Shown here one piece after another: positions 1-64,000 of a stretch of DNA of 64,000 nucleotides (positions within the stretch are counted from its first letter, which is position 1; every line of letters starts with the position of its first letter). The position numbers and the translations under genes are program-made. The DNA comes from Paraspadella gotoi (lineage: Eukaryota; Animalia; Chaetognatha), in the NCBI GenBank assembly GCA_051294375.1, contig CM119263.1:13966414-14030413 (forward strand), in the 5' to 3' direction. The notes beneath the pieces were generated by a model that worked only from the letters and a program-made list of their open reading frames with translations, was not told the DNA's origin and searched no databases.

Positions 1-406
1 GACAATGCCGCTTGGTGACGACGGAAGACGTCGAAAAAATCTTGATTTCTTTCATGTTGTCATAGTTAAAAGACAAAAAGGAAAAAAAAGTCTTTTTTTT
101 TCATTCGTTTTGAAAGAAATTAGGCCCATCTCTGCCTCCTCGCGAGAAAAAAAATAGGAAAACAAGTCCGATCCGGGGAAAACGACGCAAAAAAAAATAT
201 AATGGGAGAGAGAGAGAGAGAGAGAAGAGATATAGAAACTGTTTAACTTGCGATCTTTGTGCAAACAATGAGCAGAGTGAAAAAAAAAAAAGCAAGGATA
301 TTTTTTTCTGAGAGATAATTATTGAAACCCTCTTTTTTTATCATGTTGAATGCTCACATTGATAAAAAAAATTTTTCTGAATTTTGTAAATCTAATTTAT
401 TTTTAA

Positions 407-847
<441 letters not shown>

Positions 848-3800
848 AAACAAACTACCAGATTTCCATCGGAAGATTCTCCTCAATTACTTTACAGTTA
901 AATTTTGTGTCGTCAAAGACCTTTCCCATTTTTTTCCCCGCATGCTACTTCTCCCTTCCTACCCAGTATCCCGGCGCAGGCTGGCGATTTTCTGTGACTT
1001 ACCAACTTTATGGCGGATAACTTCTCATTGGTATCGCAAATACTAAGTTGACTCCAATGGATAAGCTTTCAGTTTACAACCGGATACCGTTTTTTTAGTG
1101 TTTAGCGTAAAAAAAACAAAAAAAAACCGAAAATTTATTGGCCCTGTACTTCTAATAAGCGATGATCTTTACATTTGCTTTCATAAAATGCAGTATTTCT
1201 ATTTTTTTCATCAAAATGTAGTTCTGTCATATCAGTTATTTTCTTCTTGTTTCATACTAAAATTTTTAGGGTCGGTGAAATTGGCTAAATTACGAAATGA
1301 ATGACGGGTAGAAAAAAAAGTTTTACGATCGGAAAACTTGTCTTGAATGTAATTATGTGCTTCGAAATTCCTTCATGTCTTTTTGTTTAATTTTATTCCT
1401 TTTTAAAATGTGTAAACCATTGTAAATATTTCGTATTGATTTACATTTTGTATTTATCCATTAATTAATGTTTACAAACAAGCGAAAGTTCGTTTCATCT
1501 TTAATTTTAGAAACTAGCTTTTATCAGAGAATGGAAAATTGAAATGATTAATTTTAATAGCTAGCTATGTAGTCTGAAATATCTCTCAAGCTCACGGTCA
1601 GTGTAACTCACTGATAACTGGTAGGAAACTAGTGTGGATAACGGAACTAGCTTGGCGGCTTAAAAAGCCGACGAATGCAGTCGAACAATGCACTAATCAA
1701 AACTTACCATTTCTCGTTTAATGGTCATTTTTATTGATCATGTCTCTGCGGTTGTTTTATTATAATAAGTTAATCCTCATTCAAAATAAAGAAAATGCCA
1801 ATGTCGTTTACAAGCTGCTTAAAATTTAAACGAAGGTATATTTCATCGAAAATATCATAATTAGTTTTCAGAAGCACATATCATTCTTAACACAAGCATA
1901 AAAAGTCCAGCATTTTCCCCCTAATTTCCACATCATTAAGATGTAAAAATCAGGAGTGAATGAATAAGACAGAGAGAGTCTTGATTGAAGGCTTGCAGAT
2001 ACCTGCTATGTTATTATGTTATTATCTTGTAAGTGTGATGGAGGCCTTAAACCACCAAAGCCTGTCCAAAGTCAGGGACAACATAGCTTATTTATAAAAT
2101 GAATGGATAATTTTTATATTGGTTGTACCAATTTCATTGAAGTATGTTTTTCTCGAAAGTTAGTGTTGTACTTTTGTTATCCCTTAATACTCCAAAATAT
2201 TACTGTTAGTAGTGACCTCTTCAGTTCAACTTTTCCTTATCGTTTGTCGACAGATCAAACAAAAATCACCGGTTTCTGAGAAAGAGATAGCTGAAAGGAT
2301 TGAATTCTGAAAAAAAAAGATACTTTCAGAATTATCCTTGACACATATATTTGAATATTTACATTTTTAATTTTTTTATAATTTGTATTTCCCGGTATTG
2401 AAATTACCAATAAGGTGAATAATTGCATGTATTCGCCTATGGCAAAAAATCATAATCAACATTATACATCAGAGAAAAAAAAAGATTACAAGCGATTAAT
2501 TTTAACGCGATTTTTCAAAATTCATTAAAAAAAAATTTCAATATTAAACAACGAACGGACGAATTGTTTAAATTTAACTACCTCAAGCTCTTGGAAAATT
2601 ACCCCGATTCCCCAAGGGGCCCTTAAGTCTTAACGGGTAAAAAAAAAAGGTAGGGTAGGGCAAGGGAGGTGGGAAAATTGATAATCTCCCACCAAATCGG
2701 AGAAAAATGAGAAAAAGAAGACAGGAGAGACACGGCCTTCGTGATTTCGACTCCCGCGTCCTCTTCCTCTTTTCGTCGTCGTCATCTTTTTCTCTTTCTC
2801 CGTCTTTGCGCTCAATTTTTTATTTCCCCCCCAAAGGCGTTTCTTGCTCCGCGTTCCTTTTGGCCGCCCGTGAGCGCGAACGCGTATGCGAACGCGCGCT
2901 TTTCACTTTTCCTCTTTTCGTCGTCGTCGTCGTCGTCATGGTCGTCGGGTCCGCGGAGAAATTCATTGCCGCGAAATTTCGAATTCCGTTGTCGGTGACG
3001 ATAAGGAAATTCGAGCGCTGTTAATTCTATTTCAAATCAGTCAAGACGGAGACGGCAACGAAAATAAAAAAAACATTTTCTTCTCAGCACCCGACTTTTT
3101 GTTATTTACCTTTCTACTAAATCGTCGATTGCTACTAAATAAGCGTCTTTAAAAACTTAAATAAATCGTCCAACTGATGCAAAAGTAATCTTCTCGGCCC
3201 CGTTTCTAATAAAGGAAAGAAGCACGCGAAGAAAGAAACCGATGCAACACGACGATTAAAGAATGATGGTAAGTTCAATATATCGATGATGGTAAGTTCA
3301 CTCAATATATCGATTTTCGTTCCCTCTGTATTTTCACTTTTTTTATCCTTGATTGTTTTTAATAACTCGGACTTAAAAAAAAAAGTCGAAAAGGTATACA
3401 ATTGGGATTTTTTATGAAAAAAATATGTATACATACATACATACATACATACAAAAATATCAGTTTTATTTCAAACGGTAAAGATTCATCGATGGCTTGG
3501 TCACTGCCGCGATCACCCGTCCAAGAACCTAGTTATCAGGCTCACATCCCCCAGCCCTCCACCGCCAAATTATATCATTATATCATTATATTTCCCACCT
3601 CTTCGTCTTCGATATCAGTCTCCCTATTTTCATCGTCTTAATCATACATCATGTCCCGAATTCCTTTTCTATCATCTTCAAGCACCTCGATTACACAATA
3701 CACAATCATCTTCCAACCTTCAAATGATTCGAACAAAGACGACGACGAAGACTAATTCAATGACAAAGACGACGACAGAGTCTTTGTACATTGCGACCCG

Positions 3801-4095
3801 TAGTGGTCAGTAAGAATGACCCGTTATGACCGACCTTGAATGACCTTGTTATGGCTGACTTTTTCCAGCCAATGTAAATATGCGTTTTATTTCGAAGTAC
3901 GTATATGAGCATCAAACAAAGTTAAAGTTTGAATGAAAACTATTTCTATTGACAAAATAGGTAATTGTTGTTGTTGTCATTTTTTCAGTCACCGCAACCT
4001 CACATTTTTCATTGCACATCGTTCTATTGTCTTAAATCGAGCCAGTGACCAGTGACCACTTGAATCATGGGAAACAAATACGTCGCCATAATCCT

Positions 4096-6487
4096 TTACT
4101 CCAACACGACCATCTCGACGTCGACGACGCCGTACTTCCCGCACAGGCGCCCCACCCACCAGTCCGTCCTCCGCAAGTAGTGATCCTGCATGACCTCGAT
4201 GAGGTCGCCGGCGCGAAAGGCGAGGTCGACGGCTTCGGCGCCGTCGAAGTCAACCAAGGCGCGGGCGGCGAATTTGGGGACGGAGAGCCTGACGACGTGT
4301 TGCGGGGATACGAGGCCGAGGGCGACGGAGGGATCGTCGCGATGACGGGCGACCCACTTGGGCGAAGGATGACTCTCTTCAAGGACGACGAGAACGTCGC
4401 CTTCTAAGAATGACTGTTGATGAATAATGTGTACAAAGCTTTTGATTAAAACTGAAATTTAAAGTTAAACTCTGACTTTTCAGTGAATAAAAAAAAAATC
4501 AGTGACCCCACTCAAAAAAAATAGGGTCTCTGAAATTTAATAAACTTAAGTCATGCGTGCGAACCGCGGAGTGGGGGATGTGTCAAATTGTGTCTCCAAA
4601 TTATGATAGATTTAAAAACTTGAAACACTTTCGTACATGTTCGAACTTACCAAATCCTCGTCGACAGCGCCATTGTCGGCTTTCCAATCGCAAAGCGCCG
4701 CGCATTCGAAAATCGGCTCCAAATCGAGGCGCGCCAACTTACGAGGGCAAACGAGGCCGACGACACCTCGGACCGCGCCCACCCACCATTGTGTCACGTG
4801 ATTGTCCGAGATGACGGAAACGAAATCGCCTTTAGTGAAGTGAAGGATGCGTTGGTCCGAGACGTTGTCGAACCCGGAGAGAGCCACGCAGTGGAACTGT
4901 CACCAAACAATACTTATCATCAATCTATTGAATTGAGCTCTTCCAATGTGCGGTCGGAGAAAAAGAACGCTGGTCAATCATATATTCCTCTTCTCCTTTT
5001 CTTCACCTTCGAATCCTTTTCCTTCCTGACGATCCATTCCGGGTCGACGAGGCCCACCGCCCCTTCTCGTTTGGCGGCCATCTTTCCCGACGGATGTTCC
5101 TCTTCCAAGACTTCCAACGTCTGCCCCTTGAAGACCTTCAGCGCCCCCTCGGCCTTCAGAGGTGTGTCACCGAGCGCCACGGCTTCGTAAATAGATTCCT
5201 GTTCGAGTCGGACGAGCGACGCCGGACGAACGAGGCCCAGTTCTCCGTGGAGAGCGCATACCCAGTAGCCTGGTCAATGTGGTCAATGAAAATCATTCAT
5301 GGGACATTAAGGTTTTTGTGAAATTTTCTTGGTTTTTTTTTTTCCAATTTCTTACAGACTTTCATTTCGTCTTTACATATAAGCATTATATCTTTTATTA
5401 CATATTTACTAGGTACATCTTATTTCTTCGATTCCCATCTAATATTTTCAATCAATTCCTCACACCAACCGGAAGGATGGTCCGTCTGCAACACCTCCAC
5501 GCGGTCGCCGACTTCGAAAGCCAAAAAACGTCGGTCCATTTTGTCGGTGGAGAACATCCAACTCTGTCGCAGGCGAAAGCTGATCCTCTTCGATTTGGCG
5601 GGCACCACTTCCGTTTTGGGCTTGGTGTCGAATGTGGGCGTGGCCGAGTGGCGCGAATCGTCGATAGCTGATGCGCTGAAGAGCGGGCGCAGGCGCCGCC
5701 GGACGACGCGGCGGGGAGAGACGAGGCCGACGGAATCGTCGAGACGGCCGCGGAGACTTTTGTTGGAGGAGGGGGAGGGGGTCAAGGAGTTGTGGAGAGG
5801 CTTATGTTCGATTTACGTTCAAGACGACTATTTTTGCTTAACGTTATTTGATAATCTTATTTTTAAACTAATTAAGATCTGTCCCAACAGCTGAAATCAG
5901 TTTGAAAGCTGAAACCTTAAAAATTAAAATGCTTACACGATGATCTTGTCTTTCTTCATCTCAGCAATTAAAAGTAAAATTATCTAGGTCTTTTTGGGAC
6001 TTAAACTTTTAATTTTGAATTCTTTTAATCAGCGGCCGATGACAAGTTCGAAGAGGAAATATATTTATAAAACATGCAGCCACTTTATTTCGCGTTTTAT
6101 CATTATAAAAGTCATTTGCGTTCCTTTTATACGATAAATGTACATGACATACACAATTACTTCTCTTAATTCCTTTTTTTTTACCAACGGGAACTTGTAA
6201 GTACTTCAAACCTCACGCGAGCATCAAATCAAAAGATTAAAGTCAAATTCGCCCAGAAATCAACACTTCATTGTATGATATTGTATTGTCTGGTCGCCAA
6301 AACAGTCTAACTACTGAACTATACAAACTTACTAGTCGTGCTTCTCGCCGCGATCCACGATTTCGATGACGTCGTTTTTACAAAATTCTAAAAATTCCGA
6401 GTCTTTGGCCGAAGGCGAGTCCATCAACGCCACGTAGTCTCCAGCCACGTCGTCCAGCGAGTCTTCATGTCTCTTTTGTGCTTCCAT
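4096..6487 (-). CDS. Multi-SH3 protein (six tandem degenerate SH3 domains, ~422 aa), 5 exons
   Basis: Exons 6487-6333, 5756-5470, 5269-5007, 4896-4651 and 4413-4096 join in frame via GT-AG sites (1269 nt). The product repeats an SH3 pattern (AL..D/F...L.F..GD.I.V....WW.G....GLV.P..V), e.g. ARALVDFDGAEAVDLAFRAGDLIEVMQDHYLRRTDWWVGRLCGKYGVV and VALSGFDNVSDQRILHFTKGDFVSVISDNHVTQWWVGAVRGVVGLVCP. The exon-2 donor could be 6 nt further on. Confidence 0.85.
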
Positions 6488-7345
6488 CTTGAACCAAATC
6501 CCCAAAAATCCGTCAAGTGTCGAATATTTGGTTCTTTTTTTTTTTTTTTTGGTGTTTAGATGCGGTTTTCTTTATTCTGTTCTCGGATGAGGATCCTCTT
6601 CTTTGCTCGAAAACGAAAAAAACAAATCAGGCCACAACAAAAAAAAAAGCATAAACAAAAATTTGCACGGTTTTCTTTTCTCAATTCGTCATGAAAATAA
6701 GAATAGAATCAGAAACAAATAGTGTTATTCGAACTCTAACAAGATGTACTATTTACATTCCATACGTCAAAACTATCAAACAAAGCGGTATAACTACTAG
6801 TAAGAAAATTATGAATTCCCAGTGTTTAATAATATTCGAAATTCTCCAGAGGTTTTCGGAGGGATGTGTGATAACCAATAAAAACAGAGAGAAAAAAAAG
6901 ATCGGCTACCGGATTAACTAGTCTTGAATCCCGCATAATCCATCGACATTCGACAGTGTTTCGCAAACCAAGCTCAACGTTTGTTTATTATCAATTTGTT
7001 AAATAGTTATTCGAATGGCCGGCAGTAGTTATTTTCAGCAATGACATCATGACAGTAGAATACCCGATTATTTTTTCTCATGGCCGGCCCTCTTGTCCGT
7101 AATCGCATCGCTGAATTAATTTCCTATGACTATTTTTGAATTTTTACGGAGCAATAATGAATCGGATCTTTTAACTTTAACTGGTCACATAGCTAAAGAT
7201 GAATTTAAATTTGTATTTGCATAAGTAAATAATCGACGTTAATTTACGTATTCGTTTTAAAAATCTTACATCACCGTCTCGACGTTCCTTCTCTTCGAGT
7301 CGAGGACGAATTTCGACTTCGACGATGCCGAGAAATGAAAACTAC

Positions 7346-7387
<42 letters not shown>

Positions 7388-7478
7388 CACGCAGGGGTTT
7401 TCCCGAAGTGATTTTTAACGAGTCGTCAGCGATAATGGTTATTTGATTTGAGGTTTTCCAAGGCAACCGCGCATCCTC

Positions 7479-7928
<450 letters not shown>

Positions 7929-9015
7929 GAGCATGTTGGCAAAGAGACTTCCCGAAGCAAAAACCCGCGAAAAAAGAAGATAGAAAAAGAAGATGGAAAA
8001 TCAGATGGTGAGAGATCAAGAGGGACAACCGTGATTGATTAGAAATAGATATGGGGAGACGCAGGCGGGTTTGGGGGAATGGGATTTGTACGAGGAAGAA
8101 ACGATAACCAAGGAACGAAGTTCATCGGGAATTGCCTTTCTTCCATTTCCGGTCTTTGACATAGTTTTTTTTGCGCATAATCTTTTACCATCTGATGCAA
8201 AAAACGATTCGGTTCCCTTTTTTACAATTAATTATTCGACGAACGATTTTTTTAATTAAATTGTGGTCATTTCGAAGCTTACTATAAATTTGTAAAAAAA
8301 CTCATTATTCACACATTATCTCTGTGAAATGATAAATCGAGGTTGGAACATGAGAGATGTTCTCCCTATCGAAAAATTGACCGCGGAATTCTGAACCGAA
8401 AGAAAGATGAGCTTACTATAAACTTTTGAAAAATTTGATATTCGTTCGAACTTCAATTTCGGTGTAAGAGGAATTCACTCAGAGAAAATAACGTTTAACC
8501 AAAACAAGAAAATTCTATGTCCTCTCGAGGTTTAAATGAGAGAGAGAGAAAAAGAGAGAGAAAACAGAGAAGTTGCGGTTTCCTCTCTTGTTCCTCAGCC
8601 GCGACGATTTTTAACAAAAATAAATAATAGAGAAATTAACAGATTGAATAATATGATGATTAAAATCGTTTAAAATCAAAGTCAAAGTCTTCATGTCAAG
8701 TAATAATGATTATTTTCGCCTCGTCGACAGTTAAATGAGTCACGTAGTAAGTATGTAAGTTCGAAGAAATCTCTTCCATTTCACGCAGAAAGCTTCCTTA
8801 AAGTTAAAAAAAAATCTTGTTAAAACTGCATCCTTTATTTTTCGTCTCCCGTCGTAAATCAAGTCCGGGTCAACGTCCCGAAAAGACTCTCCACTTTTTC
8901 TCAGTCATTCGATCCAAATTTCTCCGTCGAACTTCCAACGACTCGCATGACGTCATTTCCGCCTCGAAGTCGTTACGAGTTTTGAAACAAAGGAAACTCG
9001 ATCGCGAAAGAGGGA

Positions 9016-9562
9016 GTGGGGAGATTGTGGGGAGAAGGGGAGAGACTGCGGGTAAGAGAGTGGGGAGAGATTGTGGGGAGTGTGGGAGAAGGGGAGAGAC
9101 AGTGGGTAAGAGAGTGGGGAGAGATTGTGGGGAGGAGTGTGGGGAAAGGGATAGACAGTGGGTAAGAGTGGGGAGGATTGTGGGGAGGAGTGTGGGGAAA
9201 AGGGGAGAGACTGCGGGTAAGAGAGTGGGGAGAGATTGTGGGGAGGAGTGTGGGGAGAAGGGGAGAGACTGCGGTTAAGAGAGTGGGAGAGATTGTGGGG
9301 AGGAGTGTGGGGAAGGGAGAAGACTGTGGGTAAGAGAGAGGGGAGAGATTGTGGGGAGGAGTGTGGGGAGGGGGAGAGACTGTGGGTAAGAGAGAGGGGA
9401 GAGATTGTGGGGAGGAGTGTGGGGAGAAGGGGATAGACTATTGGTAACAAGATTGTGGGGAGGAGTGTGGGGAGAAGGGGAGAGACTATTGGTAACCAGA
9501 TTGTGGGGAGAAGACTGGGAAAAAGGGGAGAGACTGTGGATAAGAAAGTGGGGAGAGATTGT
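9016..9562 (+). repeat. G-rich minisatellite, ~54-60 bp unit, ~9-10 copies
   Basis: Consensus is approximately GTGGGGAGAGATTGTGGGGAGGAGTGTGGGGAGAAGGGGAGAGACTGTGGGTAAGAGA, repeated with small variants. Confidence 0.92.
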
Positions 9563-9633
9563 AGTTTGAGTTAGAGGAGAGAGAGAGAGAGACTTTGAAG
9601 TGGAGGTTGGAGCGAGGAGAACCTTTAGGGGAG

Positions 9634-9760
9634 GAATAAGAAAGCAGGGTGAAACAGCAAGAATAAGAATAAGAAAGCTGGGTGAAACAGCAAGAATAAG
9701 AATAAGAAAGCAGGGTGAAGCAGCAGGAATAAGAATAAGAAAGCAGGATGAAACAGCAAG
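9634..9760 (+). repeat. 33-bp tandem repeat, ~4 copies
   Basis: Unit GAATAAGAAAGCAGGGTGAAACAGCAAGAATAA; it explains the repeated FHPAFLFLFLL in spurious ORF 9625..9975. Confidence 0.88.
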
Positions 9761-11011
9761 AAAGAAATAAAGTTAAAGAATTTGAGGAGATCGCGATCGA
9801 GAAAAGTGATGAATGGGAGAACGGATTGAGGGAGATGGGTGAGGACTGAGGGGAGAGAGACCAGCCTGACCTCCTCGCGACGCAATCGAGGAGCGGGCGT
9901 GGCCAGGGTTACGTACCGGCGCCTCCGCGTTGCACTTGCCAACCCGCGACCCCAGTCCACACCCCTCCTCCCCAAAAAAAGGGGAAACCTCCGACGGAAT
10001 GTTATGTTTTATTTCATTTCCATTCGTGGAAATGGTTTTATGCCCACCATTAGCGAGTCCGGGGCCGAGCGGAGGGGTCAGATTCCGGCGAGCCTCGTTC
10101 TCGATTGGCTCCGAGTCGTGCTTTGGCCGGTTGGCGGCGCGGCGGGCCGACTGGCGGCCAAGTCATAAACAAAAGGGATTTTCGAGAAAAAGTCTGACCT
10201 CGCAGGCGCCTGTTTTAAAATGCTTTCTCACACAAAGCTCCTTATTCAATCGGTTAAACCCGAATCGAGAGTGGCAGAGTGAAGGGGATGGAAAAAAAAA
10301 AGAAAGAAAGAAAGAAAGAAAAGAATTTCTACTCCTGTTTCAATGTTAAAAACCCGGTTTTCCTTAGTTTTTTTTTTCCTTTTTATAACTGAATCGAGGA
10401 TTAGGTTTTATAGAGGATTTTATTTCTTTACAGCAAGTGAATGAAAATATTACTCAGGAGTCGGGACACATCCTTTCATTCTTCGGACTCGATAATGATG
10501 ATTTGGCGAAAGAGCGAATTCGTCATCGCCCAACAATTTGAATCTTGAGAAATGAACAAAAATAGCACCCATGTCATTCGACTGTTGTTTTCCGCCTCGA
10601 ATCGACTCTTGACTCAAAAAACACAAAGAAACCATTTTTCTTATTTTCATGGTCGTCATTGTCGTCGTCGATGTCGTCGTCGTCATCGTCTTCGTCATCG
10701 TCGTCGATCTCGTTTTTCTCTCTACAAACAAAAACTCTTCCAAATAAAGTCACCCGTCATTCTTTTGCAGTCTCTCTCTCTCTCTCTCTCTCTCTTTCTC
10801 CTCTCTCTTCTCTCTCTTCTCTTTCTCTCTCTTCTCTCTCTCTCTCTCTCTCTCTCTCGATCCTCTTTTTCTCTGTTTTTTCTCATAATTCATGGAATTG
10901 ATATTGAGGGATTTGAGTTGGATTTCAAAAGAAAATTGTTTTCGCTTCTCCCGTCATGAGTAACCAAGTTTGAGGCGAAGTGCGGAGTGGTTGACTTCGC
11001 GCGTTTGTCTT

Positions 11012-11072
11012 TGCGCATGCAGCGTTGTCGCGCACGTGACCGCTCTATCACGTGACCCTGACGCACGTGACC
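11012..11072. promoter_or_regulatory. Cluster of three CACGTGACC E-boxes plus an NRF1-like TGCGCATGCA motif
   Basis: CACGTG at 11033, 11049 and 11064, each followed by ACC; TGCGCATGCA at 11012-11021; all within a short CpG-rich patch. Confidence 0.4.
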
Positions 11073-12503
11073 ACCGGCGCCTCGACTCCAGCATTTACTT
11101 GTTTAACAAGTTAAATCGAGGACGCATTTTTTCTATCTGTTATAATGGCCAGTAACTATTCCAAACAGACTTACTATTAACAATCTATTCGTTCATTAGA
11201 ACAATTGGGATTTATCCTTAATTATTAAATTATTATAGATAATGTTTATCGCCTCTCCAGATCATCTATTTTTTCCGTAAGGAGTCAAGCCGGTATAATG
11301 ACGTCTTACATGCTGAAATAATTAAATTTTCACACTATTAATTTGTTGTTGTTGTTATATTAAGTACTATTTTGTGAATTTTATGTTTATCGTTTCCGTT
11401 CTTGTTTTTGCGACAGGAATAAAATTAAAAATTTTGTTAAAATACCCATGCATAGCTTTTATGATTATCAGATGAGTGTTTTTATGTTTTTATGTTTTCT
11501 AACTCCTGTGCTTTCAATAAAGTCTTAAAATGTCTGTGAGAAAAGTCAGAATTCTCGAGGCGGAGAAATCGGGAGAGAAATTGGTAGAATCGCGAAAATC
11601 TAAAGAATTGCCAGCAACGGGATCTCGGGAAGAATCGGTTATGACGGAATCCCCGCCCTCCGCTTCCTCCTCCTCCTCCTCCTCCTCCGCCTTTTCCATT
11701 TCTATTTTGACGTTTTCATTTTCGATCTGGCGTCGAAAGGATATGGTAATGATCTCTCGTTCCGCAGGCGCCGCGCCGACGCGGTTTTCTCTGCGGAGCA
11801 GCGGTTTTCCCCCTCGCGAAACCGTTTTTTCTCCTCGAGGAAGCGGGTTGCGTCGAAAGAAGGTGGTTTGGTTTTTTTAGCAGCTAAGAAACGATTTTCT
11901 TTGTAACTATTGATAAAGAACGTTATTTCATATGAACTGTTTGTGTTTGCTGCAATATTTTTTTTTCTAGTTATATTGTAGATCGTCTGTTAAGCCTCTC
12001 ACTTCTCAACTTGAAAGTTTGTTTCAACTCATGAAATGGTTTTCAGCGTGAAGGAAGAAATCGTAGGAAATTTCAAAAGAAAAGGCGTCTCCCAACTGAA
12101 TATTAGACAATACCGACAACGATTTATAAAATATTATCTAAACTAGTAGATATTAATCAATTAATTTAATCATTATTTGCAACATAAATATCGCAATAAC
12201 ACAAATTTACCGACGCTCTTCCAACCCTCTCCCGTTTCCCAAATAAGGAGAATGACCGCCGAAGAAGTTCATCTCCTTTCTCGGAGACTTCATCGTCGGA
12301 AAAGAGAGAGGAAAGAGAGGAGAGAGGAGAAAAGAGAAAGGTGGGAGAGAGAGAGGGGATGAGAAGCGGCATCTGTTGTCTGAGGAATCTCGCGAGGAAA
12401 AGGATATCAACCGCAAACCTGTTATCACTTTGGAAATTTGGTTTATCGCCCAATATATTTTTCTGGCAGTTCATATGATGGGGCGCTGATAGTTTCGCCT
12501 TGT

Positions 12504-12628
<125 letters not shown>

Positions 12629-12866
12629 ATTCGATATCGAAATTTCAGCCGACGCCACCAAAGAGGCGCGCCCGTCTTCCGCTTTCGGCACCAACGCCAC
12701 GCCCCCCTTCCAATCTTCGTCGACTCACCGCTCCATGATTTTCAATTCCCACTTTGTCGGATGAAATTATGCGGCCATAACCGTTAAGGCAAAAACAAGA
12801 TTGTTGCCGTTGTTGCCAGGTCTTTACGTTATAGACCATTCGCTTTGATAGTCACCGTTCGTCGGC

Positions 12867-12969
<103 letters not shown>

Positions 12970-13691
12970 GGGGGTGTTACGACGCCGATGCGATGTAACC
13001 GGCATTGTTAAAACAACGATATTTTCGCTTCAAGAGACGAATTCCAGTTTTGGAAAATTTTGCTTTTGCTCCGACGGAGGGCGCTACGCCGCTACGGCTT
13101 TGGATGTCGTTGTTGCATATGTATCATCACAGATGAATAAGAGAGAATAAGAGTGTTGCACTCGAGACGTCAATTTTTCTCATGAAATGAAACGGTAATT
13201 TTAATGTTTTGCGCCGCGTTTACTTTATAAACTATCAAGTATTCATTTTTTATTTTGATTATTATTTTGATCATATGATAGCATTTCTACGTGGTCACGT
13301 GATAACATAAGCATGGAACATGTGCCAATTATTAAGTTAAATGGCTTATTAATACATGAATTATGCCGCATTGACTTTATGAGATTATGTGACCGCAATG
13401 TAAGAAACACATGAAAAATACGCATATGAATTATGATGGTACCTAACATTTCTGTATTAACAAAAATAAAGCAATATTACCAGAGTTGTCAAAAATCTGA
13501 GCTTGGTTTATTATAAGCTCCAGCTGACAGCTTCAGATGCATTCCATGAAAAAGCATTAATCAATTCTAATTTGTTTGTCTTAGACTTAATTTGACGGAT
13601 ATTTCCGATTTTAATAATCGGCTACTAAACTAATCCATTATTTTTTCTTTCATCCTTCCTAAAGTTTTATTTTATCTTCTTTCCGGAAAAA

Positions 13692-16199
13692 ATGGACGAC
13701 TCTATTGTTAACGTGTCTGAGTTAGTCATGTAAAACAGCAACTAAAAAAGAGCCGTTACTTTGTTGCTTTACGAAATAATTGCCTCCAAAGAATTTTTTT
13801 AATTGAAGCAAATTGAATTGTGCTTTTAAATTTAAGGAAACTGGACCATTTCAAACGTATCGAGGGTAAGTTTTGATTATCTGGATATAATATTTGAATA
13901 ATTATCAAAGTTTGACGTCGATATTCTGACTATTTTCTTAGACATCTCGCGATATCTCTTTGAAAAACGAATTTATTACAAGTATAAAGGAACATTATTT
14001 TTAACTGAAATAATAGAATCTAATTAATAGATTTATAAATCTTAATCAAATTTCCCCAATAAAAATAAATACAGGGACAACATCTTCTATATCATCAATC
14101 GCTTTTGAAACGGACATAATGACGAAAAGTCCTCTTATCGACGAAGGGACCATCGACGACGCCTCCAAGAATCCCTGCGCCGCCGCCGCCGCCGCCGCTG
14201 CCGACATACCAGACTCCGTCGCTGCGGTTCCTGAGAGCTCCGCCGCAGCCGCATCAGCAGCTCCAACATTCTCAAGTGCAAACTCAAGCCAAGTTCCGAG
14301 TCCGAAACAGACGGAGGTTCTCCGACAAATGCCAGTTGCTGATGCGATGCAGAACCTCTACGTTGAAGGTCCGCCTGTCGCGGAACCTGCGGCTTGCCCG
14401 ACAGTTGACCACCGTCCTCCAGCTCTTCCTCGAGAGGAGCGTCGTCCTTCTAGCTGTTCGCAATCCAACCACGAAGCCTCTTCCGCAGATTCCTCGCCGC
14501 CTCCTCAGCCAGCCCCGTTTTTCTTTCCTCCACCAATGACTTCTGTTCCGTGGCCTGCTTATCCCTATCCCGTACCACAATACGGACCGGAAATGCCCGT
14601 TGTTCCTTGTACTTCTCCCTGCTGCATGTCTCGAATACCGGAGCCGCCGCCTCCGCCACAGCAGCATCCGCATTTGGCCTACCAGGCTTACCCCATCTTC
14701 CAACCAATACCCACCATGGTGGATCACCCATTTTTCCATCGCAACGTCGGCGGCGCTCCCTTCGGTCCGCTAGGCCCGCCGCCTGGAATGGCCGGCTCAG
14801 ATCTCGGGCCTCGCGGGGGCGTGGGCTTCAGCCGAAGTGGCGCTCTTCGGGAATGCTACAACTGCCATCGCCCCGGTCACCTCGCTCGTCACTGCGCCGA
14901 GGTCTCCAGCGACAAGCAATGTTTCCACTGCCTACGCTTCGGCCACGTTGTCAGGAATTGTCCGCAGACTCGACAATGGACCCGGAGGACGGAGAGGATG
15001 GTCGGCACCGGGAGTCTCTCCTCTTCTCCCACGGATCAAGAGTGGTCATCTGACTCTGGCGGCGACCACGCGTCAGACCCCAACGACTTCCGGTCGGTGC
15101 CCGGTGACGCCGCGTCTCCCGGCGCCGAATCGGGCTTCAATCCGACCGACTACGACGTGAATCCGACCAACGCGAGATTTTTCATCATCAAAAGCAACTC
15201 GGAGCGCGACGTCCGCTCCTCCATCGCTCGCGGCGTCTGGTGTTCCACCGATCACGGGAACCGGAAGCTGGACCAAGCCTTCGCCAACCAGCGTCCCTTT
15301 GGGCCAACCCTTCTCCTCTTTAGCGTTAACAACAGCGGAAAGTTCTGCGGGATTGCGGAGATGACGAGCCGAGTGGACTTTGCCAAATCTTCGGGCATCT
15401 GGACCAACGAGCGGTTCCGCGGGGAGTTCCGGCTTAAGTGGACTCACGTCAAGGACGTCCCCAACTCGGCGCTGCGCCACATCTACTTGGCCAACAACGA
15501 GTTCAAGCCCGTCACTTTCTCGAGGGACACGCAGGAGGTCGGCATTGGTTTTTGAGATATTTGGGGAGCGGGGGTGACTATGACTAGGAGAAATCAGACG
15601 TTTCGGGTACTTATTATTTTTTTTAACGAAACTGAAAGGTTCCGTCTCGGGAGGGAAAGCGGATGCTCTATGTGATGCACAAATACAAGCACATTTCGTC
15701 GATGCTTGATTCGGCGCCTGCATCGGCGTCCACGACGGTCTCGGCCGCCGCTACTGCGGTGGAGGCAGTGGCGAACGACTTCGAAGACGGGCTGTTGGAG
15801 GCGACACGCGAGGCAGTCGAGGGATTCCTCCAACTCCCGGTCGGAATGACGTTTCATAAATTTCGACTGCCTTACCCGCCGATGGGTCCGCTGCCGCCAA
15901 TTCCCTACGGGCCCGATAACGCAGCGTTACCGCCGCCGCCGCCGCCGATGTCTACGCTGCAGCCGCTTCTTCCTCCTCCGACGCCAATCGCGGGCGCGAG
16001 TAGCGGCTTATCTGCCGTCGACTCTACCGTAGGGACTTTGCTCCAAGAGAAACAGCAGCAGCCTTTCGAGTCTCGTCAAGACCTGCAGCAAGAGCAGCAG
16101 TCCCTTCAGCCGCCAAAAAAGAAATCGCCGAGACCGGACTCTTTGGAGGAGTTTCCATCTCTGCCGAAAAAGACTCTAACTCCGCCTTTAAATGCCTGA
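13692..16199 (+). CDS. CCHC zinc-knuckle + YTH-domain (YTHDF-like) RNA-binding protein, ~693 aa
   Basis: Exons 13692-13720, 13837-13865, 14075-15537 and 15639-16199 are phase-compatible; the first two small exons are less certain than ORF 14119 onward. The product has a Pro/Gln-rich region and two C-X2-C-X4-H-X4-C knuckles (14854-14961). The YTH domain reads ARFFIIKSNSERDVRSSIARGVWCST...LLFSVNNSGKFCGIAEM...GIWTNERFRGEFRLKW...KDVPN...NNEFKPVTFSRDTQE|VPSREGKRMLYVMHKYKHISSMLD, matching the YTHDF pattern. AATAAA at 16404 and 16423. Confidence 0.92.
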
Positions 16200-16884
16200 T
16201 TGACTTTTGGCTTCGGCGCTTACCCAATTTTTTTTCTGAGTTGATTATTTTTAACTTCAAAAAAGGGAATTTTTCTATAAAATTGACTTCTTGGTCTATT
16301 TAATTTTTACAATTTTTTTTCATTTATCTTTTACAAAAAGTAATTTTTTTTATATTTTAGTTTTACACTTAGCTTAGTTTAAATTTTGATATTTTTACGA
16401 TTGAATAAATTGCTTTTTAGTTAATAAAAACGGTTCGGATTTTTTTTTATAATTCATGTTACTTTTAGCGGATTTCAGCTACTATGAACTATGTCCTTTT
16501 TTGTCTCACTTACATCTATCTTCTTTTACATAGTATTATTATTATTATTCTTTCTTTTCTTACAAAAGAATCGTTCAGTATAATGTACGTATTCGTATCC
16601 TTTTTGAAAAACATGAGTTTCAAACCCCATCTTTCGCTGGCCTCATCCCCCTTCGCCTCTCTCTCTCTGTCCCATCCCCCGGCCCTAAGCCCCCGCGCCT
16701 CGCTTCCCCCTCCCTCGCGGCTCAGTATGTTTTCGTGGAGCTTTTCTCGTCTGATACATTTGTCAAAGTAGATGTAGTCGGTTTCTCTTTGCGGCGAAGG
16801 GAAATCCGCGCGGATTCGGCGACCGATGGACCGAATATCCATTTATGAAATCCTTCGGCGGAAATTGCGAGTCGCCTTGTCGCT

Positions 16885-16915
<31 letters not shown>

Positions 16916-16994
16916 ACCCGAAATCTTGATGGTTGAAACGGCCATTTTCTCGCTCGCTTTTTTGCCTTTCATATTATTGTTCTTTCTCAGCAAC

Positions 16995-17107
<113 letters not shown>

Positions 17108-20100
17108 TCAACAGAAAACATTAAATCCAACGACGATAAAACTTTTTTCTTCTCTCTTCTTTATTCTAATTTTTATTTTCTCCCTAATCTCAAACTCTCC
17201 CTCCCATTGCAGCTAAACTTACGAGATTTCGAGAGATTGCGCTTATGTTTGGTGCTCGTTTTATCGTCTCTGATTAGGCGAAGTAAATTGATACCTTTTT
17301 TGTTCCATGTTTACCATTTTCATTTTAGTTTCTTTATTTCTGTCCAAGTATTTTTTTTTTATTTTTGTCTTTCTTTCTACTAGCTTTCTTTATTATTTTT
17401 TCTCTGAACTTTGTTTTTTTCTTTCTTATTCCTTATATCCTTTTTTTTTCCGAAAAGAAAGTATTAAACCGCGTGGCACTAAATTCTTTCCTCGGCCGTC
17501 AAATTACACCCGTTTTACATTCTAATAGTCTCTTTATGGTCATACGAAAATCCTTATAACACATCGGGAGGCGCGATGCTTTTTTTTTTTCTTAGTAGTT
17601 TCCGCCGCCGCCGCCGCCAAACGGTCGGCGCTCTTGCCGCTCGGTCGTGAGACAGATTTAACCAGTCGGTGATAGATTACAGTTATTGGGCGGGGAAACT
17701 GCCAGTTAAGGCAAAGCACATTACCAGAACTCTTTTCTCGACTCAAGGCAGTGGATTATGTTGATCGCGGGCCCCGGCGTGTCACAACCAGATTTATGTA
17801 CTAAAACCCACTTAGGGAGAAGGGCGTTGATGGAGGCGGGAGGGAAGTGAGAACTGGGGGAGTGAGAAGTCTGGAAAAGGGCAAAAGCGATTTTATCCGG
17901 AATAAGGGAGCCGGTAAGAGAGAGTCAATCGCGGAGAAGTGGGCGCCATTTTGATAGAGAGGAGTTGTTAAAGAGAAGTTTAATAGTAAAAGAATTACGA
18001 GTGTGTTGCGTCGACTATGGTTAAGATACATAATTACTAGATGGAAGGAAATCTGTTTAAATTTGTAAGTATTCACGTGGAGCTACTTTATAAAACTGTT
18101 GGAACAATACTTCGTAGTCATTAACAGGGTTGGTTAAAGATCTCTCTGAAAATACTCGATACTCTTCGGTCTATAGGTCTATAGGTCTATAGCCAATGCA
18201 TCCATAACACAATTGCCGAAATCTCTTTCGAGGCAAAACCTTATTCTGAGCAGATAATTTTTTCGTTCTCTTCCCCCCAACTTTTTGTTCTTTCTTTCGT
18301 CGTGTTTTCGCGATGTCTGCCTATCATTATTAACCTTTACGCCCCTCATCTCGTCACCTCACCTCACCTCGCTCTTCACCTCGCACGCGCGTCAACTCGC
18401 GCGTGCTCTCTACCCCTTTTTTTTCATACGCGATTCCCAACTTCCGCGGAATATTTTTTTTTAGCGGTTTTGCATCTGTCAAACGACGTTGTAATGCAAA
18501 AGCCATTGTTGTTGGCAATCGCTGCCGACGCGATGACAAGAGGATTGGGAAAGGATGGAAGAGGAACGAGGGAGAGGAAGAGAGGATAAAGGAGAGAGAA
18601 AGGACGTGGCAATAGAAAAGAATAGAAAAGAAAAATCCGTGATAGGGAGAAGACGGAGGGTACGAGGGGAAAGGGTAGTAGGGGAAAAAAAAGAAAACGA
18701 TAGATTGAGGAGAAAAAATGTGGGGAAAAAGCAAACGAGAAAAAAAAATAAATTGGGGGCAGTAAGACTAAGAGATAGAAAAAAAGAAAAAAGAAAGGAA
18801 GGCAGGGAGACAGAAGGAAAAGGAAAAGGAAGGCAGGGAGACAGAAGGAAAAAGAAAAGGAAGGCAGCGAGGGGAGAGGCGAAGAAAAGGATCAGCGCCT
18901 GATCGTCAATTACGACAAGCGACGGAATATAAATAAAGAATGGGTCCATTAAGACGGCGGAATTCACGGAAATGAAATTTGGAATAGAAATGGGGAGGCG
19001 GCGCGGCCGAGAGCCGAGAGCCGCTCCCACTAACGTGTGAAACTAAGTTAACGATTAGCTTTTTTTCACTGCTGTTAGAATCGCCGGCACGAAAGAAATA
19101 AAGTTCAAAGTAAGTTTAAAGTGAAAAATAAATGACTGCTTCGATAAAAATGAAATTACATGAGGTACAAAAGTGTAAAATTATAGTATAAAAGATGGTA
19201 ATCATTTGAAAACTACCGATATCATTTATGTTATTTTGATTATCATGAAACCTCTAACAAAATTCCTTAAAATATATTCAAAAACAAAACCGAAAAACTT
19301 TTGACTTTCATGCGACACTGAATAACAATAATGCCAAAAGAAGAAAGGTGCGAAATATAAATTTCAGAAACGTTGAATGGCAGACGAAGAGGCGGAATTT
19401 ATTAGCATTATTATGAACTTTAGAAAGTTTAAACTTTTATTTGATAATTTAAAAATCTTGCTCTACCAGAATGAACTCCATCTCGTATTTTTTACTTCTA
19501 AAGGCAAAAAGGATTTAAAAAAAAACTAATCATATGATTGATTAATTTCTATATATCCTTGACTTTGAGAAGGAGTCGTTAAAACTACCGAGGCGAAGGG
19601 AATATCGAGCGTTGAAAATTGCTCCTTTGTTATGAAAACAGGAATCGTAGGAGTTTTCACATCAGAAAAACAGTTCCATGTAATGGCGCCCGATTTTATA
19701 CGAGGACCAAGTGAGACAATAAAGAAGGAAATTCCATTTGCGGTGAAGAAATATCTTTTGACTCCCCAAACCCCTTGACGCTGCAACCCCCAATGGCAGA
19801 GTAGTGCTACACAAACAAAATATATTAGTATGTAGGTTGTATTGTAGAATTATCGTCGTATGAAATTCGATAACCTGAATTTTCTAAAATATATTTAAAT
19901 TAAAAAAAAACTTATTTTAATCTTAGGTCTTAGCTTGCTCAGCTTGCCTTTCTCAAAGGTTCTTCTCAGTTGACGGCCTCCGCTTACCCGACTCAGACTT
20001 TATGACTTTTCCGCCCTTTCCGTTTCAATGTTTCCTCCGAAGCAGTTTTTCTTTTTTTCAATTTAAAATCCGGCACCTTTTTAAATTAACCGAATTTCTG

Positions 20101-20120
20101 TTGCGCCCAAATCAACCTCT

Positions 20121-20199
<79 letters not shown>

Positions 20200-20623
20200 A
20201 AAAAAAAAAAAAATTGAAATTTGAAAATGGGTCCCGTTAAAAAAAGGGAAGCGGGACGAAGGGAAACGATCGTCGACGGTGATTGAATTTGTTTGGATTG
20301 CAAATCAGGGAGATCAGCCACAAACGAGATTACGGCCGACGGCCTTTCGAATCTTTTAGCGCGCGAGAGGCGTGTGGGCGTTTGTGGGCGTTTGTGGGCG
20401 AGGGGGGGGACAAGGTATTTTTAAAGGGGGAAGAAATAAAAAAAAAACAACTTGATGGGTCGAACGAAAAGATGCGGAACTACTGCCTCATTTATAGAAT
20501 CTATATCCTGTTAGAATTCATGGTTTTAGTCTCATTTTTAAGTCGCGTTCGTTTTAATTAAAAGGAACCGAGAGACGGACGCAGATGCGTCGCCTCAATC
20601 TCCGCGAAAATCCTCGACGAGTA

Positions 20624-20690
<67 letters not shown>

Positions 20691-20698
20691 AAGAGAGA

Positions 20699-20755
<57 letters not shown>

Positions 20756-23700
20756 TCAAGATAGGCATGAAATAATTGCATTTGTCAAAAGGCAATCGGA
20801 AAGTGTTTATGGAGAACACAAATGAGAGAGGATCTCTTCCTTTTCCTCTTCCTCTTCCCGCTCTTCCTTTTTTTCCCTTTTTTTCCGTCGAGGAAGAAGG
20901 GAAAAGTTCAAAGGAGGGTTGAGGGAAGACTGCGGAGGAAAAATTGTGGAGAATCTGAGAGTCAGATAGAAGAATATAATAGTTATGTGAAAAAAACAAT
21001 TTAATTTGTGTGGGGGGGGGATTCATAGAAAATAACGAATAAGAAAAAAATAAAACGAAAAAGCCAACCTTACAAAAAAATACGGAAGAAAAGAAAGGAG
21101 GCAGGTGGAGAAGTTTAGAGAAAAGACTAAAAGTTAGAAGGAAAAAAAAAGAGTTGGAGAAATTGATAAAATATAAAGACTCGGTTGCCCTGGGGAATTC
21201 GGGGACACGTCAGGAAAGTGGAGAGGTGAGCGAAGAAAGTCCTTTCTCTCTCTCTAGAGACAGAAAGAGAAAGAGCAGGAAGGGAAAGGTGAGAAAAACG
21301 AGAAGTTACCTGCATCGGAAGTCTTTCTCATTTTTACTTTCCGAATTTAAATTGTTGTTAAACTTGTTCGCTCCTTTCGCGAAGTAAAAAAAAAAATATT
21401 GCTTACATTTTCGACCGTATTACATCATAGAAAATAAAGTGAAATAAAAAAAGATCGAACAAATAGAAAAGGAAACAAAAACAACAATGGAAGAAATAGA
21501 GTCGCTTCGATGATTCCATAACCGCTTGTCTTCTCTCTCGTCCTCTTCCTCTTCCTCCTTCTTTTCCTCATCCTCTTCCACCTCCTCCTCCTCCTCCGCC
21601 CATGGCATCAGTTGGTGGCTCTTTAATGCCGTCAATCCAATTAGAGCGTCAAATAGTTAGCGAATACCAAGTTGACGACGACAAAAACGACGTTGCAAAT
21701 GACGCCGACCGCTATAGCCGATCACTACGGTTGCGTAGGGAGTTTTTCGCATTGTTGTCCGCGTGATTTCGACGATATTTAGCAATGTTTGCTGTAACAA
21801 TTTTCGTGGACGAAAATAAGACACGATATAAAAATCACAAAGAGTTTAGCGATTTCTTAGTTCTTTGTATAACGGAATAAAAATATTTTCTAAACACAAA
21901 TGGAAACCAAACTATTCAATCTTTTGATATCTTACATTATCACTATTTTACTGTAGTGAGCTCGATCCAATCTCTTCTTCCTTGCCTCGCCCACTCCCTC
22001 CCTCCTTATTCTTTATCTTCCCCTCCCCCTTCCCCTCCTTCTTCCCCTCCCCCTTCCCCTGCCACAATCTCTCTCTCAGATTCCATCGATTGTAAACCCT
22101 TTTCTTTTTTCTCCTCGCTCAGTTCCATCACTCTCTTGTCCCCTCCCTTTTTCCCCGTATATTTTCCCTTCCTCCTCCGAACCCATAAGATTCCATCTTC
22201 CGGAACTAAGGACTTCCTTCTCTCCCTATCCTCCCCTTCTCTCTCTCTCCCTCTCTCTCTCTCTCTGTCTCTCCTCCCCGCTTCCAACGGAGGGATGAGA
22301 TTTTACCGCAAAGCCGCCGACGCAAGGGAACGGGTGGCGGCGTCGGCGGCGTCGGTCGGCGGCGGGAGAGCGGCGTCCCTCCTTTGTTTGTATTCAAAAT
22401 GAAATCATGACGCTTCATAGAACACAAGAAAAGATGAAATCGAGCATTTTTTATAATTTTATTCAATTTTCTAATTCGTCGCGGAAGTTTATTTGAAAGA
22501 AGAGCGCGCACGGCTCTTTCCATCTTTTGTCTCTGTATTTTCCTGCTTTTTTTTTTTTGGTTTTCCGGTTCCGGACATGTTTGCTCTTTTTTTTATATCA
22601 ACATTTTTTTAGGCACAGAAAATAAAATGAATTATTGAAGACGGAAAAAATTTAGACTCGTTTAATCGGGCCGAAGAATAAGCGCCCGGAATAATTAATC
22701 GCTTTTTACTTATAAATATTCCGTTCAGTTATGAATAGGTTTAAACGGGTTTTCGTATGGAGCAAATAAAAGTGTAACTTGAGTAGGGACTTAATTAATT
22801 CGCTTCCGAGTCGGAAGAGGAAATAATAAAAAAGAATTAGAAAAAAAACCTGAAAGCGGATGAAACGGGAATGTGAACAAAAACTGTCGATCGACTCTGA
22901 GTATATAAACATTAGTCACGATCCTCGATACTTGCCTGGTTTTTTCGAAACATTATAGCATTCTTTGAGAATTTTACTTCAACAATATAAAGCACGTCGA
23001 AAAATTCGAGAAACATAGCCCTATTCTGTCCACCAGCTAATACAATTTCATTAGATATTTTAATTACAATTTCCCTTTTCTTAATGCGAAGCCCCACGAC
23101 TCGTTTCGTCTCTACTCTCTCCCTCTCTTTTCTCTGGCTCTCGACAAAAAGGAAACGTTGTCATGAAGAGACAATTTAGCCTCGACGGAAGAAGGAGAAG
23201 AAAAAGAAAAGATGAAGAGACAAGAGAAAAAAATAAGAAGGAGAGGAAAAGATAAAAGAAGGAGAAATGAGAAGCGGAAGAAGAAGACATTCGCAGATAC
23301 GCGAAACAAATGAGTTGTTGCCAGAGTTTTTAATTTCCCGCCTCCTCGATTTATTATGTCATTTATCGAAATGTCTGGAGAAGGCGAGGACTGCGGAGGC
23401 GGAGAAGGCACGCCCCGAGAGGCACGCCCCGTCGCGTTTCACCGCCCACCCATCCTCCCTATTCAAACTACGACGCGCCTTCCCTTAATGATTCATACTT
23501 TTATCTTAAGTTGTTGCCATTAGACGTTTTTCGCGTGCAACGAGAAAGGGGAATCGGGAGATGGTGGGGTTTGTCTTACTAACGCAACAAAATGCCCGAA
23601 CTAACGTCTCAATCCATTCGAAACCTCACTCTTCTCCCCACGCTTTCCTTACCCTGCCTCTCCAACTCCCCACCCAAATAACTTACCCCTTAGGCCCTAA

Positions 23701-23932
23701 CCCCCTCTTCCTTAAATCTCTTAAACCGACGAGACGTTTCTTTAAAAAAAAAGAAAGTCTTGTCTGCATGGAGACGGATCGTCTAGAAACATGGTAACCA
23801 GAATAAATTCATTAAAGGCGGGAAAAACGATAAGAAATGGATTTGGGGTCTAGCTCGCCGTCGAAATGCCGACAGAATTAATCATGACCAATTTTTCTCT
23901 AATCGTTTTTCACTCTAACGCTCCTTCCTTTA

Positions 23933-24023
<91 letters not shown>

Positions 24024-25010
24024 GCAGAGCGGAGATTTTGCCGGCACAGAGGCGGGCGGGCTGCCGACGCCGAGTGGGTCAGCGTCGACGCGGGGTTTCG
24101 CCCCGTTGACGTTCCCTTCTTCTTTCCACACCCTCTCGTCATTGACCTCATTGTCGCTGGCCCGTAGCTTCGCCAATCCGCGCCACCGCCGCCCCCACTT
24201 CCGCCGCCGCCGCCCCCGCAGCAGCCGCTCTTCCCGTTTCAGCGGTCGCCGGTTCCACCCGCGCCGATGGCGCCACTTCCGCCGTTTCCGCCGCCTCTCA
24301 CGGAAGGCGCCCGGGAACGCCCCTTGGCGACGAGGGAAAGTTTCGGTAAGGAAGGAAATTTTCCCCATTTTCCTTTCCGGTTTTTAGATTCAGAAATCGA
24401 AATCAGAAACAATTTCAATTTTATGTTCCTGAATTTGATTTTTTTCTCTTTTATTCATGGCCGTCGGAATAGAAGGAATTGTGGAGGTGAGAAAATTGGC
24501 CGTCATTTAATTCATTAGATTTACAACACATTTTGTATTTCATTTATTACATCTCGTACATTTGAATATTATCAGTGTAATTTATGTCATTTATTTAGTT
24601 TTTTGTAACAACCATACTTTCTTAAAATTCAAAATTGAATGATTTTCGTATTATCGCTATCAAAAAACAAAAAGCATATTGTTTATTTAGTATTTCCCCT
24701 GAAATAAAAACCTCCCGACTTTTCCTTTCGTACTAAATAATTTTCTCGAGAAATCCCCGAGTCACCCAGATTCGCCTCGCGTCTCATCTCTTGCTCAACT
24801 TCTCCGCGAAACTTTTTTTTTAATCAGTTTCAATCTCCCACATAACTATTTCTCTCTCCCCCACTCCCTTTTCAATCTAACTCAATTTTCTCTCTTCTGA
24901 TTGTTCTTTTTTTTTTCCTTTCCTTTTTCCCCCTTTTTTATTTTTCCACTTTTCCCCGGGAAATTTTCCATTTTCCGGCGCGAATAATAATAATAATAAA
25001 AAAAAAAAAG

Positions 25011-26693
25011 ATGAACGCCAATCCGGAAGAGGAGGAGGAGGAGGCGTCCTCTTCGGCGGCTGACGGCGTTCCCGCGCTCGCGCCGTCGTCCTCTTCGTCG
25101 TCGTCGTGTCGCCGTCGTCGTTCGCCAGACGGTCGTCGTCGTCACCGCCGTCGTCGGCCCGCGTCGTCGTCCTCGTCGTCGTCATCGTCGTCGGCGAGCG
25201 AGGCCGAAGCTCGTCCCGCGACGAAGGAGGGGAAGAGGAAGAGGGGAGAGGGAGATAAGGACGAGGTAAGAGTGGGGGAGGGTGAAAGGGTAACGACTAA
25301 CGAGTATGTGTAAGAAAAAAGGTTTTAAAAGAAATGAACTAAATTCATGTTCTTTGAGATTAAATCTTTTAGTTTAATTTCCAAAACAAATGTAAAAAAA
25401 AAGCATAGAGTTAACCTAGTTCTTGGTAAATTTTAAGAAAACCGCTTCCACATTTCGCATTCAGGCTTCCCCCGACTTGGCGGCGTTCTTTAGACGCTAC
25501 GGCGCCTACTTCCCCAACCGCTACGAGAGTCCGCTTCGTCTGGATCCCCCAGGCCACGCCTACTTGATGGAGGATCCCTCGATATCTGGCGAGCGGACGA
25601 TGACTGTTTCGAAACCCATTCCCTTGGCTGGTTGGTTAATACTACGAAGAGATCGATAAGAAGGAAGGAAATATCTGCTGGTCATAAACTATAAAGTTTA
25701 TAGTAGATTAAAAATTTAAAGATTAAAAAACAATAGAAATATATATATGATATCTGTGTTTGGATTAATATAAACTTAATTAAAGCGTGAGCTAAGATAA
25801 AAACTAAAGAAAAAACTCTTTGATAACTCCTTTTCCCCCTGTTTTCCGAACTCTTGCCCTCGCAGCCCCTTACCCCGAGTGGCCCCTCGCGTCCCTCTTC
25901 GGCGCCGCAGCGGCTGCTGCTGTCTCGCCGCTCAGAACCGACGCCTCGAGTCACGCCAGTCCGCCCGGAAGCTACGTCTCCCCGGAAGAGGTGAGGATTT
26001 TTCTTTAAACGGTCTTTCGAATATCGCCATCCTTACTCATATCGTAATTAATCTCCGCAGCCCTTTTCTCCTCCAATGAGCCCGAGAGGATCCGCACTCC
26101 AGTTTTTCCCGGTTTTTTCGCCGCGATATTCGGTCGGACTCCTGGCCAACGCGGGTGAGCAGCTGGGATGAATGTTGAATAAACAAAACAAAAAAAAAAA
26201 AAAATAGGTTTACAGCCGCGCCCTTTTTTTCCACTTCCCTCCTTTTACATTTTCAGTTCAACCCGTGACCTCCTTTCGATCTCCACTCTTCGCCCCGCCC
26301 ACCCCGTCGCAGCCTCCCAGTCAATTGCCGACTCGGCCGCCGGAGCGTCCTCCCACGCCGGTCAGAGCTCAGGCAGCGAACGGGGATTCACGCATTCCGT
26401 CGTCGCCCGTCTCTAAACCGTGAGAAAATCCTCAACTGTTGTCTCGAGTTCTTTTCGTGTTTATTTATATTTATTTATATATTTTTACCGATTTTTTGTG
26501 TTTACTTTTCTCGAGGCTTTTTTTTTCCCGTTTCCTCTCTTCTGTAGCGAAATATTTGTCCTTTGGTTTCCTGAGATTGTTTTAATTTTCTACTGTACCA
26601 ATGTTCTTTCTTTCTTTATTTCTTTATTTATTTATTTATTTATTTTTTATTTTTTATTTTTTTATATTTAATTATTTATTATTTTTTTTATTT

Positions 26694-26724
<31 letters not shown>

Positions 26725-26788
26725 TTTATTTTTTTATTTTTATTATTTATTATTATTTTTATTATTTATTTATTATTATTTATTATTT

Positions 26789-26836
<48 letters not shown>

Positions 26837-27190
26837 TAGCGCCTACAGTTTCCACGTAACTCCGGGCGACGGCGGCGATTTGATTCCCGTCGCCTTCACC
26901 GCGGAGGCGTTGACGACGCCCGGTATTCCTCGTCATGCTCGTCAAGCGACGACTTTACCGCACGGCGACGTCGTCGGTGCCGTCGCCGTCGCGAGAGCGG
27001 CGCCGATCGTCTTCACGGGAGGCAAGGTGAGGGAGTGACAGGCTTGATTGTCACTTGGTGAGGGTTAGACCGTCTCGTATTCATCAGTTGCAATTTTTTT
27101 ATTCCGAGCAGGGAACCGTGAAAGTTTGGGACATAACAAAGTCAACGCCGGAGAATATGGTGTCGAGTTTCAATGTCATAGTAAGTTGCG

Positions 27191-27277
<87 letters not shown>

Positions 27278-28990
27278 GTAATGGGAAGACACAAAAAAAG
27301 GAAGTAAAAAAAGAGAAATTGATTGTCCATTGAACAATGTTCAATTTATCTATGAAGGAGGGAAAGCGCTATGTTCGATCTTTGACGCTTTTGCCGGACG
27401 GAGACGGACTCGTGGCTTCCGGCGAATCCTCGTCTCTCGGCGTTTGGGATCTGAAATCATCGTCGCAGCCGACGAAGAAAGGTTGGCCAGCGATTTTGAC
27501 TCGTTCTGCTGTTTGATCGATCAATTTGGTCAGTGCCCACTACTAATCGATTTCTTAGTTATGAAAATGGTAAAGTTGTCCAACTTGTTTAAAAAATTCT
27601 CTCCGAACACGTCAGGAAGAGCTTGTTTAGCTTGTCTAGCTAAAGCTGCCATCCAATTTTCACTCCGATTTCCAGTTTCGTTGAAATGCGCGGAATCTGC
27701 GACCATCTGTTTCGCTCACTCGATCTCGCCCGACGGACGAACGCTCTTCGTTGCCCTCTCAAACGGAGGCGTCGGCATCTGGGACTTGAGGGTGAGTCTT
27801 TGTTGATTGAGGGAAGGGTGGGGCGGGAAAGGGTGAGGCGGGAAAGGGTGAGGCGGGAAAGGGCGAGGCGGGAAAGGGTGAGGCGGGAAAGGGTGAGGCG
27901 GGAATGCGAAGCCGAAGGCGCGGTTTAAAGTTGTGTCCGCGAAAGCAAAAATCACGAATTTCGCGCTCATTGTCTCAATATGTTCTAAGAAGCCAAACTT
28001 TGGTGCCTATTTATTTTCTTGAGTGGATTTTCCGACTGAAAATCGATGAGAAGTCGGAAAACAGTAGTCACGTGATTTTAAGATCCCTATTGAGTGAACG
28101 TCTTATTCCCAATTCCCATCCACTTTGAAACTCCGCCACTTGACCGAGTTCGCTGAAAAGTTCAAGAGCCTTTTTCAGGTCGAACCCGGATTTACGAGTA
28201 ACAACGACAACGACAACAACAACAACAAACAACTCCTCGTTTTCTCTTCCCAGATCGAGGCTCAAGTCCACCGATTCCACGCCCACGACGACGGCGCCTC
28301 CTGCTTGGGCCTCCTCTCCGACGGGTTTCGCTTCTGGTCAGGAGGACTGGATCACTTCGTCCGCCTCTGGGACATGCGCGGACTCGGAGGGGGCCACCCC
28401 GCCGGGTCGTCGCCCGGTGCCGGGGCCGCGGGCGCCAAGGCTCGCGAATTGCGGCGCCGACGAATGACGTCGAGAGTTTACGGACTCGACGTGGCGCCGC
28501 AGGGAGATTGGGTCGTCGTGGGGTGAGTGGGGAAGGGAGGGCGGGAAGAGGAACGGATTAGTGAGGGACGAGCAAGGATCGTGATGGGCGAAGACGAGTC
28601 TGATCGAGACCGATTCCCCGACTCCAGGGGTCAGGACAGCAGCGTCGACGTCCTCCACTCCACCCTCGACGACCAGTTCCGCCTCCATCTCCACGACTCC
28701 GCCGTCATCTGCGTCAAATTCGCGCCAAACGGAAAATGGTTCGTGTCAGGCGGGAAAGACGGATCGCTCAACGCCTGGCGCTCGCCCTTCGGAGCCTCCG
28801 TCTTTCAGGTGCCGTAAATTTACAATATTAGTTGTGATATTAATGATATTAATTATACTAATGCTGATTATCTCCGCAGTCGAAAGAAAAGGCGGCCATC
28901 CTTTGCGCCGACGTCTCCGTCGACGGGATTCTCGTTACGGGTTCTAGTCAAGAAAAGGCCACCGTTTATCAAGTCAATTGCATACCCTAG
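25011..28990 (+). CDS. Divergent Groucho/TLE-like WD40 protein (groucho paralog), ~619 aa from the ATG at 25011; 5' end uncertain
   Basis: Exons 25011-25265, 25465-25630, 25866-25990, 26061-26154, 26257-26419, 26840-27026, 27112-27180, 27358-27481, 27676-27791, 28254-28522, 28628-28808 and 28880-28990 join in frame (1860 nt). Groucho signatures are present: SKP|[25 protein letters not shown]|[62 protein letters not shown]|SKE. Confidence 0.9.
26620..26837. repeat. Intronic (TTTA)n-like AT microsatellite
   Basis: Degenerate TTTA/TTA runs. (GAAA)n/(TTTC)n tracts also occur at about 27190-27275, 53575-53955, 59130-59208 and 60438-60535. Confidence 0.9.
27811..27904 (+). repeat. 15-bp G-rich tandem repeat (GCGGGAAAGGGTGAG) x~5.5 in a groucho-paralog intron
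   Basis: Read directly from the sequence; begins about 20 nt after the 5' splice site at 27792. Confidence 0.9.
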
Positions 28991-29494
28991 TTTTATCGCC
29001 ATATTATTATTAATATTATTACAATGAGCAAACAAATTTCCGTGTTTTTCTTTTCTCCGTTAGCCTCGAGAAGTGGCGACGAACTCTTTAAATAGACAAA
29101 TTAATGACTGAATGTGCTCAAAGTTCAAGCTACACATTGAAATGGAAAATTTTAAATTTTCTACCCTACGATAGAGAGCATTTACAACTCTGAGTTAAAC
29201 ATCTGAATTAAATCGACAACAACACGCCCGCATTTTTTTTCCGTCCTCATCTCAATCACAATCATTTGTAACATTCATCTGCTTAATCTTCTCCTTCCCT
29301 CGAAAGACATAGAATCGGCGATCGAAGAGACAATCACGAACCAGGAATGCGTTGTTTCTTCGAATCCAAATTCGCCACGAGCACAAATCTGGGAAGATTG
29401 ACATTTACGAGCCGTAAACGTCAACGGTCGCCACGTCTTTTGTTTCTCGATGCTTTCCTGAGCGTTAGTTTCGCTTCTTACAACCTCCGATAGG

Positions 29495-29552
<58 letters not shown>

Positions 29553-29801
29553 TCAAGCGAATCCTTCGATGACGCCATGTCGCCATTACTCGAATTCGAT
29601 CCCCACCCACAACAACAACAACAACTTTTCTAGTGCCTTCTGATTCAGAGCAGCCACTTGTGAGATAAGAATTTTCATTTTGTGAAAAAAGCACATTGAT
29701 TCATTTTCTTCTAAGTATTTTTTAGAAAAAAAATTATTAAATTTGTCATCTGTACATAAAATTAAACTTGTTTCGCGAAGATTTTCCGCTTATTTAAAAT
29801 T

Positions 29802-32800
29802 ATGGTTCATCGAAGAGACGCCGTTTTAGCAATTTTACTTCTCTCCCCAGTGCTGGGTAAGTCCTTAGGAAACTAATTTCATGAATATGATAAAACGAGC
29901 TAAAATATGTGTTTTTTTAGATTTATTATGTTGTTAAATTACTTTTCTTTATAAAAATTTTTAAAAATCATTAATTTGGGTCTAAAATGAAACAATCTTC
30001 CAATAAAAATTTAGCAATAAAACCAAGTGGTGTATAAATTTTTTTTGATTGTTTTCTCATAAAAAACAAACATTAAACAAATATTATTTTAAAAAGATTG
30101 GAAAAAAATCCGTCTAAAAGTATTCTTTTCGGTTGGATTTTGTGTCTCAGACTCAGTATTAGAAATATAATTACAGAAACTACGTATAATTCAATATTCT
30201 GTATCGATCATCTGGCACATGTTAGTAAAATTAAATATTCATATAAGAAGTTGTTTTCTAGCACTTTCAATTTTTAAAATTAGCAAGATTTATTTTAATA
30301 TCAACAAGGATTCGTGGGCGGCGTCGAGAAGTTGGCTTTCAAGAAAGGGTCGACCGATGCTGTGTTCGGCAGCCTCTGCCCCGAAACTCCAAAGGAGACC
30401 ACCGTCTGGTTTAAAGTGGAGAACGAAATTCCGAAAAATCTATGGGCATGCCATGGGCCAGGTGTTGGAGAGACTCATAAAGACCAGTTATTTGAATAAC
30501 GAAGTCAACGATAATTTTAATCGCACCACTAGGCCTTTGCAAAATCGTCAACCACATCGACTTATTCCAAAGGGACTCGTCGAAGACCCAATCGATCTCC
30601 CTCAAACTCATTCCAAACGCAGACTCCGTTCACGCAGGATCCTTCAATTGTCAAACAGACCCGAGCGGATTCGACGATTCCGTTGTCAATCAAGAATTCA
30701 ATTACGAAGTCACTGTTTACGGTTAGCGAGGCGACTCGGTAGTGTCTAAACGTTTTTGTCTCCCCCATCCGTACGTCTGGTATCTTTATCTCTCTTTTCT
30801 CTTCTCTATTTTCTATTTTCTCTTTTTCTCTTTTCTCTTTTATCTTTTCTCTTCTCTCCCTCATCGATTTATAACGTTTGCTTTCCTCAGAAAATAAACT
30901 GACGTGTGACGACAATGTCAGTCAACACGTTGCCGGACAACCGATCGAGCTGAGCTGCGGCATCACCGCCTGGGGAAAAGGAAGCCCCGATCTGGAATTT
31001 CGGGTGAGTTTAGTTCGCGCGAGTCGAAGGGGCGACTTACTTTGTTTCTCGTCATTAACTTGAAGATTGAAACCTCCTTTCTAGGTCGTTGGCCAAAACG
31101 GCGCCGTGGAATCCGTCATCGGATTCGACTCGAGAGACGGAATGAACGTGACCAAGCGCTTGACTCTGCGAAAGGAACTTCACGGGAAGAGTCTCCACTG
31201 TGCCTTCAAGGGATTCGACGGGGCGTCGCCGTCCGAACCCGTCGCCGATTGCGTCGTCAATAACCAACCGCTTAATGTTTTATGTGAGGATAGTGACGGG
31301 GTCGGGAAGGGGTCGAGAAAGTTTCAGGAAGGGGTCTTAAATTATAATTTAAGACGGGTAATAAACAAAAATATTTTATATCCTCAAAACTTATACCGTC
31401 GGTCCGTCTGTAAATTTTCCATTGTCAATTGTCAATAATGGTGATGCTTGGGGCAACTTGACTATGGGGTTAAGACATTCAAGTCTTTGAAATACATTTC
31501 CTTTTCCAAACCACAACCCCATTTTCACAGACCCTCCGGAGATAACTTCCGGTCCCATGGGTTACGCCTTCGCCAAACAGGGCGAAGAGGAGACCCTCTC
31601 CTGCAAGGCTGTGGGCAACCCTGCCCCGACGACCAGCTTTTACTACAACGGCGACCAAGAAGTGTCGGGCCAATTCATCACGATCGACGAAAGTGTGAAG
31701 AGCGTGACTTGTCAAGCGAAAAACTCTCTCGGCGTCGCCAATTCTACGAAGAACATCAACGTGGTGACGTTGGATTGGAATCACGACGCCGTCATGAAGG
31801 AAGGACAGACTTACCCTATCGAATGCGACGTTCGGCAATCGAATCCGTCGCAGGCTCACGAACTGCGGGTTCGTTGTGGTCGGGTCGGATCACGGGGGTT
31901 TCTATTTTTATTGGGAGTGAAGGGCCACTTTTAGGTCGATCTCCCTCCGTTTATCTAGAAATATATATTACGTTATTAAGTCGTTAAGTTACAAAAAAAA
32001 ATTCATATAATACTTAAATTTTATAAAACTAACATCTAGAAAGATTTCAAAATATTTTGGTTCTCGATTCCAGTTGAGTCAGTTCGTGGGCGACGAGAAG
32101 ATCTCGACGACGTCGGCCTCGGCGACGGCGAAGAGGGAATGGAACGGAAAAGGCGTCGTCTGCGTCGCCAACAGCGGAGACTTCGAATACAGAAAGGAAT
32201 TCAAAAAACTCAACGTTCAATGTTAGTCTTACCAATTGCTTGCTCGATAACTGATTAATCGATCGATGTATCTATTTTTAAAAAAAGATCAATCCATCAA
32301 TTTATTCATAATTAGATTATTCTATCAATCAATCGAGCAAGCTTGCCAGTTTATAACCAATCAATTATGGAAAAAAAAACCCATCATATAGCAAGCACTC
32401 ACTTTCTTTAAATGTCCCTTTTGTTTTCCTCCTCAGACGGACCTTACGTCACTTGCGAGGCGCAGACGTCCGACGCCGACTTCTTCCTCCGCCACTGTCA
32501 ACTGGCGCAGAACCCGCGGCCTTTCACGGACGTCGTCAAAGTCAGCCCGAAGGCGCTTACCGTCGATTTGGAGATCGAATGGTACGAAGAAAGTTTGGAA
32601 AAATTATTTATTCATTCTTATTAATTTATTTAATTAATTTAATTAATTTATTTTATTTATTTATTTATTTATTTCTCGCGGAGCAACTCTATAAGTCCCT
32701 TTTCGGTCGGTCGGTACGTCTGTCCGTCGGTCTGTCCCACTTACGTTAAAAATGCTCAGAACTTGCAATATAGTTGGTTGCACAATGCTCATTTGTTAAG

Positions 32801-35518
32801 AAGGGAAATCCTCAAATTAAAGTGACTTCTAGCGCCGCCTTCAGAAAATCCTAAACTATAAAAAACAAAAGACGGAATTCCGACGCAGTGCGTGTCATAA
32901 ATACATGGGCTAAGAAAGTTATTGTGGTCATTTCACTTCGAGTCACGAGAAATACACGTGATAAGGCAGTCACTGCGGCGCAACACATTCGAATTACCGT
33001 TCTTGTTTATTGGGATCGTTGATTTTTTGTGTGGATTTAATGACGACCCTCTCGTCGTAAACTTCAGGACCGTCGAAGCTGATTTTTCTCGCAACTTTAC
33101 CATCAAGTTCCCACGAGCGGCGCTGAAAGAAGCCAACTCGGAAATGGTTCTCGTCATCATCAAAGACCAAGTCAACAAAGAGGTCGAGTTCAAATACGAA
33201 GGTAAGGGACGAAAATCATCTCGTGGCATCTTTAAACCAGGGAGAGCCTTACCCAAAATTTCCTAACGGAGCTTTCGTCGCCGCCATGTGATTATCTTTC
33301 TTCCCGTTGACGAATACAACACTTCGCTTTTTTCTCTTCCGTTTTCGTTTCCCCCAAAAAATAAATAAATAAAACATAAAAACCAAAAAAAAAAATTATT
33401 TGTTATCGATCTTATCTCGTTTTTTCTCACGACGCTTTTGTAGCGGATGACCCGGGTTTGTATTCAAAGTTTTACAACTGGGGTTTGTCGACGCGGTTAA
33501 CCTGATGATATATACTTGGGGGCAGTTGCTCGGTCACAACTAACACGAACCCTTACTGGCTTGCCCGAACTACAATTGAGACGTGAATCGATAATTGTCA
33601 TTATTGTGATTTCCTTTCGTATATTTAAGTTTATGAATGTAATTATACAGTATTTCATTTTATTTTATTCTAAAAATTATAGCATTGTTTTTTCGGATTT
33701 TTAATTAATATTTTAATTAGGTTCTTAATGGCAATAAGAATTGCATTAATAATGCAAAGAGCGAGTTGGAAACTCAGTAAACGATATAAAATTGACTAGA
33801 CAGGACGGTTCTCAAAACACTCGATGTATTGTAATTTGTTATTTTGCAAAGGATTTTAAATCGATTAATCAAAAATGCGCGGGGGCGTGACGTAACTGTG
33901 TTAACGTCCTCCATAATTAGAATTCGATCGGTCACGTCTCGATTTTAATTCTAAAGCTGAAAGGGTGAGAGGGACTTGACGCCCCCCGGGGCTTCGCCAA
34001 CACATTTTCCGGCAGCCTCGGATCCGTCAAATAAGTTCAAAAAATATCATTGTGAAACTCTTTAAATAATTAAATGATAATAACAATAATAATAGTTACG
34101 ATAATTAAAATATTCAAACAATAATAATAATAATTAAATCTTTAGATAATTCGTTTATTCTTTAAATAAGGTTTCAAAAAATTGGCACACCGCTCTAATT
34201 TATCTTCGCACCAAATGATAAAAAAGATTTGGTTTTATGTTCAAAATTATTCCCGAAAACACGATCATTCTTTATAATTTTCCCCCGTCACGAAAATACG
34301 AAATGAAGTATTTTTTTTTATTCGGATATATAATTTTTTTTCTTTTAAATTTAAAGAATCGCACTTGTTTCTTATGTTGTTTTGTGTCGATGCTACTTAA
34401 TCGGAATAGAAAACAATAAATTACGCTTTTTTTTTTTTTTGTTTTTTTTTGTTTTTATTTCGTAAATTTGTCCCGTTTGTTTTTTCGCCATAAGTTACCT
34501 CCAATTTTTTTCCCAAATTTTTTAACTATTTATTTTTAATTTTTACTAGTGTTTAAATGTTTTCCTAATGTTAGATGTGTGGGTCAATCCGCGGGATTTC
34601 ACGACGCCTCTTTTTTTCCCCTTCTCACTCATCATTTTTCTTTTTGATCTCCGATTTCTCAGAAATGTCGGCGGCGATGATAGGACTCATCGCCGGAGTC
34701 ACCGCCGGCGTCATTCTTATCATTCTCATTATCGCCCTCTGCGTGATGCTCATCAAACGGGGGAATTTCGTGGCGCCAAAGAAAGGTTCGTCGCCCTTTT
34801 AAAGCCTTCGGATATTTAACGACGCATTAGAGAGCGTTAACCTTGTATATTACAACAGCAAAAAAAAAACAAAAACTAAACTTGGTCGTTTATATTTTAA
34901 GGTCTGACGGAGGCGGAAAAGGGGGATTATCGGTATCCGTCTGACGACGGGCACGGACAACCTCCTGCCAACAGATCCATGAACGTAAGAACCCTAGTTA
35001 TATTCTTTAGCTCTTGTTCTATTTAAATCTATTTAAACATCTTGTATCCATCCACCTTTATCCTGACTCGCTACAGGGCTACGACAACAAAGTGGCCCCG
35101 AACGACGACGGCCTCGTCTACGCGGATCTCGCTTTCTCCGATCATCAGCCGCGAAGTCGCGCGCCGATCATCGATCCCTACAGGTTTGTCGCTTCACGAC
35201 TTGTCCCAACATGGAAAAGCGAATTTGGTCAACGAATCATTAATTATAACGTGATATTCGTGTAGCTATTAATATTTTGGATATTTAATGCTCTGAACAG
35301 GAGAACCTCAACTCAGGGTTTTTTCCACTGTTAAGTTCCAGATTATATTTATAATGATTATATAGGAATTATTACATTTGAAGTTAATATAACGACAGCC
35401 TATACTAACTAAAGTAACAATTTAAACTTACCCTCTCGTCCTCAGCACAACGGATTATGCGGACATCGACTTTGGCCCTCACCCTCCGCCCTACAGCGTG
35501 TCCGACAGCATAGGCTGA
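29802..35518 (+). CDS. Type I Ig-superfamily receptor (~5 Ig-like domains, TM, ITIM+ITSM tail), ~619 aa
   Basis: Exons 29802-29856 (signal peptide MVHRRDAVLAILLLSPVLG), 30309-30461, 30533-30721, 30891-31003, 31085-31283, 31531-31868, 32074-32221, 32437-32581, 33068-33201, 34663-34785 (TM IGLIAGVTAGVILIILIIALCVMLI), 34902-34984, 35077-35183 and 35446-35518 join in frame (1860 nt). Ig motifs include C...VWFK...HAGSFNC, LSCKAVGNPAP...TCQAKNSLG and LNVLYPP. The tail carries LVYADL, TDYADI and PPPY. Confidence 0.88.
32672..32900 (+). mobile_element. Probable Helentron-associated/DINE-1-like (HINE) non-autonomous element fragment in an intron
   Basis: Starts TTTCTCGCGGAGCAACTCTATAAG followed by a (GGTC/GTCC/GTCT)n microsatellite, the typical HINE 5' layout. 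A related inverted 5'-end copy lies at 37482-37525. The 3' boundary is approximate. Confidence 0.5.
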
Positions 35519-37481
35519 CTCCTTTCGGGGTCATCGTCATCATCTTCATCATCGTCGCCGCTTCTCAATCATCATCGCTCCAACATCATAATCATCATGC
35601 TCGTATTCTTGATATTCCATAGATCCCGTTTTTTAATCGTTATATAACCTTTTGATTCTGTACCGCGTGATTCGTTGTTTTTTTTTATAGAAAAAAAAAA
35701 AGCTATCCCCTTGTTCGCAAGCGTTGCTGTTTTGTTATTGGTTAAGAGGTTTTTCGATCCGTGTTGCTTATATTTTTCGATCAACTCCAGTTTTTTTGTG
35801 CTTTTTTTTTTGTGTTTTTTTCTTATACTACGATATGTCTCTTTTAAGTTCAGTTTTGAAGTAGCAGACGCGCGACACCGCGAAATAAAACGTTAATCCA
35901 TAATCGTAATTCGAATAATTTGACTTTAGCTTAGGCTTTACTACCTTTTTTCTTTTTCTCGTTCGAATGTGAACCGACATTCCCTTCATATTAATCGGTA
36001 TGATTTTAATTCAATTGTGCCTTTTGTACGTAGACTCGTGCCTAAATTCTTAGTAGGCATTTTTTTCTCTCCTCGATAGCGTTTTTTCTTGGTATTGAAA
36101 TTTTGTATAAATTCTTTTTTATATATAATTTTTTTTTTGTTGGCTGAGTGATTGACTAGTCACTGATTGCGTAGCATTTGACGATCACTTGCCGACGTAA
36201 CCACGGCAACCATTTTCTTAAATATGTAAAACGTACTTTTTGCCCAGTTTGTTATTAAAACTAGTTAATCTTTATTTAGACAGTATTCGAAGCCCTCAGC
36301 AACCTCAAAACATAAGCGCGTAATCTGTACCGAATGAAAATTTACATTGTAGCCGATCTATCGCTAAGACGCTCAAAAGTAATTTGCCTTCGAAACAAAT
36401 AAAAATCTACGGCCTTTCATCGGATAAATTTGGCCTTAATACCTTTGTCGTTTTTTATAGCCGAGACTTGTACGGAGTACAAGCAAATAAGCTTTCGTTT
36501 GGCGTCATTTTGTACGCGACCAAGCGGCTTTGCGCGCGTACACGTCAGTCTCGAAGTAAACAAACTTTTATTTCATTAATTTTTTTCTTAGTAAAAAAAA
36601 AAATTCGCTATCATTTCTCCGTCCATCTTGGATCTCGCCGGGCCCGTACGGCGTTTTCTTCTGAAATTGGATTTTTGTTTTAGTTTCTTTGAAAAGAATC
36701 AAACGTTAACTACTTAATTACATTGAGACATCGATCTCTCTTCGCCCGGTGACAATGGTGACATTAGCGCCTGAGGACGAATTGTGATTCCCAATTCTTT
36801 AAGCATGCGAAAGGAATTAATATAGGTATAATTGAAACAAACATTAATTTTCATTACCTTTTAATCCGTTATAATTCTTTATGAGGGTTAACTCTATTAA
36901 ATCGATTATCTTAAAATCAATTCACGATGAGGTACTGGAGTTTTAAATTTATATTCCATACTCTGGATGCTGGGCTTCCTTCATTGTGACTGTTCTCCCC
37001 CAGGATGCTGCTTAAATTAGTCTTTGAACAATTTATCTTATCCTTTTATTATGTGCCTTTTGAAGTTTGTAGGCTTGTTTATAATGTAAATAAAGTCTTG
37101 AACTTTTATTTACAAAAACGTCTGAGTCGCTTTATTTTCGTTGAAAAAAGTGAAATAATGCTAGTAATAGCTACGAACATGCTCGTTGTACAGCAAAATA
37201 TTTTTCGGCGATAGACAAATAGATTAATAACTCGAAGCCGAATACTATTTCATTTTCGAGTCACTTTTCAATCAATCCTTTTCACTTCATTTAAGAAAAC
37301 AAGAAATGTGTTGCGCCGGATTTACTATCTTTTTACGATCATGCGTCTCCATAAGATCACGGGACCACAAAATTGTTAAATGTGTAAATTAAGCGATAAG
37401 CATCTCATTGTGCATCATTTTTTTACCAAGTACGTATTAACTAAAATGATGCAGTATTACCGAAGTTATAGGTATTTAAAA

Positions 37482-37525
37482 CGTAGACCGACACCCAAGT
37501 GTCTTAAAGAGTTGCAACGCGAGTA
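37482..37525 (-). mobile_element. Second, diverged 5'-end fragment of the same HINE-like family
   Basis: Its reverse complement TACTCGCGTTGCAACTCTTTAAGACACTTGGGTGTCGGTCTACG aligns with TTCTCGCGGAGCAACTCTATAAGTCCCTTTTCGGTCGGTCGGTACG at 32673. Confidence 0.45.
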
Positions 37526-37636
37526 CACGTGGCGGACATAAAACTCATCTTAAATAAATTGCACATATTAGCGTTTCTAAATAATAGAAGAGCTCCACAA
37601 AAAAGTATACAAACAAATTACAAGGCAATTTTAACG

Positions 37637-39110
37637 TCACACGGTATTTGTTAACAAAAAAGTTTTCAATAATGCGCCCACTAACGCAAGTGCAGTCGCC
37701 GCCCAAACCCCTCGCCGCCGACTCACGCCCCCATTACATCTGTCCGTGTCGCAGAAGCAGATGTCCGTCCAATTGTCGTCCGTGCTACATCCGGTAGCCC
37801 GTTTCCGCACGGGCGGTCCCTGGACGCAGCCCCGGATCTCGCTGCCCAACTTTCTGTAGTCCTTGCAGCCGGGGCAGTCGCAGTGGCCTGGGCTGTTCCC
37901 GCACCACCCGTGGGCCGAGCAACAGGGAAACAGCCCCGCGGGGTCGCACTCGAACTTTCCCTCTTCGTCGTTGGCGTCGCATTTCATGTCCGTGCGCCAA
38001 CGCTTCTCCCGGAACTTAACCTGAGGATTTATTTATTTATATTTATCTATTCATTCATTCAATGTGTTTATTTATTTATATATTTCTTGAGAGGATTATG
38101 TAACATCAAAAATTTGATACAGCCTTATAAACGATAATCAGACATAACGATGTTAAAAAATATTTATTTCCTTTTTTTTTAAATTTTTGAATATCTACTT
38201 ATATTTATTTTATTTATTTTCTAGTATTTAATCATTTCTTTGTTCGTTTTTAATTTAAAGGTAGGTATTTTCACCTTGAAACATTTCCCGGCGCAAGAGA
38301 CGAAGAGCTTCTCCCCCTTGGCGCAGGAAAAGAGTCGCATTCTGGGCAGAACGTTGCGGTGGAGATTAAAGACGCTGGCGGTGGACTGATAGAGCTGGAG
38401 TCGTTGGAGGATGTCCTCTCCCTCGCACTCGCAGGTGATGTTGCGGCGTCGCGGGCGAAACTTCTTCTTCCACTTGGGTCGCGTCGTCGCCGTCGAGGAC
38501 GTCGACGGAGAATCGGCGTCGCCGGCGGAAGGTTGGGATTGGTTGACGGGGTGGTTGGGGGACGGCCTGTTGGGGTCGATTTATTCATTAATTATTAATT
38601 AATTTATTTATTTGAGTTAATATTTTATTATTGGATGATCAGATTTTAGATTTACAAAAAGAAAGGGTAATCGTCGGGTAGAAGCTTTGGATCAAATCCC
38701 GGCGTAAATAACGATGGGTAAGTTGACCGCGGCGCCTCGGCGTCCATCCGATTCTTGGCGCCGCTATTTCCGGCGTCGTCTTCCTTCTTCAGATCGCGTC
38801 CGTCTTCTTTGTTTTCCTTCTCGTCGTTGTTGTTGTTGTTCTCGGATCCGCCTCTGGCGTCCGAAGGAGTCACCCACTCGTCATGAGGCACTGGTTTCGG
38901 CGTCGTTGTCTCGCGCGCCGCCGGCGTCGTCGTTCGAGAAGCGAACGTCATCCCCGGCGGGAAAAAGGTGGCGGGAACGGGGAGCGGCGGAAAATTCGGG
39001 GGCGGGAAACTCGGCGGCGGAAAGCCCGGCCGATAGTTGGGCATCGGTTGCCCGGAGACGGACGTCAAGGTCGTCAACGACAACAACAATAACAACAACA
39101 AGAACGACAT
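37637..39110 (-). CDS. Secreted, probably GPI-anchored three-finger (Ly6/uPAR/quiver-like) protein with an inserted hevein-like Cys-rich module, ~376 aa
   Basis: Exons 39110-38656, 38566-38275 and 38020-37637 join in frame (1131 nt). Order: signal peptide MSFLLLLLLLSLTTLTSVSG; Pro/Thr-rich region; KKKFRPRRR; then ITCEC...CAKG...SCAGKCFK...[WRTDMKC..CDPAGLFPCCSAHGWCGNSPGHCDCPGCKDYRK]..IRGC...C...ICFCDTDRCN; then GG and a hydrophobic C-terminal tail. Confidence 0.85.
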
Positions 39111-39674
39111 TTTCGAGAAGAAAGAGAGAGAAGAGATCGATCGGCCTCTTGATAGACGAATACCCAGATTTTCGGCTGAAAATAGAAATTTAGAAAAAAG
39201 TTTCTTGAAAAGGAGTTCCATTCCCGTTTGTCGGTTTGCTTGTTGGTTTTTGGTTTTGGGAAGATTTTGTTATGATCCTTTTTTTAAAAAAAAATTCCTT
39301 TATCTTTCGCTTGTTTGTTTTCTTGTTTGTTGTTCAATCGTGAGGAAAGAGGCGAGGTCGGTTTTTTGTTTGTTTGTTTATTTTCGTTTTCTTGCTTGCT
39401 TGTTTAATATCGTCCGGGCGGGAGAGAGGGGGTTAACGGGAACATTTTCCCTTTCTCTTTCTTTTCGTCGAAACTTTTTCGTTTCCAAAAACTTTTCTTG
39501 ATTCCATTTTCGAAATGAAATTCGTGGTTGAAGTCGAAGAAGAATTTCGCAAGACGCGAATTTCAAGTCGAGTTTCTAGTTTTTTCACTTCAACGCGATT
39601 TTCTCGTCCCAACTTCCTTTCCTTCCCTTTTTGTCCTTCGGTCGTTGTCCCTTGTTCTTCGTTGTTGTCCCTCG

Positions 39675-40962
39675 ATGCGACTTTTTCTCTTTGTCCTTTT
39701 TGCGCTCTTGTCTGCAATGTTCACGTTTGGCCCTTGTGGCTGGTCTCTGTTGGTAAAGGGTAAATTTATAATTGAAAAGTGAAAACTTAAATCCGTTATT
39801 ACGACAGAACAAAGTAAAATTATTAGAATATATATGCGCAATGTACAGATAGGCTGAGAAATGAATAACGTAGCGTAAGATGATAAGAAATTAGAAAATA
39901 AGACCATTGGCTTGTAGTCTAATAATGAAAGTTACAGAAGGTAAAACATTTTGTATTAAGATTTTTTACTATTTTCTTTATTCAAAATAAATAATATTTC
40001 AGTTTTAAAATATGAAAAATTCATTCGCAGACCATCCGTTAAAACGATCTTCATATGTTGCAGATGCCCATGAAAACAATCTTCTCCGCAAAGAAGCTAC
40101 AATAGAGAGCCGCCTTCAACACCGTTCGACGCCGATTCACGCCAATGGCGCCGCGGATTACGGAATCCGAGGGGAACCCAAAACAAAAGTGGCATCCAGA
40201 GAATTTCAGAGGAGGAAAATCTGGAGAAGGAGGAGGAGCAGGAGGAGGAGGCTGAGGAGTGAGGAGGCTCCGGGGTGGAAGAAGGCGGCTTCTTGGGTGA
40301 GTCGAGGTGAGGCTCGGGGGAAGATGAAGGAGGAAGATGAGGAAGAAGACGAGGCGGGGAGAGAGGGAGGAGGAGGGGGAGGGACGAGGTTTCCCTCGAG
40401 CGAAAGGATGGAATATTTTGCGAGCTGCAGAGAAATAGAGTCAAAAAAAGTAAAAAAGAAAAAAAAAACAAGAGGAAAAGAGGTGAAATGGAATCAGTGT
40501 GTGTTGCTCTTCAAACATCAAACTTTCTTTTATTGAGGGGCAAATAAAAATTTCGTCAGAAATTACGTTGTTATTTTTAGTCTCTTGCGGCGTTGCCGAG
40601 TCCCGACGGATACTTTTTTGGTCCGATGGTTAGCTCCTCTGACTATTTTTTAGTCCACCCTTTTAGTGAAGATCAAAGAAAATAAAATTAATAAAATAGT
40701 AAAAAGATGTTTCCATATATAAATTAAAAAAAGAAACAATTTTAATTTAAAGATTTTTCTATAGATCATTTAAAGTTTAAAAATATTATTACCTCAGCTA
40801 TTACGGGAGAATGATTTCTCAATACTGAACTTCTAACAATGAATATGTAGCCAACGAGTACGAACATGACGACAATATTAACATTAATATTATATATATA
40901 ATATATTATATTATAATAATTTAACATTTTTGCAGGAATTTTCTCGGAGCAAAACTTTTTGA
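39675..40962 (+). CDS. Candidate small secreted precursor (~130 aa) with a polybasic cleavage cluster
   Basis: Putative exons 39675-39759 (MRLFLFVLFALLSAMFTFGPCGWSLLVK, signal-peptide-like), 40064-40296, 40581-40628 and 40936-40962 are GT-AG bounded and phase-compatible (393 nt). AATAAA follows near 41096. No homology recognised. Confidence 0.5.
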
Positions 40963-41167
40963 AAGCTTACCTTTAAATTATTTTTTAAAACAAAGTTGAC
41001 TTTTCAGAGAAATCATATTCATGGAGTCAGAAGAGAGGACCGTTTCTACATTTTTTCGAAATATTTCTTTCAAATTTCGATAAATTTCTTTTATTAATAA
41101 ATAAAAACTTTTCAAAATATCAATTTATTAAAATAAATAGCAACAACGGAAGCATTATTTCATCGCT

Positions 41168-41240
41168 GGCCGCGTGGCCTAATGGAGAAGGCGTCTGACT
41201 TCGGATCAGAAGATTGAGGGTTCGAGTCCCTTCGTGGTCA
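41168..41240 (+). tRNA. tRNA-Arg(TCG): tRNA-Arg, anticodon TCG
   Basis: 73-nt cloverleaf: acceptor GGCCGCG/CGTGGTC, D arm GCCT/AGGC, anticodon arm TCTGA-CTTCGGA-TCAGA, T arm GAGGG-TTCGAGT-CCCTT. A and B boxes are intact. Confidence 0.97.
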
Positions 41241-41246
41241 TTTTTT
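41241..41246 (+). terminator. RNA polymerase III oligo(T) terminator of tRNA-Arg
   Basis: TTTTTT immediately follows the tRNA 3' end. Confidence 0.85.
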
Positions 41247-41596
41247 ATTTCGTCGCGATTTAAACATTATTTGCATAACGTGTAAAATAGAACGGTCATC
41301 ATTCAGTCTCATCTTTGAAACAGTTTTGCAATACTAAATATTTTTAAATATTTAAGTATTAGTAATTGAACAAAAGTTGTTTGTTCTCCTGTTTCAAGCG
41401 ATGAGATAGAGCAAAATGACATCTAGTGACCATAATTAGAAAACATTTTGCTTTTTAGAACAAAAGAACAAAAGATGCTTAAATCTCTCTCTGTCTATCT
41501 CTCTCTCTCTCTCTACTAACTTAAACCTGTCCTCACATTTCTCTTTCTCTCTCTCTCTCTCTTCCAAAGTCAATTTGGAAAACATGAAAATTGTGA

Positions 41597-41654
41597 ATTG
41601 TCAAAAGCACTGATGAAGGCTTGAATGAAAGCCGAAACTTGTCTGTACAATAAA
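41597..41654 (+). ncRNA. Candidate minimal type-I hammerhead ribozyme (Penelope-like retroelement pLTR remnant)
   Basis: Reads GCA-CTGATGA-A-GGCTT(GAATGA)AAGCC-GAAA-C(TT)G-TC-TGT: intact core, 5-bp stem II and GUC cleavage triplet at 41641-41643. Stem I is GCA/TGT, extended by ATTGT/ACAAT. AATAAA at 41649-41654. Confidence 0.65.
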
Positions 41655-42063
41655 ATATAATCGTTGCTGTATCAAGACTTGGTCTTTAATTTCAATTAAT
41701 TTTTAAATTTAATTATAAATGAAACAGGAGAATTGGAAGAATATAGATACATATGTACCTAGAATTGAAAAAGAAATTTAAAAATTATTTTATTAACTAT
41801 GTAGTTTTATGTGAATTTTGTTAATGATTGTTCTCATAACTTTTGACTATCTTCTAATATCTAATACCTTCTGATTTTAGTAATAAACAAAATTCATTTA
41901 GCTTTAGGGTTTCAAAAGAAATGACGAATTTTATCATTGTATCACGATCAGTCGACACCAAGAACGAACGGGACAAAATTTGTTTCTTGTTGCAAAACAA
42001 ACTTTTCTACACCAAGTCGGAAACGAGCTCTTCCCTCTAATGCAGTCATCCCTCGAAATCGTG

Positions 42064-42148
<85 letters not shown>

Positions 42149-45100
42149 GGATAGAACCGCGGGTTCCATTTGGCGCGTGCACGTGCTCGGTCCCAACGCG
42201 CTCTACACGCATCCCCGCGCGCACGTGCGTGGATATCTCCCTCGAACCGCGGGTTCCAGTTCGCACGTGAACGGGCGCCGCTCTCCCGTTCTAATTCTGG
42301 CGCCGCGACGAAGGGCGTCGGGCAGGAAGAAAAGAATCACGGAATCAGAGAATGGCATCGCAACGAGGAGAGGATCACAATGAGAAGAGGATGAGTTTTT
42401 TTTCGGTGAATCCGAGATGACAAAGTTGATGGTGTTTTGGAGGTGACGTCCGCGAGGAAGGAGGACAGGCGGTGGGGGGCAAGAAAAATGGGGCTGGCGT
42501 TGACGGAAAGATGACGGGGATGCGAAGGGAAGACGTGGCGAATGGCGGGGGGGTGACGCTGTGCGGCGCGTGATTTCCGGCGTGACATGTTATCACGTTT
42601 TTTTTTCGTGCGTATATCGATAGTTTTTGTACTTTGACAGAGAAAAAAAATTTTTTACTAAACAATCTCTTCATCGCGTCATAATGAAAATTAATTTGTT
42701 TTTGGCACCGTAATATTTTCATGTTTGCATTACGGCTCAACGACTGTAGTATATATGATTGCGCCCAATTTGAAAATCTTTTGGCTTCGAGCGGTTTCGA
42801 TAATCGAATGTTGGATACAACTTTTTATTTTCTCTTTTTAAACTTAAGCACTCGTTGTACTCACCCACAACCGCCCACGATTAAGTCACGCCCTCCCACT
42901 CGCCTTCTTGAATGAGATCGAGATCACTGTACGTTTTAAGCTTAAGGGACGTGAGAAAGCCTTTGTCGTTCTTTATTCATTTCGATCCTTTCACGCACGC
43001 CCCAATTTCTCTTGTGCGAAATCCGCTGACCCAACGACTTTCCCACTCGCTTCTCTGACCAATTCCCATCCCCGACTCCCGACTATTATCCTTTTTGTGA
43101 AATCTTTCTCGTTCTTGACAGGCCTCGAGGCCAGAAAAGGGCAAATGGATGGATGAGACCATTCTTTTTCATTGATTGAGGGATCGAGTAACGAATATCA
43201 CAAAGAAAAAAATTGTCCATCAAAAGTTCAAATCACACAGGGAATATTCGTGTGATATTTCCTTACGAAAGCTCGGACAAGAACGACTACCGGAGAAGCG
43301 GACTAGTTGACTGCGGTCCGACGATCTTTCGACCATCTGGCAGAGACGACAACGACAACGATGACAAAGACGATTAGTGGAATATAAATCAGTAGTTTTC
43401 TTTACATTTAAATGATGTCATTAGTCATCATGTCATCATTCTCCAGGTTATACGTAGGCATAGTGTAGCAAACCAAACACTTCTCATCTCTTCTTTGTCA
43501 AAGTCCGCGACCCCGCTTCCATAAACTATTTTTATCCCCTTAAAAACTTTTTATCCCCTTAAAAACTCCCCCATCTTCTCGACCCACGCAATCTCAGCCG
43601 TCCCCGCACTGACCGTCAGGGCGATTCGAGTCCCATTATGTCGTCGTCGTCGTCATTTTCGCTTTCAACCCTAACCCATCCCCCAAACGATAGAAATTTG
43701 GTAAATTGATAACTTGAATTAACATTTCTCGCCAATCGCGTGATCACAAGTGATTCAGGCGATTTTGTTCTCTCCCTTTGACGCGAGCGCGTGTAAAAGA
43801 GGCGTTCGACTTTCGATTCACGCGCGCGGCGAGTAACGTCGCTTGAATGTTAAATCGGGCACGTGGTCCGATTCTTGATCGCCGATCGAATTAACGATAA
43901 ATCGATTTAAATTTTAGATTATTTGGGAATTGGGCTTTAACCATAAATTTAATAGTTTTATCGACCGAATGGGAATCGTTGACGATCGAATTTAGTAATC
44001 GGTACCACGTCAGCTTTGGCGTCATCGTTGGCGTCGTCGTTTTTGTCATCCACGGCGTGACCCTTTGTCGACTTTTGGAACAAAAAGAACCCATTCGTGA
44101 AATTTGTAGGCTAATTTTTTAATTTTTTTGCCTGGTCATTTTTTAATAATATTAATTTTTTTTTTAAATATTTTTGGAAATTTTTTTTTTTTTTCAAATA
44201 TTTTTGGAAAATTTATTTAAAAAAAAAATATGTTAAACCTTTTTCTTGTCAGTTTATATAAAATTTAGTATAAATCTTATAGTATTTTTTCAGGGCTTTC
44301 TGATGATATAGTTTTTTATTACAAATATAAAAATTAATGATATTTTTTATTTTTGTTCTAATATGTATTGCCAACCTACATTTACGATTATTTGGCCTGC
44401 AGGAATAAATTCAGTGAAGTAAACTATATTTTGAAAAACATTGTAAGAATTTAAAAATGTTTTTTTGTATCTTTACCGTAAGCGTTCCTCGAAAGGTTCT
44501 AAATCTTTTCATGATTCAGTTCGTGCTGAACTTAAGATTGCTTCTTTTTTTCTCTTTGGCATAGTCGTTAATTGTTTCGTGATTGTGTGATCGTAATGCA
44601 GGCGAAAAGACTCATAACATGTCTTTTTAAAGTCAGTGAAAATAACAGAATTATAATCAAATGACAATTACGCTGAGCATTTGAATGAGAGAAAAAAAAA
44701 TGTTTATATAATCTGTCTTTGCGTCGTGCGCAGATTTAGGGTCAAAGAAAATTGGGTAACCTCGCTCAAATTTGCCAAAGTGGTCCAAATGGTCAAAAGG
44801 GTGAGAAAACGGTCAATGGGTGTCGATGGGAGCATGTGAGATCCGTGCTTTGTGAGAAAACGATGCTCGATCGGATCGTGAAAGGGAAAGATGGTCCTCA
44901 CTTAGACGCTCTCCCACGCTTTCCTCTAGCCATCAATTCGTCCACCCCCTCCCCCTAACGAGTGTCCCACTCAAAGAGAAGTGGCCCTCAAGAATTGACC
45001 ACGGTCGAAAGGGCGGGCTCGATTTTCGCGTGATTCTGCAAAGTGGGCGAAAGTTTTGTGGACGATGGACCGTCGCATCTCGTGCCCTTCTCTACCACCC

Positions 45101-45836
45101 GTCGCTTCTCCAGTGCGAAAAACGATCGCCCCTTTCCCCCGGCGGCCCCCCTTCCTACCCTTCCCCCCCCTAGCAGTTGCCTCGAAGCCATTTCCCATCG
45201 TTGAAAATTCCCAAGAAAATCGTCGAAAAATCGCGTGTTCGGACGGTCAACGAAAACTACGACGGCGACGACGATAAAGATGACGACGACTGCGAGAACG
45301 ATAATCGTCGTCTCGGAAGGTCAGTTGACATAAAAACGTTTTTTTTTTTCCTCGCGTTGACATTAAAGACAACCAATAGCCTTTTTTGCATGGCCGTTAA
45401 CGACGATAATTATAGAACTGTCAAGCCTCTTAGCCATTAGCCAATCTTGGTATTTGGCAGAATTTTGGGTTGAGAAAACTTTTGATGCGTCTTTTTAGTT
45501 TTTTAAATTCAGAAATGACTTAATAGAATAGAATATAACTAGAAATGACACAAGCATGAAATCTCTGATGCGATGACACTTTTGAGTAAAAGTTCTGACA
45601 AAAATGCTTTCAATTATCTCAATTCTATAATGGCTGACTTCTAACTTTTCAGTTATCAGATTTTTAAAATAACCACGTTTGGTAATTTTTTAAGAATATA
45701 TATTGTGGCAATAAAACATATGAGTAAGACAATGAAATTCAATCAGAAATAGCAATAGAATGGGCAAGTTTATCACGCAATTGAGCAAAGTATCGGTTCA
45801 GCGACAGTATAATTTAAATCAAAGAAATACGAGCTT

Positions 45837-48308
45837 TCAAAAGGCGACGGCATCGAACGAGGAAATATCGCCCGTCTGAACTCTGTACACGTGAGTGTTG
45901 TTATTCACGTTGCTGTCGTTGTTGTTATTGTTTTCGGCTTCGATGTCGAGGCAGCAAGAGTCAATGACGTCGGGCACCCGCGCGGCTCCGCGCGGGATCT
46001 CCTCGTAGAGTTGCTCCGGCCGCAACACGGCCACGCCCTTCTCGTCGCGAACCACGTGTTTGATGGCTGCGCTCTTGGCGCGGAAGAACTCTACGTCGAT
46101 GGGCGCCACCACTGTTTCGGTCTCGGAGGAGGTGGAGTCGCTGAAGGAGGCTGTGCCGTCGCGAATGCGCGCCGGCGACGTCGTCCGAGATCTGAAGACG
46201 TTGTCGGCGAATTCGCGGACGAGATCCATTTCGGAATCCGTCATCACGCGATGGGGGAGGGGAAAGGCGGGCGATGAGACGGGCGGCGGAGAGGCGGGCA
46301 GCAGGGAGCTGTCCGACGTCACTGACCGTGACCCGGCGCGTCGGTGGGAACGGTAAATGTCGGGCATCTGCTGTCGTTGGTAAATGGGGTGCTGATCCCG
46401 TGGGTCACGCGCCACGAAGACGGACGTCAAGTGCTGATCCGGAGACCCGAACTCGAGGTTGATAGTCTTGGCATTCTTGGTGACTTGCTGCTGGGAACTC
46501 ATCTTGTAGATGCCATAGACTTCTTTATCGTCGGGATCCAGGTCGGAGAGGATCGTGGAGGCGGTGTCGTGCGGCAAAGTGGAAGACGAGGAGACGAAAG
46601 TCTGTCTAAAAGCGTCTCGCGCTTCGCCAGCCTCGAAGTCGTCGTCATCGTCGTCGGCGACCGGCTTCTTCCTCAACAAGACGACACCGGTGACGACGGT
46701 GACGACTAGAAGAACCCCGCAAACGATCGCCATGGCAACGACGATCATAGAAACTGGGCGATCGGCTGAGGAGCGCGATCGCTCGGCGAAGGTGACGACG
46801 ATGTCGTTGACTCCGCCTCGGGAGGAGGTCGTGGTCTCCACGGACGAAGGCTTGGAGGAGGAAGAGGAGGAAGTGACTTCGAGGTCGTTGACGACCCTGA
46901 CGACGACGGTGGCCGTCGTCGATTGCTTCTCGGCCGATTTGGTTTCGGCGGCGACGACCCTCAATACAACCTCGTCCCTCTCCAGTTGATGAGAGTAGAG
47001 ATAGACGCGGCTGTTGGCGCGACTCCGCTGCGGCTGATCGGGGAATACCCTGAACGCCGCGGCGTCGACGCCGTCGTCGAGGATCTGCACCTCGAACTCT
47101 GAATTGGCGCCGGCGTCGGTGTCGATGACGACCATATCTTCGACGAGGGGCCGGTTGGTGCCAGAGAGGATTTCGCTTCGTTTGACGGTGACCTCTTTGA
47201 AGGCCGGCGTGATGACGGGGGCGTTGTCGTTAATGTCGATGACGAGGATGGTGACCTCCACGTAAGAGACGCTCTCGGGGCCGCGGAGAACCACGCCGGC
47301 CGAGACTTCGGAGACGCGGACTTGAAGGACTAGCGTCTCGACGCCGTCGCGAAGCGCCTCGCGGTCAACGCGTCCAGTGGTCTTGAGAACGCCGGCTTGG
47401 GTGATGCCGAAGAGACGGGAGGGGTCGTCAACGATCTCGAACTCGAGGCCGTGGAAGGGTTTGGGGTCGGCGTCGCCGTCGACCGCCTCCAACCGCCCGA
47501 CCGCGGACCCGACGGGCAATTCCTCGTGGATGGCGACGTTGAGGCGCTTCACCACAGGGGGCGTGTCTTGAATGTTTAGGATTTCAGTGCGGACGGTCAT
47601 TTCCGCGAAGTTGCGTCCGTCCGTGGCTTCGAGGATGAACCCGTAGGCGCGCGTGGTCTCAAAGTCCAGAGACCCGACGAGGACCAGGTTGCCCGTCCAA
47701 CTGTTGTCGTCGGTCTCGGACGGGCGGACGTCGAACTTGATGCAGGCTTCGGGCGAATCGGGAAGCGGCTTGCAGCGCACCTCGACGCCCTCGTTGGAGG
47801 CGTCGACGTCCTTAACTACGATGCGGAGGAGGTGCGTGTTGACGGCAGAGTCTTCGGGAATCTGCAGCGACTCGGAATCGGCGGCGCCCTCGAAGTAAGG
47901 CGCCTCGTCGTTCGCCTCCGTCACCTCGATGGTCGACAAGACGTTTGAACTGCGCTCTCCGTCAGAAACGCTCAGTGGAAGCAGGATGTGGTCGGAGCCG
48001 GCGCCGTCGCCGTCCACGTCGAGCCGCTTGATGAGGAAGACCTCGCCGGTGGCGGCGTCGACGCGGAAGAACTCTGTCCGTTGAGTCTCGGAATTGGTCG
48101 TTGCGTCGTAGAAGGAGAAAGAGACGCCTTTGCCTTCAGGGTCGCGGGCCGCGAGGCGGTAGACGGGCGACTCCTCGGAAGGAGTCGTCGCCTCAGAGAT
48201 TGAGAAATAGTTCATGTCGTGTTCGCGGATGAAGTAGGGCGGGCTGTTGGCTGCCACCGCGACGACAAAGGCGACGAGGAGAAAGACGGGGGACATGGAG
48301 AAAGTCAT
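45837..48308 (-). CDS. Single-exon cadherin-related type I membrane protein (823 aa; ~4 cadherin repeats)
   Basis: One uninterrupted ORF. It has a signal peptide, cadherin motifs (ARDPEG, LDVD, EANDEAPYF, IPED, LDFET, NIQDTPP, VDRE, DINDNAP), a Ser/Thr linker, TM SMIVVAMAIVCGVLLVVTVVTGVVLL-RKK and a ~280-aa tail with no catenin-binding motif recognised. The N-terminus resembles Cad87A/Cad86C/CDHR1-type non-classical cadherins. Confidence 0.93.
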   Translation of the reverse strand: MTFSMSPVFLLVAFVVAVAANSPPYFIREHDMNYFSISEATTPSEESPVYRLAARDPEGKGVSFSFYDATTNSETQRTEFFRVDAATGEVFLIKRLDVDGDGAGSDHILLPLSVSDGERSSNVLSTIEVTEANDEAPYFEGAADSESLQIPEDSAVNTHLLRIVVKDVDASNEGVEVRCKPLPDSPEACIKFDVRPSETDDNSWTGNLVLVGSLDFETTRAYGFILEATDGRNFAEMTVRTEILNIQDTPPVVKRLNVAIHEELPVGSAVGRLEAVDGDADPKPFHGLEFEIVDDPSRLFGITQAGVLKTTGRVDREALRDGVETLVLQVRVSEVSAGVVLRGPESVSYVEVTILVIDINDNAPVITPAFKEVTVKRSEILSGTNRPLVEDMVVIDTDAGANSEFEVQILDDGVDAAAFRVFPDQPQRSRANSRVYLYSHQLERDEVVLRVVAAETKSAEKQSTTATVVVRVVNDLEVTSSSSSSKPSSVETTTSSRGGVNDIVVTFAERSRSSADRPVSMIVVAMAIVCGVLLVVTVVTGVVLLRKKPVADDDDDDFEAGEARDAFRQTFVSSSSTLPHDTASTILSDLDPDDKEVYGIYKMSSQQQVTKNAKTINLEFGSPDQHLTSVFVARDPRDQHPIYQRQQMPDIYRSHRRAGSRSVTSDSSLLPASPPPVSSPAFPLPHRVMTDSEMDLVREFADNVFRSRTTSPARIRDGTASFSDSTSSETETVVAPIDVEFFRAKSAAIKHVVRDEKGVAVLRPEQLYEEIPRGAARVPDVIDSCCLDIEAENNNNNDSNVNNNTHVYRVQTGDISSFDAVAF

Positions 48309-48961
48309 GGTGTCGCTGGGGTGAGTTTCGAGGGTGAGTTTCGGGAGGAAAAAGGGATTCGAGGGGTTTCCGATGAGAAAAATAGTTTTTTCTTCCTCGT
48401 TATTAAGAGAATCGTCGGAGCGTGGAGCCAGAAAGAGAGAGAGGGAGACGACGACCGAGAGAGAGTGGAATTAGTCGAGGATCGGCTGAGGAGTCTCGAC
48501 AATTCGACCGCGACGAAGTTTGAATCTGAGAGGAAACGAGTATTTCTTGTTTGCTTCCTCCTCGGGCCAGTTTTTTTTTAATTTGAGGAAGAGTGAGAGA
48601 GAGCGAGCGGGATGTTTTGAAACGAGTGGGAAACACTGAGAAAGTCTTGTCTTGTTTTCAAAGTGAGATTCTTTCTTCTTTTTTTTTGTGACGAAAAAAA
48701 AAGTTTTGAGTTTTGTTTTGGTTTTGGTTGAGAGAGATTTTATTTCTCTTCGTCGGAGAAGCGAAACTTAAAACTCGAATCTCGAATGCGTGAATGCGTG
48801 TCTGCATTTGTTCTTCCGACTTTTATACGCGACGAGCCTGGGAAAGTTGGAGTCTCTCGCTCTCTCTCCCTCTATCTCAACTCGAAATGGAATCCTTTCA
48901 CTCGATTGGTCGAATTGTCGATCCTCTCTCTCAATTGGTGGTTTTCCAACCCAACCCCTCC

Positions 48962-49048
<87 letters not shown>

Positions 49049-49928
49049 TTGTTTAGAACTGCCAATCCTCTTCCTCTTCCCCATCGATCGTACATTTTGC
49101 AGTCATCGACGAATGCGGACGATGACGACGACGACGACGATCACGAAGACGACGACGACGATAGCGACGAAGACGATTCTTCTTTCAGCAGGTAAAAGGT
49201 CTGTGCTAACGTCGCTTTTAACTCAAGAGATAAGGGAAAAGTAAGGGATAGGGTGAGGGGCGGAGGGCAGGTGGCGGCGAAAGGGGTTCGTGTGGGTAAG
49301 TTGGAAAAATCTTTCCCGCATCCTAAAAGTTGCCTCGTTTTCCCACAGAAATCCGAAATAAAATCGAATGGATAAATAAAAAAAAAAAAAAGGTTTCGGT
49401 CTTGATTTTTTTTTTATTGGACGTTAAAATTGAACGATCGATATTCACGCCCTCTTCAGTTAAGCTCCCACACTTTTTTCACACCCCCCGCCCCCTTCCC
49501 CTTCTCCCTCAATATTCCCACCCTCGCCCGATCATTCTTTGCGCCACGAAACCTCACACTCCCCACAACAAATTTCCATATCTTTTCTCTCTTTTCACGC
49601 CGCGTTCGCGTCTTTGGTCGCCACGGTGATTCGCCTCGCGTTCATGGTGCGAGTTCCTTTTTTTTGTTTTCTCGCGAGCGCCTTTCCTGCGAGGATGACC
49701 CCCATTTTTTTTCATAAAAAACTCGCGCCTCGAGAGGCGGACGCCGGCTTAGGCTGGCAACGCGGATGCAACGCGGATGGCAACGCGGATGGCAACGAGG
49801 TGACCGACCCGCACACTTTACACGTAAGAGTCGGGGTGACGTGCGACGAATGACGAGTCACGGGCAAATGCACGCTCGCTCTTTTTTTACATTTTTCTCG
49901 TTTTTTGAATTTGCAAATGAATAGATAG

Positions 49929-50016
<88 letters not shown>

Positions 50017-50200
50017 CTCTTTCTAAAAATTTGTTTCCTTCTTCGCGATTAGTGAATGCAAGGCTGATGGTCTCGTCGTTGCCGACGGCAACGATTGACA
50101 TCCCTTCGCTCATCTGCGACGATCGAGACGATAACAGAGACCAAGATTTCGACGACGACGACGAATATCAAGAAAAATGCAATGGCCACCGCCAAAGAGC

Positions 50201-50272
<72 letters not shown>

Positions 50273-52233
50273 GAGAGACAACGGTGGGAACGTCGTGGCC
50301 TCGCGAACCCTAAAAATCTTCGCGAGTGCGTCATCAATGGCCTCTGGTCGTAATCGTCGCCATTCAAAATCTTCGTGGTTGTTGTTGTCGTCGTCATTTG
50401 TTATCGTTATCCCGTGAATTTCCAGAAGCTGAAAAAACAGCGCAACTCTAGTTCCCCTCGAGCGACGAGATCCGTCAACGGGTCCCGTTTTTTTGTTTAT
50501 TCAATGTTTACGCAATGTAATACAGCGTTTGTCTATGTTACTTTTGTTTTTCGAAATTGGGAGGAATGCGGCTGAGATCGGGATCGAGTTTCGTTCCGGG
50601 TTCCCAAGACGGAAGGAACCGGTGGGAAGAGAAAGTCTTTATTGTTTATATCAGTAACGGGAATTGTTTGTTGACGTTTCGACGGGTTTTAGGAAGTGCC
50701 AAATTTATTTTGCTTTCGCAGTTTGGTAACCTGAAGCCAGTTCAAAGGAAAATGCGTGCGTGCAAGTCATTATAACAAAAACTAGTATAAAAATGATAAA
50801 AATGTGAATCTCACATTTTTTAAAGTGAGTGCGTCATCATTTTAAAACAGCTTTCATGTTCAATTCCCGCCAAAATCCTTATCAAGTTTAAAATTTTTTT
50901 CCAAACCGCAAAAGTATTAATGCAGTAAAAGGATTAAAAATGTTTTGCTCGCCTCTTGTTTAAGCGTCCGTGCCTTCGATTCCGTGAGAAACTCGAGATA
51001 AAAAACGCAGAGATCGTGTCGTTCGAATAAAAATAGTTAAATGAGTCATTAAATGAAGTTTTGTGATATTTAAAAAATAGCCTCCTGTTCGTTGGTCCTT
51101 TTTGGTCATCACCGTACTTAGGACCGGTAAGAAAGTATCAGTAACTCTCGGTCGGCTCCATCTTTCTCGTAACGACGGTCCCTAGCCTTGCTCCCTTAAG
51201 AACAATTTGTAGCCGCGAGATAACCGTAGACAGAAGCATCAGAAATGAAAGACAACAAATATACTATATAGATTTATATATTATAGTATTCACTCATATT
51301 CATGCTTTACATTATATTCCATATTTTTTGAGGGGTAACAAATATTTTGATATTTTGAATTTGATGTACAACTCAAGTTAATTCAAAAAAACATTTTCCC
51401 AATTATATCTTATATCGACCCATGGTTTAGAGTAGCAACCAAAGCCTTCATGTCGCTTCGCCAATTTTCCTCGAGCTCTCAAATCTCTTCCAAAAAATTC
51501 AAAAAAAAAAAAGCAAGAGAAACAGAGAAAAGGAGCGAAAAGCTCGCGGAGAATTCTGGTCGAAGGACGCAAGTGGATGAGGCTAGCAACGTCTTGTCTC
51601 CTCCGCCGCCACTCTGCACAACCCGATGACCAGATGCTTGACGAGGATTCGAAATATTGACGGCCTCTCGGGAATCGATCGCTTACTCGCTGGATGTGGC
51701 TATGTGGGTGGGAGGAAGAGGGGGAGGGGAGGAAGAGGGGGAGGGGAGGAAAGAGGGGGAGGGGAGAGGGGCAGCGCACGGGGGCCGGGGTAGGGAACAA
51801 GTTAACATGAATAATCAGAAAAGGTAAAAAAATAGGAAAAAGAGAGAAGAGAAAAAAGAACAATATGAAGCAATAAACTTAAAAAGGCAAGTTACGAAAT
51901 TAGAAAGAAAAGATAAGATAGACGAAAAGAAGAGCCAAAAAAGAAATTTCATGGTTTATGACAGAGAGTTAAAAAAAATTTAAGAACAGAGACAAAACCA
52001 CGGTAGGAAAAAGATAGGTAAAACAAGGGAAACAAAGAGCGGCCGGCTGGGAGATGGTCGCGGCCGCGGTCCCCTTCACGAGCCGCCCCCTCCCAGCCGG
52101 CCCATCTCAGCCCTCCCCCCTCAGCCCTCAAAGATCCCACCACGCGAGAGCCATCGTGGAAGAGACCACGGAAGGAGAGAGGAAAGCAGACGAGAAGATG
52201 GAGGAAGAGGAGAGAGAGAGAGAAGGAGAAGAG

Positions 52234-52265
<32 letters not shown>

Positions 52266-52266
52266 A

Positions 52267-52301
<35 letters not shown>

Positions 52302-52549
52302 AGAAAGAGAGAGAGAGAGAGAGAGAGAGATTAAGGCGACCATGCACGGGGTTTGAATGGAACGGGTTGGGGGGTGGGCAGACAAAAGGGGGGGAGACAA
52401 AGTGGAAACGAGGGAGACGCAATCGAATGAATGGATTGACGAATCACGACGAAAGTGGGGAGATATTCGACCAATCAGGAAAGAGAGATCATAACGTTGT
52501 TGAGTGAATTAGGTTTGATTCTCAACTAGAATTTCGTGTTTCGATCGTG

Positions 52550-52625
<76 letters not shown>

Positions 52626-53616
52626 TTTTTTCCCTCACGCCTCCTCCCTTTATTAATTTTTTTAAAAATTATGGCGGAGAGCAAGAAAAAATTCACCAAT
52701 CATTATTTCCTTTTTTCACGGATTAAAAAAAAAGTGGGTCGAAACTTTTAAGCTGTGGATTGAAGGGACGGACAAATGGAGAAAGGAAAGGAGATTGGGA
52801 TGTAGCCTCAATGGATGGTCGGTTCATTTGCGGCGAAGTTGGAGGCGAAGCTTCATTACTGAGAAGAGGAAAGTCAATTAGATGAAAGAGGAGAAGGGGA
52901 AAAGAGAGACGACGAAAGTATCGAATGTCATTTCATTTCATCCCAAACAAAAATGATATGCAAATATTGATTCTTTGAGAAAAAAAAATATTGTGGGAAG
53001 CAATCGCGAATCAACCATGGGAAGCAATTGGGCCTGCCTTTTCGAATCTTTTATTTTGAAGCTCCGCCTAGATGCGTTCCCCGCATACCTTGAATCTTCG
53101 TATTAAGCGGAACATTTGTTATTTCTTCGTGTCAACATTTCATCTCCTAAAACTGAAAAAAAAAATAAAACAACTGTTCAAAACAAGGGAACATTCTCAT
53201 GGTCGCTTTTTTGACGAAGAAACTAAATCATCAAAACAAAATCGTTCATCCATTTCTTTCTCCGATTCGTCCTTTTCTTTTCTCTGCCACGTCTACATAA
53301 ATTACGAGCGATTGCTATGATCCCATTCAACCATAACAAATTTGGACGAAGCCTATTCTTACTTTTACGGCCCAGAAGAAAGAGAAAAAAAAAAGAATCT
53401 TAGTTATTATTATTATTTTCTAAGATAAACATTATCGATAGAATCTGGGGACCCAGATACAAATCTCGATAAAATTCTTTTTTTCTCGATTGAAAGAAAT
53501 CATAACAAAATGAATAACTCGTTCGCTTCTTTCTGTTTCGTTTAGTTTTCTCTCCGTCTTTCGTTTTACTCTCTGCTCTTTCTTTCTTTCTTTCTCTCTT
53601 TCTTTCTTTCTTATTC

Positions 53617-53732
<116 letters not shown>

Positions 53733-53824
53733 TTATTGTTTCTTTTATTCTTTCTTTTATTCTTTCTTTCTTTCTCTCTTTTTTTCTTTCTTTCTTTCTT
53801 TCTTTCTTTCGTTTTACTCTCTGC

Positions 53825-53868
<44 letters not shown>

Positions 53869-53884
53869 TCGTTTTACTCTCTGC

Positions 53885-53955
<71 letters not shown>

Positions 53956-55760
53956 GAGATACTGAGATACTAAGATACTGAGATACTGAGATACTGAATC
54001 AGTTACCGATGAATAAAAAAATTGCATAACCGATCAAAAATTTAAAAAAAAACTGTCTTAAAACCTTCCAAGAAAAAAAGTTTTATACGTAAGTAAAATA
54101 AAGATTGAGCCAATCCGTGCGTAAATTATGACTTTTTCTCAACGAAATCTCGACGTCTCCAACAGATTCTTGATTAGAGCTTCCAGCGGAGTCATTATCA
54201 CTGCTCCCAGTTAGATTCTTTTCGACTCCGACAGAGTCATTAAATCGCGAGCCTCCGGCGGGGATCGTGGGTGCCGGTCTCGAGGCGAGTCTCGCGCAGC
54301 AGCGGCGTCGCATTCTCCTTTTTAATTTGGATTCGGCGGCGGCGGCAGCGGCAGCAGAACAACAGCGGCGGCCGCGTTGAGGTTTTTATCGGTGTCGCCC
54401 CTCGCTGTCTTGATTCTTGAGGTTTATATTTTTTTCCTTTTTTTTTCACTTTTTTTTCTGAAATATGAAGAGAGAGACCGAGAGAAGTTCCAGAACGGTC
54501 GCCGACTGTCGCCGGATCCGCGAAATGCTTTCTCATTTCTATAGAATAGACTCCTCAGTCCTCAATGCTCGATAAATTATAAAATTCCTCTAAAACGGGT
54601 TTTAACGTTAACTGACTTGATTAATGCGACACGAATCTAATTTCTGATAATTTATAAGCTTGAATATATAAATTTACTAACTATAATCAAAGCTTTGAAA
54701 TTACGGAACCAGTGGTGCAACTGAAGTATTTTGTAACAGTTTTAAATATTTTTAAATATTGTAAATTGATATACTAATTGACAATGAGAAAGCAACACGT
54801 CACCTTACTTCAACGGGACCAGCGATTCCAAAGGAATTCGATGCCATCTTACTCCCTCCGCCTTTCCGAGCCATTTTCACAGTTTCTCATCTTTGTCTCG
54901 ATTCGCGAAACGAAAAAAGAAAGCAAGAAAACAAAGAAAAAACCTAGAAAAAAAAAAGAAAGAAGAAAAAGAAAATGAAAAGGCCAAGAAAAACAAACCC
55001 CCGAGTGTTTTTCCTTTCTCTTCTTTCTTTTTTCTCTTATTCTTTCTTTCTTTTCTTTTTTTTCTTCTTTTCTCTTCTTTTTTTCATCCGAAGCAACAGT
55101 TTTTTTTTTGTTCCGAATCGCGAATCGGAATCTCGACGGGAGCGAAAGGGAAAGGAGGCCGATGAATGAAGGCGAGGAGAGGGAGTGAAAGGAGGATGAG
55201 GAGGAGGGGGAAGAGGAGGGACGAAAGACGAAGGGGGGGGGAGAAGATGAAGTGGGGGAGAAGAATGCGTCTCTCAAAGTTCACGTTCCCAGGTTAAGGC
55301 ACGACGCATTCCGCTCATCATCATCATCTTCGTCATCTTCGTCATCGTCCCTCACGCGTCTCGGATTTCCTCGTCACTGTAATTACGTCGGCATATTTCT
55401 CGACAATCGCCTTTCACGCCAAAGACGATGACGACGACGACGACGACGACGACGACATCGATGATGACGACGACTTTGAAGCCCCAACCCTTTTAATGAC
55501 AATCTTGCTTCCTTGTACTTCGAGTGACCGCATCACGAAAAGGCTACCATGAAAAAAACTTGATAAAACGCGTATTTTTACACTAAATTTGCGGAAAAGG
55601 TCACACAACAACAACATGATTAGTCTCCAGCCACTCCCCCATCCCAACTCTCCGCCCATCGATTTTAAGTCTCCGCTCTTCAATGATTCAATTTTCCTTC
55701 GAGAAACCAAATCTGGAAAATAAAACCCAACCTCCTTTTTGGCCTTTTCTCCTTCTCTCT

Positions 55761-55904
<144 letters not shown>

Positions 55905-56611
55905 CAATTGCCCATACTCCTTTTGATTGAGAATGTGAATTCGTGAGTTCGTTTTTCAGGGTCACGTTTGCATTGTTTGTATTTTGAACCAATAACAGAA
56001 ACAAAGGTCAAGAAGAACTGCTACATGGCTTGTTGTTGAATTGTCTGCCGATTGAATAAAAGGCTAAAATTTGGAGGCGAGTGAAACGGAGGCGTTGAAA
56101 GAGTTTTTAAGAGATCGATTTCAAGAAACAAAAGACTCCAGTCTCTCGGTCTCACTCGGTCACGTGAACCAAACAATTTCACGCTTTTGCTGGGTGAAAA
56201 AAGAGCCTCGATGAAAATGTGGGAACCATTTTTTTTTGGTGTCCTTATCGGTGGAGCGTCGAGTCCTAATTAGTGAGCGTATCCGTGAGTAATTGATAAA
56301 TCTATCGGTTTAGTGATTGGCTAATTGATGTATTGATAAATTGACAAGTGACCACCCAGACAAAAGAGCAGTTGAACTTTTTTAGTTGTTTTTCCAACTT
56401 TTTCTGGAGCTGCGGTTTTTTTTTCGCTACATGTACGTCTTTTCCGATTTACGTTGCGCGTTCACATTGAGTTTCTAGATCGGTCATCCCAGTGTTTTCA
56501 CCATCTTTCCAATTTCTTCATTCCCTTAAATCTTCCCCCTTTTTTTAACACTTTGTCTCTTCCGGAGCTCGAGCGCTCACCTGCCAAAACCCACGAGGTC
56601 GTTAAAAACCC

Positions 56612-56710
<99 letters not shown>

Positions 56711-56815
56711 ATATTTTTTTTACCAAAATAATTGCTTCCACGAGAGACGAGCAAGTAGGGGCTTGCCAGCCTATTAGTAGTTATTAAGAGATTTTCCTGC
56801 GGAGAGCAAGAGAGA

Positions 56816-56903
<88 letters not shown>

Positions 56904-59128
56904 GAGAGGGACACAGAGAGAAGGACGCGAGAGCGAGATTTGAGATTGCGCGGAGGGACGAAGCCTGAAGCAGACGAGAGGAGAGAGAGATGACACGGAG
57001 AGAGAAGAGAAGAGAGAGAGAAGAGCAGAGAGCAAGCACGAGGACCGTGTAGGAACAAGTACGAGAAGAGCACAGGACTCAGGACAGGAAGCGGAGAGGG
57101 AGAGAATATTCGGCACCCCTGATGAGACCCGGACAACGACGAACGACTTGCGGCAGAAACGCTTGGATGCCGCGGAGGAATACGACGATGAACTGAGGGT
57201 AAACGAATAGTTGGCGGCGATGGATACAAATATATCTAATTTCAAAGTAGAAATTCTTATTCGGAATTTGGAAAGATCGGCGCGGCAGAACCAATTTCCT
57301 TTGAGGTCTCTGATTTCGTTTCGAATTCCAATCTTCGCTTTTAATTAAACCCAGCGTAAATAGTCAGAGATGTAACGCAATCACGTTGCTGTCTTGGTAA
57401 AGCAAAGCTGTGCGACGGCTAGATACTTGCTCACTCTGTAATTATTTAATTATTCGCAAAGCTAAACAAATAAAACTATTTCTGACAAACATGAATGGAA
57501 TTGGAAATGGACTTAAAACTGAGGAGAAATAGATATATATTTACTAGTATATTTATTATTTTTAGTCGACCGGAAGTCTGTATTCCATTGCAAGTCGCAG
57601 CTTTGAGCTTCAAGCCGTGAGGTTCATGGGCTCATGATTTCCGCGGTCAATCCCTTCAGCAGAGAGAGAGAGGCGATATGCGATGACCCGTTGAGGGTCA
57701 TCTTGAGGTCGGGGGTTGACAATGTGGCGAGCGGGAGGCTATCAATGGTAGTAACCACGGGGTGGGGAACGAAAGAATTAAATATCCAGTCAGTGTAAAA
57801 GGTGAAAGTTATTTATTTAAAAACAATCAAAAATTTAATAGAAATGTGCAACAATTATGTCTAACTTTGAGAGTGAGAGACTTGATATTTAAGTTCAACG
57901 AATAAAGGGCGTGAATCTTCCCGGCGCGGCGCCGCTTAATCCCGCTTCCGCCTTCGTTCTCGAACGTCGCCCGCGAAACTCAAATCCAAACGGAACTCCG
58001 CCTCGATCAACTCGTTGATTCTCAAAACTCAGCAGGAACGAACCCCCACCGCCCCCGGTTCTCTTCGATCTCGTTCCCCACTTCCTCTCGTCCCGAACCT
58101 CGGGTCGAGTTCACTGAACCCCCACCGACTCTCCTTAACGCTCTCGGGGTGGGAATCTCTTTCTGACTCTTTGACGCGACCAGTCTCTCTCCCCATGCTA
58201 CCCTCTCTCTCTCCCTCTGCCAGATGATCCTCGTTCCCCTCTCGACTCGTCGTTCGTTGACCCGTGGAGTCGCGTTTACGATCTCCCCGACTTTGGGTTA
58301 AACTCGTCTCGTATAAATAAATTAAACCATAACTATTTAACAATTGTTTTTGTAGACATTGTTATAATTCTTTCTTTTCGCTGTGTTATGAATTTAGGAA
58401 AACCGTTTTAATAGTACGACTAAACCTTGTCAATACATTCGTTGTTGCACTATTAAAACTGTTTTCCTCAACAATTGTTTTTGAAATCGAAACGAAGGAA
58501 GAAACATTTAACGCGATTTATTCTGTCTTACTATAAACCAAAGAACGCCCATATAATGTCGTAAATTAACGACTAATTGAACTTTATCTCTTTAATCATT
58601 AGATTTTAGCAATGATTTTTTTTTTCTGAAAGAAAACAGCAAACAAATAATTACGTAAATGGTTGCAAAAAGATCCTATGTCAACACTCAACAATAAACG
58701 TGAACAAAAAAGGGAAAATAAAAAAAGAGATCAGGGGACAAAGATTGCGCACCCAAATTTTCGCCCCAATTTTAAAATCGATCATGAGGCGGCGCTACCT
58801 TTGCGGCTTTTCGCGGCGGACGCCCCTCGCGGTCGTTTTCCCCGTGCGTCACGGTCCGCCCGTTTGGCCGCCCCGTGTGTCGCCGTTGCTACGATCGCCG
58901 CTTGCGACCGCTAAAGATCCGGCAGTCGCGGGCGCAAAGGGCAAGGCGGGGGCAAGTTGGGGGTTAAAGCATGAGGGGCAGGGGACGAAGCAAATGAAGG
59001 GGAGAAGCAGTCGGTGGGCGAAGTGGAGAGGAGGGGAATGACGTGGGGCGCCCGAGTTGGTCATGTGGCCGGTGATCGAATTCTTTGCTTGTTTGCTTTT
59101 GTCATTTTAAACCAAGTCTGTCTGTCTG

Positions 59129-59209
<81 letters not shown>

Positions 59210-60430
59210 TCTCAACCCTTTTCTGTTTACCTTTGATAAGAGTGTTCCCTATTTTTGAGTCGAGGTTTTTCTTATCATCGAGGGATCAGCGTCACGCTCG
59301 AGAAGCGAAGATAAAGAAGCAACGACGTCATTGGAATGGAATTCGCCTTTGTTCCACTTTTCTTTTCGCCTCATTGGTAGTTTAGTTAGTCAAATTAACA
59401 AAATGCCTCACAACAAAAAATATTCTAACATCGCCCCATATAGGCCGAAATATAAAGCATTTTCCTTTTTGACATAAAAGCAATAATATTCTGACAGAAC
59501 CATCCATCTTTCCCCCTTTAATTCGTCATTTAACAGACTGCCTGGCAACCCCAGCTTACCATCACTGATCCGTCGCGAACCGAATCACCATAAAACTTAC
59601 CCAAAATCCTGTTTGGCCGCGCGACTTGGAAGATCGCGTGGAGAAATTGGAAAGGAACCGGTTCTTCGATTCGAGGCGTTGAACGCTGTGGGGCGTTGCG
59701 GTGTTTCTTTGTGGATACTGTTTTACATGAATCAAAATTAAATCAACTAAAAATCACTTCAAATTTTAAAACACAATTATTTTGTACCGTTTACGCTTTT
59801 TAATTTTTTAAACTCTAATGTATAAAAATTATCATTACGTAGAACCAAAAATGTACCAAAATATTTAATTCATCTCCCATCCCCTGAACGAGATCCTCAC
59901 CCGAAAATTCGTCACGAGCGAGTGACTGATTAAGCGAACCGTTTCTTCGGCTTCGTTGTCTTCGTCTTCGTCGTCGTCGTCATCGTCGCCCCGGGCCTCC
60001 ACTTTGGCCTTTGGCCGCCTCGAGCCTTCCAACCGGTCCTGAAATAGCAGCCCAGGATGGCCTAGGGCCCGCAATCATCTTCCCTCCGCTGGTGCGGCCC
60101 CCGGATCGCCGCCAGCCGCCGATGACGTCCCTCGGAGCGCCCCGAGCGTGCTCGAGCGGCGCCGGGGACCGCCGGCGGCGGCGCGAGCGACGATGGGGAA
60201 CTTTAACGCGGCTTTGCCCGGACGAGTCCGCGCGAGTCTCTGCCCGACAACCTATCTGATTATAAAGAGCGAGGAACGACAGGATCGTGACTGCAGGATG
60301 GAAAGGCTGTAAGTCAAGGGGAAAATTAATTGATCTATAAAAATATTTTATCTATCATATATATATTTTTATATTGGTTGTTCCAATTTCTTGTACTTCA
60401 ACTATTCCATATAATGTGAGTAGCAAAAAA

Positions 60431-60533
<103 letters not shown>

Positions 60534-60981
60534 TTATTCTCTCTATCTATTTTTCTTTCTTTCTTTCTTTTTGTTTGTTTATTTTTTTTCTTTCTTTTTC
60601 TATCTTTTTTCTTTGACTGATTTTCTTTTAGTTTCTTTATTTCGACTCTCAATCAACCCAGTGAGTTCGTGATAGTAAAAAATGTTACAGTACACTATTC
60701 GTTATCCTCTTCTTCCTCCTCCTCCTCCTCCTCCTTTTCTTGCTCTTTCGTAATCATCGTCGATGAATGACGAATCATGCGCCCGAATTGTGACCAGGAT
60801 CGCGGTTTGGCAGAATGGCACAGGATGGCAGGGTCGAGGGATCGCGCCCGGACAAGACCCCGATCCTTTTGTCCGTCGCCTCTCCTCGTCTCCAAGAAAA
60901 GCAAATGGAAATGGAATCTTCAAATCCTCATCCGACTCTTCCTCCTCCTAATCCCCTCTTCTATTCACGACGCCTTCTTTT

Positions 60982-61027
<46 letters not shown>

Positions 61028-61124
61028 TGCGTTCCCGCGGTCCCAACGCCGGCACCAGGTGTCGTCCCTTCTATGCAAATGAGATCACGAGACGCAAGGA
61101 GTGATCGAGTTTTCCGTGATTTTT

Positions 61125-61356
61125 NNNNNNNNNNNNNNNNNNNNNNNNNNNNNNNNNNNNNNNNNNNNNNNNNNNNNNNNNNNNNNNNNNNNNNNNNNNN
61201 NNNNNNNNNNNNNNNNNNNNNNNNNNNNNNNNNNNNNNNNNNNNNNNNNNNNNNNNNNNNNNNNNNNNNNNNNNNNNNNNNNNNNNNNNNNNNNNNNNNN
61301 NNNNNNNNNNNNNNNNNNNNNNNNNNNNNNNNNNNNNNNNNNNNNNNNNNNNNNNA
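61125..61356. other. Assembly gap (232 N)
   Basis: Run of N. Confidence 1.
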
Positions 61357-61453
61357 AGTTTTATAAAGGTACTATTAGCAGACAAGAGTCTGAAAAATAG
61401 CTATTACTTATGATTGGGCACTCGTCTTCCGCAAACGACGACAACCACTCCAC

Positions 61454-64000
61454 TGGCTAATTGATGTATTGGATTAAAATTGACAAGTGAAGCACCCAGG
61501 ACAACAAGAGCAGTTGAACTTTCTTTTAAGTGTGTTTTTCCAAAACTGTTTTCTGGAGCTGGTGCGGTTTTTTTTTCTTTTCGGCTAACAATGGTACGTC
61601 TTTTTCCGATGTCTACGGTTGCCGCGTTCACAGATTATTGAGGTTTCTAGAGATCGTCATCTCCCAGGTGTTTTTCACAACAACAACCCCCATCCCCTTG
61701 TTTTCCAATATTCGCTCTTCTTCTTCATTCCCAGTTAAAATCTTCCCCTCGAGAGGCCGCAGCGAGCCATTTTTTTTTTAACTTTGTTCCTCTTGCCGGA
61801 CGCTTGCGAGGCGGTCTCACCTGCCCAAAACCAAAAACCCCACCGAGGAAGTCGTTAAACCGAGAGAACCGAGTTAGGCAACCCTAGAGAGAGGAGAAGA
61901 ATGAGAGGAGAGAGAGAGACGAGATGAGGGGAAGAGTAAGGACTATGAGAGAGAGAGAGAGAGAGAGAGGAGAGAGTAGAAACGAGAGAGAGAGACGAGA
62001 GTATCACTCATGTTTTTTTTTACGGCAGAAATAAATTGCTCCATTCGAGAGAAGGCAAGTAGGGGCCTCTTGCCAGCCTCATTAGTAGTTATTGAAAGAT
62101 TTCCTGCGGAGAAGCAGAGAGAGAGAGAGACGGAGAGAGAGCACGAGAGAGAAGGACGAGCGGAGTAGAGAGAGAGAGAGAAGAGAGACGAGAGAGAGAG
62201 AGAGTAGAGAGAGAAGAGCCGAGGAGCGAGAGCGATATCGATAGTGAAGTGGAAACGCGGGATTCCGGAAGCAAGGAACGCGAGACCTGGCGCCCCGAGT
62301 TGTGCCAATCAAACGGAACCGCAACCCGCTGATGAGAATACGGTCGCGGAGACAGAACTCGACGAACCTGAGGCTCTGGATGGAGCGGCAGGAGAAGCGC
62401 AGGCATGTTGGCGGTTGGATGCGCCGTGGCGAGAGGATCATCAACGACCGAAATAACGAGGACGATGAACTGAGAAGGGTAAAAACGAATAGTTGCGGAC
62501 GCGAGAATGGGGATAGAAGTGCAAATATAAGGCTGTTGTCTATGATTTGTTCTAAAGTAGGAAATTCTTATTCGGAACGGGTCATTTGGAAAGATTCGGG
62601 TTGCGCGGCAGCAACCGATTTCGACTTTGGAGGTCTACTGATTTCGTTTCGATCTCCAATCGTGTCCGCTATTTATATTTAAACCACAGGCGTAAATAGT
62701 CAGAGATGTAATAGAGTCAATTCACAGGTGGGGTGGTAGAGGCCGCCTCTAGGCGCCGCGACCGTAGTTTTGCTCGTCCTTGGTAAAGGCAGGCCAAAGC
62801 TTGTGCGATGACGAGGTTGGCTAGAGTACTGGATGCTCAGCTGACCTCGTAGATATTGAATTTTATTTAAAATTATTCGTGCAAAGCTATAAACAATAAC
62901 CTAGGATTTCTGGACAACATTTGGAATGGAAATTCGAAGATTGACTTAAAAAAAAGGAACTTGAGGAAAAATAGATATAATAGCAGCCGTCTTAGCTAGT
63001 TCAAAAAACTATTTATTATCTTATTAGTTATAGGGTACGAGGCGGGACCGTGGGAGGTCCTGTATTTATTCCAGAAGGAACATTGCAGGCAGAAGAAAAG
63101 AGCTACAGTCGCACCGCAGCGTCGCGCGCTTCTTTTCTTGTTTTGAGGCTTCATCAGGATTGGATCGGAGGGCAACAGCCCACAAAAAAAGCCCGTGAGG
63201 GTTACATCAGCCAGGGCTCGCGGTGAGATTTGGATTCGGTTTGTGTGTCCCATTTTTGAGTCTGCCTGGGCGGCGGGTCCAATCCCTCCTTCTAGCAGAG
63301 AGGAGAGAGCGGGCGATTCAAAGTGCCGCGATGGTGACCCTTGAGGTCATCTCTTGAGGTCGGGGGTTGAAGCAATAGTGGCGGAGCCTAGGCGAGGCTA
63401 ATCAAAATGGGTAGTAAGCTCGGCCCATCCCGAGTCACAGCGACGCCCGGGCGCAGGCCCCAGGGTGTTGGGGAAACGAAAGAAATTAAATATTTTCCAG
63501 TCAGGTGTAAAAGGTGAAAGGTTATTTCTAAAAAATTGTTTGGTTTATATGTCTGCTTTAAAGAAACCCGACAACTCAAGACGAATATTGTGCTACTTTG
63601 AGAGTGATGAGATTGATATTTAATGTTAAACGAATAAAATGGAGGGCGGAATCTTCATTTTCATCTTTCCCGGCGCGGCGCCTGATCTAATTTCATGTTT
63701 TGTTATAATTTTCCCGCTTTCCGCTCCTATCTCGTTCTCATCGGATGGATGACGGTTTCGGCGCTCGCGAAAATCAAACCAACTCAAATCCAAGGGAACT
63801 AACGGAACTCCGGGCTTGATAACCTCGTGATGTTCTTGTGTTTTAGGGAGCACTCTATTTTCTCAAAAACTCAGCGGCAGGGCAACGCCAAACCACCACA
63901 CCCCACATTGGCTGCTCCGCCTAGCTCACCGCGACACGGTCAGCTCGCAATCGTTCTCATCGACCCGCCGGATCGTCGTCCTCAGTATTCCCCACTATTA
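61454..64000 (+). repeat. Insertion-rich direct copy of ~56318-58083 (probable assembly artefact)
   Basis: Collinear throughout, e.g. 56318 TGGCTAATTGATGTATTGATAAATTGACAAGTGACCACCCAGA vs 61454 TGGCTAATTGATGTATTGGATTAAAATTGACAAGTGAAGCACCCAGGA. About 1.77 kb is expanded to about 2.55 kb by scattered small insertions. Confidence 0.9.

Follow-up and report, generated by a model that had tools for sequence, protein, structure and literature searches.

The DNA analysed was a stretch of 64,000 nucleotides from the chaetognath Paraspadella gotoi, referred to here as the window. Its forward strand carries, between 13774 and 16431, a gene of three exons that joins two tandem CCHC zinc knuckles to a YTH domain in one predicted protein of 659 aa, with the ATG at 14119, the stop at 16199 and no internal stop in the spliced frame. 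The window is animal DNA, with cadherin, Ig, SH3 and WD40 exons. Two WD40 genes, which we take to be Groucho/TLE-like, were located at 407-667 (+) and 27282-28944 (+); their final exons are similar, and the second is a diverged duplicate. Several diverged SH3 domains (Pfam) are encoded by one gene at 4099-5812 (-). An Ig-domain membrane-protein-like gene occupies 31085-35262 (+), and 37640-39269 (-) holds a Cys-rich gene that matches a chitin-recognition family weakly. At 45840-48305 (-) a cadherin is encoded in a single long open frame; its best matches were at 21-29% identity, and no close relative was found among them.

The first exon of the fusion gene is a 5' UTR exon (13774..13865, +; X8 record 20), of which 13774 is the contig start only, so that the true 5' end may differ. 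Intron 1 (13866..14074, +; 209 nt, GT..AG) lies in the 5' UTR, which contains an in-frame stop and no ATG. The second exon (14075..15537, +) holds the start codon, a low-complexity N-terminus, the knuckles and most of the YTH domain (aa 1-473); the open frame 14017-15555 contains both knuckles and the YTH domain. It is followed by intron 2 (15538..15638, +; phase 0, 101 nt, GT..AG, placed from contig junctions) and by the coding part of exon 3 (15639..16199, +; X8 record 21), which encodes the end of the YTH domain (to about aa 497), a Pro/Gln-rich tail and the stop. The 3' UTR was covered over 16200..16431 (+). The preliminary description had begun the gene at 13692, where an ATG gives 13 codons and then a stop; the coding start was therefore moved to 14119. 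The AATAAA sites that it mentioned were found at 16404 and 16423.

Both splice junctions were read directly from assembled contigs of run X8; this run, like X10 and X11, was assigned to RNA by guess only. X8 record 20 joins 13774-13864 to 14074-14169, with 209 nt bounded by GT..AG missing, and X8 contig 21 joins 14209-15535 to 15637-16431 with intron 2 absent. Neither joint was present in any of the three DNA runs (0/3). The introns and the flanks at 13000-13659 and 16432-16950 were without X8 cover and were covered by the DNA runs. Seven homologues read straight across the intron 2 junction as RDTQE-VPPREGKR, which agrees with the phase-0 junction 15537/15639 proposed earlier. A single spliced X8 contig of 2153 nt bears the knuckles and the YTH domain together, and the claim that they belong to one transcript was upheld in this probable RNA run. 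Mis-assembly was rejected as a source of the fusion, since one X1 DNA contig spans the stretch (run X1 is possibly the source of the window DNA itself), X5 record 10 extends across the whole coding region, and the same fusion occurs in independent organisms. Within the stretch of Pro residues in the tail, run X7 showed one base difference and an in-frame deletion of 3 nt (at 15843 and 15930).

The N-terminus had been called Pro/Gln-rich. It is rich in Pro (14% overall), whereas Gln makes up only 5%. An RGG-like stretch had also been pointed out there; the letters are present, yet the segment has a mean identity of 0.14 to the homologues and is not conserved, and 0-2 RG dipeptides were counted upstream of the knuckles in those homologues.

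The knuckles (aa 246-281; 14854..14961, +; Pfam zf-CCHC) are separated by a spacer of 8 aa. They were located exactly as quoted in the preliminary description, at 14854-14895 and 14920-14961, and no other match to C-x2-C-x4-H-x4-C occurs in any of the six frames across the 64 kb. Pfam returned both expected families, with zf-CCHC at 25.8 bits (cut-off 20.8, 2 stretches) and YTH at E 1.5e-39. The knuckles form the best-conserved segment of the protein, with an identity of 0.86 across homologues, and in each an aromatic residue follows the first Cys. Such CCHC knuckles are described as binding G-rich single strands in a review (PMC12787238), and those of the fusion protein very probably bind RNA in a G-directed manner.

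Retroviral nucleocapsids were the best PDB matches of the knuckle pair (E 1e-6), followed by LIN28 (8e-5). Counted by hand against the CNBP pair as quoted in the preliminary description, knuckle 1 agreed at 11/14 positions and knuckle 2 at 6/14. Knuckle 2 and its flanks share 18/19 residues with a metagenome protein, L001 (pairwise E 2e-14). L001 (222-1499) is a lone protein with a helical N-terminal part, an acidic FPPL and two knuckles, the second near-identical to that of the window. Its N-terminal part, which we take by eye to be Gag-like, matched none of the capsid families of Pfam even at E values as high as 1, and nothing in the PDB. No relatives of L001 were found in sequence searches, and its predicted structure was poor (pLDDT 42.1). 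The fusion protein itself was not accepted as a retroelement Gag: Pfam found no capsid family in it, none of 105 ORFs examined in the rest of the window gave an RT or integrase family such as an adjoining pol would have, and the gene is a spliced cellular one.

The first part of the YTH domain (aa 339-473; 15133..15537, +; Pfam YTH) lies about 70 aa past the knuckles in the same reading frame, as had been stated. It includes K358, N360, D364, W374, C375, W428, F433, R469 and D470. Its assignment to the YTHDF type was borne out by E values of 2.6e-48 to 1.3e-44 against YTHDF1-3, with YTHDF2 at 2.6e-48, as compared with a best value of 5.1e-15 against YTHDC1/2, obtained with YTHDC1. The pocket residues D364, C375, K358, R469 and D470, equivalent to D422, C433, K416, R527 and D528 of YTHDF2, were kept in 8/8 members of the family. 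In the aromatic cage W374 and W428 (YTHDF2 W432 and W486) were likewise kept in 8/8, and the third position was changed from W491 to Phe in 8/8; Phe also occupies this position in a Tigriopus YTHDF. In YTHDF2 numbering Y418 was replaced by Asn in 8/8, as at N363 of YTHDC1, and Asn is found at this position in yeast Pho92-type YTH proteins as well. Further family-wide changes near the RNA surface were R441 to K and TNS to TFS. A SIFDDF segment present in 175/201 other YTH proteins was missing from the fusions. Structure prediction from the family alignment was poor (pLDDT 33.8).

Y418 is reported to touch N3 of m6A through its backbone NH, with Asn in its place in YTHDC1 (PMC9466600), and a review (PMC8016981) gives markedly lower binding when the equivalent Y397 of YTHDF1 was mutated. 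The latter effect counts against full m6A affinity of the fusion YTH. Since W374, W428 and the pocket residues are kept and the N418 and Phe-491 changes occur in other YTH proteins, the domain is nonetheless likely to bind m6A through its cage.

Outside the domains three conserved islands (aa 185-208, 298-313 and 641-651) stand amid sequence of identity 0.14-0.30. An aromatic motif at aa 185-208 (LAYQAYPIFQPIP...; 14671..14742, +) is a candidate partner-binding site, with an identity of 0.74 to 7 homologues as against 0.18 upstream of it. A Ser-rich motif at aa 298-313 (SSSP...EWSSDSG; 15010..15057, +) has an identity of 0.78 between poorly conserved linkers. Across 15010-15070, in the linker from the knuckles to the YTH domain, SSSP and DSG-x2-S are conserved, the window copy reading DSG-x4-S. 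This DSG-type motif resembles a phosphodegron consensus and is presumably a candidate phosphorylation or degron site.

The third island, SLEEFPSLPKK (aa 641-651; 16140..16172, +), contains FPxL, a predicted RACK1-interacting motif, and was present in 8/8 members. All of them read EEFP[S/N]L, the motif lies 11-16 aa from the C-terminus in 8/8, and its identity is 0.72 against 0.22 for the flanking tail. Among 201 non-fusion YTH proteins FPxL occurred in 4 at any position and in 0 among the C-terminal 30 residues. The reverse holds for [ST]WA, which was found in 0/8 fusions and in 124/147 non-fusion proteins with at least 200 aa before the YTH domain. The SWA helix is widely kept in canonical YTHDFs, sponge and tunicate clusters included. 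When tails were shuffled, FPxL arose by chance in 3-18% of trials and [DE]FPxL in 0.4-2%, and the eight sequences share ancestry; conservation and position of the motif, not its presence, therefore carry the RACK1 argument.

In PMC12823453, ZAK and SERBP1 are reported to bind RACK1 blades 2-3 via FPxL, the SERBP1 residues being F404 and L407 in an acidic-FP-x-L near the C-terminus. The W239-ADIAS helix of YTHDF2 is reported to bind blades 5-6 directly (bioRxiv 2023.11.20.565808). Both sites and their motif patterns are described in bioRxiv 2026.08.26.747346, where the helix pattern is S-aromatic-A-x-hydrophobic; the WADIAS helix fits it. On this footing docking of the fusion protein on RACK1 through its C-terminal FPxL is given a slight preference, with the reservation that the invariant 11-mer SLEEFPxLPKK could serve a partner other than RACK1.

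Homologues were collected with aa 235-473 as the query, which yielded 73 proteins out of 676 candidates. Seven homologue clusters ranked best, with 67-72% identity, a length of 668-736 aa and both Pfam domains; 3 further family clusters are N-terminal fragments, and the 10 clusters come from JGI, Logan and ENA records. The other 63 proteins of this search contained no knuckle (0). When 1.84 billion representatives were searched with a profile, 3599 matched, of which the best 150 were examined; the fusion family made up the top three and one fragment among these 150, and neither a CCHC nor a CCCH motif was found in the 140 that were newly seen (0). A knuckle was thus present in 0/203 other YTH matches examined, in keeping with the expectation that the architecture is not common in databases. 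Its supposed lineage specificity was also sustained, in that the layout of knuckles and YTH was confined, among the YTH matches examined, to the window and seven homologue clusters. Two more organism labels hold the family, X11 with a contig that has pieces of both the knuckles and the YTH, and X10 with the YTH. Among related contigs matched at 80%, 12/14 of the differences listed (those away from contig ends) were synonymous, as compared with 0.22 expected for random changes.

The same organism has a second fusion-family gene (X8 record 8, 5420 nt), which matches the aromatic motif (14686-14747) and the YTH domain (15300-15380). In the DNA of this second copy (X1 record 4) the match ends near NNSG-KF and AT-rich sequence follows, which would fit an intron absent from the window copy. 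A third YTH gene of the organism (X8 record 9, 12824 nt; X1 record 3) matches 15169-15203. Its loose ends resemble a fragment, P0107, in which KRMLYI and SSM(I/L)D occur as they do in the fusion family. The gene lies on a very long contig; it may carry further domains. A separate canonical YTHDF had been proposed as something to look for in this genome; the second fusion copy together with this further, differently diverged YTH gene identifies the window gene as a divergent paralogue. It is the most divergent member of the family, with the longest tip branch (0.215), and with a second copy in the organism some redundancy is possible. Where the window copy has one long coding exon at 14075-15537, the genomic fragments of its relatives are interrupted, after SSDSGDPSS (P0070, P0071, P0073) and before GKFCG (P0097). 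The window copy is consistent with intron loss or with an RNA-mediated duplicate, yet it has an intron at RDTQE-V.

A tree of 196 YTH domains was built with FastTree, with 25 proteins without anchors skipped and 7 cluster members dropped. The 8 fusions formed one clade (support 0.999), which in place of a firm position among the animal YTHDFs took one near the root on a stem of 0.59, where it was probably drawn by branch length. P0107 was its sister at 0.89 in FastTree and did not appear as the sister in a fast IQ-TREE.

The gene is best explained, from its sequence and that of its relatives, as a paralogue of cytoplasmic YTHDF readers, spliced, conserved and restricted to one lineage, which gained two CCHC knuckles. 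In the mechanism that we propose, the YTH cage would hold m6A and the knuckles would grip nearby single-stranded guanines, both modules acting on one RNA and so narrowing the target set. The C-terminal FPxL would dock on ribosomal RACK1 in place of the SWA helix of ordinary YTHDFs and would compete for its site with SERBP1-type factors. In effect the protein would regulate, on ribosomes, how a subset of methylated mRNAs is translated or degraded; stabilising and destroying these messages are both compatible with the sequence. With the cage mostly kept, the first Cys followed by an aromatic residue in both knuckles and a knuckle conservation of 0.86, recognition of m6A and of G-rich sequence on the same RNA is plausible and reasonably probable. 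The whole chain, from m6A cage through G binding by the knuckles to FPxL-RACK1 docking in exchange for the helix, is held tentatively, at a little under an even chance. A sharper version is rather unlikely as it stands: nucleocapsid-type knuckles would make the m6A reader sequence-selective, its ribosome anchor would have moved from the RACK1 helix site to the FPxL site of SERBP1 and of ZAK, a collision sensor, and it would act on a defined class of G-rich methylated RNAs, possibly of retroelements, only while the FPxL site is unoccupied, for instance where ribosomes have stalled or collided.

The alternatives differ chiefly in which part of this chain they replace. A bipartite reader of m6A and G-rich sequence could work in granules or with decay factors, its C-terminal motif binding a partner other than RACK1; the invariant SLEEFPxLPKK exceeds the four-residue RACK1 pattern, and there are two more conserved motifs, at aa 185-208 and 298-313. 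A Tyr-rich motif of plant ECT2 is reported to bind PABP (PMC10702811), and by analogy it is possible that the aa 185-208 motif does the same. Against this, the loss of one RACK1 motif alongside the gain of a match to the other would be an odd coincidence, and an acidic-FP-x-L near the C-terminus is how SERBP1 presents its motif (F404, L407); we regard this as a minority possibility, though the strongest of the alternatives. Drift of the YTH domain away from m6A, towards RNA that is unmodified or carries a different modified base, with specificity coming mostly from the knuckles, would suit the long stem and the several fixed substitutions round the pocket, and fission yeast Mmi1 is described as reading sequence instead of m6A in PMC8016981 and PMC10617740. 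The equivalents of W432, C433, W486, D422, K416, R527 and D528 are nevertheless invariant in 8/8, and both main substitutions are known elsewhere (Asn in YTHDC1 and Pho92-type proteins, Phe in the copepod), which leaves such drift unlikely.

The remaining two concern the origin and the state of the gene. Capture of the knuckles from a retroelement Gag, with the protein watching methylated, G-rich retroelement RNA on ribosomes, would account for the rank of retroviral nucleocapsids (E 1e-6) over LIN28 (8e-5) in the PDB and for L001, which shares knuckle 2 and its flanks (18/19) and has an acidic FPPL of its own. However, the N-terminal part of L001 is without Pfam or PDB support, the predicted L001 structure was poor (pLDDT 42) and no relatives of the protein were found, and knuckle 1 fits the quoted CNBP motif at 11/14; CNBP is absent from the PDB matches, so that the PDB ranking says nothing against a CNBP origin. 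Capture from Gag is accordingly rated improbable. Least probable of all is that the window copy is a duplicate, now decaying, of the other fusion gene in this genome. It has the longest tip branch of the family (0.215) and lacks two introns of its relatives, but its 659-aa frame is open, a spliced contig exists, and all motifs are kept while the linkers diverge, with differences that are mostly synonymous.

Apart from the m6A site itself, YTHDF readers show little preference for sequence, and their target choice and coupling to translation are still debated. A natural YTHDF with a second RNA-binding module would allow one to test if an m6A reader is redirected when sequence specificity is added to it, and the fusion could be used as a template for designed selective m6A readers. 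If RACK1 binding were confirmed, the apparent exchange of motifs would argue for ribosome docking as a required part of YTHDF function, and an m6A reader would join the factors that compete with SERBP1. These points are limited in breadth to a single narrow clade, whose members are non-model animals, and YTH is already known in fusions with other domains.

The fusion of CCHC knuckles to YTH is real and apparently undescribed: no description was found in the literature searched, including PMC11622538, PMC12787238, PMC13629450, PMC10617740, PMC12864844 and PMC7641849, with subscription journals and InterPro outside the scope of the search. The fusion protein resembles human YTHDF1-3 and invertebrate Ythdf in its DF-type YTH domain, its Asp at the D422 position and its long low-complexity N-terminus. 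It differs from them in having two CCHC knuckles, an internal YTH domain followed by a tail of about 160 aa, a C-terminal FPxL in place of the SWA RACK1 helix, and the changes Y418 to N and W491 to F. Plant, metazoan and yeast YTHDFs are described in a 2023 paper (PMC10617740) as having no folded domain besides YTH, and planarians are reported to have an expanded YTHDF family (PMC12864844).

With the RACK1-interacting motif carriers SERBP1, ZAK, LARP4 and RNF10 the fusion protein shares an FPxL in a disordered segment, placed near the C-terminus as in SERBP1. These carriers are recognised by a conserved FPxL/F in a poorly conserved low-complexity segment, and FPxL was found in such a segment in 8/8 members. 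None of the four is an m6A reader, and RACK1 binding by the fusion protein is a prediction only.

The knuckle pairs of CNBP, LIN28 and retroviral nucleocapsids have the same tandem C-x2-C-x4-H-x4-C arrangement, in which the first Cys is followed by an aromatic residue. The fusion protein combines two knuckles with YTH and is without a conserved RGG box, cold-shock domain or capsid domain. CNBP has 6-7 knuckles and an RGG box and no other domain; a CNBP-type layout was rejected for the fusion, which has two knuckles only and an RG segment that is not conserved.

CPSF30-L, a CCCH-YTH protein of plants, apicomplexans and heterokonts, likewise has zinc-binding RNA modules N-terminal to its YTH domain. 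Its fingers are CCCH and its role is described as nuclear 3'-end processing (PMC7641849), whereas the fusion has CCHC knuckles and a DF-type YTH, which matched the CPSF30-L YTH weakly (PDB 5zuu, E 2.5e-14). Membership of the CPSF30-L group was rejected on the finger type and on the YTH being of DF and not DC type. The coral eTudor-YTH protein, described in the same source, is a further lineage-restricted animal protein in which YTH is combined with other folded domains; there the partners are Tudor and B-box domains, and in the present fusion they are CCHC knuckles.
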